Shown: positions 1 to 64,000 of the stretch, in pieces
Position numbering within the stretch: position 1 is the stretch's first letter
How the letters are laid out: every line of letters begins with the position of its first letter
Source of the DNA: Octopus sinensis
Lineage: Eukaryota
Direction: 5' to 3'
Length of the DNA: 64,000 nucleotides
Assembly (NCBI RefSeq): GCF_006345805.1
Contig: NC_043013.1
Span: forward strand, 12,462,001 to 12,526,000
Notes under the pieces: model-generated
The model's database searches: none
The model's input: the letters and a program-made list of their open reading frames with translations, nothing else
Told to the model about the DNA's origin: nothing
Translations under genes and position numbers: made by a program

Positions 1-156
1 CATAGTTGCACTCAAAATGACTGAAACAAGTAAAAGAATATCAAAATAATGACATACACACATGCTAGCGTGGGAAAATGGAACGGAAATGCATCATCCT
101 TGGACAGCGTTGAGATCTGTCCCCGCCCACCCAACCCCATCTCCCTATGTTAAAAG

Positions 157-670
157 TGAGATTTACCTGCTATTTTTTGCAGATTGATTTACCATGCAGC
201 TAATTTGTAGTGTGTGTTTTAAGGGATGTTTGGCTGCTATTTCTAGCAGCTCTGGGACTACATTAATCCAGTGTCCTTCCTTTTCTTCATTTGTAGTATG
301 TGATTTAAATGAGATTTACCTGCTATTTCTAGCAGATTGAGTTACCATGTAGTCAATTTGTAGTGTTTTAAGAGATATCTGACTGGTATTTCTAGCAGCT
401 CCAGGACAACATTAATTCAATATGTCCTTTTTCTTAATTTGTAGTCTGTGATGTGAGATTTGGCTGCTGTTTCTAGCAGATTGAGTTACCATGTAGTCAG
501 TTAGTAGTATTTTAAGGGGTATTTGACTGCTATTTCTAGCAGCTCCAGGACTACATTAATCAAATATGTCCATCTTTTTCTTAATTTGTACCATGTAATT
601 TAAATGAGATTTGGCTGCTATTTCTAACAGATCTGAGACTACATTAATCCAGTGTGCCCTTCTTTCTTAA
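157..670 (+). repeat. Degenerate tandem repeat, ~150-bp unit x ~3.5, of a dispersed element (gagatttggctgctatttctagcag)
   Basis: Units start near 157, 310, 453 and 605. Related fragments at ~1338, ~21345-21700 (minus), ~24590 and ~57800-58030. Confidence 0.75.
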
Positions 671-713
671 CCTGAAATATGTGGGTGATTTAACCCTTTT
701 GTTATATTCCATA

Positions 714-1118
714 GGCGTGGCTGTGTGGTAAGAAGCTTGCTTCCAAACCACATGGTTCTGGGATCTGTCTCATCGCATGGCACCTTGGGAAAGTGTTTTC
801 TAATATAGCCTTAGGCCAACCAGAGCCTTGTGAGTGGATTTGGTTGACGGAAGCTGGAAGAAGCATGTCGTGTGTGTGTGTGTGTGTGTGTGTATTTGTG
901 TTCCTGTCTGTGTTTGCCTCCACCATCATCACTCGACAACCAATAGTGGCGTGTTCATGTCTCCGTAACTTAGCAGTTCAGCGTTAGAGACTGATTGAAC
1001 GAGTGCTGGGCTAACAAAGAATAAGTCCTGAGATTGATCTCTTCAACTGAAAAAAAACCCAAAAAACTTTTGAAGACGGTGCTCCAGCATGGCCGATGAC
1101 TGAAACCAGTAAAAGAAT
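714..1118 (+). mobile_element. tRNA-derived SINE, family A
   Basis: Head gtggctgtgtggtaag, internal (GT)n, tail ccagcatggcc...gactgaaac.agtaaaaga; shared with >15 copies in the window. Confidence 0.85.
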
Positions 1119-1799
1119 ATTCCTGTTGAAATATCACTTTTGTTTCAATTAATTTTGATTAACAATGAAGAATTTGGTGAGGCATCTTCCTCATTTACTA
1201 AGCTGATGTTTGGCACCTGAATTAACAATGAGAATTTTGCTGGGATCTTTCAATTTACATCACTTTGAAACAAGGTCTTATCATAGAATTGGTTGGTGGA
1301 GGGTCAGCTTCAGGCATGTTGGTATCAAAAGGGTTATGTGAGATTTGGCTGCTGTTTCTAGCAAGTCGAGTCACCATGTTGTCCCTCCTTCTTTATTGGT
1401 GGTGGTGGTGGTGGAGGATAAATTCCCAAGCTATGAAGTGTGTTTAATGGCGGTGGTACCAACCAACCAACCAGCATTGTGGTAAGTGGTTGTGGCGGTG
1501 ACAGTGAAGTGATGGCTCTGAAGGTAATCTGAGGTGTTTTTCAAAAGTTTTAGGATGTGAGTAAGAGAGGTAAGGGGGTTGGATAGAAAAGACAAATTCC
1601 CCCCTTGTCTGATGGTGGTGGTGGTGGTGGAATGGTGGGAATTGTACTGGAAGAGCCATTCCACCACTATCACAGAGGGGAGTGGCAGTGTAAAAGCAGG
1701 TGTGATGATGATGGTGGCGGCGGTGGTGGTGGTGGTGGTGGTGGTGGCGGGGGGGAGAAGGCTTGTAAAATTGGTATTCATTGGAACTTAGTTGTTAGT

Positions 1800-2175
1800 T
1801 CTCTCTCATTCCTCCTCCTCCTCCTCTCTCTATCTCTCTCTCTCTAGTTCTCCCTACTTCATCTTCATTTTTTTCTCCATCACTATTACCTTCTTTCTCT
1901 CTCTCTCTTCTCTCTCTCTCTCTCTCTCTTCGTCTCCCTTTCTATCTCTCTCTCTCCTCTCCATTACTCTCTTTCTCTACCTTCATCACCCATCCTTTTC
2001 TCTCTGGTCCCTCTATCTCTTTCTCTCTCTCTCCTCTCCATCTTCATCCCTCATAATCCCTCTCCATCGCTACCACCCCGCATCCTTTCTCTCTCTCTCT
2101 CTCTCCCTCTCTCTCTCTTCCTCCCTCCCTCTCTCTCCCCCTCTCTCTTCCTCTCTCCCTCTCTCTTCCTCTCTC
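1800..2175. repeat. Long CT/GA homopyrimidine tract
   Basis: Nearly purine-free imperfect (CT)n on the plus strand. Confidence 0.9.
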
Positions 2176-2481
2176 CAGTTAACTCTTCTATATGTCAGCA
2201 GTTAAGTCACTAGGATCACATGAAACATATGTAAGGTTACATTTAATGAGAGAAAGGTAGGGAGAGAGAGAGAGAGAGAGAGAGAAATAAAGTAGTGGTG
2301 GGGAGAGGTATACGTTGCATGGTGGCAATTACCTATTTCCTGTTCTTTCCATCTCCTCACCCTTCCCCCCCCCCATCACTGTCATCTTCCATTCTTTCCC
2401 AGCCACATCAGCACAGTATGATGACAACCCACAGTGATAATGATGGAGGTGATGATGATGATGCTGAGGATGATATGATGA

Positions 2482-2515
<34 letters not shown>

Positions 2516-2828
2516 GAGGCACATAGATGTGGAATAGGAAGAAACAGAAGTCCTGTTTATTTCCCTCTCTTCTTGTATTGTGTACCTACCTCTACCTAAA
2601 ACCATACCTTTTTCACTGACTGATCTGATCTGGTGGGTGGAGGCACCATCCACCCCTGTGTCTGTGTGTCCCCCTTCCTTATCCCCCCCCCCCCGAAACC
2701 TACCTCTCCCACATTACTATGTTCGCTCCCTCCACTTTGTTACTTACTTGCAACAACCCTCCTTATCACCACTACCACTTCTCCCTCTCAGTACACACGC
2801 ACATGCACTCAGATATATACATACATAT

Positions 2829-2861
<33 letters not shown>

Positions 2862-2922
2862 TACATACACACACATATATATATATATGTTCATACATAT
2901 GCACATATGTTAACATATATAT

Positions 2923-3253
2923 TCTTTTATTTGTTTCAGTCATTTGACTGCAGCCATGCTGGAGCACCACCTTTAGTCCAACAAATCAACCCCAGGACTT
3001 ATTATTCGTTAATCTAGTACTTATTCTATCAGTCTCTTTTGCCGAACCACTATGTTATGGGGACGTAAACACACCAACTCCGGTTGTCAAGCAATAGTGG
3101 GGGAGACAGACACAGGAACATACACATATATATATGACGGGCTTCTTTCAGTTTCCGTCTACCAAATCCACTCACAAGGTTTTGGTTGGCCCGAGGTTAT
3201 AATAGAAGACACTTGTCAAAAGTGCCACACTGTGGGACTGAACCCAGAACCAC
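2923..3253 (-). mobile_element. SINE family A, minus strand
   Basis: Reverse complement of the family A tail and body (ttgtttcagtcatttgactgcagccatgctggagcacc...gggactgaacccagaacc). Confidence 0.85.
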
Positions 3254-3632
3254 TTCTACACCTTATATATATCTATATATATATATATACACATGCATAT
3301 ATACTCACATACATATGTATATATGTCCACATACATAAACACACACATGCACATATTTATATATTTATTATAACTGTTCTATATCCTACCTTCAACTGAT
3401 GACTTGAACAAACCTCCCACCCATGGCAAACCCTCATTGCCCTTCTATCATAATTAGCTTGATACCTTCATCAATTTAAACAGTCTGCCCACCACACACA
3501 CATACACACTCTCTCCTATTTGGCTAATGGTGGTATTCAACCCCCTCTCCCCTCCCGTTAAATGCCACCCCTACACTGCCCCACACCAGTCATTGACCTA
3601 ATGGTTATAATTGAAACCACAGCCAATTAATA

Positions 3633-3676
3633 TCATCACCACTACTACTACTACTACTACCACCACCACCACCACC

Positions 3677-3759
<83 letters not shown>

Positions 3760-3763
3760 CACC

Positions 3764-3804
<41 letters not shown>

Positions 3805-3808
3805 CACC

Positions 3809-3846
<38 letters not shown>

Positions 3847-3850
3847 CACT
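3633..3850. repeat. Compound (CTA)n/(CCA)n microsatellite
   Basis: Alternating blocks of CTA and CCA; source of the poly-T/V/S/G ORFs in the track. Confidence 0.95.
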
Positions 3851-3952
3851 AGTTCTGTTCTTAGAATATTTATCTACCTTCACCAACTAACCTTTACCAA
3901 GCTAGTGGAGGTGGGCGGTGGCTGTCTGTGGTTGTCTGACCTGCTGGAAAAA

Positions 3953-4039
3953 ATGGCTAATTCCTCCCTCAAAATGTCACATTAGATGGGACAAAGGTGG
4001 ATTTTGATGCTCATGAAATACACAAGGGAAAGAAAATAA
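3953..4039 (+). promoter_or_regulatory. Two adjacent candidate uORFs (10 aa and 17 aa)
   Basis: ATG3953..TAG3985 is followed directly by ATG3986..TAA4039, and that TAA overlaps ATG4039. Valid only if this region is 5' UTR. Confidence 0.3.
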
Positions 4040-4072
4040 TGGGATTGTGCGCCCCCCGGAATACCTTTAGTT
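4039..4072 (+). CDS. zfh1: Candidate first coding exon of zfh1/ZEB (MGLCAPRNTFS + 1 nt)
   Basis: ATG at 4039 in strong context (aataATGg), open to a GTAAGT donor at 4073. It ends in phase 1, matching the phase-1 acceptor at 7321. There is an in-frame upstream stop at 3937. No homology support by eye. Confidence 0.35.
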
Positions 4073-5154
4073 GTAAGTAGGTCTGTGCCTGCTTGATCTG
4101 GCTGACCTAGGGTTGAACAGCAACAACAACAACAACAACAACATAAATAATAAACCTTAACCATTAGCCAACCACTTAAACCATCATCATCACCATCACT
4201 ATTGCCAGTCATTAGTACCTCAACCACTTTTATAATTAAGCTACCTTCACTGCTTAATTAATTTCACCACCTGCTCACCTTGCCATGACCACCACCACCA
4301 CCAAAAACAACAACAACTCGGTCATTACTGCAGATGATTATAACTAGCAAAGTCAATCTGGCTAATTAACACAGCCACCTCCCCTCACACCCCACCCCCC
4401 CGAACCACCATTATGTTGCTTCCTCCTCATCCTTCTCCCCCATCTCATTCCTGTCTTTGACCTGGCAGTGGTGGTGGCGGCGGCAGTGGTGGTGGTGGTG
4501 GTATTTGTTGTCCTCCCCCCTTATTTCTATACCACTGGATTCCTCCACCCATTCTCTTGTCACCACTGGGTCCCCATCTTTTCTTTTTTTTTTTTCTGCT
4601 ACACTAACAGCACTGCTATACCCTTTACTTTCACCATTGCCGACACCATCATCCTCATCATTGTTGTCATTGCCACAACCACCATCACCACCATCACCAC
4701 CACCATAACCACCACCATCATCATCATCATCATCACTGTCATAGCCACCGCCACCACCACCACCATCATCACCACCACTATCATATCTACCTACCTCTGT
4801 AGATATTAGTAGCAGCACCACCACCACAATCACCACCCCTACATGAAACCACCCTGTTCCCTATCCATTACCTACCTTATCCCACCAGCACCCTGCTGCC
4901 TCTGAGGGCTCATTTATGAGACCCTTACTTACCATTTTCTATTTCTGTTACATGGGATGATAGGAGAGGGGAGAGCGGGCTGTGGTAGGGGTGTTTACCA
5001 CTACCATGTTCTTCTTAGTGTTCTAGCTCCCTTTACACACACACACACACACACACACACAGGGGACTATTGTAACTTACACTGTTTCTGCTACTCTTAC
5101 TACAACTCTCATACTTAACACCTCCAGACAAATAAAGGAAGGGTTTGAGGTATG

Positions 5155-5196
<42 letters not shown>

Positions 5197-5871
5197 CTGC
5201 TACTCTCATCTCATGTAACTCTTAAATCTCTTCATCTTCTCAGCATCCTTTGGCGCTCCCAGAATTGCTTAATCCACAAGTTGTTTTAAATTCGGGGGGG
5301 GGGGCACATTACACCCCACCCCCTCTAATAATTCACTCTGCCTCTCCTACTACTTCTACTACTACTACCACCACCACCATCATTATCATCACCATCAGTA
5401 CCATCCCCACCACAACCACCTGTCTATTAACCATAATTTTCTATGTACACTTTTCCATGCTTGCATGGGTTGGAAGAGTCACTCTTCTCCAACTCAGTGA
5501 GCCCCACACACATGAATACATGTACACACCCATTTGTGTTATTCCTGAAATTTTATTCCTCCAGCTACTGTCTCTCTTATACTCTTTTTATTTTCTCCTT
5601 GTTTCAATCACTGGACTACAGGAGCACTTGCCCTGAAGAGTTTATCTGAACAAATCGATCGGCCCATTGCTTATTTTCTTTAAACTCTGATACTTATTCC
5701 TTTTAGCAGTCTCTTTTTCCTTTTTATCAAATCTCTAAATTATCTGAGTGTAAACAAACCAACTCTGCTTTTCAGACAGTGGTGAGGCACAAGCGCACAC
5801 ACATACACCTATTTACACTCTGAGATCTCTTCCAAGAATTAGGATTGTTTAGATACTGGTGTCACGCAACT

Positions 5872-6070
5872 GGCACCTGGCACCCGTGCCGGTGTCACAT
5901 AAAAGTACCCGTTATACACTCTGTAAAGTGATTGGCATTAGAAAGGGCATCTGGCCATAGACACCAAGCCAAATCAGACTGGAGGCTGGTGCAACCCCTC
6001 AGCTTGCCAGCTCTTGTAAAACTGTCCGACCCATGCCAGCATGGACAACAAATAATAAATGATGATGATA
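5872..6070 (-). mobile_element. Short retroelement family C (catcatttaacgtcc...catgctggcatgggttgg type)
   Basis: Homologous to copies at ~8585-8775 (-), 19748-19856 (+), 44283-44485, 48397-48530 (+), 51140-51300 (+) and 51423-51612 (+). Confidence 0.75.
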
Positions 6071-6084
6071 TTATATATTCTTTT

Positions 6085-6375
6085 ATTCTTTTACTTGTTT
6101 CAGTCAGTTGACTGCGGCCATGCTGGAGCACTGCCTTTAGTCGAACAAAATGACCCCCAGGACTTATTCTTTGTAAGCCCAGTATTATTCTCTTGGTCTC
6201 TTTTGCTGAACTGCTAAGTTACGGGGGACGTAAACACACCAACATGGTGGGGTGACAAACACAGACACACAAATGCATGCATAGTAGAAGACACTTGCCC
6301 AAGTTGTCACACAGTGGGACTGAACCAAGAACCATGTGGTTGGGTAGCAAGCTTCTCGCCACACAGCCACACCTG
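6085..6375 (-). mobile_element. SINE family A, minus strand, internally deleted
   Basis: Reverse-complemented tail at 6085-6250 and head ending acacagccac at ~6370. Confidence 0.85.
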
Positions 6376-6419
6376 GGCCTATATATATAGAGAGAGAGAG
6401 ATAATATACAAAAAAAAAA

Positions 6420-6590
6420 CAAAAGATGAAGATGAGTGTGTAGACAACAAACAGATACATTAGTTTAATGCTCGGGAAGTGAGGAAGTCTTTTACGTTTC
6501 GAGCCTATGCTCTTTGACAGAAAGGAACACAGAAATAAACAGGGAGAGAAAATAGAAAAAGGTATAGTGGCTAGCAATCTATCATGGCCT
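6420..6590 (-). mobile_element. Penelope-like terminal-repeat fragment with a degenerate minimal hammerhead
   Basis: The minus strand reads cttt-CTGTCAA-A-GAGC-atag-GCTC-GAAAC-GTA-aaag. Homologous to 20325-20530. Confidence 0.65.
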
Positions 6591-6922
6591 ATATATATAT
6601 ATGTGTGTATGTGTGTCTATATATCTAATAATACACGTGTTTTGAGCAGCCCTGCAGTGAGTTTGACAATTTGACATTTCCAGTTTATCAGCTGCTGGAA
6701 CAATTATCAGACTCACCACTCATTCCAAGTAAATTTATTTAATTCTACATAACTTTATGTTGAATACTTCTTTCACTTTCTAACCATGTTGCTTTGGGTC
6801 CAGTCCCACCTCGGAGCACTTCAAACAAGCATCTTCTGCTATAGCCCCAGGCTATATATGTGTGTATGTATGTATGTGTGTGTATGCATATATATATGTA
6901 CACACACACATATATATATATG

Positions 6923-7078
6923 AGGCACAGGGGTGACTGTGTGGTAAGAAGCTTGCTTACCAACCACATGGTTCTGGGTTCAGTCCTATTGTGTGTTATC
7001 TTGGGCAGGTGTCTTCTACTATAGCCTCAGGCCACCAGCCTTGTGAGTGGATTTGGTAGACAGAAACTAACGGAAACA
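6923..7078 (+). mobile_element. SINE family A, 5' portion
   Basis: gtgactgtgtggtaagaagcttgcttaccaaccacatggttctgggttcagtcc head (pol III box B-like GGTTCAGTCC). Confidence 0.8.
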
Positions 7079-7320
7079 AATACATACATGTATATATGTA
7101 GTCCTATGTTTCCCCCCACCCTCGGTGGTAATGATAGAGGATGATATGGTGGTGATGATGATGATGATGATGGAGGTAGTGGTGGTGATGATGATGTCAA
7201 TGATGGAAATACTGATGATGTCAATGGAGGTGATGGTGATGATGATATTTGTATGATAATGTATCTATCTGTCTCTTTCTCCCTAAACTTATCTCTCCCC
7301 TTTTCTCTTCTCTTTTCTAG

Positions 7321-7869
7321 TTGAGACTGAAGAACAGGCAGAACTGAGTAATACAGACAATGTGAAGTCGAAGGGATCTACGACAGCGCCACCTAGCAAT
7401 GGCTTCCATGACAACAACAACAGCCACAATCCTACAAGTGTCTTAGAAGATGGCGGCGGAGACGACGGAGCGGATGAAGATAACAACAAGGATGGGAAGA
7501 CAAAGAGGCAGGGGGAAGAGGAAGAGGAGGGGGCTGCTGCTGATGATTCTTTAAATACCGATGCTACCACCACCACTACCACCACAGCCGCAGCAACCAG
7601 TACCACGACAACCCCCACCGACACGACAGCAGCAGCATCACCAACAGCAACTACAACAGCGGCAGCAGAAGCAACTACAACAACAACAACAAGCATGACA
7701 GCTAACACTAACACATCCACTGCCACCACCACTGCTACTAGTACTACTACGACTACTTCTGCCAGTAAGGAGGTGGTGAACACAAATGGCACAGTTGGCA
7801 CAGTGGCACAAGAGGACGGCAGCAGCAAAGATGGTTCAAAAATGGTCACACAACCAACTGGTGTCGATA
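7321..7869 (+). CDS. zfh1: zfh1/ZEB N-terminal low-complexity coding exon (acidic, then Thr/Ala-rich)
   Basis: Pyrimidine tract ending ttttctAG at 7320 and GTGAGT donor at 7870. 549 nt, stop-free, phase 1-1 (ETEEQAELSNTDNVKSKG...QPTGVD). Mixed codon usage, unlike the pure-repeat ORFs. Confidence 0.7.
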
Positions 7870-7875
7870 GTGAGT

Positions 7876-7906
<31 letters not shown>

Positions 7907-8958
7907 TTATTATTATTGTTGTTAATTATTATTGATTTACTTCTTCAACTGTTTGTGTGTGTATAAGATCAATGTGTTTTGTGATTATAATAATGTGCCT
8001 GATGAAATGGTCTGGTTATTTATTTCTATCGTGTAATATATCAATAAGCATATAAATAGCCATTCTATAGAAACATATGTAACAATTAGATAATTCTCTC
8101 CATTTATATTCATTTAGTATTGTGTGTATGTGTAAAGTGGATGTATGACTATGTGGTTAAAAAGTTTGTCCCCTAGCTATGTGATTACAGGTTCAATACT
8201 ACTGCATAATACTTTTGTCAAGTGTCTGCTATATGTTTATAGACTTATATATGTGTATGTACATATGTGAGTATGTGTGCATGTGTATGCATATGACAGT
8301 CTTCATGTGTGTGTTTATGAGATAATCTCTGTTTACATGCATGTGTCTTTCCTCTTCCTACTTCTTGTATTTTTCATCGACTGCCAATATTCCTCATACT
8401 AATTCATTTCCCAATCAATGATGTTCTTTGTCTGTTTGTCTGTCTGTCCCTCTCTTGCCAGTCTAGTCGATTGGTTCTGAACCATTTTTTACTTATGGAC
8501 CCCCTCTGCTACTGGACCTGCTGAGCCATCATTCAATGTCTAAAAACTCTTATATTTTTATAAATAAATATTGCTGTGTAGAAAAGCCCCCATGCCAGTG
8601 TTGCATAAAAGCACCCAGTACACTTTGTAAAGTGGTTGGCATTAAGAAGGGCATCCAGCTGTAGAAAAACTATGCCACAACAGACAGGGAACCTGAACAG
8701 CCCTTCAACTGGTCAGCTCCTGTCAAACCATCCAACCCATGCCAGTATGGAAAATGGACATTAAATGATGATGGTGGTAATGACACTGAATTGTACAAAA
8801 GAAAAAAAAGCTTCAAATATTTTGTGTATTGTAAAATTATCCCTAGTTTGTTGCATATAAGCTTCAACAAAATTTTCTATGGACCCAATTTGAGAACCAA
8901 CAGTCTAGTCCTTGCATCACTCCCCACAGGCCACCATATTACATTCTTCCACATCATA

Positions 8959-9400
8959 TCTATTATATAAAATCCGTTCTGTCTGTCTGTGTGTGTGTAT
9001 CTTCTAGGATCTCGGGCATCCTCCATCTGATTGCGCTCAAATTTGACATGTAGATACCGATGGTGTCAGGGCATGTATAAGTCTTGAAAAAAAATTTTAA
9101 ATCGATTCCAGGTGAGAATGCGATCGATAAAGCCGTGGGAACATGCATTTGTATGCGCAAGTACATCAGCTGTTGCGATCGATACTACACGTACGCGAGA
9201 AAATGCATGTGCAGTTTGCACAAAAAAAGCTGGCTGGCTTAAAATAATGCCACAAAATGCAGTATATTCAAGAGACCCAAAAAGTAAGATCCAAAGGAGA
9301 TATTTTCTTCAAACCTGGCATGAAGGAAGGAAAGACTATTTGGTTTCTCAAGAAGTTTTTTTTTTTTTGCCTTACCTTTGTTTAACAAAACCAAAAATTT
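8959..9400 (+). mobile_element. Probable non-autonomous Helitron, 5' part (3' end not identified)
   Basis: Begins a|TCTATTATATAAAATCCGTTCTGTCTGTCTG, the same start style as 40772 and 50718. CpG-rich body. Confidence 0.45.
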
Positions 9401-10227
9401 TATTGAAATAAAGGCATGCTTAATTATTTTTTAATGAAAAGAAAACACTGATTGCTTTTTATTCAAGGAAGAAAATACTATTTTCTTGCTAATAAATGAT
9501 TTTTGTTGCCTTACAACTTTAAACCAAAAAAAGTGTGGTTTTTTAGTGAAAGAAAACCATTATTGCATTCAATCAAGATTGTTTGAGCTTTATTTCAAGG
9601 TGAATGTAGTCAAAATACTTCAATTTTAGAAACAAAGGACTATTTGCTTGCTTCTTAATCATGCAATATTTGCATTAAAATCGTTTTTCTTTGGACTAGA
9701 AAAAAGTCTATCTTTATTTCTTCTTTTGTTGGTGTCTCAAATTTAGGTTAAATCAGCATTTCTCAAAGGGGAGGCCTATGGGACGGTCGGACAAGTTGTT
9801 TTAAGAAAATTTGGTTTAAATCTTTGACAACTCAGCACCATGCATTGGATGGTGGGGTGTTTTGCTCATATATATATATACATATATGTATATATGATAA
9901 GACTTCTCAAACTTATCAGTAATTTGTCTGCATCCTTTCAAGAAATGTTTACGTTTGTTAGTATAAGCTCATAAAGCCCTGATGAGATTCTGCCCCATGA
10001 TGACCAATTTCTTAACATATGGCCCTACCTAAATGCTTAGAATTACTAATCACCTAGGGGCATAAATCGAGATATATATGTAGGTCTTTGGCATCTGCCA
10101 TTTCTTTTAGAGCTTTATAATTTGTAATTTATTTGTGTTGTTTTTATAAAAAAAACTTTCAACCTCTGTATATAATAAAAAAAAATTATTCAAACTTCAT
10201 AATCCTCCCTTTGCTTCCTTCCCATTA

Positions 10228-10308
<81 letters not shown>

Positions 10309-10416
10309 GTATATAGATATGTATATATATATTATATATATATATATGTATATATAGTATATATATATATGTATATATAAGTATATATAATGTATATAAT
10401 ATATTATTATATATAT

Positions 10417-10474
<58 letters not shown>

Positions 10475-10627
10475 TATCACTTAGCGGTTCGGCAAAAAGA
10501 GACCGATAGAATAAGTACTGGGCTTACAAAGAATAAGTCCCGGGGTCGATTTGCCTCGACTAAAGGCGTGCTGTCCAGCATGGCCGCAGTCAAATGACTG
10601 AAACAAGTAAAAGAGTATAATATATAT

Positions 10628-10665
<38 letters not shown>

Positions 10666-10669
10666 TTAG

Positions 10670-10712
<43 letters not shown>

Positions 10713-10953
10713 ATATATGTATAGTATATATGTATATAATTATGTATATGTGATATATATAGATATATATATATATATGTATATATTATATATATATAGT
10801 ATATGTATATATATATATATATATAGATATATGTATATATATATATGTATATATATATATATTATGTATATATATATATAGTATATATATATAATATGGA
10901 TATATATATATATATAGGTATATATATTTATATGTATATTATATATATATATA

Positions 10954-11338
10954 GGCGCAGGAGTGGCTGTGTGGTAAGTAGCTTGCTAACCAGCCACATG
11001 GTTGCGGGTTCAGTCCCACTGCGTGGCATCTTGGGCAAGTGTCTTCTGCTATAGCCCCGGGCCGATTTGGTAGACGGAAACTGAAAGAAGCCTGTCGTAT
11101 ATATGTATATATATATATATATGTGTGTTTGTGTGTCTGTGTTTGTCCCCCTAGCATTGCTTGACAACCGATGCTGGTGTGTTTACGTCCCCGTTACTTA
11201 GCGGTTCAGCAAAAGAGACCAATAAAATAAGTACTGGGCTTACAAAGAATAAGTCCCGGGGTCGATTTGCTCGACTAAAGGCGGTGCTCCAGCATGGCCG
11301 CAGTCAAATGACTGAAACAAGTAAAAGAGTAAAAGAGT
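10954..11338 (+). mobile_element. SINE family A, full length
   Basis: ggcgcaggagtggctgtgtggtaag...GGTTCAGTCCC...aacaagtaaaagagtaaaagag. A second tail-only copy lies at ~10477-10615. Confidence 0.92.
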
Positions 11339-12169
11339 ACATATACACACACAAATCCAGGTAAAAAATGTAATGGAAAAAAGTCACAGCAGTTTTGTCC
11401 AAGGGCATTTTGTCTGGATCCCATAAATATACTGACTTTTTTCCTAGCCAAAATTGTGACTTTATTACTCTGACTTTTTTTTGTAATTGTGACTTTATTA
11501 CTGTAACTTTTTCCTAGCCAAAATTGTGACTTTATTACTCTGACCTTTTTTTCCTAGCCAAAATTGTAACCTTATTACTGTAACTTTTTTTCCTGTGACT
11601 TTGTTACTGGTCACCATATATACTCATATCTAAACCTCTTGATTCACTGAAATAGGATAAATTACATGACTCAATAGATAAGTGTTTAATTGGAAGGCTC
11701 CTATTTCTATTACTCCGAGTAACACATTCCTGATCATTATGCTGCTGATAGTTGAAAACTGTTTTTTCTTTGATATATCCGTTGATTTTTTTCTTTTTTT
11801 AATAATCTATGAAGGTTACCTGGAAAGTGCTCGTCTCTTTTCTTTTTTATAAATGCGAAAACTAAAGACCAAACATGCACACACACACACACACACACAC
11901 ACATACATACATACACACACTAACAAGTCTATAAAGAGAAAAGAGTATACAAGAAACATTATTTCAGATGCAGGATATTAATGTGTGTGATTTTACCTTG
12001 TACTTAAGTGTGTGTGTGTGTGTGTGTACATGTGTGTGAGAAAGAGAGTGTGTGTAAGAGACAGAGACAGCATGTGTGTTTGTGTGAGTGTGTGTGTGTG
12101 TGTACATGAAGCAGTTAAGTACATGCATTTACAATTATAAATAGCCTGAGTGACTTCTATAAATATATA

Positions 12170-12191
12170 CGTGTATGTGTGTGTATGTGTG

Positions 12192-12224
<33 letters not shown>

Positions 12225-12340
12225 GCACACACACACACACACACACACGCATATATGTGTATGTGTGTATATATATATGTATATATTATATATATATATA
12301 TACACGCACACACACACACACGCATATATGTGTATGTGTG

Positions 12341-12404
<64 letters not shown>

Positions 12405-12575
12405 TATATGTGTATGTGTGTATATATATATGTATATATATATATACACACGCACACACACACACACACACACGCATATATGTGTATGTGTGTATATATA
12501 TGTATATATATATATATATATACACACGCACACACACACACACGCATATATGTGTATGTGTGTATATATATATGC

Positions 12576-12609
<34 letters not shown>

Positions 12610-12770
12610 GCATATATGTGTATGTGTGTATATATATATGTATATATATATATACACACGCACACACACACACACGCATATATGTGTATGTGTGTATATA
12701 TATATGTATATATATATATATATATACACGCGCACACACACACAGGCATATATGTGTATGTGTGTATATA
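12170..12770. repeat. Higher-order minisatellite, ~60-bp unit x ~10, built from AT/CA dinucleotides
   Basis: Recurring cacacgcatatatgtgtatgtgtgtatatatatatgtata. Confidence 0.9.
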
Positions 12771-13603
12771 AAGAGAGAGAGAGGGATTTAGATATGTGAG
12801 TGCTTATGTTTGTGTTGTGTATACATACACATGCTTGTATGTGTTAGATAATAGCAGCAGCACCCACCACCACCACCACCATAACCACTGCCCCCCCCCA
12901 CACACACACACAACCCCAGGAAATTAGTGTCATTGTGTGACTGTTGATTGTCTTCTTGATTTGATCCTGCAATTATTGTCATCAGCTGGACTTCTAATTG
13001 GTTGTTTGTTAAGTGGGAGTGCCTGTGGTCAGGTGGTACTACTACTACTACTAGTAGTAGTAGTAGTAGTAGTAGTAGTTGCAGTAGGGTGAGGAGCTAA
13101 TGGAAATATAACATACACACACACACCACATAGTGTCTGTCTTGAGAGCTTACATGTATATGTGTGTGTGTGTATATATATATATATGTATATATATATG
13201 AGAGGTTATAGGCCACCAGCCATTAGGGCCTAACTAGATGTATATTGAGCTAAGCACTTTATGGATGTGGGACCTTGGGTAACTCAATGAACTGGCTATA
13301 ACTATTTTTCTCTTAAACAACCAACCACATAGGGGTCTCCCTTATCAGGCCTTCTTGGCTCTTGAGGTGATGATCTGTTCTGTGTGTGTGTGTGTATGAG
13401 AGAGAGAGAGAGAGAGGAGAGACTGACTATGTGCCAATCTACACACAGCAGGTTTGTGATTCTGTCATACTGTGTATGTATAACCATGTAATATGCCAGA
13501 CATTAGTCTTTTTGACATAATGTACTGTGTGTGTGTGTGGTGTAGGTGTGTATATGTGTGTGCGTGTGTGTGTGCCTAGTATACTTATTAACACTACTTT
13601 GAA

Positions 13604-13637
<34 letters not shown>

Positions 13638-13934
13638 TCAGCCTTTCACTGTAGCTCTGTTCTTTTTTGTCTAATTGCCATGTTGTCTCTCTATTCTAAT
13701 TGCCCTGTTTGCTTGTCTGTTTAATGTGTGTGTGTGTGTGTGTATACATGATTGTCAGATGTTAAATTACATCCAAATCACACACACACACACACACACA
13801 CACACATTTACATACATAAATATATATGCACACATACATTCTACTTGAGGTCTTCTGTACATTACTATTACAGATGGGAAAAAAATGTGTGTGCATGTAT
13901 GTTTATACACATACTCTCTCTCTCTCTCTCCCTG

Positions 13935-13974
<40 letters not shown>

Positions 13975-14319
13975 GATAGATAGATAGATAGACAGTGAGA
14001 TGAAAAGCAGGGTATGTATGTTATACAGATAATATAATATAATGATTTCAACATACACACACACACCACACACCTGTTATTTAATATTCTGTGTTCAATT
14101 ATGTATATCTGAGTATGTGTGTGTATGTCTGTATATGTATGTGTGTGTATATGTATATATATGTGTGTGTATGTATGTATGTATATATATATATATATAT
14201 AGGTGTGTGTGTGTGTATATATATACACACACACATACACGTGTGACAGGTAATACCTAAAACCACATGCACCATACACACACACACACACCAAAGTAGG
14301 TGTGCATTGCTATTGTACA

Positions 14320-14352
<33 letters not shown>

Positions 14353-15254
14353 AACAAAACCTTAAGTGCTACTTCAAAGTGTTTAACTGTGATTGGTCAG
14401 TCCACCTATTGTTTCACCTCATCCTCTTTTCCTCCAGCTCTCTCTCTCTCTCTTGCCCTCTGTGTCTCTTCTCCTTTTCTCTATGTCTATTTATCTTTCT
14501 CTTGTTACACACATGCATACACACACACACAGCTCAGGCTCTCCCTCACACACACATACAAGTGCTCTCTCTCTCACACACATACATACACTCACGCACT
14601 TATCCCTGTCATGAGAGCATAAGTTGTTCCAGATATCAGCCTCTTGAAACTTCTTGATGTTGACTGACCTGATGGACGCACAGACACACATGAGCGATGG
14701 CTAACCAAACAGATTACTGTGTTATTGTGTGAACAGGCATATGCTCACAAATGAGTGATGACTAAGTAGTGATTGACAGACAGACAGACAGATGAGTTTT
14801 GTTAGACCAAGTGATTTATTGGCAGACAAAGAAACACAAATGTCCATGAACACACATACTCACAAATGAGTAACGACTGATTGACAGTTGAGTGATGATT
14901 GAACAAGTGCTTTATTGACAGAGAAGCAAATGTAGGTATGTTTGTATAGATGTGTTTGAACACACTCATACACATATGCTCACAAATGAGTGTTGACTGA
15001 CTAAATGATTAAAAGGCAAAGAGATGAGTGATGATTGACAAAGGTGGGTATGTTTGTATATATATACATGCAACAATGTATATTTATTTTTCTCACATTT
15101 AACAATGGTTCAGGCATTATCCCCCTAACCATTAAATTCTTAATTATGAATTGAGTATTCAAGTGCTTTTATGTACTGTGTGGAGCCAATACATGTCTAG
15201 ATATGATATACAGAAAGCACACATACACATATAATTAACTATATATATATATAT

Positions 15255-15400
15255 AACGGGAAGCTTTATGAAAATAGACAAAAGACGAAGGCAGGTGGGA
15301 AACAAACAAACAATTGTATTAGTATGGCGCTCAGGAAATATAAATAAAACAAGTCTTTAACGTTTCGAGCCTACGCTCTTCAACAGAAAGATACACAGAG
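15255..15400 (-). mobile_element. Penelope-like terminal-repeat fragment with a minimal hammerhead variant
   Basis: The minus strand reads cttt-CTGTTGA-A-GAGC-gtag-GCTC-GAAAC-GTT-aaag (15355-15390). Confidence 0.65.
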
Positions 15401-16199
15401 AGAAAAAAAACACAGACACACACACACACACACACACAAAGGCATGTAGTATATATAGTATAAATACATGTGAGATGACACAGCAATTATTAGAAGAGGA
15501 CAAATGAACTTTGAAAAACCTCTCATCGGCTACGTGATCAAGAATCAATGTTGTTTCTGTAATTTTGACCCATAATACTACTTCTCTGTGGACACCAGTG
15601 GTTGTAAACAATAACGGAATTCCTGGAATTACACTAAAATATCTGAAGACTTAAAACATGGAAGACAACAACATTCAAGTAAGATAAGAAATTACAAAGA
15701 AACAGCTAAAAATAATACAGTTCAACAATGTGTGTGTGTGTGTGTGTGTGTTGGCAAATAGTACTATTGGTGAGTTCAGTCTGTTTCACTTGACATCATT
15801 TTTACATCTGCTTTTCTTTACCTGCATGGGTTGGATAAAGTTTATTGAGGCAGGCTGCCCACCTTTGCCTATTTCTAAGCAAGTTAATATTCTCCCATGG
15901 CTAGACATATTCTTGTAGAATATTTGAAATGAGTGACACTTCTTGTATCACAGTGACAACCATTTTACAACTATCACACTGTGAAGACAATACATACACA
16001 CATACATATTATATATATGTATGTACACACACACACACACATACACGTAGATACCAGCCATTATTCACATGCTCTTGTCCCAGAAAGCACGTTCTCTTTT
16101 TCCTTCTATTTACGGTCATTTCAAAAATATAACTGCAGTGGACTGTTGACGATTTATTTACCTCCTCCTTCCCTTTCCTTTGGATTTTCCCATGATTCC

Positions 16200-16236
16200 T
16201 GTTTCTGAAGAAGAGCTATGCTCGAAATGTAAAACA
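16200..16236 (+). ncRNA. Minimal type I hammerhead ribozyme motif with an intact core
   Basis: tgttt-CTGAAGA-A-GAGC-tat-GCTC-GAAAT-GTA-aaaca. CUGANGA core, 4-bp stem II, GAAA, GUA cleavage triplet and 5-bp stem I. Lies within a Penelope-like repeat (~16090-16330). Confidence 0.65.
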
Positions 16237-16354
16237 ACCACTCTTTTCTTTCTCTGAGCATCTTATTAATACTTTATATGTACTACATCCTCACATTGTT
16301 GTTTTTTCCTTGTTGTCTTTTTCTCCATTTTTTAATTATCTATATATATATATA

Positions 16355-16686
16355 GGCTCAGGCATGGTTCTGGGTTCAGTCTCACTGTGTGGCACCTTGG
16401 GCAAGTCTCTTCTACTATAGCCTCAAGCCGACCAAAGCCTTGTGAGTGGATTTGGTAGATGGAAACTGAAAGAAGCCCGTCGTATATATGTATGTGTTTG
16501 TCCCCCCAACATCGCTTGACAACCGATGGTGGTCTGTTTACGTCCCCATAACTTAAAGGTTCGGCCAAAGAGACCGGTAGAATAAGTTCTAGGTTTACAA
16601 ATAATAAGTACTGGGGTCGATTTGCTTGACTAAAGGCGGTGCTCCAGCATGGCCACAGTCAAATGACTGAAACAAGTAAAAGAGTA
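16355..16686 (+). mobile_element. SINE family A, 5'-truncated
   Basis: Body and tail match the family A consensus seen in this window. Confidence 0.88.
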
Positions 16687-17098
16687 ATCCCTGTTCTAAA
16701 CTAACCAACTTTACTCCTGTATCTCTCTGTCTGTCTGACTCTCTCACTCCCTCTGTGTATCTATCTCTCTTTCTCTCTTCCCTCTTTTTCTCACTTACCT
16801 AATAATGTAACTAACAGTAATAATGTAACTAACAGTAGTCTGTAGTAGACCAGGAAGCTTGTCTGGTTTTCTGCCATCACCAGCATGGTCACCACCAATA
16901 TTTCCACCATCCCACTGCTGCTGCTGCTGCTAAGGCTACTAATGCTGCTACCACCACCACCACCATCACCACCATGGGGACCACTGCTGCTGGCACCTCC
17001 ATCATGGCTGCTATTGTTGTCACACCTTTTGATAGAAGTTAGCTTTTCTTTCTTTTGTCTTGATTCCTTAAACCCAGAATATAACCTTTTGACCATCA

Positions 17099-17137
<39 letters not shown>

Positions 17138-17627
17138 CCCACTCTTTCCTTCCTAATCTGGTAGTGGTGAGTGGATTATGAGTGGCTCTTACCAAAGTCT
17201 TAATTCTCAGTGAATCACATCCACAACTAAGACCATCACCACCACCACCACCACCACCACCATCATCATCAATGACAGCAGCAAGAGCTGAACCACTTCT
17301 TGGTTGTTGGACAACCTAAAAATAGTAGCCAATCCTCCTGCAGTGTGTATGCCACTAGTGGAGATGTTGTTCACTGCTTTTGATTATTTCAAGGCCTCCA
17401 CATCCTATTCCACCACTACAAACCTTCACCTGTACTACAACAAACTACCACCTCCACCACCACCACAACCGCCATCACCATCCTGTCACAGTTCCACTGC
17501 TATTGGTATTAATACTACCTGAATGTCTGTTCTATTGCCAGAAAGTCTTCTGGGAATCTATCTTCCATACACACCCACCTTGTATCTCTCTCTCTCTCCC
17601 TCTCCCTCTCTATCTATCTACCTATCT

Positions 17628-17668
<41 letters not shown>

Positions 17669-17744
17669 TACATGCACATTTGTACACAGGCATATCATAC
17701 AGTGCATGTGTGTATGTATTGTGTGTGTGTGTGTGTGTAAATAT

Positions 17745-17802
17745 ATAGATAGATAGAGAGGTAGGTGGGTAAATAGATAGGTAAGTAGGTAGATAGATAG
17801 AG

Positions 17803-17833
<31 letters not shown>

Positions 17834-17860
17834 CAGATAGATAGTTAGATAGATATATAG

Positions 17861-17903
<43 letters not shown>

Positions 17904-17990
17904 TAGGTAGATAGATAGATACATAGGTAGGTAGATTGATAGATTAAATAGGTAGATTAGATAGATAGATAGATTAGATAGGTAGATAGT
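17745..17990. repeat. (GATA)n/(GA)n compound microsatellite
   Basis: Direct inspection. Confidence 0.9.
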
Positions 17991-18589
17991 TCACACACAT
18001 ACACACACACCAAATACATATACACACTTGTTCATTCATGCATACATTCATACACACACACATGCCTACATTTTTGAAGATATCTCTCATCAACACCACC
18101 ACCACCATCACACTGCTATGGCTGGCTCTGCCATAATTCCTTATGTGACAAGGAGTGGTAACAATGGAAGATAATCTACCACACACACACTTTTAGCACC
18201 ACCACCACTACCACCACCACCACCACCACCACCACCACCACCACCACTACTACTACTACTACTGTCATGTTATTAATTAATGCCATTCATTGGCTCCAGT
18301 CTACTACAGTCAGTAAAGACCACTAACACCACCACCACCACCACCATCACTACCACCACCACCGCATTTCAATGGACACCTGCAACCATTTATATATCAT
18401 TATCATAGTGAAGAAAATGGTTAGAATGAATGGTAGTACTCTGTCATGAGAGAGGGCTCTTGCACCTTTTGGTGATCAGGATGATCCTCCATCTGTGGGG
18501 TTTCCTCGCCCCCTTCCCCAGCTGGAATCTCTCCTGTATCAGGAGGACTGCATCGTCCATGTTATTAAACATACATTGTATGCTGCCTT

Positions 18590-18959
18590 TTATTCTTTTA
18601 CTTGTTTCTGTCATCAGACTGCGGCCATGCTGGGGCACCACCTTGAGGAATTTTATAGTTGAATGAATTGACCCCAGAACTTTTCCTTTTTTTTTTTTTT
18701 AAGAGCCTGATACTTATTCTGTCTGTCCCTCTTGAGAAGAAACTGCTAAGTTGCAGGGGCATAAACACTCCAACACTGTTTATCAAGCAGAGGGTAGTGG
18801 AGGGACAGACGCACACACACACACACACACATATATCTAATGGGCTTCTTTTCAGTTTCCATCTGCCAAATTCACTCACAAGGCTTGGGTCAACCCAGAG
18901 TTATGCCTGCCCAAGGAACCATGTGGGTGGGAAGCAAACTTCTTACCACACAGCCACTC
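18590..18959 (-). mobile_element. SINE family A, minus strand
   Basis: Reverse-complemented tail through head (cttaccacacagccactcc). Confidence 0.85.
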
Positions 18960-19286
18960 CTATACTTTTATGGCATTTCACTGCCTTTCTCATTTCTTTC
19001 TTGCCATCCACTACCTGTCCTTCTTTGTCCTTTACCTGCTAGGTATCACACCCTACTTCCTTAACTCTTTTGTTACCATATTTCTGGTGAAACACACTGC
19101 CTTTGTTTAAATAGCTTCCTCATTCTGGCATTTAGGACAAATTCTCCTGAAATTTTGATGGAGGACTTTTGTTTAGATCAACTGTAAAACAGGATGTTTG
19201 TGTAATTAATGCTGACAGAAGCAGCATTAAGATAATTTTCAAATTTTGGCACAAGGCCAGCAATTTTGGAAGCGAGGCTAAGTTAA

Positions 19287-19506
19287 CCCTTTAGTGTTCA
19301 GATTACTCTGTTAAATGTAATACTTTTTCACTCAAATTGTTTTGAATTAATCATGCATTATCTTATAGCTTTGAGGTTTCAATGATGTGATTGTTTATAT
19401 TTAGAATGACATTGTAGGTTAGGTGTGAGAGGCTAGATATTGCCAGTTTGAATATAAAACATGTAGAATATTTGGGCCAGATATGGCCGGTTTAAACACT
19501 AAAGAG
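19287..19506. mobile_element. piggyBac-type MITE
   Basis: TTAA-CCCTTTAGTGTT...AACACTAAAGAG-TTAA. Related copies at 55721-55939 (opposite orientation), ~55945-56125, ~58650-58870 and ~40440-40568. Confidence 0.8.
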
Positions 19507-19528
19507 TTAAATAAATTGAAAGTGCTGT

Positions 19529-19705
19529 TGCTGTTGAGCGAACGGTCTTCGTCCCAGAGTTCGCAAGATGAGAGAAGTCCGAAACATGGTCCTTTGCTAT
19601 TCGTAAGACCCGCAGAAGAGAAATCAGGTCAACCCCCCGACACCGAAAGCATCGACGGATGGCTGAATGCGCATCCAGGCTCAGCGGTTGCGTAGGAAGT
19701 CGCGG
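19529..19705 (-). mobile_element. 177-bp CpG-rich insertion between 12-bp direct repeats; probable 5'-truncated non-LTR element
   Basis: TGAAAGTGCTGT at 19517-19528 and 19706-19717. The minus strand ends in a caacagcaacagca tail-like repeat. Confidence 0.5.
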
Positions 19706-20287
19706 TGAAAGTGCTGTCCAATAACAACTAAATGCCATGTCAGTGATCATCATCATCATTTAACGTCCAGCTTCCATGCTGGCATGGGTTGGACAGTTTG
19801 ACAGGAGCTGACCAAGCAGAAGCCTGCTCCTGACTTCTGTGTTTGTTTTGGCATCTGGAGATATAGAATATTCATTATCATCAATGTAATTACAAGTGCT
19901 TTTATGCACAATGCGTCCTCATCAGAGGTCCTCTCGATGTAAACAACACAGTATTCTTTGTTCTAACACTACTTCAGCATTAAGTCAGCGATCAAGATTA
20001 CCTTTTGGAAGTTTACATCATAGAACTAGGGTGATCTGAGTTGGGTTGGCATCGAAAGGTTGAAACAAAAATGAAGATGGAGTAGGTAATGCAGTCCAGT
20101 TGTACATAACCCTTAAAAGATGGGATGGTCACGGCCAGAGTGTCTTTTGATTATAAATCTGCTCAATGAAGGTTAACTTAGGATTAAACAACAATATCAA
20201 TGACAACTACATGTGGTTGACCATTTTGCTAGGAATAGCAACCAAACCCTAACACACACAAACACCAAAATACCCACACACATACAC

Positions 20288-20324
<37 letters not shown>

Positions 20325-20333
<9 letters not shown>

Positions 20334-20526
20334 GATAGATTGTTAGCCATGATAGATCGTTAGCCACTACACACATTTTTTTCTCTCCTTGTTTTTTCTG
20401 TGTCCCTTTCTGTAGAAGAGCATAGGCTCGAAACATAAAAGACTTTTTCTATTCCTGAGCGTTATACTAATACATGTTTGTTTTGTACACCACCTGTCTT
20501 CGTCTTTTGTTTTTTTCGTAAACTCT

Positions 20527-20530
<4 letters not shown>
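20325..20530 (+). mobile_element. Penelope-like terminal repeat with a degenerate hammerhead (20406-20441)
   Basis: cttt-CTGTAGA-A-GAGC-atag-GCTC-GAAAC-ATA-aaag. Confidence 0.65.
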
Positions 20531-20564
<34 letters not shown>

Positions 20565-20648
20565 AAATATTAAGGAATAAATCCAAACTTACAGGGAAAA
20601 ATCAGATTTAGGATTAAATCCAATTTTATAGTAAAATATTATATTATA

Positions 20649-20868
20649 TTAAATTAGAGATAAAACCACTATTAGGCAAATCAAACAATGAAAAACTTAA
20701 GCCAATACATAAAATTAATTAATTTATATATTTTAAATATATATCATCTTTTATTAAACTTTTAATATTTTTGATATATATTTAAAATAATATAAATTAA
20801 TTAATTTTATGTATTGGCTTAAGTTTTTCATCGTTTGATTTGCCCAATAGTGGTTTTCTCTAATTTAA
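20649..20868. repeat. Near-perfect inverted repeat (~97-bp arms, ~25-nt loop)
   Basis: Arm 20649-20746 is the reverse complement of 20772-20868 with only a few mismatches or indels. Confidence 0.92.
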
Positions 20869-20944
20869 GATAATATATATATAGATATATATCTATATAT
20901 ATATATATATATATATACAATACACACACAAGTATATAAAACAT

Positions 20945-21311
20945 GCAGACATGGCTGTGTGGTAAGTAGCTTGCTTACCAACAACATTGTTCCGGGTTCA
21001 GTTCCATTGCGTGGCACCTTGGGCAAGTGTCTTCTACTATATCCTCGTGCCAACCAAAGCCTTGTGAGTGGATTTGGTAGACAGAAACTGGAAGAAGCCT
21101 GTTGTATATATGTATATATAGATGTGTGTTGTGTTTTTCTCCCCACCACCGCTTGACAGCCAATACTGGTGTGTTTATATCCCCCATAACTTAGCGAATC
21201 GGCAAAAGAGACCAAAAGAATAAGCCCTGGGGTTGATTTCTTTGGCTAACACTCTTTAAGGCAATGCTCCAGCATGGCTGCAGTCAAATGAGTGAAACGA
21301 GTAAAAGAATA
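20945..21311 (+). mobile_element. SINE family A
   Basis: Head catggctgtgtggtaagtagc through tail gagtaaaagaat. Confidence 0.88.
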
Positions 21312-22442
21312 AAACACACACACCCACACACACATTGGCATACATATGTGGTCGCCTGATTTGCTAGAAATAGCAACCAAACCCCCTTGAAATCACCTTA
21401 CTGTTTTAATGTACAGCTAGCATAGTTCTTGATTCTGTCTGAAAATATAAATGGGATGGCCATAGTTGGAACACTTTCAATATGTAGGTAGGTCTGTTAA
21501 ATTGTGGTCGAACCGGTATTGGACAAAAATATCAATAGCTACCTGAGCCTGTATGTGGTCACCCAGTTTGCTTGAAATAGCAACCAAACCCCTTAGTGCA
21601 CTACAAACCTCGTTCTTGATGCTGACTGAAAATATAAATGGGATGGCCATGGTTGGACCACTTGATGTGTAGGTTGTGTGTTAAATTGTGGCTCATTGAG
21701 ACTGAACAACAACTTATTTGGTTTTTGCTACTACAACTCTAGCCACAACATCTAGCATGGCTAAAATACTACTACTAGCACCACCACCAAGACCACCACT
21801 ATTGCAACCATCTGTACCAGTACAACTAACACCACCACCGCTAGCACTTCCACTACCCCTACCATAACAACCACTGCCGCCACTACCACCACTGCTAGTA
21901 TCAGTACTACCACTGTAGCAACAATAACTACCTACCATTACTCACCACTGCCAGTACCAGCCTCTTCTAACATTATTCACCTCAAAGACTTCACTTATTC
22001 TTGAAGTGTGACATCTGTTTCTTAAGTTAAGGTGGCAGTTCTGTGTGTGTGTCTGTGTGTTACAAGATACACATTACTACCACAGCATAACACATGCATA
22101 CACACACACACACACTCACACATATACTGTGCCAGATATATATATATCTACATTGATAAATACTAACAGACACATACATCAAAATACACTAATGCACTCA
22201 CACACACACCCATTATATAGACACACTCATAACGACATTCTATTATAGACATACACACACATTGACATACACCAACACATACAAACCAAAATACACACAC
22301 ACACACATACACTCCCAAACTATACTATGAACAAACATACATTGACATATGCTGACGCATACAAACACCAGAATACACACACATTCACACAGACACACGA
22401 TTACAGATGTATATACACACGCACATATACATATACATATAT

Positions 22443-22513
<71 letters not shown>

Positions 22514-22647
22514 TATATATATATATATATCCACATATACATAGGTGAATACATACACTTTTATTCTCACCCAGGTTTGTTCATTCAATGACTGGCTTAC
22601 ACAGTCTGGCTCTGTCCTGAAAAAAGCAAGTCACTAATACACACACA

Positions 22648-22685
<38 letters not shown>

Positions 22686-22891
22686 ACCACAGACACACAC
22701 ACACGCACACACACGTATGCAGGCATACACTGGTGTTCCTACAGGCACACACACAAAGAGCCTTTACAGTTGCTCTCTTACCTGACACACAACACACACG
22801 TGTGTGTGACTTCTACCAACTTCCAAATGGTGGGTGGATAGATAGGTGACATATTAGAGAGAAAGGTGGGGGGAGATGAGACATCATAACC

Positions 22892-22931
<40 letters not shown>

Positions 22932-23300
22932 CTCTCTCTCTCTCTTGTTCCTCCTCCTCTTCCTCCTATTACCACTAGGTGACTTGTGTGTATATGTGTG
23001 TGTGTGTGTGTGTCTACCTCCTCTTTCTCTCACCTGATATACATACATACATACATACGTGTATATATATATATATATATACATATATATATGTACTTCT
23101 CCCACTACTCATTCTGTCACCACCCCTGCCTTTGTCGCCATCACCATCACCATCACCATCACCATGACCATCACCATCACCATCACCCTCACCCTATGAC
23201 TACAAACTCCAGCATCTTTTCCTCTACTTTTTCTACTCTGACTCCCACTCCCTCTGTGTGTGTGTGTGTGTGTGTGAATGTACATGTGTAAGCATATGCA

Positions 23301-23331
<31 letters not shown>

Positions 23332-25459
23332 ATCCCTCCCCCCCCCGCCTTACCCTGTTTGTCTTTTCTGTATCACCTCTTTTCTCATCCTAACCCTGCT
23401 CTTTTTTTTTTTTTTTTATTATTATACCTAACCTGCTTCCTGGCCTGATGATGATGGCAGTGGCATAGGTAGTGGGGGTAGTGGTGGTGGTGGTGGTAGT
23501 TGTGGAGTGGGGAGGGAGGGCGGTGGCTGATGCTGATGATGAGGATGAGGAGTAGGAGGGGGAGGTGGATGGCAGTGGGCAATGACTGTGCTGGTGCTGG
23601 GTGGGGGGATGGGTGGGTGGGTGGGAGTGTTCGCTGGGACATTTCCTACTTACAAACCTTACCATTCATATATACCTACCTACCTACCTTATATATATAT
23701 ATATCCACCACACCAATCTTGAGAGAACACAAACAGCAGCAGCAGCGGGGGGGGGGTGGCGACGACCAACCTTCATCATTTTTGCTGCCACCATCTCACA
23801 CAGTCACACATGTATGTATATATATATATATAATATACATATAACTTGGCACCACCAAACATCACACATACACACATACACAGAAATATGAACCTTTTTT
23901 TTTTCTCTCTCTCTCTCTTTTACTTTAAACCTATATATATATATACTATCATTCATCACAGACTCACTGAAGAAGTGCTGTTGCTACCCCACCAACGACA
24001 GCAACAACAACAAGGACAACAACACCAATAAGTCCTTTTCTTCTGTGTAATTGGCACTTCAGACTCTGTCTCACAACATCACACCATTATTATTACTATC
24101 ATCATCATCATCATCATCATCATTATTATTATTATTACACACTGCCATTCTAACATCTAACTCTGACAGCCACCATCACCCCTGCTACTACTACTAATAC
24201 TACTACTAGTACTACTACTACTCACTAGACTACAGTAACAAGTCTCTGTACCTATTACACATAACCACTGCCACCACTACTATCATCATCATCATCATCA
24301 TCATCACTATCTCTTCTCACTGTCCCATGCACATACACACACACACACACATATACACATATATGTATACCTGGCATTAATCAAGACCACTACTTCACTT
24401 CATCACCACGACCACCACCACTGCTAGCATCATCAGCATCACTATACCTCTTCTTTTCTTGCTGTCCCCCCTCACACACACACACACAACACACACACAT
24501 TTACCTGGTCTTAATTAAGACCACTATTTTCAAACTTACCATATAATATAACATTACCACTTGCAAAAAAAAACACACTTTAGGGGGAACTCTTAGGTGG
24601 TCACTCAGTTTGCTAAAAATAGCAGCAGCCAACCAAAATCTTTCTTTTCTCTCACATGACAAATTCTACCTTCTTTGGAAGGAAGAAAGAAAGAAACAAG
24701 TCTTTTATCAAACACCTACCCCATCCCATTTCGAACCCCCACCTCCAAGAATTGACAGGATGGTTATGCTTAGAAGAATACCTCCAATCACAGACTGGCT
24801 TGGTGGAAAGGGGCTTGACTTGGAGTTTAGCAATAACAAAAATATTAGGAGCTCAGACTGACTTTATACTGTATACACCACCACCACCACCATCAGCAGC
24901 ATCAGATCCCCACCACCACCACCACCACCACTGTCATCATCAGTTACAGTAGCAGCAGCAGCAGCATTTTCCACACACTTTCTCTAAGAGCCCTTTTCTC
25001 ATTTATACACACACCACCGCCGCCGCCATCACCATCATCAATGTTATTATCATCACACACCTTGACAAAGGCCGTCGCCGCCGCCGCCGCCATCGCCACC
25101 ACCACCACCACCACTAGCATGGTCCCAACATCCGTTCATCATCTCACACACCTTCACTTTAAGGTTTCGCTTCTTCTAGGCAACACATCATCACTTACCC
25201 AGCGTTAGCTTGAGGTGAGAATAGAGAGGAACACAAAGAACAACAACTACAACAACAACCTGTGTGCCAGGACCCATAAATAAGCCCCCCTTCCTTTCCC
25301 AACACCTGGGTTTTTTTTTTTGGATTTTTTTTTTGTTTTTCTATTCCTGGATTGTCTTCCGTTTTTTTTTTTGGGATTTTTTTTTTTTAACGATGATTCT
25401 TGAACGACTTCAGAATGATGACCTTCTCTTTGACTGGGTGCAATTCCTTCTCTATTCAG

Positions 25460-25809
25460 ACGCTAACAACAACAACAACAGCAATACCAACAACATCAAC
25501 AACAATAACATCAAGAAAGGTGCAACATCATCATCATCATCAACAACAACAACAACATCAACAGTAGCAGATACTACGACAACAGCAATAACAACAACAA
25601 AACAAAGGATGGAGATGACGGTGGTGGTGGTGGTGGTGGTGGTGGTGGAGGCGGAGGAGGAGGCGGAGGAGAGGAAGAAGATGAAGAGAAGAAAAAGAAG
25701 GAGGTGATGGAGGAGGAGGAGAATATTGAGGAGTACCTTAACCGAAGTGACACCGCTGTCATTTACCCGCAGCCTGTCAGTGAACCTGATGAGGAAGATG
25801 ACACCGGAG
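25460..25809 (+). CDS. zfh1: zfh1/ZEB exon with the conserved IEEYLNRSDTAVIYP motif; apparent 1-nt frameshift as assembled
   Basis: Acceptor ccttctctattcAG (25459) and donor GGAG|GTAAAT (25810). The 3' part reads EENIEEYLNRSDTAVIYPQPVSE, resembling the vertebrate ZEB2 segment IEEYLQRSDTAIIYPE. The donor is phase 1, but the length of 350 nt is not a multiple of 3. Confidence 0.8.
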
Positions 25810-26379
25810 GTAAATATCCACCCATCTTCTTGCTTGCTTACTTTTCTAGCCACCCACCCATCTATCTCTCTATCTATCTTCCTACCTGTGACATTATTTA
25901 TTGCCTGAGGTTACTGTGGTCTTTTCATAGGTTTTTCTTTCCACAAATAAACCTCCCCAATTTCTTGGGAACTTTTTGTACCATTTTGACTCCTTTTTTT
26001 TTTTTTTTTGCATATATCCCCAATTTCAATCCCTTTCGATCCCTTTTGATCGGTGTCTTTTTTTTTTTTTTCTCTTCACCCCCCCTCGAAAAGAAAAACT
26101 CTACATTGTAATTGTCCCTTCTGTGTCTAGCCCTGTGTGGCCAATAAAGAAAGTTATCTTAATACCTACCTGCCTACCTACCTACTTACCTACCTACCTA
26201 TCTATTTATCTTGGAAAACTCATCATCGAAAGTGATGGTCACATTTAATTATGTATTTATTTACGTATCTCTATTCAGGAACTTATCAATCTATCTATCT
26301 CTAGCATTCTCATGGTTCCACTGAACCAAACCTCATGGTTTCAAGTTCAGTTCCACAGCATGCACCTTCAGTAACTGTT

Positions 26380-26546
26380 TTGGTGGCTGGGTGTTAAACT
26401 AGATATTAACCATGTCTTCTACTATAACCCCTGGCCAACCAAAGCCTCATCAGTAGATTTAGTAGATGGAAACTGAAAGAACTCAGTCGTATATACATGT
26501 GTGTGTTTGTGTATCTTTATGGTTGTTTACATTTCCATAACTTAGC
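26380..26546 (+). mobile_element. SINE family A, partial and degraded
   Basis: gtcttctactataacc...gatggaaactgaaagaa. Confidence 0.7.
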
Positions 26547-27228
26547 AAAAGCATAACTACAGTTTCATGCCCCACCCTCGACTTCCTTTCTTCTTAGCTT
26601 TCTTTAAAATACACTACAGATTTTTAAGTGATATTTTGCAGGAACATTGTTTTCTAAAATGCTATATATATATATATAGGGTGTAGTTTATGTGAAGTTG
26701 ATATTTCAAAAACATAAATCTTTCAAAAAAAAAAAAAGAAAGGAAAATGAAATGCGGTAAATTCTAAAGTTACAGGAATTTATAACAAAACCAGAGCAAG
26801 ATTATGAACAATCAGAAATTTCTCTTCAAATTGCTTTCCTAAATATTTTCCCAACTCAATCATAATCTACACACTCCAAAATATATCGCTGCAAAGTTTA
26901 ATTGAAAAACAAAATGCATTTTTACAGAAAGTCTTAATGGAACACTTTGATGTGAGGGCACTAAACTGTAATTATGCCTTGTCATTATGTTTGCGTATAC
27001 ACATACACATATGTATTTCTCTCTGGCTGGCCTGTTTCTCTTGTATTACTGCTGTTTGTTATTGAAGGGTTGAAGGGAGCTTTCTCTATAGCCATTTTGC
27101 TTTCAACTGAAGTTAGTATATCTGGGGCTACATTATCCAATGTGGCATTTATTGGTTGAGACAGTAGTCTGTGATTTGTAGGCTATTTCGCTGCTGGATT
27201 TAGCAGGTTGAATGTCCCTTAGCACCCT

Positions 27229-27336
<108 letters not shown>

Positions 27337-28103
27337 CTTGATGTGATGCTGGTAGTAGAGATTTTGGTGTACCAGTTTGCAGTGATGATGTTGATATGTG
27401 TGTGTTTGTGTTTAAGGCACTTGTATGTGTGTATAAGGCTCTAGTGGGTGTGTGTGTCTGTGTTGTTGATTGGCCCATGTGCTGCTGTTTACATCTTTCC
27501 TGTATACATGTTTGTTATTCTACACATGTGTCTTATACATAAATGTATAAGTGCATATCTGCATGGCCATGACTAATGATTGGAACAAGTGAAAGATAAC
27601 AATCAAAAGGTGTGTGATTGTGTGTGTGTAGCCTAAGCCATACTATTTTTATTATATTATTCTAAGCTGAACCATACAGCACAGTAACAAACGGTTTCCA
27701 ACTTTGTCACAAGGCCACAAAGTTGATGTGGTGGAGTACATACAGTAGGGGGGGGGGTCATTTAACTCAAACCCCCCTTCACTGTATTTCACTGGTACTT
27801 TTTTTGTCTTATCAGTCCCAGAAGGGTTGAAATGCAAAATTGTTTTCATCAGGATTTGAACCCAGAATGTAAAGAACTGCACCTATTTCGCCTTATCATC
27901 CAATGGTTTTTTTTTGCCAATTCCGTTAAAAACCATTGCAGTGATATTTCATGCCATACAAAATACGGATTATTATCAGTTGATAAATGTTATTGTCATC
28001 GCCAGCAGCAGCAGTGGTGCTGTCATCGTCAGCATCCTCAACAGCAGCACTGCTGGCATCGCTGTTGTTTACCTCATTACCATCATCAATATTGTTCTTG
28101 TTG

Positions 28104-28142
<39 letters not shown>

Positions 28143-29852
28143 CCACCTCATCATTCTTATCACCATCATTGTCGTCATCATCATCATTATCATAATCATC
28201 ATCATAATCATCATCATCATCATCATAATAATCATCATCATTATCCTCATCATCATCATCATCATTATCCTCATCATCATAATAATCATCATCATCATCC
28301 TCATCATTTATGTATATTTATTTGCTTGAGTTGTGTGTGTGTATATGTGTGTGTGTAGATGGGTGTAAGCTTTATGCGTTTGTATGTTTACGTGCAATGT
28401 ATTTCTGTGTACATGTGTATGACTTGGGTTCTTTGGGGGGGGGTTTCGGGTATGTACACGTCCATGCACGAGTGTGTATATGCGCTTCTGTTTACATTTA
28501 GAATACAAGCATCTTTCTATGTGTATATATTTGCACTTCTACTCTATAGTTTTGCCTATATACATCTATGTATGTATTTGTGTAACCGCTTACTTGCGTA
28601 TGTCTGTTTATATTCGTTTTTTTTTTTACTGCGTGTATTTAAAAAAATTCCATGGTTATGTTTACATGTGCCTCACGTGTGTATATATATGTGTGTGTGT
28701 ATATTGAATTTGTTATGTCTAATCATGTATGTTTACTGTGTGTACATATGTCTGTTTCTACACCTTTGTCTATTCTAGATATAATCTGTATACATTTGTG
28801 TATCTGTATGTATGTGTGTGTATATATAAATATATATATATATATATTTATATATACACACACATATATATATATATATTTATATATACACACACAGTAG
28901 GTACAGACATACAAACAAACACACGTGAGCATACAAACAGAATATTTTGGAAGTATATATATATATATATATATACTCACGTGTGTTTGTTTGTATGTCT
29001 GTACCTACTTACCTGAAAATATCTGTAATGTATTTACTTATGTATGTGTATATATATATATGTATGTGTATATGTGTGTGTATAGATATATATATGTATA
29101 TGTATATATATATATATTCTTCTGAGAATGTTTGGAGCCATGTTTCTCAACTATTTTTTTTTCTTTTCACCTATGAACCCCTTTGGTTCCTCTTTTCCTC
29201 AGATGTTCCCTAGCTATTTAATGTTTAAAAATTCCCATCATATTTTTTTTATAAGAAAATATTATCAGGATTTGTATAAAAAGAAAATCGTTAAAATATT
29301 TTTTTGTGTATTGTAAAAATACAATCAATTAAACATAAGCTTTATCACAACAGAATCTTACATGGACCTCGAAGGATCATACCGATTTCGGTTAAGAACT
29401 ACTGAGCTAGGGGTTGTGTGTGATAGATGAATGTGTTTATCAGGGTAGTTGATAATCTGTACTTTCTTTTGTATCTCCTGTCTTCATCTCTGTATAATTC
29501 CTGTGTCTGATATATGTCTTAGTGTGTCTGCATACCTGTTCAACAAGGTATATTAATCTATGTGTACAATACATGTATATATATACCTGTCTACGTTTGT
29601 GTACATGTGCTTGCATAAGAACCCTATAACTACTCTTATCGACCAGTCTCCACTCGTTGTTGTTGCTTTCACTGTTTTCCTGTTTACCTGTAATCACTAT
29701 CACCTTGATTAATATCGGATCACTGATGTTCCATTGATTGAGTTATTTATCGGTTTATTTCTTACACACAAATTTACTTGTCTTATGAGTAATTATGTGC
29801 TCATTAGCTCAGCCATTTAATTATAGATGACTGTTAGTTACTTTTAATTTAG

Positions 29853-30228
29853 TACCTGTTAATGGTTTAACCTAAAGCATCCAATTAATTACCTCTCTCG
29901 TTATCGGTTACCTGGTAATTGCACCTGTTACCTGGTAGTTACAACTGTTACTTGGAATTTACACCTGATACATTATGCATTACCTATCTTGTTACCTGTT
30001 ACCTGAATTTACCTCTTGTTACTTGGTAATTTCAGCTATTACCTATTGCTGCAACTGTTACTCGGAATTTACACCTAATAACATGATAGTTATGCATTAC
30101 CTATCTCGTTTCCTGTTACCTTTGTTACTTGGTACTTGTACCTGTTAACCTATTACCTAGTTACACCTGTGTTATTACTGGTTAACAAGTTACATCTGTC
30201 TCACTGGATTGATTGCTTAGCTTACCTG
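29853..30228. promoter_or_regulatory. Degenerate TTACCTG-based tandem region with ten (C/T)ACCTG hexamers
   Basis: Sites at 29853, 29909, 29922, 29929, 29962, 29993, 30000, 30139, 30164 and 30223, all on the same strand. Includes an internal ~110-bp duplication (~29942 vs ~30052). Confidence 0.55.
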
Positions 30229-30485
30229 TCAGTGCATTTCCAACAGGGTGAGTGATGACAGGGAGTATTTGTAACTCAGCATGGAACAAATATAACAAAA
30301 GACCACTGATGTTTACATCATTCATCCCAGGGTTTCCATCCTTCATTCAACAAAAGATAGAAACTATCGGAACCCATTGCATGTGTGTGTGTATGATATT
30401 TGTCTCATTCTTCCGTTGGAGCAATGAGGGCCACCCAGTCGTCCTTAAGGATGCCTGATAACTTAAAGTGAATAAGAATTACATA

Positions 30486-30822
30486 CCTATTTCTTTACTA
30501 CCCACAAGGGGCTAAACACAGAGAGGACAAACAAGGGCAGACAAACGGATTAAGTCGATTATATCGACCCCAGTGCATAACTGGTACTTATTTAATCGAT
30601 CCCGATAGGATGAAAGGCAAAGTTGACCTCAGTGGAATTTGAACTCAGAACGTAGTGGCAGACAAAATACCACTAAGCATTTCGCCCGGCGGGCTAACGT
30701 TTCTGCCAGCTCACCACCTTGAAATCGACCTCGGCGGAATTTGAATTCAGAACATAAAGACAGACGAAATGCCACTAAGCAGTTCACCCGGCGGGCTAAC
30801 GTTTCTGCCAGCTCGCCGCCTT
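30486..30822 (-). mobile_element. tRNA-derived SINE family B (aaggcggcgagctggcagaaacgttagc type) with a duplicated head
   Basis: Reverse complement of 31248-31481; the head segment occurs twice (~30640-30720 and ~30720-30822). Confidence 0.88.
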
Positions 30823-31129
30823 AAGAATTACATACCATCAGCCTCACACTTTTGTCTATGACCATTTTCTGACCAGTGGCAAGACCAGGTCAAGACAACT
30901 GGTGATAGAGATGGATGCAGTGGCTGTCCAAGATGTCCTGCTTGCCTCGTCTCCTCATCTTACTTGCTCTGCACTCCACACAATGCATTCCTGCAGCTAC
31001 CTTCCTCTCTGTTGCACCACGAAGGATTTCTTCCTTGCAGAGTCTACCGGACCCTATCTTCACGTGCACAGGTCAGCAAGCTATGAGTGTCGTATGAAAA
31101 TATGTAGTTTCATACCCCATCGGTTACAA

Positions 31130-31665
31130 TGATAAGGGTTTCATAAGATCGACAGAACAGCCTGCTCGTGAAATTAACATGCAAGTGGATGGGTGCTCCA
31201 CAGACACATATACCCACAACATAATCCTCAGGGAGGTTCAGTATTATTAAGGCGGCAAGCTGGCAGAAGCGTTAGCACGCCAGGCGAAATGCTTAGCAGT
31301 ATTTCGTCTGCCGTTACATTCTGAGTTCAAATTCCGCCGAGGTCGACTTTGCTTTCATCCTTTCGGGGTCAATAAATTGAGTACCACTTACGCACTGGTT
31401 TCGATGTAATCAACTTAATCCCTTTGTCTGTCCTTGTTTGTCCCCTCTATGTTTAGCCACTTGTGGGCAATAAAGAAATAAGGGAGATTCAGTATTATAC
31501 AGTGTGACAAAGCTGACCCTTTGAAATATAGGTACTACTCATTTTTGACAGCTGAATGAACTGAGGCAATGTGAAATAAAGCATCTTGCTCAAGGACACA
31601 ATATGCTGCTAGATATTGAACTCATGGCCTTATGATGGTAAGCCGAATACCCTAACCACGTAGCC
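31130..31665 (-). mobile_element. SINE family I (tRNA head plus tgtgtccttgagcaag domain), interrupted by a family B SINE
   Basis: Homologous to 36128-36270 (+), ~53700-54052 (-) and ~57290-57480 (-). Confidence 0.7.
31248..31481 (+). mobile_element. SINE family B, full length, with a 17-bp target-site duplication
   Basis: gggaggttcagtattat (31231-31247) and gggagattcagtattat (31482-31498), 1 mismatch. Box B-like GAGTTCAAATTCC. Confidence 0.92.
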
Positions 31666-32274
31666 ACCTTTAGAAGACATTTATGTAAATGTGTGTATTA
31701 AAAGAAAATGTACTGTGGCCACTCTGGTTTATTTCTCTCTGGTTGTTTTCTTTAGGTAGAGATAGATAGGTAGGAGGCAACTGTGTAGTTGGCATCTACC
31801 AGATTCCGCTTACATGGTATTGGCCAATCCAAGACTTAGCATGGTGCTATGCAGTGGCATCAAACCTGTATCCATGTGGTTACAAAGCAAAATTCTTGGC
31901 CCCTCAGTCATACCTAGATGATGCAGGTGTGTGATATGCAAAGTGAGAGAGTGGTGCTGGTGCAAGAAAGATAACCAGCAAATTTACCATTCCACTCGTG
32001 TAAACATGGGAACATGCTGGTAACAGTAAGCATAGCTGGTGGGGAAGGATCAACGAAGGCACCCTGGGAAATGCTTTTATGTCGAGGGTGGTCATCCATT
32101 ACAGCTTCAACTGCGGCTGACCATCGGATATAGTCAGCATTTGTGAAGGAATATTGTGAACTCATTGATCAGGGCCAGTTCAATCCGCCCTAGTTGAATG
32201 CCACCATAAGTACACATAATGCCTTTTTATGGGAGAAGTACCCTTGAGCCTGCTGTATGAACCAGTATACAAGG

Positions 32275-32485
32275 GGGTGGGGGTTTAAAAAGTTCTTGGC
32301 TTTAAGGGTGTTGCGAAAGGCCTGGTTTGAGGCCCAACTTCCTGAGTTCTTTTACAGGGCTTAGAAAAACTGCAGGACCGCGGCAATAAGTGTGTGAATC
32401 TGAGATGGAAATATGTTGAATAAAATCATAATTAACTGATCCTCCTGTATTTTCTGTTACCTGAAGCCAGGGACTTTTCAACACC
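32275..32485 (+). mobile_element. mariner-derived MITE retaining the transposase C-terminus
   Basis: GLEKLQDRGNKCVNLRWKYVE* at 32358-32423 resembles the mariner C-terminal KL..RW.KCV...G.YVE* motif. Inverted ends aaaagttcttggcttt / aagccagggacttttc. Confidence 0.8.
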
Positions 32486-32790
32486 ACTTCTAAAATCTCA
32501 AAGGCTAACCCTCAGTGGCACATACACTCCGGCTGTGCCACTGGTTGGTGAGAAATTAGGTGTCCAAGACTTTGATATACAAAGTAGTGAATATATATAT
32601 GGTTTTCTTTGTTTTTATAGCTCTAGTTTATAGAAGTGCAACCAGGATATGACTGGTAGTACCTATTTGTGATAAGGTCCAAGGAATTTGAGGTGTCTTT
32701 ATGTTGGTTTTAGTAAGAATTGAACTTAGAATAATACCGTAACATTATTTTGGTTGGATGTTCCCTCATTTATTTTTCAATTTATCTGTC

Positions 32791-32834
<44 letters not shown>

Positions 32835-33859
32835 TTTCTCTTTCCATTATATCTGTCTCTCTTCTTTGTGACTCTTTCTGTGTCTCCTTTTCAGTTGTTT
32901 CTGTCTGTCTGTTTCTCTCTCTCCCTCTCTGTCTATCTGTCTCCTTCACTCTCTCTCTCTGTTTCTATCCCCCTCCCCCAGTAGTCTCTATATGTTTCTC
33001 CTCCTCTCCTAACCTCTTCTCTCTATGAGACTACCTCTCTATCTTTCTGTCCTTCAATCTCTCTGTCTCTCTTTCTGACTCTCCTCTCCCTTTCAGTCAT
33101 GTGGCTATCAGCCTCACTCTCTCTCTCTCTCTCTCTCTCTCCTTTTCTCTCTATCTCTCTCCTCTCTCTCTCTCTCTCCTCCCCCAATCTGTCAGTCATT
33201 ATAGACAACAATAGATACATTTATACCTGTGGTGGTTTGATTCCTGTGATTGATATTACACCCCCACACACCCCTCTCCCCCCACACAAACACACGCATA
33301 CACTCACGTGTACACACCTACATGCATACATGTGTAAATAATGCACTATATAACTACATGCACCAATAAATATGTACAAGGAGAGCCCCCTCCCCCCCCC
33401 CCCACACACACACACATGTGTCTGTCTACTCATGCCCACCTAGGTGAGCCTGTGTGTTTGTCAGAGGCGGGGGGGGGAACGGGGTGGAGGATGGAAGGGG
33501 ACCGAGGGAGCGGCAGACAGTACATTTGCACATATGTTTATATTATTGTCTGCTGATGGTAGAACTTCCTGCTCACACACACACACACACACACATGCAC
33601 ACACACACACATGCACACACACACAAGCACCTTGTGATAAACACCCATGTTTTATCTCTCTATCTATCTACCTATCTCTCACTACCTCTCATTATCTATT
33701 TATCTATCTCCACCTGTCCTCCTATTTCTCTCCCTACATATATGTGTGTGTGTGTGTGCATGTACGAGTCTATGTGTATGTGTGTATAAATATATATATA
33801 TGTATGTATATATACCTTTCTCTTTGTCACATAGAATCATGATATGTGTATATCTCTCA

Positions 33860-33911
<52 letters not shown>

Positions 33912-33914
<3 letters not shown>

Positions 33915-34068
33915 AGTGGCTGTGTGGTAAGTAGCTTGCGTACCAACCACAAAGTTCTGGGTTCAGTCCCACTGCGTGGCACCTTGGGCAAGTGTCTTCT
34001 ACTATAGCCTCAGGCCGACCAAAGCCTTGTGAGTGGATTTGGTAGATGGAAACTGAAAGAAGCCCATC

Positions 34069-34105
<37 letters not shown>

Positions 34106-34297
34106 TGTGTTTGTCCTCCCAACATCACTTGACAACCGATGCTGGTGTGTTCATGTCCCCGTAACTTAGCGGTTCGGCAAAAGAGACCGATAGAATAAGT
34201 ACTAGGCTTACAAAGAATAAGTCCTGGGGTCAATTTGTTTGGCTAAAGGCAGTGCTTCAGCATGGCCACGGTCAAATGACTGAAACAAGTAAAAGAG
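33912..34297 (+). mobile_element. SINE family A, full length
   Basis: Complete head, body and tail. A short inverted tail fragment follows at ~34335-34372. Confidence 0.92.
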
Positions 34298-35184
34298 CAA
34301 AAGATATATATATATATATAGAGAGAGAGTTACATCTTGTTTCAGTCATTAGACTGTGGCCATGCTGGGGCACTTCCTGTTATTGCATGTATCTGTTTGT
34401 ATGTATTATCCACTCACATCTCCTTCTCACATAAACACACTATCTCCACTCATCTCTTTCTTTCTCTCTCTCCTTCATAAATGTAGTCTTTCTCCCTTGT
34501 AAAGACACATATACACAAGGGCAGAGAGTTGTTTACATAGAGATAAACATACATGCACAGGTAAATACAGGTACTATAACATACACATCATGTGCTCTGT
34601 GTTTACCTGTCTGTTTGTCTAGCTCTCCATATATGTTTGTGTGTGTGTGTGTTTGTGTATGTGATTTATAAAAGGTGTGTTTGTGTGTATCTCTGATCTA
34701 TTCACACACACACACACACACACATAATGTATTTATCTGAGTAAACACACATACACACACAATTCTGACTCAGCTTAAACAATGAACAGTTGTCTCTATT
34801 AAATACACAAACCAGCTTTTTTTTTTCTTTTTTTGTATGTATGTGTGTATGTGTGTGTATGTATTCACTGAACTGAATCCTCCCCTCTTTATTCTACAGA
34901 CCACCACCTCTTCCACTAGTCACCCCCCCACACACACACACACACTGGTCACTATTTTTACCTGTGATCATAAGATCTCCTCCTATTCATAAAGACCCAC
35001 TTCATTAGTGGAACATCTGTTTTGATAATTGTTCAATTATTCTCTTTCCTGAATTCAATAATTTTATTCTTTATGTCTGTCTGCCTGTACCCATTTATTT
35101 ATCCCTCTATCTATCTCTCACTATCTGTCTATCCATTTTTCTATTCATCCAAATCTTTCTATCAGTTTATCAATCAATTTTTGC

Positions 35185-35273
35185 ATCTATCTATCTATCT
35201 GTCTGTCTGTCTATCTATCTATCTATATATGTATCTATCTATATATCTATCTTTCTATATATCTATCTATCCC

Positions 35274-35327
<54 letters not shown>

Positions 35328-35378
35328 ATATCTATCTATCTATCTATATATCTATCTTTCTATATATCTATCTATCCC

Positions 35379-35418
<40 letters not shown>

Positions 35419-35451
35419 ATCTATCTTTTTATCTATCTATCTATCTATCCC

Positions 35452-35487
<36 letters not shown>

Positions 35488-35508
35488 ATCTATCTATCTA
35501 TCTATCCC

Positions 35509-35552
<44 letters not shown>

Positions 35553-35589
35553 ATCTATCTTTCTATCTATCTATCTATCTATCTATCCC

Positions 35590-35653
<64 letters not shown>

Positions 35654-35662
35654 ATCTATCTT

Positions 35663-35715
<53 letters not shown>
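35185..35715. repeat. ~530-bp (TATC)n array with recurring variant units (tatcccatc, tatctttc)
   Basis: Direct inspection; source of the YLSI-repeat ORF. Confidence 0.95.
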
Positions 35716-36469
35716 GTCTTTCTGTCACTTCATCTATCTAATAATCTTTCAAACTGTCAATCTATCTATTAATCAATTGATCTATTTATCTATCTAGCAA
35801 TTTCTGTAGCTTTATCTGTTTGTCTCTTTGAATCCCCCCCCCCCCACTATCCCTCAGTACCCCTACCATCATCCTACAATTATTTGATACCACCTCTGTC
35901 ACTACCCATTTTTAATCTCCCTCTTCCCGGTCGGACACTTTATAATCTTACTGGTGACCAAATGACCATTTATACTGTCATCAACTCACTTGTCTAGATG
36001 ACCAACTGACCAAATTATATTAGGTATTTGAGACTTTCTTCTAACTCTTGGACATTTCTATCATAACCCTTTCAACACCGACCACTCCAATCCACCTTTA
36101 CCATTCATCCTTTTGGTACCAAGTTGAAGCGCTTGGCTTAGTGGTTGGGGTGTTTGACACATGATCGTAAGATTGTGATTTCAATTCCTGGACCAGTCGA
36201 CATGTTATGTTCTTGAGCAAAACACGTCATTTCACGTTGCTCTAGTCCACTCAGCTGGCAAAGGTGAGTGACTCTGCAAAGGGAGGAATATACATTAGAG
36301 AAACCAGGGAGCTGGCCTTATGCTCCTTACAGAGTAATGTGGACAAACCCTAAACCTTTTGATACCAATCAACATGTGGCTGTCCCTAATTCTAAACTTT
36401 GTGCTTTCAACTAATCAGAATTAATACATTCCATCAAAATATGCTAATTTATATTCTAAACACAAGTTT

Positions 36470-36915
36470 CGAATTTTGGCACAAGGCCAGCAATTTCAGG
36501 GAGAGAGTGTGAGCTGATTAGAATGATCCCAATGTTCAACTGGGACTTATTTTATCAACCCCCAAAGGTATAAAAGGCAAAGTTGGTGTCGGCAGGATTT
36601 GAACTCTGAACCTGAAAATGGACGAAATTCTTCCACTGATCATTATTTAGTCCAGCATGGTCGTGTTTTTGCCAGATCACCATCTTATTTTGTTTTATGA
36701 TATTGGTTTTGAATTTTGACACAAGGCCAGCTGTTCTGGATGCAGGGATAAGTTGATTACATCGATGTCTGTGTTCAACTGGTGCTTAATTTATCAACCT
36801 CGATAGGATGAATGACATTGTTGACCTTGGCAGAATTTGAACTCAGGACATAAAGATGGATGAAATGCCACTAAACATTTTTGTTCAGCATGATAACATT
36901 TCTACCAGCCTGCTA
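36470..36915 (-). mobile_element. Two degraded SINE family B copies
   Basis: ggcacaaggccagc...atttgaactc segments occur twice; another copy at ~37820-38015. Confidence 0.65.
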
Positions 36916-37303
36916 CTTTATTTTCTTTTATGATATCATTTATCAACATTCATTATATTATCATATGTTTAACCCTTTTGATACTCTGGCTCTGTAGTAC
37001 AAATGTCTTGTTTTTATAAGTTTTGAATTAAAATCTTCCTCCAAACCTTAGTCACTAGCTTAATGATGTGCAGATTTAATATAGACAAAAACCGAAAGCA
37101 TTGCAAATGACAGGATCAAAATGTTGGCAGATGTATGCAGGAGAGATGGTACATGAATATAATGCATACTCAATGAAAAATTTCTGTGAATTGATTGTAG
37201 AAGATAATGATGGAACAAATGTAAATAAGAAAACTAGCAAACTGAGACAGCAGCAGAGAACATTTGGTTAGTTATTAGGTATCACTGAGGAGATTGAGAT
37301 TAA

Positions 37304-37776
37304 CCCTTTCAATACCAACCCAGCTGAAACCAGTTCTGGCCCTAGTACAAATGTCTTGTTTTCATAAGTTTGGCATTAAAATCTTCCACCAAATCTTGGT
37401 CACAAATTATGTTCCTAACACTAGCTTAATGATAACTAAGTTATTTTACTAAATTCTTTGTTATATTTAAAATAATTGAAAGAAACACAGAGTACCTCAA
37501 AATAAATATGGTAATAAAATGGTTAAAATATATAATAGAGAAACAATTCTTAATCCTTTTGATACCAACCCACCTAAAACTGCTGCTGGCTCTCTAGTAC
37601 AAATGTCTCATTTTCATAAGTTTTGAATTAAAATCTTCCACCAAACCTTAGTCACAATTTATGTTCCTAACACTAGATTAATGATAACTAAGTTATTTTA
37701 CTAAATTCTTTGTTATATTTAAAATTAATTGAACGAAACACTGAGTGTCTCAACAGAAATATGGTAACTAAATGGG
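37304..37776 (+). mobile_element. Two tandem piggyBac-type MITEs (second family)
   Basis: 37304-37522 and 37554-37776, each bounded by TTAA with CCCTTT/AAAGGG-like ends. Partial copies at ~36969-37060 and ~38020-38104. Confidence 0.78.
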
Positions 37777-38523
37777 TTAAGACGAGATGACAGAAACATC
37801 AACTCTAAAATCTTTTTAGCTATAGGCAACAAGACCTGAAATTTTGCAGGGAAGGGAGCTTGTCGATATTATATCAACCCTGGTGCTCAACTGGTACTTA
37901 TTTTTATGAAACCCCGGAAGGATGAAAAGCCAAGTTGACCTCAGCAGAATTTGATCTCAGATCATAAAGCCATGAAATGCTGCTAATCAGTTTGTCCAGC
38001 TTGCTAACCCCCTGCCAGTTCAAATTTTTCGTTATTTTTCAAAATTAATTGAAACAAAGGCTCTGTATTTTAAGGGAGAGAGACGTAGTAACAAAAGGGT
38101 TAACTAAAATACCAGTTAACTGCTAGGGGCCAATCTAATCGCCTGTTCCCTCATCCAAAGTGTGTGGCCTTGCTTTAAGCTGTTTATTTTTAAAAAATCA
38201 TGAAGAACCCAGAGTGGGGTACAATTTGGCAGTTCCAATGTTAATTAAGCTTCGTTTTTCTCCCAGACTTTTCTTTGAAGGTTCTACGATTACCCCCAAC
38301 CCAACGCCCCTCCTTACACACATGCTCACCACTACATTCACCTTCCTCTTTTTGTGGACCCTAAATGCCTTCAGTCTGTAGAAGTAGGGTGGGGAGGGGG
38401 CTTTATCAGCTTATCTTCATTTCTACAGATTTGGTTCCAGACTTCTAAAGTTACTGGCAGCAAATAGTGTGTATATGTCTATGTGTGTGTGTGTGTGTGT
38501 ATATATACACATACATACATACA

Positions 38524-38569
<46 letters not shown>

Positions 38570-38663
38570 ATATATATATAGTTTGTATCCCATATATTGC
38601 ATAAATTCTCTTTGTGTTGTCTGTATAAGTAATTTCCTATTTTTGAGGTGTGTTTGTGTGTGG

Positions 38664-38708
<45 letters not shown>

Positions 38709-38782
38709 CACACACACACATCACACACGTGTGTATGTGTTTATCTATATACATAATGAGGCCAAAAGAGAAAGAGAGCACA

Positions 38783-38813
<31 letters not shown>

Positions 38814-38884
38814 TCATTGCTATATATGCACACACACACACACACACATGTATACATTTACAGGTGTGGATGTGTATATAAAAG

Positions 38885-38925
<41 letters not shown>

Positions 38926-39415
38926 TCTGCATGCTCATTTCTCCTACGTGTGTTATTTCAATGTTTGAGCCGTATGCATCAAGGACCATGTCTGCTTGCG
39001 TACACGTATGACAACATGTGTGTGTGGTGTGTGTGTGTGTATGTATGTATGTGTGTGTGTGTGTGCATGTATGTATGTGTGTGTGTGTGCATGCGCACGG
39101 GCCTAATTTGAGGACTTGTGTTTCAAACACCTGGTCTATGACACTGATAAGAGCAAGCTTAACAGGACTGATAACACTTAAGTCCTGCTGGTACCTCTCA
39201 CTCTCTCTCTCTCTCTCTCTCTCTTCCCTTTCTATCTGTCTACCCACCCTTTCTATATCTATCTATCTATCTATATATCTATCCTCTATGTATCTCTCTA
39301 TCTCAATATGGATTAGCTGGCTGTATACAAGGCAGCGACTGTGGTGCTTTCTTGCTACAGACTTTTATATCTCTTTGTCCACAAGACTCAATCAACGTGA
39401 AGAAATAATAAACAT

Positions 39416-39425
39416 GTGACGTCAC
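39416..39425. promoter_or_regulatory. Perfect palindromic CRE-type site GTGACGTCAC
   Basis: In non-repetitive sequence, overlapping a CATGTG E-box and next to a GGCGGCGGCGG tract. Motif evidence only. Confidence 0.3.
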
Positions 39426-39584
39426 CCAGCATAGGTGAAGGTGAAGGTGGTGGTGGCGGCGGCGGTGCGGTTGTTCCTTTTTTTTGTTATTTTTTTTTAT
39501 AATTAATTTTTTTTTTATTTCTAGGTTAAGAAGAAATGTGAGATGATGTGATATTGCATTTACACCTTCTGTTAGGGTCTTGTA

Positions 39585-39630
<46 letters not shown>

Positions 39631-39965
39631 GGCGGTGGTGGTGGTGCTGGTGCTAGCGCTTAACCAGTACTGACTGATACAGGATGGGACAAGCTTTTTT
39701 AACATGTTCCAAGTTCAAATCTCACCTTGGCCAACTTTGCTTTTTGTCCTTTCAAGAGTTGATAAAATGCTGTACCAGACAAGTATTGTGGCTGATGGTG
39801 TCAACCATCTCCCTTTCTCTCAAAATTTCATACCTATTTCTTTACTACCCACAAGGGGCTAAACACAGAGAGGACAAAGAAGGACATAATTTCATACCAT
39901 CTGACTAAATCAGAAGCCATTGTTGTTGTTGTTGTTGTTTTTGTTGTCGTTGTTGTTGTTATTAT

Positions 39966-40430
39966 TGAGTGAGAGAGCAGCACATGCCATCGAAGTGATA
40001 CTGGGGTATAAATATACGATACCCATCATGACTACCTGTCTGATAAGGGTACTCCAGGCACCTGCATCACCAACCATATGTATGTGACATGGTGATCTCA
40101 TATCATGATAAACAGCACAAGATCTTGCAGGCAGGTAGGGCTCATTTAGAATTTTACATCAAGTTGAGTAGCCCATCCTGTTCAAAAGATTCCTGAATAA
40201 AGATTGTTTAAGGATGATGAACAAAACACTCTTGTTTCCAGTGGTGAATTATTCAAACCCTAAAGAATCTCTCTCGACACATGGCTATGATGTTCCCTCA
40301 CTACTTCTGCTCATGATCAAAGATGCACATATTGTCAGCCACTAAGGGACATGCTCAACTAATTAAGGTCAAGCAACTGACAAGCAAATATGTGGTACTG
40401 AGCAGAATATTTACTGTAACCCATCTTTCA
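39966..40430 (+). mobile_element. Retroelement-derived repeat family D
   Basis: Homologous to 48657-48915 (tgagtgagagagcag.catgccatc.aagtga...catcatgactacc.gtctgataagggtac). Confidence 0.75.
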
Positions 40431-40771
40431 CACTTACCCTACAGTGTCTTTCTAAAAAAAATAGACAATCATATAATCAAAATTTCAAAACGAGATAATG
40501 CATGATTAATTCGGAACAATGTGAATAAATAAGAATTGCATTTGGCAGTAACTGGAATGTTAAAGGGTTACAGGCATTCTACCCAGGACCATTATTTTAA
40601 GACATTCAAGAGTGACTTGGAATAGGTTTTGCTGTTATTTCTGGTAAACTAAGTGACCACATAGAGGGGGTGTCTTGCTGCATTAATTTATGTCTGCATA
40701 GGAACCCTCTTTGGTTCCTATTTTATTTGGGTGAACCCTTATAACCATCTAGTGTTTTAAAAATCCTGTTA

Positions 40772-41139
40772 TCTCTCTATATATAAACGGCAAAATGTCT
40801 GTGTGCATGTCCTTTATACAAATCCACAATTTTTCAGTTAGAGGGCTCGCACTTTCTATGGTCATTCAAAACCGTCCAAGGATGGTCGTGCACATCTTTA
40901 CATTTCCCCAGTCACCCCGCAAAGCCATTAAAAGATCAATAGAAGTGACTTTTTTGTGAATTTTCTATCCAAAACCCAATCAAAATGCCCGAAACTTGAT
41001 ACGCCATTTGAAAGCTTGCTAGCTGTATGTGATTGGTCGGAGATTTGGACAGTACTCGCGTGTATATGCGCACGCACGCACGCAGCTGTATATGCATGCA
41101 CTAGCACTACGACCCGGCATTGCTGGATCATAGTGCTAG
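40772..41139 (+). mobile_element. Non-autonomous Helitron
   Basis: A|TC start, subterminal hairpin ccggcattgctgg, CTAG|T end. Inserted in an AT dinucleotide with no TSD. Confidence 0.82.
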
Positions 41140-41236
41140 TACTCTTATAATTCAGTATCATTATTTGGAATTGTATTAAAAAAAATTCTAATATTTGTTC
41201 ATCTCATTGCTCTTTGTCTTTTTTTCTTTTCTTCAG

Positions 41237-43734
41237 ATTCTGTGAATAATACCGATGATGAATATCTCTTGAAATGTATGCACTGCAAGGAATCTTTCAG
41301 TCAAGAATCTCGGTTGCATTCTCACATTAAAGCAATGCATTCAGAGAAGTCTGTGAAATTCATGTGTTCGAAATGCGAAGAGACATTTACGCTGAAATCC
41401 CAGCTTGATAACCATATGGAACTGCATTTGGCCACTTCACAGACTTGTACTGTCTGTAAGAAAACATTTGCCAATGTCTACCGACTTCAGCGCCACATGA
41501 TCAGCCACAATGAGAGCACATCGCTACGGAAATTTAAGTGCGAGGAATGTGGCAAAGCGTTCAAATTCAAACATCATCTCAAGGAACACATTCGTATTCA
41601 TTCTGGAGAGAAGCCTTTTGAATGTTCCAACTGCCGGAAACGGTTCAGCCACTCCGGTTCCTACAGCAGTCACATGACCTCCAAAAAATGCTGGGTCGTG
41701 AACATGAAGAGTCGTCGGATCGACCACAATGGTAACGCAGGTGACTCTGTTCCATATTCTCCGGCCTCTAAAAATGGACATAGCCAGTCGGCCATCTCTT
41801 TGCAAAAATCCTCAGGCAGTCTTCCACGACAATTAATTACATATGATAACCCCAACTCTAGCCTTCCAAAATTCTTTCCTAATGCTTCTTCATACATCTC
41901 ATATCCCATGTACCCTCAGAAGGAGAACCTTTCCGACAGAATCGCGCCACTAACCAACCAGACTATTGCACATTCTAATTCCTCAAAAGTATCTTTTAAT
42001 CAGAAGCCTTCTCTAACAAAAAATACAAAACTCTCACCTGACATGAACTCAAACATGCAGCCTTTATCGATGGTAGTCCTGAAGAAACCTGACAGTCCTG
42101 CCGTACCCTTGCAGTCACAAGTGACCTCTCCGCCTCTTGACGAACAAGTCATCAAAACTGAGCCATCAGACCAGTCGGAGGTCATCAAAGTTTTAAGTAG
42201 TGTCAATATTAAGAAGGAAAATTCTAAAGACGGTTTTCCAGTAACCGACGTCATGCAAGAGAAGCACTCCGATTCCCCTCCTCTTCCTCCATCCAACTTT
42301 GTAGATGCCAAAGATGTTGATCTCACATGCCGATTTTGTGCATCAGCCTTCCGCAGTCCTGTGGCACTGCACCAACATGAACGCTATCTATGCAAATCCA
42401 ACAAAGATATCGTGCATAGAGTTACCAACTTGGAGGTAACGTCGTGCAACAGTCCGAGTAGTACAACTTCCTCGTCGGAAATGATTAAACGCGAGACACC
42501 AAACGGCAGTTTGGAGAACGGCACCGATGAGGAGGAAGCAGAGGAAATTTTCAAAGAGGAAAACCTCGATAAGAAGTTCCGTATGCGTTCCATGATAAGC
42601 GACGACCAGCTGCAGGTTCTGAAGAAATATTACCAGCTCAACCCTCGACCTCGTAAACATGACCTGATAAAAATCGGCAATGAAATTGGTTTCCCGAAAC
42701 GCGTGGTGCAGGTTTGGTTTCAGAACATGAGAGCACGAGATCGTAAGAAAGGTAAAAATGTCCCGTATTTCCCCGCTATGGCTCGTTTCAAACAACAGGA
42801 GGATTCAGCAACCACGTCCTCCACATGGAAAGAGCCAGTAAAATCTACTAATTCGGCCTACATCCCTGTGGTTCCACATTTCAATAATTCTGTCCAAATT
42901 CCTTCTGGAATTCCACCATCATCATCGCCTTCATTTCCAGCTCATTCACATACAAAAGTAAACGGTCAGTTTAACGCTGCCACCGAAAACCGTGATGCCT
43001 TGTTCAATAACCAGGACCAACCTTTAGATCTTAGTCTGAAAAGAGAACCCCCCAGAGCTCACAGTGGCCACAAACCAGTCAGTAGCAATGCCTATAATTC
43101 CCATCCTCCTCCTGCTACTCCCAGTCAGAATTTTGATAACGAAGTTCTAAACCTAAGTTGCCGATCTCCTATCAGTGTCAAGCAAGAACATGTAGATGGC
43201 GCAAGCTCTGCTCAAAGTAGCTTCCAGGAATCTGCTCTGTATAAATATATGAAGCAAGAAGGAATGATTGTTAACAAGCCAGCCCTTAACCAAGACGCGA
43301 CCTCGTTAAGCAAGCTTTCCCATTCCAGTCCCATTCCAGCCGCGATGCAAGACTCTCTCACATCACCTTATCGCTCCAGTGGCAAATCCATTGCCAGTGG
43401 GGAGAACGAAAGCAAACCCAAAGTTCCAAAGTCTGAGTTGAAGCAGCCCGATGACTCGTCAATGTCAAGTGATGGTTCTATAGACAGCGTTAGTAATCGG
43501 TCTCTCGTCATTGACGAGAGTAAATTCCACAATGAGAAAAGCGACGGTGACTGTCTTTCTGATGATGATGATGAAGATGATGACGATTCCGACGAAGATG
43601 ATTCTCCACCAAGACTGTCAAATGGTTTGTCCGATGGTAATCTCACTCCTTCCAAGATGAGAGAAGACAACCATCAGACAAATCCAGATGGCACCAAAAA
43701 ACCAAAACGATTACGCAAGAAGTCTTGGAAACAG
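41237..43734 (+). CDS. zfh1: zfh1/ZEB large central exon: N-terminal zinc-finger cluster, isolated CCHC finger, homeodomain, CtBP motif
   Basis: Acceptor ttttcttcAG (41236) and donor CAG|GTTAGT (43735). It encodes four C2H2 fingers plus the ZEB-signature CCHC finger ([46 protein letters not shown]), a homeodomain at ~42571-42753 (VVQVWFQNMRAR), PLDLS at 43021-43035 and VLNLS at 43144-43158. Confidence 0.97.
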
Positions 43735-44282
43735 GTTAGTGTTTCTTTGGCTATTATTATGATTGTTGTCTTATCTACTAATTTCTAATTAACTTATTAA
43801 ATAAGATTTTACTTTGTCTTGTCTTCAAGTAGTATAGGTAGACTGATTGCACTTTGCACAATGGAAGTCATTTATTCTGATCACTTAATGTTATCAGTCA
43901 GTTATTGTTATCTAGAAGGCGCCATCTTAAAGTGATCACAATAAGCATTCTTCTAGCTTTCTCTCACTTTCTCTATCTATCTCTCTCTCATTCCCTCTCT
44001 GTGTGTATGTATATATGTAAACCAACTCATAAGCTCCATTGGTATTCTTCAGAAAATAAAGGGATTCTTGAATGCAGGAAGGCTGAGAACACAGCTTAGA
44101 AAATCAGTTAAATACCCTTAAAAGATAGTATGGGCAGCAAGCCTCCCCTGGGTATTTTCTGGTCATTTTTTTTTTCTATCTTCTAAAGGGTGTTTACCCT
44201 ATTTTCTAAGCTATCTTCACAGCCTTTCTGCATTCACAAATTTCTTTATTTATGTGGAATGTGTGTGTGTGTATCATTATCG

Positions 44283-44485
44283 TCATCATTTAATGCCCGT
44301 TGTTCATGCTGGCATGGGTTGGACGGTTTGACTGGGCTGGCACGTTTAAAGGCTGCACCAGGTTCCACTCTGATTTGGCTTGGTTTTCTAAATCAGACTG
44401 GGGCCTGGTGTAGCCTTCCAGCATGCCAGCCCAGTCAAACCTTCCAGCCCATGCCAGCATGGACAACGGATGTTAACTGATGATA
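44283..44485. repeat. Foldback formed by two inverted family C copies (~96-bp arms, 9-nt loop)
   Basis: 44283-44378 pairs with 44388-44485; loop cttggtttt. Confidence 0.88.
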
Positions 44486-44758
44486 AGGATGAGAATAAAT
44501 ATGTATGTGTGTGTGTATATATATATATAAATACCCACACACACACTTGTATAGTGTTCACTGTCAGAAGAAAGAGTACTCAAAAACTGTAGGGATTTAA
44601 TATTTTCATTTTGGTCAAGTCAATCCCTTGCTACTCTGAGTTCCCCCTGTGGATACACAGGGCTTTCAGGCATCCTGAAGACCCAGTTTACTCACAGACA
44701 AAAAACTCAGTGTAACAAGAGACTGATGCAACGATGATGGTTATGGTGTATATATATT

Positions 44759-44795
<37 letters not shown>

Positions 44796-44816
44796 ATTAA
44801 GGGTCACATTTAACCA

Positions 44817-45018
44817 CTAGTTCTCAACTATCTTTTTTTTTTTTTACCTATGGACCCTCTTTAGTTCCTATTTTACTTGGGTGAACCCTCATAACTATTT
44901 AGTGTTTTAAAAAGAAGTATAACCAATTATTGCACATGATTCTTACCAAGAAAATCTTTGGAACCCCCCTGCCCCCTCCCTCCCCGGGGGCCACATGGAT
45001 CCTGGTTGAGAACCACTG
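44817..45018. mobile_element. hAT-like MITE (CAGTGGTTCTCAACC-type TIR)
   Basis: Left end CTAGTTCTCAACT, right end GGTTGAGAACCACTG. No clear TSD. Confidence 0.65.
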
Positions 45019-46117
45019 CTTTCAACAAATAAGCATTTGACCTTTTCACACCTGATTAGAATCTGAATCACACCCTAAAATATTCCAGATTTCACCAACC
45101 ACCTGTTGCTTTTGTAGTTCTTTAGAAAGAGTTTGATTTGAAACCCTTGTGCTCCTTGTCACATCACCCTCAAACAGAAATACCATTATTGCCATTGTCC
45201 TTGGCTACTTTCTCCCCTCCCTTCCCCAGACTCTCTGAATTAAACAATTTGACCCATACATGCTTCATTGGAACTACCTGCTCAACCTTGGTATTGGTGC
45301 AAAGGTGTGGCTAAGGTAAAAATAAATAAATAAAAATAAGATAAAAAGATTTCTTTGAATTCTTTTGATTTCTTTGAAATCTTTTTATTTTACTTTTATT
45401 TATTTATTTATTTTTTTTTACCTTAGCCACACCTTTGCACCAATACAAACCAAAACCATATTTAAAAAAGAAAAAAAAAACCCCATTAACCCCACCACCA
45501 CCGCCACCACATACACTTCCCTGACTGCTATTCCTTCACCTCACCTCTTCCCTACAACTTGACCATAGCACCCTCCTGTTTCTCAGAACATATATAAAAA
45601 GGAAGAACCCCCCCCCACCACCACCGCCTCATCCAAAAAAGAAGAAACTTACTTCCCAAAGAAAGGGGCGGGGGGGGGGGGTGAAATTCTTTCCTGCTTT
45701 TTGTTTCTTTCTCTCTGTTTTTTTTTTTTTGTTTTTTTTATTCCCATCTCTTTCACTGGTATTTTGACAACTTTATCTGATGAAGAATAAAGCTTAGTGT
45801 GTGTGTGTGTAGGAGAAAAAAATATTCTATCCAAATTCTTCTTCTGTATCATGTAGAATTGCCAAAATATTTTTGGAGGGGAAGATAAATCACACACTTT
45901 GTCAATTTTTTTTTTTTTTTTTTTTTTAGTTTTACTTTTATTTTCATAAACTGTCTTTCCAAAGAGAGTAAACAAGGTTTACTTCAAAAATCCTCTTCCT
46001 CCCTACTCGCCCACCCCCACCTCATCACAGCATCACCATCATCATCATCATCATCGATGACAGAACCACATTCTAAACCTTGTCCGCCTCTCTCTTTCTC
46101 CTTCTCCCCCTCTCTCT

Positions 46118-46169
<52 letters not shown>

Positions 46170-46442
46170 CAAGTACACACACACACACAAAAGGAATGTG
46201 ATAAGACAAACACAGATATGGCTGTATGATTTAAGAATTTCGGTTCCTGGCCTCATGATATATAATTCCAAATTTGATTCCACTGCAGTTTCTATCTGCC
46301 AAATCTACTCACAAGAGTGAGTTAAGCTCAGGGGTTACAGTAGAAGACACTTGCCCAAGATTACTGCACGGTGGAATTGAACTTGAAAGCAGAATGGTTT
46401 CTTGCTGCTCTGGGAATTTCACTTGTGTACTCTGACGATCAT

Positions 46443-46882
46443 AACTTCTTAACTTGCCCTGCTGACCCCCTGTGGGTACACAGGGACAGTGAAACTCCCT
46501 GAGTAGCGAGAGACTGACTCAATCAAAGTTAACTTCTTAACTTGCCCTGCTGACCCCCTGTGGGTACACAGGGACAGTGAAACTCCCTGAGTAGCGAGAG
46601 ACTGACTCAATCAAAGTTAACTTCTTAACTTGCCCTGCTGACCCCCTGTGGGTACACAGGGACAGTGAAACTCCCTGAGTAGCGAGAGACTGACTCAATC
46701 AAAGTTAACTTCTTAACTTGCCCTGCTGACCCCCTGTGGGTACACAGGGACAGTGAAACTCCCTGAGTAGCGAGAGACTGACTCAATCAAAGTTAACTTC
46801 TTAACTTGCCCTGCTGACCCCCTGTGGGTACACAGGGACAGTGAAACTCCCTGAGTAGCGAGAGACTGACTCAATCAAAGTT
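46443..46882. repeat. Perfect tandem array, 5 x 88 bp
   Basis: Units start at 46443, 46531, 46619, 46707 and 46795 and are identical by eye. Confidence 0.97.
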
Positions 46883-46924
46883 AAAATATTTTTAATCTCT
46901 ACTAGGACATTGAGCACTCTTTCA

Positions 46925-47290
46925 TGTGTGTGTGTGTGTGTGGAAGCCGGCTGCTATGTATATATGTGTGTGTATTTGTATATATGTGTTTAAATGTATA
47001 TATGTATGTATATGTGCACATATATGTATATATTTGTGTTTGTGTGTATATATATGCATGAATGTATGTATGTATGTACATATATATGTGTGTGTGTGTG
47101 TGTGTGGAAGCCGGCTGCTATGTATATATGTGTGTGTATTTGTATATATGTGTTTAAATGTATATATGTATGTATATGTGCACATATATGTATATATTTG
47201 TGTTTGTGTGTATATATATGCATGAATGTATGTATGTATGTACATATATATGTGTGTGTGTGTGTGTGTGTATGTATATATACATATATT

Positions 47291-47321
<31 letters not shown>

Positions 47322-47690
47322 GCATGTGCATGCATATTATATATAAGTGTGTGTGTATATAGATATATGCATCAAATATGTATATATATGTGTGTGTGTA
47401 TTTGTATATATGTGTTTAAATGTATATATGTATGTATATGTGCATATATATGTATATATTTGTGTGTGTGTGTATGCATGAATGTATGTATGTATATACA
47501 TATATATGTGTGTGTATGTACATATACATATATTTGTGTGTGTATATATATGTGTATATATATATATATATGTGTGTGTGTGCATGCATATTATATATAA
47601 GTGTGTGTATATAGATATATGCATCTATGTATATATGTGTGTGTGTATGTGTATATACTTTCGTGTGTGTGTGCATATCAGCCCTAAATT
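46925..47690. repeat. Complex minisatellite, ~160-bp unit (tggaagccggctgctatg anchor in two copies, then degenerate copies)
   Basis: Direct inspection. Confidence 0.85.
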
Positions 47691-48036
47691 CTTTCTCCTA
47701 TTTCTTTCGTGTGTGTCAGATTTCTAAACCAACTGCTTTAATTAACAGCATGTAATTAAAAAAAGGAATAATATGAGATGGCAATGCAAAGAAGAAGAAA
47801 AAAAATTAAAATAATTAAATAAATAAATAAATAAATAAACTAATCTCGTAGGGTCTGCCTCTGCTTCCCTTCAACCCCCACCCCACCCCTACGCACATGC
47901 CCATATATTCTTGGTAGGGATTTGGGGTTAGGAATTGAGGGAGTAACATGATGTCATGTCTGAAATTTGTTAGCTTAGTTAAACCCCGGAATATCAAATG
48001 ATTGAAATTTGTTGATCCATGTCCAAGTAGTCTGGA

Positions 48037-48084
<48 letters not shown>

Positions 48085-48085
<1 letters not shown>

Positions 48086-48395
48086 GGCAGTGAGCTGAAT
48101 TGTTAAGCATGTCACTCAAAGTGCTTAGCAGTATTTCCCCTGTCTCTTTACATTCTGAGTTCAAATTTCATCAAAGTCGATTAAAGTAAGCACCAGTTGA
48201 ACACTGTGGTTGATGTAATTGTCTTATCCCTTCCTCTTAAAAAAAAAAAAAAAATTGCCGGCCTTGTGTTAAAATCTGAAAACATCATTATTATTATTAT
48301 GCGAGTGAGCTGGGAGTATCAATAGTACACCAGACATAAATGCTCGGGGGCATTATGTTCTGAGTTCAAATTCTGCCGGGGTCAACTTTGTCTTT
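48085..48395 (+). mobile_element. Two partial SINE family B copies
   Basis: aaggcagtgagctg...ctgagttcaaatt occurs twice. Confidence 0.7.
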
Positions 48396-49629
48396 CATCA
48401 TCATCATTTAACATCCGCCTTCCATGCTGGCATGGGTTGGATGGTTTGACAAGAGCCGGCAGGGCAGAAGCCTGCACCAGACTTCTGTAAGTGTTTTGGC
48501 AGGATTTTTACAGCTGGGTGCCCTTCCTAAGACATACCAGCTGAGCACTGGGGTTGATGTAATCAACCAGTCCCCTCATCCGAAATTTCAGGACTTGTGC
48601 CTATTGTAGAAAGGACTATCATTGTTGTTGTTATTATTATTATTATTATCGTTATTGAGTGAGAGAGCAGTGCATGCCATCAAAGTGACTCTGGGGTAAA
48701 ATATACAAATCCCAGTATACCCATCATGACTACCCGTCTGATAAGGGTACACTAGGCACATGCATTACAACCACATGTGCGCAACATGGTGATCTCGTAT
48801 CAAGATAAACAGCGCATGACCTTGTGGGTGGGGCCCAGTTAGAATTTTCTTCAGGTCGAGTAGCCCACCCTGCTCAAAAGGTCCCTGGAATAAGGGTTGA
48901 ACAAAACACCCGTGTTAGGGGAAACTGCTTTTAAAAGTGTGTGGCACATATACGCATGGCCACTGACACAAGCATGGATGTGTGAGAGACAATAGTTACT
49001 TCTTCCTAAAATCACATTCTGACGTCTTAGCATTTGGAAAGATATATTGTTTGATGTAATCTTAAATAAACTATGTCTGAATAAAAGACAGGGTGGTCAC
49101 AATTTGGACTCTTTTGATCATGAAAGTATTCTCAAATATGAAAGAAATTTCCTACTCTGCATTTACCCTCTGTGTGTGTGTGTGTGTGTGTCTCTCTCTC
49201 TCTCTCTCTGTGCAAAGGGGTAGTATTTTGTCCCTTTTTTCTTTCAAACTAATAAAGAGCATGTACACATACAATAGCAATCAGTTAGATATACGCAAAC
49301 TTGACTTCAATAGAAATGAGAATATGTGCATCTTTCAGTTTAGATATTGGGTTGTCAAATAAATTCATTTGTTTCTATTCCAATGTTATTGGAATTCTTC
49401 GAGTCAAGACCCTGTGGTTTCTGCCATCAAATCATTTGACAAGCTAGTGGAACTTTGGCAGGAATTCACACAAACAACAAAGAATAAATTCTCAAAATTA
49501 TTTCTTAAAATTGTTAATAAAAAAAAAAAAAAACAAGGATTAAGATAAATAAATAAAGAGATTAATGACTTTATCTGATAACCCAACAATAGTTGCAGAC
49601 TCGCTTCTTGTTGTAGTGTTGATCCTGTA

Positions 49630-50251
49630 CAGTGGTTCTCAACCTTTTTTAATATTCGGGGCCAAGATCCAAAACCTGGATTTTTTTTCAGGGGGCAGCA
49701 CTAAAATATAAGTACAAAATAAAGACGCATGTCAATTACAGAAAGATTTTTTATATTTAAAAATTTCTTTATTGCCCACAGGGGGCTAAACATAGAGGGG
49801 GGAAAACAGGGGAATAAGTCGATTACATCGACCCCGGTGCGTAACTGGTACTTATTTCATCGACCCTGAAAGAACAAAAGGCAAAGATGACCTCGGCGGA
49901 ATTTGAACTCAGAACGTAAAGACAGACAAAATACCTATTTCTTTATTACCCACAAGGGGCTAAACACAGAGGGGACAAACAAGGACAGACATAGGTATTA
50001 AGTCGATTACATCGACCCCAGTGCGTAACTGGTACTTAATTTATCGACCCCGAAAGGATGAAAGGCAAAGTCGACCTCGGCGGAATTTGAACTCAGAACG
50101 TAAAGACAGATGAAATATGGCTACGCATTTCGCCCGGCGTGCTAACAGTTCTGCCAGCTAACTGCCTTTTATTATATTTAAAGAGGGGGTGGCGTTTGGA
50201 GGCAACTCAAGGGCCACTTGTGGCCCTTAGGGCTACGGTTGAGAACCACTG
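49630..50251. mobile_element. hAT-like MITE containing two nested tandem family B SINEs (~49768-50160, minus)
   Basis: Perfect 15-bp TIRs CAGTGGTTCTCAACC / GGTTGAGAACCACTG. Confidence 0.82.
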
Positions 50252-50717
50252 TTCTATCTGCTTTTACTCCTTCAGTAATGTTTCCTTGTATTTACTCCTT
50301 TTGCTAATGTTTTGTCTGTTTTCTTGTTGTAGTTGTTGTTTTTTTTTATGATTCTTCCACTCCACCCCTTTCCCCTTTTTGTTGTTGTGCTAACATTTAT
50401 ATTCTTTGTCTTTAATACTAACATCTTTTTCTCTTATACTCTCCTTTATTGCTTTGTTTTTTTTTTAAGTACTCCTTATATTCCTTTCATGAATGTAGAG
50501 ACAGAAAGAGTATTAACAAAAACTGATGATCGTTTTCTACCATTCTATCATTTTTGGTATTCTTTTCTTAAAATTCTATAATGTGTACTAATACTAGACC
50601 AATTCCATGCATTTTATGATCAGTGGCTCATATTTAACTAAGGTGTAAAATCATTCAAATTTCTTCCCATCATGCACCACCTTCAACAAGCAAAAATCAA
50701 CTTCCCCTTTTTCCCAA

Positions 50718-51121
50718 TCTTTATATATAAAGCTGAAGTTGCCTGTGTGTGGATGTGGCAGGTTTGGTAGCCTTCAACTAACACTATCTCCTCCGAGAAC
50801 CTGCGGTGCAAGTTGACCAAAATTGAGAGTATGATATAAGAAGGCTTGCTCTTCATTCCGTAGAAGAAAAAATTCAAATCGGACCATGTTAACACCAAAA
50901 ATTATTTACATCAAAAAGGTGCTTTTGTACTAAGAAAATCCCTATGTTTTTAACGATTTTTTGACTGCTGTGTCGCCATTTTTCAGTGTATTTCAACCAG
51001 GAAAATGTTCACTTAAAGAGAATAACAAGCTACATAACGCAAAATTTTTACTTTTCGAAAATTCCAATTTTAAAGGGGCGAAAAGAAAATAAACCCAAGC
51101 AACGCCGGGCTATACTGCTAG
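50718..51121 (+). mobile_element. Non-autonomous Helitron (second family)
   Basis: A|TCTTTATATATAAA start, cccaagcaacgccggg hairpin, CTAG|T end. Confidence 0.82.
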
Positions 51122-51623
51122 TATATTATAATACACCATCATTGTCATCATCATCATCATTTAATGTCCATTTTCCATGCTGGCACAGGTTGGACAGAGT
51201 GACAGGAGATGACTAGCTGAAGGGCTATTCTGGTTTCCTGACTGTTTTGGCATGGTCTACTCCTAACGCCACACTGGATACTCTTCCTAGTGCCACATAT
51301 ATATGCCCTGTAAAAGAACTTGGGAGGTTGGGTCTCCAACCAAGCCTTTTATGACACCCTTTAAGCCAGAAACTTTTTTTTCAGCACCCCCTCTATACAC
51401 ACACACACACATATATATATATTATCATCATCATCGTTTAACGTCAGTTTTCTATGCTAGCATGGGTTGGACGGTTCGACTGGGGTTTGGGAAGCCAGGA
51501 GGCTGCACCAGATTCCAGTCTGATCTGGCAGTGTCTCTACAGCTGGATGCCCTCCCTAACACCAACCACTCCGGGAATGTAGTGGGTGCTTTTTACATGC
51601 CACCAGCACAGGGGCCAGAGGTT

Positions 51624-51798
51624 GCTGAAAAGTTCCTGGCTTTAAGGGTGTCACGAAAGTTCTTCTACAGGGCTTTGAAAAACTGAAAGACCACTGCAAT
51701 AAATGAATGAATCTCAGAGGGGAATATGTTAAATGAAATAATAATTAGCAGATCCTCCCCTGTATTTTTTATTTACCCAAAACCAGGAACTTTTTAGC
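51624..51798 (+). mobile_element. mariner-derived MITE
   Basis: 20-bp TIRs, 18/20 match (gctgaaaagttcctggcttt / aaaaccaggaactttttagc). Homologous to 32275-32485. Confidence 0.8.
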
Positions 51799-52214
51799 AT
51801 TCCTTCCATTTCATGTCAAGAATTTTATAAACTTTTGGAAGAATGTGAAATAATTTTGATTTTTAGAGCATCCACTCTCATGGCACATCCTATAAAGCTA
51901 TAAGTAATAGCATGTAAATACTGGGTTGAAAAAAAGCCTTCTGCATAGAAAATGTCAAAAGCTCCTATTTATAGCTGTATGTGCTTTGATCCACAGTTCC
52001 TAAAAAAGAATTTTATATATGTATGTGTGTGTTATTTAAAAAAAATTTTTATCTGAAGAATTATAGATGAGGAATTCTATACATTTTTTTCTACACATAT
52101 ACTTTTGTAGCCCATTTCCAGTAATGAAACCTGTGTATTGTGGAATTAAAGAGTTTCTTAATCCTTATGATGTAAACTACTTTCACACTCACACACACAC
52201 ACACGTACATATAA

Positions 52215-52875
52215 GCTTTGTGAGTGGACTTAGTAGAGGGAAACTGAAAGAAGCACATGTATAAATATGTGTGTGTTTGTCTCTCACTACTGCTTGACAA
52301 CTGGTGTTGGTTTGTTTATATTCCTGTAGCTTAGCAGTTCAACAGAAGGACCCAATGCAATAATTACCAGGCTTTAAAATCAAGTACTAAAGTAGATTTA
52401 CTCAACTAAAACCCCTTTAAGGCGGTGCTCCAGCATGGCCACAGTCTAATGACTGAAACAAGTAGAAGATGAAAGATAATATATGTGCAGGCATGGCTGT
52501 GTGGTAAGTAGCTTGCTTACCAACCACATGATTCTGGATTCAGTCCCACTGCATGGCATCTTGAGCAAGTGTCTTCTACTATAGCCTCGGGCCGCCCAAA
52601 GCCTTGTGAGTGGATTTGGTAGACGGAAACTGAAAGAAGCCCATCACATATGTATAGATATATATATGTGTGTGTGTGTGTGTTTCCGCCATCGCTTGAC
52701 CATCAAAGCTGGTTTGTTTACATCTCTGTAACTTAGCGGTTCAGCAAAAAGAAACTGATAGAATAAGTACTAGGCTTTAAAAAAATAAGTCCTGTGGTCA
52801 ATTTATTCAATGAAAACCCTTTAAGGCGGTGCTCCAGCATGGCCACAGTCGAATGACTGAAACAAGTTAAAGAAA
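52215..52875 (+). mobile_element. Two tandem SINE family A copies (partial plus full)
   Basis: Tail ending at ~52470 is followed by a new head at ~52487. Confidence 0.88.
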
Positions 52876-53248
52876 AAAAGAATATGTATTCACACACGCA
52901 CACAAACACACATACACGCATACTCCTGTACCCTTTTCTTCAATTACTATAGTAAAACTGATCACAGCCTTTACTATATACTCTTTTATCTCGTAGTTAA
53001 CCATCTTTCCATTTTATTTTCTATACTTCTTACTGCCTGCTTGTTTTGCAATTTTATATATTTGTTATTAGTCTTTATTTAGTATATTTTTATATTTTAT
53101 TTGTTATATATTCGTTTAAATTGCTTTAACACTGTGTTTTTGCCCGCCCGCCTACCCTCCCAGTCCCTTGCTTTGCCAACTAACCAACAATATATTAAAA
53201 AAGCTATTTCTAACTTTTTAAAAGAGTCTACCCTGTATTGCATGGCAG

Positions 53249-53441
53249 ATGGCATCGGAAGAAATCCAGCTCGACCTCGAAGAGACAAATACGGTCGATG
53301 AAGATCACCCACATAGGAAAAAACGCCGATCTTGGAAGAATCATCGAGTCGACGTAGAGGAAGGCTTATATGCTTGCGATCAATGTGATAAAATGTTTAG
53401 CAAGCAGAGTTCACTTGCTAGGCATAAATACGAACATTCAG
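53249..53441 (+). CDS. zfh1: zfh1/ZEB exon with the first finger of the C-terminal cluster
   Basis: Phase-0 acceptor ggcAG (53248) matches the donor at 43735. Encodes [26 protein letters not shown]. Donor CAG|GTAAAA at 53442 is phase 1. Confidence 0.95.
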
Positions 53442-53600
53442 GTAAAAACTAGCATTTGATGACCTCTGTGAGGGGGGGGGGAATGTACATATGCAGTGTT
53501 TGGTGAATGTCTTGGATAGGTTGTATGAGAAGGAGGTGAGGTTTTGTGGTGGTGGTAGTAAAAAGTAATAGATAATTCAAGGAAGAGGAAAAAAGATGAG

Positions 53601-53969
53601 ATGATAAATAATTGGTTAGATCCCTTCCGAGTCATACAGTCACAGAGGGCCGGTTTCCCACTTTCTGAAGAACATGTGTTTTTTTGGGGTTTTTTTCCCT
53701 TGGACAAGGAGTCGATCTGTTGCAGGATTACCCATTTTTGCCAGCTGAGTGGACAGGAGCAACGTGAAATAAAGTGTTTTGCTCAATGATAAATAATTGG
53801 TTAGATCCCTTCCGAGTCATACAGACACAGAGGGCCGGTTTCCCACTTTCTGAAGAACATGTGTTTTTTGGTTTTTTTTCCCCTTGGACAAGGAATCGAT
53901 CTGTTGCAGGATTACTCATTTTTGCCAGCTGAGTGGACAGGAGCAACGTGAAATAAAGTGTTTTGCTCA
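53601..53969. repeat. Tandem duplication, ~185 bp x 2, overlapping a family I SINE
   Basis: 53601-53785 and 53786-53969 are near-identical. Confidence 0.92.
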
Positions 53970-54433
53970 AGAACACAATGCGTCACCCAGTCCCGGAATC
54001 GAAACCACAATCTTACAATCATGAGCCCAACACCCTAACTACTAATCCATGTAACGCCACAAATGATTGGTTAGGTTGAGTATGGACATAGTGGCAGGGA
54101 TGGAGAGTGCAGCATAAGGGTATGGGCATGTGATTGGTGCCATGAATGGTCACATGATAGTAATATATGATAATAGGCCAGAGTAGACAGGGATCTTGTG
54201 ATATTTACCAATATTGTATTCGTGGAAAGAAAGACTAACCATCTGTAAAATGTGAAAAGTGGTCATTTAGGTGTTAGCATGACCACCTTCTAACACTATT
54301 GGTTTGGATTCAATCTCATTCTGCAGCACACCTTAGATAAGTGTCTTCTACAATAGCCCAAGGCTGACCAGTTTCATTTAGAACTAGATCAGCTCTCTCT
54401 CTCTATATATATATATATATGTGTGTGTGTGTA

Positions 54434-54485
<52 letters not shown>

Positions 54486-54587
54486 ATATACATGCACACA
54501 CACACATATATATATATATAAAACACTTCAAGCATGACCAAAGTCCAGTGACTAAAACAATTAAAAAATTATTACTACCACTACTAC

Positions 54588-54620
<33 letters not shown>

Positions 54621-55387
54621 CATTAAGGATGACAGATTGGCAAAATGGTTGGTGTTGGACAAAATTTTTTTACATAATTTAATTTTGGCTCTTTATATTC
54701 TGAGTTCAAATGCTGCTGAAGTCAACTTTGCCTCTTTCATCCTTCTGGGGTCAGTATAAAACCACACTGAATAAGGGGTAGCTCAGAATTGAAACAAAAG
54801 CTGTGCATTTCAATGGAAGCATGGTAAAAAGCAAAAATAGGGGTTAGGTCAGGGTGGGAGGTAAAAAGGGTATGGTCATTTTGTACATGCAAAGAAAGAA
54901 GAAAAAATGGAAAAAGATGGGAAGGTCATAGCTGGAAGACCTTTCATCCCAAATCTGATTTAAATAGTGCTGATCTAGTTCTAAAAAAAAAATCATGTTA
55001 TTTGAAAGAAGATGTTTGCCATTTCTGGTTGGAATTGGTGAATAAATTGGGAGTGTAGTTCTTGTTTCTTTGATATCCATACATTTAGTTGTGTTTTTGG
55101 GAGGATCGTTTGGCCAATAATAATACATGAACAGGTTCGATTCCACTTCTTTATTATTATTAGTCAAATGGTTAAGCATCTAACCATGTAATCAATGATT
55201 TTTTGGTTTAAATCAGCGACTCTCAACCAGAGTGCATATTAGATTTTTGGGGGTCCATGGATGCAATATAGTAAATTGGGGGTCCACAGTAATTTTTCAG
55301 AAGGCATAAAAAAAATTATGCTGCAGACCAGTAAAGTTTGTGCCATAAATTGGTTATGCGTCCACAATACACAAAATATCTTAATGT

Positions 55388-55650
55388 ATGGTGTAGTGGT
55401 TAACAGTGTGTGCTACTAACCCCAAGATTCCAAGTTCGATTCCAGGCAGTGACCTGAATAATAATAATAATAACATCAAAAAATACCTTAAGAATGAGAA
55501 CCCAGGTTCGAAATTTCCCCAAGACACCTGATATAGGTTGGAGGGTGTATCAGCCGAAACGTTGTGTTAAGAACAAACAAGATGAGGACAAATATCCGTC
55601 AAATGTAAATAATGTACATAATTCCTCATCTCTTAAATATAGAACTGAAT
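55388..55650 (+). mobile_element. SINE-like element with a tRNA-like head and a downstream minimal hammerhead fold
   Basis: Box A-like TGGTGTAGTGGTT (55389), CTACTAA anticodon-like loop, box B GTTCGATTCC (55434). Then gacac-CTGATAT-A-GGTTG..CAGCC-GAAAC-GTT-gtgtt (55523-55568). Confidence 0.65.
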
Positions 55651-56625
55651 TTTTATATAATTCCTAATAATATTTAATCATAAAAATATTGTAGGATTTT
55701 TTAAACCTTTTAGCATTTAACCCTTTAGTATTTAAACCGGCCATATCCAGCCAAAATAGCTAGTCTGCTTTATGTTCAAACTGACCAGATCCAGGCTCTC
55801 ACACCTACCCTACAATGTTATTCTACATTAGGTAATTACACCATCAAGATCTTGAAGATATGAGATAATGCATGATTAATTCAAATCAATGGGAATCAAT
55901 AAGCATTATGTTTGATAGAATAATCTGAACACTAAAGGGATCAAACCAGCCAGATCTAGCCCATATATTCTAATAATATATGGGGTCAGCCAGATCTGGC
56001 CTCTCACACCTACCCAATAATGTCGTTCTAAAAATATAAAGCTACAAGACAACCTAGGATTAATTCAAATCGATGTGAATTAATAAGAATTACATTTGGC
56101 AGAATAATCTGAATGCTAAAGGATTAGACATTGAAAGGGTACAGGGGTGGGGGTCCACCCAAGTAAAAATAGCAATCAAAAGGGGCCATAGGTAAATGAA
56201 AGGTTGAGAACCCCTGATTTAAACAATTTCTTCTTGACCTTTTCAGTGACTTAGTTAATACCCCGCTTCCTAAAACAACTAAATATTGACACCAGATACT
56301 CACCACCACTACCACCACCTACCCTTGTTGTCTAAATTACCTTGAAGAAGAAGAAGAAAAAGAGAGAGAAGTAAAACAGAACAAAGTGTTTGAACTTTTA
56401 ACCTTTACTGAATTGCCTCCATTTGTTTTTTTCTTTCTTTGTCCTTTCCCAGTCAACAAGTAGTTGTTGTCAGGTAGGATGGTAGGTGAGAATGGTTGAG
56501 ATGTGCCAGATTAGAAATGGTAAAGGAATCTCTTTGTGTAGAAGTCTTGCTGCTGTTCTTTGCTTATTATTGTTATTGTTCTAGATCTTTCTAGCCAATA
56601 TTGGATCAGGTTATATATGTGCTTG

Positions 56626-56666
<41 letters not shown>

Positions 56667-56770
56667 GAGTAATAGAGAATATGGACTCAGAGAATGTGTG
56701 TATGTATGTAAATATATATGTATATGTATGTGTGTATACATACATTCGTGTGTGTGTGTGTGTGTATATA

Positions 56771-56805
<35 letters not shown>

Positions 56806-56927
56806 ATATATATAGGAGTAATAGAAAATATGGACTCGGAGAATGTGTATATATGTACATGTATATGTATCCATATATGTGTTTATATTTATGTGTATGC
56901 ATACATACATTCATGTGTGTGTATATG

Positions 56928-56959
<32 letters not shown>

Positions 56960-57602
56960 TATATAATTCTTCTTATAACTTTGTGTCATCTTCCTTTTAC
57001 ACAATGTCTATGTAGTGTCAGAGGGTCTTTTTTTTATTTTGTTGTGTTTGTTTTTTTATCTATTATTCTTATTACTTTTTGTTCTGGTGGCAGGGTGGGG
57101 GTAAGGTCTAGAAAATAAGATAATACCATTAAAATAGAGCATAGTTTGAACATTTCCCTTTCCTTCTATCTCTTCTTATTCCAAAGTATTTCTCATTTCA
57201 TTCCTTAAAAACTTATTCACTTATTCTCAATTCCCTTAATTCCATAAGATTCTTACGGCACCGACAAGAGATCACCATCTGTCTTGGCATTTTCCATGGC
57301 GTATTTATTCCCCACCTGGGACAGGATGCCGTCCTTTGCAGGATTACTTATTTTTACCTGTTGGATGGACTGAAGCATAGTGAAATAAAGTGTCTTGCTC
57401 AAGAACACAATGTCTCACCCGGTCCAGGGATTGAAACCACAATCTTATGATCATGAGTCCAACACCCTAACCACTAAGCCACCTGCTCCACAGTGCCCTA
57501 CCTTCTGAGTTCATACCCAGCTGAGGTCAGCTTCGTCTTTTCTTCTTTCTGGGTCAGTAAAATATAAAATACCATTTAAGTACTGATGGTCAACATAATA
57601 AG

Positions 57603-57710
57603 GTGCAGTCATGGCTATGTGGTAAGAAGCTGGATTCCCAACCACATGGTTCTGGGTTCGGTCCCACTGTGTGGCACCTTGGGCAAATGTCTTCTACTAT
57701 AGTCTCAGGC
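57603..57710 (+). mobile_element. SINE family A head fragment
   Basis: catggctatgtggtaagaagc...ggttcggtcccact. Confidence 0.8.
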
Positions 57711-59012
57711 CAATCTCAACACCACTATCACGAATTCAAGTTCGGCTCTGCTACTTCAATGAAACATTTAGCAAATTTGTCATGTACCCACGTCAAAAAG
57801 GATCTTGTATGCAGCTAGTTCACTTGCTAAAAATGGTAGCCAAATATCCATCAAATCACACTATGACATCTTTTAAAAGAAAAGGAAGGACACTTTGGAT
57901 TGATAGTTTTAGATTCAGCAAGTTTATAGTGTAATGATAAGTCAAAAGGGGTTCCGTATGTGGCTAGTTCATTTGCTAAAAACAACAATCAAATATCTAT
58001 CAAATCACATCCGGGAAAAAGGAAGGGCACATACACGTATCTGTGATGGGCTTCTATACAGTTTTCATGTACCAAATTCACTCAGAAAGCAGTGGTCAAT
58101 CTAGAACTATAATATAAAAGACACTTGCCTAAAGTGCCCTGCACTGGGAGTGAACCCCAAAACCTTGGGGTTGCAAGGCTAGCTTCTTCACTGCACAGCC
58201 ATGCCTATGCCAATTCTAAACCAATATCTATATTATTATCTCTTGTCAAATTCTCCAGAACCATTCACATTAGAGAGGGTAGGGTATTCTTTTGAGAAGG
58301 AGGTTTTTGGCTGCTCTTTCTAGCAAATTGCACAACCCACACACCCATCCATCCATGTCAAGGGTTTGGGTCTGGGTGTATCAAGCTACTTACATTGTAG
58401 CACTTTTAGTTAAGTCCTCTCTTCCTTTCAATTAATCCTTCCTCTGATTAATCCTCTCCTGAATCACTCTTGTCATGGACACCAGGTGTCACCACCAGGT
58501 AATTGGCCAGGTTGTTAGGGGTAGTGAAGGGGTGGAGTGATTGTGTTTTGTTTAAGAAGCTGTATGTATAAACCGTCATCGTCATTTAACTTCCACTTTT
58601 CCATGCTTGCATGGGTCGGATAGAGTTTACATATGTACACTGAATTAATCCTTCAGAATTTAAACCATCCATGTCCAATCCAAATTATTCTACAAGTTTT
58701 ATGTTCCAACTGACCAGATCCAACTTCTCACACCTGCCCTACAATGTCAGTTTTAAAATAAACAATCACATCATTGATATCTTGAATCTGTGAGATGATG
58801 CATAATTAATTCAAAACAATCTGAATAAATAGGGTTTGCATTTGATAGAGCAATCTGATTGCTAAAGGACTAGATCATGCATACAAGTACTAGTCTTAAG
58901 GAGCAGTGGCTGCCAATAAGAAAAAAACTAGGGCCTTCAAGACCCATTCAACTCATACCAGTTGGAAAAAGTGGATATAAGATAATGATGATGAATGTAT
59001 CTTTGTACCTAT

Positions 59013-59046
<34 letters not shown>

Positions 59047-59227
59047 CTGTCATTCTATTTTTCTTTCCGTCTATTTATCTGTCTATCAATCTATCTCTTA
59101 TCCCTCCAGCTGTCTGTCTAGCTCAAGATATACAATAATCCCTCGCCATATCGCGGTTTATTATTTAAGCTTATGTCAATTCCTCCGTGGTGTTGTTTTG
59201 CATTTATAATAAAATAAATATATATAA

Positions 59228-59575
59228 ATTATAAGAATACAGATACATAAGTAGCTTGTTTACCAACCACATGGTTCCGCATTCATTCCCACTGCGTGGA
59301 ACCTTGGGCAAGTGTTTTCCACTATAGCCTCGGGCCAACCAAAGCCTTGACGAAAACTGAAAGAAGCCCGTCATATATGTATGTGTGCGTGTCCCACCAA
59401 CATCGCTTGACAACTGACGGTGGTATGTTTACGTCCCCGTAACTTAGCAGTTCGGCAAAACAGTCTGATAGAATAAGTACTAGGCTTACAAAGAACAAGA
59501 CTCGGGGTCGATTTGCTCGACTAAATGTGGTGCTCCAGCATGGCTGCAGTCAAATGACTGAAACAAGTAAAAGAG
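59228..59575 (+). mobile_element. SINE family A, near full length
   Basis: taagtagcttg...gaaacaagtaaaagag; the last SINE copy seen in the window. Confidence 0.88.
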
Positions 59576-59852
59576 TATATATAGTGTAGTACTGTTTCTA
59601 CCTTGCCAATTTTCACCAATCGTGGGGCGAGGTTTAGAAAGTAACACCCGTAATAGTCGAGGGGTTATTGTATATATGTAACAGTTTGTAATTCCACCCT
59701 TTTTTTGTCTCCTCTCATTTCTGTATTATCTTCCTGTCTTCTGCCCCTAAAAGTATACATCCCACTGCTTCCTTTTCCATTGAACTTGTTCACTAATACT
59801 TGTGTCTTTTCTTTTCTTTTCACATGTTCCTGAATCTTCCCCCCACTGGCAG

Positions 59853-60076
59853 GAGCACGTCCGTTTGTGTGCGATGAGTGCCCGAAGGCGTTCAAACACA
59901 AGCACCACCTAACCGAACACAAGCGGCTGCACAGCGGTGAAAAACCATTCCAGTGCAAGAAGTGCTCCAAGCGCTTCAGTCATTCTGGTTCTTACAGCCA
60001 ACACATGAATCACCGCTACAAATACTGCAAACCACCGAAGCATGACGAGGAGGAAGACATCGGCGCGAATGAGTGA
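59853..60076 (+). CDS. zfh1: zfh1/ZEB terminal coding exon with the last two C2H2 fingers and stop
   Basis: Phase-1 acceptor cccactggcAG (59852). Encodes (G)[55 protein letters not shown], with TGA at 60074-60076. Confidence 0.97.
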
Positions 60077-61208
60077 ATGGGCCACTTACATCATCAGAAA
60101 CAACATCAAACTACCACTACTACTACTATGATTACTACTGCTACTACTACTACTACAACTCCTTCTACAACTAGTTCTACTACTACTACTATTATTGCTA
60201 TGTCATCCATGTTAACAATTGCATCGATAACATCAACACTGCCACTTTGCTTCATTGACAACAACAACAACAACACCACTGACAACAACAACTAACAACA
60301 TACAACTACATCATCAACCGCAACAACAGTTACACCTCCACCACCTCCACTGCCACTTTGCTGAGTAACAACAACAACAACTACACGAACAACGGCAAGT
60401 ACATCAGCATCGTCATTATCATTATGATCATCGTAATCGTCGTCATCATTACCATTAAACGTCATCGTTATCATTATGTTCAACGGGAATAACTGTCATT
60501 ATTAAAATAGTTATAGCATCAATATTGGTTTTTTAAAAAAAATTTTTCTTTTTTTTTTTTTAAATAGCCACAATAATAATAATAATATAATAATAATAAT
60601 AATAATAATAACAATAATAACTATAATAATCATGATAATGATGATGATAATAATAATCATGATAATAGTAATAATAATATCTTTCCCTCCTCCCCAAACA
60701 CACATGAAGAATCACAGAAAATGGTGCTGGAGAGAAACGGCAATAATGAGTACAACTGGTACCATCAACACATACCCTTCTCTTCCATTTCTACTTCACA
60801 TATATGTACACTATATACACACATGTACATATGTGTATATATATATACACATAAACGCATGTACTTTGGGCTACAGAAGTGTTGTGTTCCTGGAAAAATC
60901 TTGCTGTGATGTGGAATTTCAAAATGCAAAATTTATTTTCACATTTGGCTTTCTCTGTTACATGACATGAGTAATGGTAAGGAACTTGCATTTTGCTTTA
61001 CAGAATTCTGTGCTGAGGCACCAGTTCCACGAACAAAACATATCTGAAATCCTGGAGATACCTGTATGTTTGCATATATATATATAAACGTACATATATA
61101 TGTATGTGTGTGTACAATGTATATATAAATCACAGATGGGACCACAACAAAAAGATGAGAATGATGATGGTGATGATGATGATAGGAGGAGGGAGAAGCT
61201 TATGTTTA

Positions 61209-61270
<62 letters not shown>

Positions 61271-61769
61271 GAACAGCAGTATCTACCATGGGATTCCAAG
61301 GAATGGAAATGCAGAAGTAATAATTATTAGAAATAAAAATCATTATTAAAACAATTAAGCAACCAAATGAAAACTCTATTATATCACTTAATTAAAACAG
61401 AAACAACAACCATAACAACACTAACAAAGAACATGGTCAAAACCACATGAAGGTCAGAGGTCATATGTACAATTTTCCTCCGCCTACCACCTCACCCTCC
61501 TTCCTTCTGCTATAAATAACATCCCTTACACCTCAGGATTCAAAGGATGATGGTGCATGCAATCACCACTTCTCTCACTACCACCACCACCACAACTCCC
61601 ACCACTTCCATATTTGGTATGCCCTAACTATACATGATATTCCTGCTGCTCCCTAAATTTGGTCACATTTTAATATAATAATTCCTTGGTGGGGATAGCA
61701 CTTTCCCTTGTTTGTTGGTATGATATACATACTTCCATATCTATCCATTTAAAGATATATACATATAGG

Positions 61770-61818
<49 letters not shown>

Positions 61819-63170
61819 CAAGTATAATATATATGTATGTATATGTATAATATATATGTATGTATATGTATAATATATATGTATGTACATGTATAATATA
61901 TATGTATGTATATGTATAATATATATGTATGTACAAGTATAATATATATGTATGTATATGTATAATATATACCTATATATAAGTATAATATATATGATGC
62001 ACATATATATTTATATATGTGCACATGTGTATATATTTTTGTTTGATAGATTTTTGGAAATTTTTATATTTTTTTTTAGGGATTTGATTTTTTAATGTCT
62101 ATTTTAGTGCCTTTACTTCTTTCCCTTTTCTATGTGCATACATAATATGAATAAAAAAAAAGGCACATGTACACACACATGCAGATGCACACTTGCACGC
62201 AACACTCATTTGCATATATGGTATGCATAAATGTATAAACATTAGATCTATATACATACATATCTATCATAACGCGTACACACATATATATATATATGTG
62301 TCGCATATATACGTACATACACACACACACATGTAGGTATGTATGTATATGCATATATATATGTGTATATATGCATGTATGTGTGTGTTTTTTTTTCTCT
62401 TTTTCTATAAGAAAATGCAATATGAGAAATATTAGGAAAAAAATAATAAAGGACATCATAAATGGTGGTGGTGGTGGTGGTGAAAGTGTGGTGTGGTGAC
62501 ATAGATTATGGTCAAGGAAGAATATTCTGGGCACAGACATGCACACACACACAATATTATACATACATAATTCAGATTTTTTTTTTTTTTTCATTTTTTC
62601 ACCCCCGTGTCTTTCCTCAAGTAACTTCTCATTTTATGTTGTTTTTTTTTTGTTTTTTTTTTACCTCCTCCTTGCTCATAAAATACTGGAAAAAAATCAC
62701 CAATAGCAGTAATGTTAATAATAATAATACACCAACAAAATGGCTACATTAACAACAGCAACAGCATCATCATCTGTCTTCAATGTTGAGTGGAAAAGTA
62801 AAAGAAACAGTGGTGATGATAAAATAAAGAAATGATAATTAAATCTGAAATAAGACAAAATACAAATTATAAAAAAAAAAAATATATATATATATATATA
62901 TACATATATATATAAAACAAACAAACAAGAAAATATTGAAATCTGTATAAAATATTGATTGATATCAAAACTCTGAGACCCACTTTCCTCTTTGAATGAA
63001 GAAATGAACTTATATGACCTGACCGTATATTATTCTTAGTTCCCTTGAATTTCAACTTTTTTTTTGTCCGTGGGTAAAAAGAAAATAAACCAAATAACAA
63101 AACATATGTATAACAGAAATATAAAAATGATAAAAAAGGTATAAAAAATAGAGGGGTTTAATTCTCCCCC

Positions 63171-63216
<46 letters not shown>

Positions 63217-64000
63217 ATATATATATATCATTTATTCAATGCAAGCAATGATATAATAGGGACCTATGTTTTTTTTTTTTATTTTATTTTTTTCCCCCCG
63301 ATTTACATGTCGGTTTTAATGAAATGCCATATTATAACTAAGTCCGATGCAAGATAATGATTGGTAAAGATTGATCCTTTGAAAAGAAAACAAAAAATTA
63401 TCAGTCAATTTATTTGCCCCCACCCTCCTCCAGAAGAAGAAAGGGCTGGGTGTGACCTTGTTTCCTTGATATTTACTGACCATAATATTTCACATTTTGC
63501 TTCCAGTTTTTTTTTTTTTTCCGAAGAAAAAATTTTTTTCCCTGCTTATTTTTTTTCTTCCATAATCGTCTTCCAAAATAAAAGCTTAACAGTTTTACAG
63601 GGATGTATATGTGTGCGTATGAGTGTGAAGTATACATATATATATTTACATATGTATATATATTATATGTATATATATACCATGTACATAAGAATGTGTA
63701 TAAAGCTGTGTGTGAGTGTGTATATGTTTGTACGTATATGTTTATGTCTATGAAATATATGGACCAATGGATATGAAAGAAGTCAATACCCCTCCCATCT
63801 TCAAGCTCCCTTAATTCTAACTGCTATACTCCCTCTTTTTTTTTACTTCTAAAAATGGGGTCCAAAACTGATTAACTTCGCTGTTTTTTGTTTTTTTATC
63901 TCAAAATTCTTCCAAATGCTCTTCCAATGTTTTTTGCATTTTCTTTTTGTTTGTTTGTTATTGTTGTTTGTTCTTAATTTAAAAATCAAAAAAAAAACAT
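60077..64000 (+). other. Probable long 3' UTR of zfh1/ZEB (end undetermined)
   Basis: Follows the stop codon. AT/U-rich, with no recognisable SINE copy. Candidate AATAAA at 61332, 62150 and 63577, among others. Confidence 0.55.
61805..62005. repeat. ~22-bp minisatellite (tatatatgtatgtatatgtataa) in the probable 3' UTR
   Basis: Direct inspection. Confidence 0.85.

What the first reader, a model, noticed from the sequence alone, without database searches (positions are those of the whole stretch)
25460..25809. Frame break inside a ZEB exon, with a TGATG stop-start overlap
Seen: the exon enters in phase 1 in frame A (DANNNNNSNT...ITTTKQ), while the conserved IEEYLNRSDTAVIYP motif and the phase-1 donor are in frame B (-1). 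Frame B is blocked at 25506. Frame A ends at TGA 25705-25707, which overlaps ATG 25707-25709 of frame B (gaggtgATGg, strong Kozak context). Synonymous third-position variation fits frame A on the left (AAC/AAT) and frame B on the right (GGT/GGA/GGC, GAA/GAG), so the crossover is probably at the A4 run 25599-25602 (ACA AAA C), just upstream of a GG-rich tract. Inference, in order of likelihood: (1) a 1-nt assembly deletion or polymorphism, giving a ~1282-aa protein with the candidate first exon; (2) -1 ribosomal slippage stimulated by a G-quadruplex; (3) termination-reinitiation of the type known for influenza B BM2 and caliciviruses, giving a ~276-aa low-complexity protein and a separate 1005-aa ZEB; (4) a weak in-frame acceptor at 25515/25516.
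Basis: partly seen in the sequence, partly recalled or inferred. Interest (0 to 1): 0.8.

Follow-up and report, generated by a model that had tools for sequence, protein, structure and literature searches.

The report
Missing base in octopus ZEB exon
An exon of the octopus ZEB transcription-factor gene is one base too short to read through, likely because the genome assembly dropped a letter in a repetitive stretch, not because the cell uses an unusual translation trick.

Summary
The frame break is real in the sequence. Exon 3 of Octopus ZEB/zfh1 (25460-25809) is 350 nt between two phase-1 introns, one base short. No frame entered at acceptor 25459 reaches the conserved EYLNRSDTAV motif.

A single-base assembly deletion is the likely cause (0.88):
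- All 15 mollusc orthologues checked have an unbroken frame through this region, including a cuttlefish-like, transcript-like contig.
- There is no X_XXY_YYZ slippery site and no UGGGA (TURBS motif 1).
- The TGATG is simply Val-Met codons read one base off.
- The same assembly has many such lesions. 18 of 105 protocadherin matches have short frames. In the 13 that could be aligned, 17 of 18 single-base lesions are deletions, 12 lie in homopolymers, and one copy is otherwise identical to an intact one.

The decisive test failed: the read tool skipped 25393-25733 as repeat, so the missing base was not seen. A single-copy GPCR control gave a roughly tenfold lower error rate. A real indel allele (0.06), alternative splicing (0.03) and recoding (0.03) remain open. 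This is an ordinary artefact of low interest.

The parts
7321..7869 (+). ZEB coding exon 2 (549 nt, phase 1-1, 183 codons, low complexity); inferred to splice to exon 3
   Evidence: Canonical AG/GT. Stops per frame are 0, 6 and 13, and the coding frame is stop-free in 1 of 2000 dinucleotide shuffles. An NGFHD-like motif aligns with mollusc orthologues, only weakly above shuffles (8/300 at best). The junction to exon 3 was not seen in reads.
25440..25459 (+). Pyrimidine-rich splice acceptor of exon 3
   Evidence: 13 of 17 pyrimidines and CAG; the best of the 6 candidate acceptors scored here
25460..25809 (+). ZEB exon 3, 350 nt, one base short of phase 1-1
   Evidence: donor use shown by RNA-like contig X8
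25462..25598 (+). Left part, read in frame A (Asn/Ser/Thr-rich)
   Evidence: 0 stops in frame A and 2 in each other frame; alone this is not above chance (567/2000 shuffles)
25576..25610 (+). Likely site of the missing base (ACA repeat and A4 run 25599-25602)
   Evidence: Inference (model-dependent) and codon patterns; not seen in reads
25608..25706 (+). Frame B poly-Gly / Glu / Lys tract; the GG-rich 'quadruplex' is the Gly codons
25705..25709 (+). TGATG: frame-A stop over the frame-B Met; start of the public models P0001/P0121
25725..25769 (+). Conserved IEEYLNRSDTAVIYP motif
   Evidence: Recognisable in 15 of 15 mollusc orthologues listed. Runs X1, X4 and X6 match 25734-25809 with 0 other letters and X8 with 1.
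41237..43734 (+). Exon 4: N-terminal zinc fingers and homeodomain, intact
   Evidence: 100% to P0001; boundaries
53225..53443 (+). Exon 5 (two acceptors, 53224 and 53248; 3' end approximate)
   Evidence: isoforms P0001/P0121 differ by 8 aa
59853..60076 (+). Last coding exon, C-terminal zinc fingers

Best explanation
Exon 3 of the Octopus ZEB/zfh1 gene is one base short in this assembly, likely because the consensus sequence dropped a single base in the ACA/A-run stretch near 25600. In the animal the exon would be 351 nt, spliced phase 1 to phase 1, and translated normally into one ZEB protein with a long low-complexity N-terminus. The TGATG would then be only the codons GTG-ATG (Val-Met) read one base off. 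Shown: exon length, frames, donor use, unbroken orthologues, absence of recoding signals, and the assembly's lesion spectrum elsewhere. Inferred: that this particular base exists in the animal, where it sits, and the exon 2-3 junction.
For: (1) Orthologues: in 15 of 15 mollusc ZEBs examined the DTAV motif sits at residue 95-186 of one unbroken protein. P0002/P0126 come from 5059- and 4234-nt Logan contigs that encode the whole protein and cluster with Sepia pharaonis ZEB2. (2) No X_XXY_YYZ in 25460-25704, and no TGGGA, GGGA or GGG. (3) Upstream coding signal is intact: exon 2 is stop-free, 1/2000 by shuffle. (4) Base rate in G000: 18 of 105 protocadherin matches have open frames under 700 aa. 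In the 13 of 18 with a fetched paralogue at 90% or more there are 17 single deletions, 1 insertion and 2 two-base lesions. 12 of 18 single-base lesions lie in runs of 3 or more, where such bases make up 20% (P = 2e-5). The one nonsense call lies 2 nt from an alignment gap. L092 equals intact L105 over 2510 nt except one A in AAA. One T-run reads T6, T5 and T4 in L085, L113 and L091. Homopolymer-biased indels are the described long-read error pattern (PMC8574707, passages). (5) The needed sign (-1) matches the 17:1 deletion bias. (6) Weak: none of the 24 listed runs holds more than 0.78 of the exon's 32 sampled words.
Against: No read or contig letter was seen at the break: 25393-25733 was skipped as repeat. 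No Octopus protein spanning the break was found. In a mostly single-copy control only 1 frameshift was found, itself in a paralogue cluster, among 20 fetched of the 23 GPCR matches with internal stops (150 listed). That is about 1 per 100 kb against about 1 per 11 kb in protocadherins, so the protocadherin rate may overstate the risk here. Some protocadherin lesions could be real young pseudogenes. The conserved first exon (RRKQxNP) was not found in 400 kb upstream (4 gaps) or by genome-wide patterns. Low-complexity alignments to the cuttlefish protein do not beat shuffles (348/500).
Confidence: 0.88

Rival explanations
1. The deletion is a real allele, heterozygous in the sequenced animal or recently fixed. 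Translation would start at ATG 25707 by leaky scanning or from another first exon, giving the 1005/1013-aa public model without the N-terminus.
For: Strong Kozak context. The public models P0001/P0121 start here. The conserved exon 1 was not found. The tract is slippage-prone.
Against: Exon 2 keeps an intact 183-codon frame. The stop lies 102 nt before a junction, which by general knowledge makes an NMD target. Truncating ZEB2 alleles are haploinsufficient in people (PMC11818587, passages). A model starting at the first usable ATG is what a frameshifted assembly would produce.
Confidence: 0.06
2. Splicing avoids the break, through an in-frame acceptor (25515, 25614 or later) or a small cryptic intron from donor 25520.
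For: In-frame AGs exist, and so does a phase-compatible GT at 25520.
Against: All have purine-rich upstream tracts. RNA-like run X8 holds 20 of 32 words, unlikely if transcripts began at 25647 or later (P = 0.01), though 25615 (P = 0.13) and 25516 are not excluded (assumes even sampling). Frame A stays open from the strong acceptor. Other exon-2 donors do not rescue the frame.
Confidence: 0.03
3. Programmed -1 ribosomal frameshifting (or polymerase slippage) at the A4 run, stimulated by a two-tier G-quadruplex, would restore full-length ZEB.
For: The geometry is -1, and ViennaRNA predicts quadruplexes in 25603-25700.
Against: No slippery heptamer; the A ACA AAA site would leave the P-site tRNA mismatched. 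Poly-Gly codons give GG runs by necessity. Natural quadruplex-stimulated frameshifting was 'not currently known', and conserved non-mobile chromosomal cases are few (PMC5009743, passages). A run of four A is short for polymerase slippage (recalled). Orthologues are unbroken.
Confidence: 0.015
4. Termination-reinitiation at TGATG would give a low-complexity N-terminal protein and a separate 1005-aa ZEB.
For: Exact stop/start overlap (0 of 39 in the exon-4 control). Some cellular cases lack a TURBS (PMC5972666, passages).
Against: No UGGGA motif 1. Non-quadruplex folding is only -2.8 kcal/mol. An in-frame ATG lies near 15 of 39 control stops. The Met is not conserved (5 of 15). Reinitiation after long ORFs is described as very rare. 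The frame-A tail (V9, then basic) looks like an off-frame reading.
Confidence: 0.015

Closest known systems
Residual single-base indels of long-read consensus assemblies
   Same: One-base loss in a homopolymer or low-complexity tract that splits an otherwise intact conserved gene; the same pattern is seen in this assembly's protocadherins
   Different: Not confirmed by reads at this site; the tools do not state how G000 was sequenced
ZEB1/ZEB2/zfh1 zinc-finger homeodomain repressors (P0001 XP_029647147; cuttlefish-like P0002)
   Same: Domain order, DTAV motif, phase-1 exon 2 starting V-E
   Different: The Octopus N-terminal region is longer and repeat-rich; the public model lacks it; the first exon with the RRKQxxP NuRD-type motif was not located
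TURBS termination-reinitiation (caliciviruses, influenza B BM2)
   Same: Overlapping stop and start pentanucleotide
   Different: No UGGGA motif 1, no conserved split in relatives, and a spliced nuclear mRNA with a downstream junction
Programmed -1 frameshifting (X_XXY_YYZ plus 3' stimulator)
   Same: -1 geometry; a G-rich stretch 3' of an A run
   Different: No slippery heptamer; not conserved; the G-richness is explained by Gly codons

Membership tests
ZEB/zfh1 | Two C2H2 zinc-finger clusters with a central homeodomain | tested here: met
   Exon 4 is 100% to P0001, which carries PF00096 and PF00046; exons mapped
ZEB/zfh1 | Conserved EYLxRxDTAV motif before the first fingers | tested here: met
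ZEB/zfh1 | N-terminal RRKQxxP NuRD-type motif exon | tested here: inconclusive
   Present in 9 orthologues used as queries. Not found in the window, in 400 kb upstream with 4 gaps, or by patterns.
TURBS termination-reinitiation | Overlapping or adjacent stop and start | tested here: met
   TGATG 25705-25709
TURBS termination-reinitiation | Motif 1 UGGGA upstream of the stop | tested here: not met
   No TGGGA, GGGA or GGG in 25460-25709; definition from PMC5972666
TURBS termination-reinitiation | Motif 2/2* pairing that displays motif 1 | tested here: inconclusive
   Only a general fold was run: -2.8 kcal/mol without quadruplexes
TURBS termination-reinitiation | Downstream ORF depends on upstream translation | not testable with these tools
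   Needs a reporter assay
Programmed -1 frameshift | X_XXY_YYZ slippery site in the zero frame | tested here: not met
   None in 25460-25704; definition from PMC5009743
Programmed -1 frameshift | 3' stimulatory structure | tested here: inconclusive
   Quadruplex predicted, but an obligatory by-product of Gly codons; no shuffle control run
Programmed -1 frameshift | Split frame conserved in relatives | tested here: not met
   15 of 15 mollusc proteins unbroken; no other Octopus sequence of this exon was obtained
Assembly indel error | Raw reads carry the missing base | tested here: inconclusive
   The read tool skipped 25393-25733
Assembly indel error | The same assembly shows deletion- and homopolymer-biased frameshifts in otherwise intact genes | tested here: met
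   lower rate in GPCRs

The most novel reading that the evidence does not exclude
The 350-nt exon is real and fixed in Octopus, and ribosomes recode it by a -1 shift ahead of the Gly-codon quadruplex or by stop-restart at TGATG. This would set the ratio of full-length ZEB (with its N-terminal co-repressor motif) to a ZEB lacking it: programmed recoding in a non-mobile animal transcription factor.
Probability: 0.03. Interest if true: 0.85.

Novelty: not a real feature. Interest (0 to 1): 0.08.

Why it matters
As an artefact it matters only for annotation. The public O. sinensis ZEB model likely lacks about 265 or more N-terminal residues (exon 2 and the first part of exon 3), and gene or pseudogene counts in repeated families of this assembly need care. 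If the recoding reading were true, it would be a rare case of programmed recoding in a cellular developmental regulator, separating a chromatin-remodeller-binding N-terminus from the DNA-binding part.

Tried and rejected
- Reads (X1, X4, X6, X8, all Logan contigs, 4 of the 24 listed): 25393-25733 was skipped as repeat, so the missing cover there says nothing. Contigs carry 60-141 unseen letters upstream of 25734.
- Small-share runs X15-X24 were not used.
- Protein searches with exon 2 and frame B gave no hit. The representative search gave 23 weak hits. Of the 12 read, 4 carry the DTAV motif and none is the Octopus exon.
- A second copy of the exon in G000 was not found (1 match).
- Exon 1: protein query, no candidate; long pattern, 0. 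The short pattern gave 10 matches, none on C17; the one read (L027) sits in a repeat-like element without start or donor. tblastn and regex over the window and 400 kb upstream were negative.
- Alignment of each partial frame to the cuttlefish protein did not beat shuffles.
- Entry in the third frame (Thr/His/Gln tract) was rejected: it needs an unseen phase-changing exon plus an insertion, and stops at 25565.
- Protocadherin rows left out of the tally: L083 and L087 (no close paralogue); L084, L094 and L095 (under 90%, though tblastn shows a frame change).
- GPCR control: 3 of 23 stop-containing matches were not fetched. Of 20 fetched, 18 show a single-frame hit consistent with an exon end (splice sites not checked), L125 has an in-frame stop after a donor-like GT, and L134 has a frameshift.
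- Earlier findings: 3 look-ups, all empty.
- Literature: searches (listings only) showed no report of recoding in cephalopod ZEB. No supplements were read.

Full report
Gene and anatomy. The window is G000:C17:12462001-12526000. Its 2.5-kb exon (41237-43734) is 100% identical to P0001, named 'zinc finger protein 1-like' of Octopus sinensis, a ZEB/zfh1 orthologue. The coding exons in the window are 7321-7869, 25460-25809, 41237-43734, 53225/53249-about 53443 and 59853-60076. The public models P0001 and P0121 begin at ATG 25707.

Observation. Exon 2 ends in phase 1 and exon 4 begins in phase 1, but exon 3 is 350 nt. Frame A is open from the acceptor to TGA 25705. Frame B is closed at 25464 and 25506 and then open to the donor. 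The third frame stops at 25565. So no upstream phase lets acceptor 25459 reach the conserved motif, and other exon-2 donors do not help. The donor is used: RNA-like contig X8 runs from 25809 into exon 4. The switch must lie in 25509-25704. Composition models disagree on where (25582-25611 at 0.88, or 25612-25704 at 0.81).

Relatives. In 15 of 15 mollusc ZEB proteins examined, the DTAV motif lies at residue 95-186 of one unbroken sequence, and a Met falls within 25 residues upstream in only 5. Most are gene models, which can hide breaks. P0002 and P0126, however, come from single contigs of 5059 and 4234 nt that encode the whole protein and cluster with Sepia pharaonis ZEB2. Nine orthologues begin with RRKQxNP, which matches the N-terminal NuRD motif RRKQxxP (PMC11602157, passages). 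Octopus exon 2 looks coding: it has 0 stops against 6 and 13 in the other frames, and 1/2000 shuffles are stop-free. No Octopus protein spanning the break was found. The O. bimaculoides models (P0122, P0123) start at exon 4 with unrelated first segments. Exon 1 was not found.

Recoding signals. There is no X_XXY_YYZ heptamer and no TGGGA, GGGA or GGG in the exon up to the ATG. The predicted quadruplexes are the Gly codons; without them the region folds at -2.8 kcal/mol. Reviews describe UGGGA as the essential TURBS core and reinitiation after long ORFs as very rare, while noting cellular cases without a TURBS (PMC5972666, passages). They also describe conserved non-mobile chromosomal frameshifting as rare and natural quadruplex stimulators as not known in 2016 (PMC5009743, passages). 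In exon 4, 0 of 39 stops of the same shifted frame overlap an ATG exactly, but 15 of 39 have an in-frame ATG within about 3 codons. The overlap is therefore a modest coincidence.

Reads. Fourteen runs hold half or more of the exon's 32 sampled words; the best holds 0.78. Four were laid. The tool skipped 25393-25733 as repeat, so the break was not seen. Over 25734-25809 three runs match exactly and X8 differs by one letter. X8's 20 words argue weakly that transcripts reach upstream of the Gly tract (P = 0.01 for a start at 25647 or later, 0.13 for 25615).

Error rate of the assembly. Of 105 protocadherin EC1 matches (150 of 263 candidates scored), 18 have open frames under 700 aa against about 800 or more for the rest. 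All 18 and 20 intact copies were fetched. Thirteen had a paralogue at 90% or more. They hold 17 single deletions, 1 insertion and 2 two-base lesions. 12 of the 18 single-base lesions are in runs of 3 or more (expected share 0.20, P = 2e-5), and the only nonsense call sits 2 nt from a gap. Three more show a frame change by tblastn and two could not be classed. L092 is identical to intact L105 over 2510 nt except one missing A. This is roughly one lesion per 11 kb, with the homopolymer bias reported for long-read errors (PMC8574707, passages; that paper found insertions, not deletions, dominant in its AT-rich genome). Against this, among 150 listed GPCR matches 23 had internal stops; 20 were fetched and one showed a frameshift, in a paralogue cluster. 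That is about 1 per 100 kb as a lower bound. Errors thus appear to concentrate where sequence is repeated. The ZEB break lies in a tract that the read tool itself treats as repeat; that polishing fails there is my inference.

Verdict. Even the lower error rate gives a few percent chance of a lesion in a 3.9-kb coding sequence. That is far above the prior for recoding in a cellular gene that lacks the signals and is unbroken in relatives. Assembly deletion 0.88, real allele 0.06, alternative splicing 0.03, frameshifting 0.015, reinitiation 0.015. A real truncating allele is disfavoured because the stop lies 102 nt before a junction and ZEB2 is haploinsufficient in people (PMC11818587, passages). 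Searches (listings only) showed no report of recoding in cephalopod ZEB. The bioRxiv paper 10.1101/2023.05.16.540928 was read in passages and adds nothing on this locus. No supplements were read.

Noticed in passing
G000 C14 and small contigs; loci L082-L099: 18 of 105 protocadherin matches have short frames, mostly from single-base deletions in homopolymers with no clear nonsense change. Protocadherin gene and pseudogene counts from this assembly are likely distorted.
   Followed up: yes
L092 (C10512) vs L105 (C14:59558929-59562329): The small contig duplicates a chromosomal protocadherin letter for letter over 2510 nt except one A; likely an unpurged haplotig with a consensus error.
   Followed up: partly
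L134 (G000:C11:10458160-10460086, minus): A GPCR in a paralogue cluster has a frameshift near the 5' part of the 7TM domain.
   Followed up: partly
window 37780-37894 and 51513-51618: The N-terminus of the O. bimaculoides model P0123 matches these intronic repeat-like stretches, so that model's first exons look spurious. The N- and C-terminal extensions of Sepia model P0125 also look non-coding.
   Followed up: no
window 53224 and 53248: Two in-frame acceptors 24 nt apart in exon 5 account for the 1013- and 1005-aa isoforms.
   Followed up: partly
G000:C17:12062001-12462000: The conserved ZEB first exon is not found in 400 kb upstream; four 100-N gaps lie there (12065195, 12239590, 12281782, 12354250) and could hide it.
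   Followed up: partly

What the first reader, a model, noticed from the sequence alone, without database searches (positions are those of the whole stretch)
29533..30228. Dense homotypic cluster of ZEB-type sites inside the ZEB gene's own intron
Seen: ten TACCTG/CACCTG hexamers in 29853-30228, plus three more at 29533, 29584 and 29685, all on one strand. They sit in a degenerate TTACCTG repeat that matches none of the dispersed families here. Established: ZEB/Zfh1 finger clusters bind CAGGT(G/A), and C. elegans ZAG-1 represses its own gene through intronic sites. Inference: a repeat-expanded negative-autoregulation silencer. Alternative: TTACCTG in the sense pre-mRNA is complementary to CAG|GTAA 5' splice sites (like the U1 5' end), so it could act at the RNA level or mark antisense donors.
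Basis: partly seen in the sequence, partly recalled or inferred. Interest (0 to 1): 0.72.

Follow-up and report, generated by a model that had tools for sequence, protein, structure and literature searches.

The report
Decaying minisatellite in octopus ZEB intron
The cluster of ZEB-type binding motifs is real and does sit in an intron of the octopus ZEB gene, but it is made by a short tandem repeat that amplified and is now decaying, and nothing yet shows it works as a regulatory switch.

Summary
There are 13 YACCTG hexamers at exactly the stated positions, all on the + strand and none on the other; shuffles give about 1. The window is Octopus sinensis chromosome CM016875.1. The gene is its ZEB/Zfh1 homologue, on the + strand, and the cluster lies in the 15.4-kb intron between the 'EEYLNRSDTAVIYP' exon and the large zinc-finger/homeodomain exon.

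The cluster is a degenerate minisatellite with core GTTACCT, about 20-nt subunits and three higher-order copies of about 91-117 nt. Of 26 TTAC-anchored units, 10 keep YACCTG and 16 are one-mismatch derivatives. No site position is intact in all three higher-order copies.

The whole orthologous intron of another coleoid has no such cluster. Outside the array the octopus locus is not enriched for the motif.

My best reading is a lineage-specific, probably neutral repeat whose motif density is a by-product of amplification.

One caveat: the blood clam Tegillarca granosa ZEB gene also has an intronic, sense-strand TTACCTG-core minisatellite with 56 sites. This is suggestive but within reach of chance, because that locus holds about 20 minisatellites.

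Genome-wide copy number and conservation in other octopods could not be tested.

The parts
29860..30232 (+). Degenerate minisatellite with core GTTACCT(G). It has 26 TTAC-anchored units and carries 10 exact YACCTG hexamers (one, at 29853, lies just before this start) and 16 one-mismatch derivatives.
29860..29972 (+). Higher-order copy 1. Sites at 29909, 29922, 29929 and 29962; the site at 29853 lies just upstream.
   Evidence: (families D8 and D9)
29973..30089 (+). Higher-order copy 2, starting TTATGCATTACCTATCT. Sites at 29993 and 30000. The positions homologous to the copy-1 sites read TACTTG, CTCTTG and CACCTA.
30090..30232 (+). Higher-order copy 3 plus the decayed 3' margin. Sites at 30139, 30164 and 30223.
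29907..29971 (+). Run of 20-nt subunits with consensus GTTACCTGGTAATTACACCT. It includes the near-palindrome TTACCTGGTAA.
29533..29690 (+). Three outlying TACCTGT sites at 29533, 29584 and 29685. The last lies in a small TTTCCTGT x3 repeat at 29667-29691. They are probably an older, more decayed margin of the same array (inference).
   Evidence: D13
25707..25808 (+). Upstream ZEB exon ('EEYLNRSDTAVIYPQPVSEPDEEDDTG'), with donor GAG|GTAAAT. The reading frame stays open back to at least 25518.
41230..43737 (+). Large ZEB exon encoding the N-terminal C2H2 fingers and the homeodomain. It marks the downstream end of the host intron.
30473..30836 (+). SINE-like insertion flanked by a perfect 15-nt target-site duplication (TAAGAATTACATACC). 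It bounds the unique segment that holds the array.
   Evidence: D12, D6

Best explanation
The cluster is a lineage-specific intronic minisatellite. A short unit with core GTTACCT(G) was amplified by replication slippage or unequal exchange into subunits of about 20 nt. A block of about 100 nt of these subunits was then triplicated. Because the unit happens to contain TACCTG/CACCTG, amplification automatically produced a dense, one-strand cluster of ZEB-type hexamers. The copies have since drifted apart, about 20-25% between higher-order copies, and have lost and kept sites without any visible preference. The orientation is the tolerated one for a + strand gene, because the opposite orientation would place about 10 CAG|GTAA donor-like sequences in the pre-mRNA. 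No dedicated regulatory function is needed to explain the sequence. Shown: the repeat anatomy, the site decay, the absence from another coleoid's orthologous intron, and the lack of motif enrichment elsewhere in the locus. Inferred: neutrality, the slippage mechanism and the orientation argument.
For: - Hierarchical tandem structure: TRF periods 20 and 117, repeat families D3, D5, D8 and D9, and the alignment of three higher-order copies.
- Site decay: 26 related units, only 10 with exact YACCTG and 16 with one mismatch (TACTTG x4, TACCTA x4, TACCTC x2, CAACTG x2 and others).
- No retention by position: none of the 9 site columns in the alignment is intact in all three higher-order copies, and only one is shared by two.
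- All sites point one way, as tandem amplification predicts.
- The window is full of comparable arrays: 425 TRF rows, and 25 loci where a complex hexamer occurs 6 or more times per 400 bp. One example is AGATAG x28 at 17.7 kb, which would read as a 'GATA cluster'.
- The complete orthologous intron in another coleoid (L002 1906-9563, 7.66 kb) has 5 + and 5 - sites, at most 3 per 400 bp, zero TTACCT and no unit match.
- Outside the array the octopus locus has 60 sites against about 73 expected under a first-order Markov model, with no cluster beyond chance, and both hexamers rank near the 1000th of 2080.
- CAGGTR is depleted on the sense strand, 17 observed against 30.6 expected, which fits selection against donor-like hexamers.
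Against: - Composition-matched control motifs rarely cluster in this window. Only 0.3-1.7% of 360 permutations of the motif letters reach 6 to 10 or more sites per 400 bp, so the match to the host gene's own motif is not trivial for this window taken alone.
- A second molluscan ZEB gene (Tegillarca granosa, intron 1) has an independent sense-strand minisatellite with a TTACCTG core and 56 sites. A crude null gives P(2 or more of 6 loci) = 0.055.
- Neutrality is inferred, not measured. There are no data from congeneric octopods, populations or chromatin.
Confidence: 0.7

Rival explanations
1. The repeat-expanded array is a ZEB-binding platform, acting as a negative-autoregulation silencer or as a local sink, through which the octopus ZEB protein controls its own gene.
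For: - There are 13 cognate hexamers, 3 E-box CACCTG and 10 Z-box TACCTG, in 700 bp of the gene's own intron.
- Both hexamers are bound by vertebrate ZEB1 (PMC2396950), and bipartite CACCT(G) binding is described in PMC10048071.
- ZEB autoregulation exists in worm (negative, PMC4256384) and in mouse (positive, promoter-proximal, PMC10048071).
- The composition-matched coincidence is rare in this window.
- There is a parallel TTACCTG minisatellite in the clam ZEB intron 1.
Against: - Sites are not preferentially retained.
- They share a single orientation and a tandem origin.
- The cluster is absent from the orthologous intron of another coleoid.
- It is absent from four of the five other molluscan ZEB loci examined.
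- The candidate non-repetitive E-box/Z-box modules seen in Pinctada, Lottia and Tegillarca are compact and of mixed orientation, unlike this array.
- The finding was picked out of a large scan because the motif matched, so the single-window p-value is inflated.
- There are no binding, chromatin or expression data.
Confidence: 0.12
2. The array is the internal tandem-repeat region of a dispersed mobile element or satellite family that landed in the intron. Under this reading it is equally non-functional but did not arise locally.
For: - The segment is embedded among dispersed repeats. 29144-29231 has a copy at 44821-44912, and a SINE with target-site duplications sits at 30473-30836.
- Many invertebrate mobile elements carry internal minisatellites (background knowledge).
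Against: - There is no second copy in the 64-kb window or in the extra 6 kb of L001.
- No flanking terminal inverted repeats or target-site duplications around 29.5-30.25 kb appear among the reported repeats.
- No related ORF was found among 1.84 billion protein representatives, apart from one spurious hit.
- There was no match in metagenome contigs.
- These last two searches are weak tests, because octopus genomic ORFs are barely represented in those collections.
Confidence: 0.13
3. This is an RNA-level role. The sense-strand UUACCUG repeats, which are complementary to CAG|GUAA and resemble the U1 snRNA 5' end, would pair with 5' splice sites or sequester splicing factors. Alternatively, the antisense strand would supply a battery of splice donors for an antisense transcript.
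For: - TTACCTG is the exact complement of the exon-3 donor CAG|GTAA at 53440-53446, and TTACCTC is nearly the complement of the exon-A donor GAG|GTAA.
- The array sits on the transcribed strand.
Against: - Any reverse-complemented 5' splice-site consensus has this property.
- There is no stable or unusual RNA fold: z = -0.65, and 22 of 100 shuffles fold as well.
- There is no Rfam match in the array.
- The antisense donors read GTAAC, a weak +5 position.
- There is no evidence of an antisense transcript.
- The array is absent from the other coleoid.
Confidence: 0.03

Closest known systems
Intronic minisatellites (VNTR-type tandem repeats with higher-order structure)
   Same: Head-to-tail copies of a 7-20 nt unit, a higher-order periodicity of about 100 nt, a single orientation, degeneration of copies, an intronic location, and lineage specificity.
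   Different: The array is short, about 370 bp, and already heavily degenerate, with 80% or lower identity between copies. Copy-number polymorphism, the defining property of a VNTR, could not be examined.
Repeat-derived homotypic clusters of transcription-factor sites (tandem repeats that act as binding platforms)
   Same: A tandem repeat whose unit contains a consensus site for a transcription factor, giving a dense homotypic cluster.
   Different: No binding, chromatin or reporter evidence exists here, and sites decay without preference. Resemblance to such systems is by sequence only. The comparison itself rests on background knowledge and was not tested.
ZEB-family autoregulatory elements (C. 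elegans zag-1 own-promoter repression; mouse Zeb2 promoter-proximal site)
   Same: Cognate CACCT(G)/CAGGTA motifs within the factor's own locus.
   Different: The described elements are promoter or promoter-proximal (PMC4256384, PMC10048071), not a mid-gene intronic repeat. The mouse element is activating. The known sites are few and non-repetitive.
Tegillarca granosa ZEB intron-1 minisatellite (L006 15280-16939)
   Same: A sense-strand tandem repeat with a TTACCTG core inside an intron of the ZEB homologue.
   Different: The unit differs (16 nt, GATTTACCTGCCCCTA), the intron differs (intron 1), and the array is much younger and longer, with 103 copies and 56 sites. Half of the units read TTAACCTG, which is not a site. 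There is no sequence homology beyond the core.

Membership tests
Minisatellite / tandem repeat | Head-to-tail copies of a unit of 7 nt or more, detected above chance | tested here: met
   TRF gives period 20 (3.2 copies, 82%) and period 117 (1.9 copies, 80%). The 25-nt unit pattern matches 5 times against 0.01 expected. There are 26 TTAC-anchored units.
Minisatellite / tandem repeat | All copies in one orientation, with hierarchical (higher-order) periodicity | tested here: met
   All 13 sites are on the + strand. Three higher-order copies align.
Minisatellite / tandem repeat | Copy-number variation between individuals or close species | not testable with these tools
   No second octopod assembly or population data could be reached. 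The Logan contigs of a congener (L003 and L004) cover only the large exon.
ZEB/Zfh1 autoregulatory cis-element | Cognate motifs CACCT(G)/CAGGTA in the factor's own locus, including at least one CACCTG | tested here: met
   There are 3 CACCTG and 10 TACCTG in the ZEB intron. The motif definitions come from PMC2396950 and PMC10048071.
ZEB/Zfh1 autoregulatory cis-element | Sites maintained by selection: retained across paralogous repeat copies and in orthologous introns | tested here: not met
   No site column is intact in all three higher-order copies. There are 16 decayed derivatives. The cluster is absent from the orthologous intron of another coleoid. Congeneric octopods were not tested.
ZEB/Zfh1 autoregulatory cis-element | Occupancy by ZEB protein and ZEB-dependent repression | not testable with these tools
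   This needs CUT&RUN or ChIP, EMSA, or a reporter assay.
Dispersed repeat / transposable element | Multiple copies at unrelated loci | tested here: inconclusive
   There is no other copy in 70 kb of O. sinensis sequence. ORF-based and pattern searches of public collections found nothing, but these collections hardly sample octopus genomes.
Dispersed repeat / transposable element | Terminal inverted repeats or target-site duplications bounding the segment | tested here: not met
   The repeat finder on 28900-30900 shows target-site duplications only for the neighbouring SINE (D12). Among the 25 longest inverted repeats listed, out of 83, none flanks the array.
Structured or U1-like regulatory RNA | Stable or conserved secondary structure, or a match to a known RNA family | tested here: not met
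   The fold z-score is -0.65. There is no Rfam hit inside 29500-30300 at E of 1 or below.

The most novel reading that the evidence does not exclude
Sense-oriented TTACCTG-core minisatellites have arisen independently in introns of ZEB genes of distant molluscs, an octopus and an ark clam. They are kept because arrays of Z-box/E-box sites give the ZEB protein a tunable, copy-number-dependent handle or sink on its own gene. That would be autoregulation evolving by repeat expansion.
Probability: 0.1. Interest if true: 0.7.

Novelty: new member of a known kind. Interest (0 to 1): 0.3.

Why it matters
If the ordinary reading is right, this is a cautionary example. In repeat-rich cephalopod introns, tandem amplification alone produces dense 'homotypic clusters' of credible transcription-factor sites, such as the YACCTG cluster here and the AGATAG cluster at 17.7 kb. 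Motif density without conservation or occupancy should therefore not be read as regulation.

If the minority reading is right, it would show a transcription factor gaining autoregulatory input through expansion of a minisatellite, possibly more than once in molluscs. It would also give a simple, testable case in an animal group where cis-regulatory logic is almost unexplored.

Tried and rejected
1. I looked for the orthologous or dispersed copies through spurious ORFs. Exact look-ups of the 57-aa and 87-aa ORFs were not on record. The word-indexed homology search with the 87-aa flank ORF found no candidate. The exhaustive search of 1.84 billion representatives with the 57-aa repeat ORF gave one hit, P0125, an unrelated real repeat protein.
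2. A metagenome-contig scan with the degenerate 25-nt unit gave 0 hits.
3. O. bimaculoides proteins (P0122, P0123) have no contig on record. The Logan contigs of a related Octopus (L003, L004; 95.6% exon and 88% intron identity) cover only the large exon.
4. A sensitive blastn of the octopus intron against the other coleoid's locus gave only low-complexity TA/TG matches and no conserved non-coding element.
5. The Rfam scan gave only sub-threshold miRNA-family hits on a TA/TG hairpin at 28.8-29.1 kb, and nothing in the array.
6. The RNA fold of the array was not different from shuffles.
7. A PDB sequence search of the protein gave only generic C2H2 matches and nothing specific to ZEB.
8. Look-ups of isoform-X2 proteins of Haliotis and Liolophura were not on record.
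9. I left the third homology search unused, because two ORF-based attempts had already failed and indels at 88% intron identity make a hit unlikely.
10. My first crude look-elsewhere estimate, 13% for this window, is too lenient. Composition-matched controls give 0.3-1.7%. I report both.

Full report
**Observation.**
There are ten YACCTG hexamers in 29853-30228, at 29853, 29909, 29922, 29929, 29962, 29993, 30000, 30139, 30164 and 30223. Three more lie at 29533, 29584 and 29685. All are on the + strand, and CAGGTR does not occur on that strand in the region. Ten are TACCTG and three are CACCTG.

Dinucleotide-preserving shuffles give 0.78 +/- 0.84 sites (max 6) for the 376-bp core and 0.97 (max 5) for the 696-bp span. 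No other place in the window reaches 5 sites per 400 bp.

**Context.**
Window 15707-64000 is 100% identical to Octopus sinensis GCA_006345805.1 CM016875.1. The 848-aa ORF at 41242-43788 has C2H2 fingers and a homeodomain. It is 99% identical to XP_029647147.1, 'zinc finger protein 1-like'. The O. bimaculoides members of the same 90% cluster are named ZEB2-like and zag-1.

tblastn places the exons at about 25707-25808, 41230-43737, 53240-53443 and 59849-60076 on the + strand.

**Anatomy.**
TRF reports a period-20 array (GTTACCTGGTAATTACACCT, 29907-29971) nested in a period-117 array (29907-30121, 80% matches). The repeat finder shows seven copies of a 29-nt subunit and three copies of the block TTATGCATTACCTATCTYGTT.CCTGTTACCT, starting at 29882, 29973 and 30090. 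The three higher-order copies align with 61% mean column identity.

Splitting at TTAC-type anchors gives 26 units between 29867 and 30232. Ten contain exact YACCTG. Sixteen contain one-mismatch derivatives: TACTTG x4, TACCTA x4, TACCTC x2, CAACTG x2, and CACCTA, CATCTG, TACCTT and TTCCTG once each.

In the alignment of higher-order copies, none of the nine site columns is intact in all three copies, and only one is shared by two. So about four ancestral sites per block were multiplied by block triplication, and sites have since been lost and kept without visible preference. The single orientation is what tandem amplification produces.

blastn finds no other copy of 29100-30450 in the window. 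A SINE-like insertion with a perfect 15-nt target-site duplication lies immediately downstream, at 30473-30836.

**How unusual is it?**
The window is very repeat-rich, with 425 TRF rows. In 25 loci some complex hexamer occurs 6 or more times per 400 bp. AGATAG x28 at 17.7 kb is one, and would equally read as a 'GATA cluster'.

If enriched hexamers were random draws, the chance that one of the four ZEB hexamers is among them would be 13%. A stricter control uses 360 permutations of the motif's own letters. Under it, only 0.3-1.7% of composition-matched motifs cluster this way in the window. The match is therefore uncommon for a single window. However, the finding was selected from a scan precisely because the motif matched the gene, so that p-value cannot be taken at face value.

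**Conservation.**
A 425-kb ENA contig (L002) comes from another coleoid, with 65% amino-acid identity over the large exon. It contains both flanking exons: the 'LQEYLNRSDTAVIFPQPVSDQDDDDDTG' exon ends near L002 1905, and the large exon starts at 9564.

The complete 7.66-kb orthologous intron has 5 + and 5 - sites, at most 3 per 400 bp, no TTACCT at all and no match to the repeat unit. No alignable conserved element was found. The cluster is therefore lineage-specific at this distance.

Closer octopods could not be reached. The divergence between higher-order copies, about 20-25%, exceeds the 12% intronic divergence to the Octopus species behind L003. From this I predict, by inference, that the array predates that split and should be present there in altered form.

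**Rest of the locus.**
With the array masked, the window has 60 sites on both strands against about 73 expected under a first-order Markov model, and no cluster beyond chance. Both hexamers rank near the middle of all 2080.

YACCTG on the sense strand is exactly at expectation, 43 against 43.2. CAGGTR on the sense strand is depleted, 17 against 30.6. This fits avoidance of donor-like hexamers in a long-intron gene, and it means the array lies in the tolerated orientation.

**Other molluscan ZEB loci.**
I fetched Lottia (L005), Tegillarca granosa (L006), Pinctada imbricata (L007) and Elysia (L008). Four of the five non-octopus loci have no dense one-strand cluster.

Tegillarca does. It has a 1.66-kb minisatellite in intron 1 (L006 15280-16939) of 103 copies of GATTTACCTGCCCCTA. 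The array carries 56 exact YACCTG, all on the sense strand, and about half the units read TTAACCTG instead. The core and orientation match the octopus array, but the unit and the intron differ.

That locus carries about 20 unrelated minisatellites, and 10-21% of composition-matched motifs cluster there. As an independent replicate it is therefore worth roughly p = 0.1-0.2, or 0.05-0.1 if orientation is counted. The crude joint estimate for 2 or more of 6 loci is 0.055. This is suggestive, not compelling.

Separately, Pinctada (L007 4146-4272, next to a GC box about 730 bp upstream of the annotated CDS start), Lottia (L005 10444-10587) and Tegillarca (L006 12649-12890 and others) have compact, non-repetitive, mixed-orientation clusters of 5-7 sites. 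None was reached in 60 simulations. CACCTG is among the top 1% of hexamers against the Markov-1 expectation in L002, L005 and L006. These clusters look more like conventional E-box/Z-box modules, and the octopus array does not resemble them. Without same-genome control loci their specificity is unknown.

**Literature.**
- ZEB1 binds E-box CAGGTG and Z-box CAGGTA (PMC2396950).
- ZEB factors bind bipartite CACCT(G) (PMC10048071).
[quoted passage not shown] The text I could read does not mention intronic sites.
- Mouse Zeb2 binds promoter-proximally to itself and potentiates its own expression (PMC10048071).

**RNA-level alternative.**
TTACCTG is complementary to the exon-3 donor CAG|GTAA, but this is true of any reverse-complemented donor consensus. 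The array RNA folds no better than shuffles (z = -0.65), and there is no Rfam match in it.

**Verdict.**
The most economical explanation is a lineage-specific, decaying intronic minisatellite whose unit happens to contain the ZEB hexamer (confidence about 0.7). The repeat-expanded autoregulatory silencer is not excluded (about 0.1), and the clam parallel keeps it alive. It currently lacks any support from site retention, orthologous conservation or locus-wide motif enrichment. Genome-wide copy number and conservation in congeners remain the decisive untested points.

Noticed in passing
L006 15280-16939 (Tegillarca granosa ZEB locus, intron 1): A 1.66-kb minisatellite of 103 copies of GATTTACCTGCCCCTA, alternating with GATTAACCTGYCCCTA. 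It carries 56 exact YACCTG, all on the sense strand of the clam ZEB gene. The TTACCTG core and the orientation match the octopus array. The locus also holds about 20 unrelated minisatellites.
   Followed up: partly
L007 4146-4272; L005 10444-10587; L006 12649-12890, 14648-14829, 50310-50438: Compact, non-repetitive, mixed-orientation clusters of 5-7 YACCTG/CAGGTR sites in the Pinctada, Lottia and Tegillarca ZEB loci. The Pinctada cluster sits next to a GC box about 730 bp upstream of the annotated CDS start. None was reached in 60 Markov-1 simulations. These are possible genuine E-box/Z-box modules.
   Followed up: partly
L002, L005, L006 (whole loci): CACCTG/CAGGTG is 2-3-fold over the Markov-1 expectation and ranks 15th, 2nd and 23rd of 2080 hexamers in the ZEB loci of the other coleoid, Lottia and Tegillarca. 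It is not enriched in the octopus window. No same-genome control loci were available.
   Followed up: partly
window, whole (array masked): CAGGTR, which resembles a 5' splice site, is depleted on the sense strand: 17 observed against 30.6 expected. Its complement YACCTG is at expectation: 43 against 43.2. This fits avoidance of cryptic donors in a long-intron gene.
   Followed up: partly
window 25518-25808: The reading frame of the 'EEYLNRSD' exon stays open at least 190 nt upstream of the annotated ATG at 25707. Another coleoid's transcript-derived protein (P0002) has about 180 more N-terminal residues, including an MAEMARCGRRKQ first exon that I did not find in the window. The NCBI model is probably truncated at the 5' end.
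   Followed up: partly
window 17745-17989: An AGATAG/TAGGTA tetranucleotide-derived array with 28 AGATAG per 400 bp. This is a repeat-made 'GATA-site cluster', and a useful control showing how easily repeats mimic homotypic clusters of transcription-factor sites here.
   Followed up: no
window 30473-30836: A SINE-like insertion with a perfect 15-nt target-site duplication (TAAGAATTACATACC) and an internal duplication of about 101 nt (30620-30720 and 30722-30822, 85%). It looks recent.
   Followed up: no
window 28900-29005: A near-perfect hairpin with 34-nt arms (97% complementary) and a 38-nt loop, inside TA/TG-rich low-complexity DNA. It gives only sub-threshold Rfam miRNA-family hits (best 59 bits against a gathering score of 100).
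   Followed up: no
window 40693-41193 vs L003/L004: Genomic contigs of a related Octopus species (95.6% exon identity) lack about 500 bp that O. sinensis has just upstream of the large exon. This is an indel, probably a repeat insertion in O. sinensis.
   Followed up: no
window 157-637: A 144-nt tandem repeat (3.2 copies) whose unit contains GATTTACCTGC. The same 11-mer is found in the clam 16-nt unit. This is probably coincidence.
   Followed up: no
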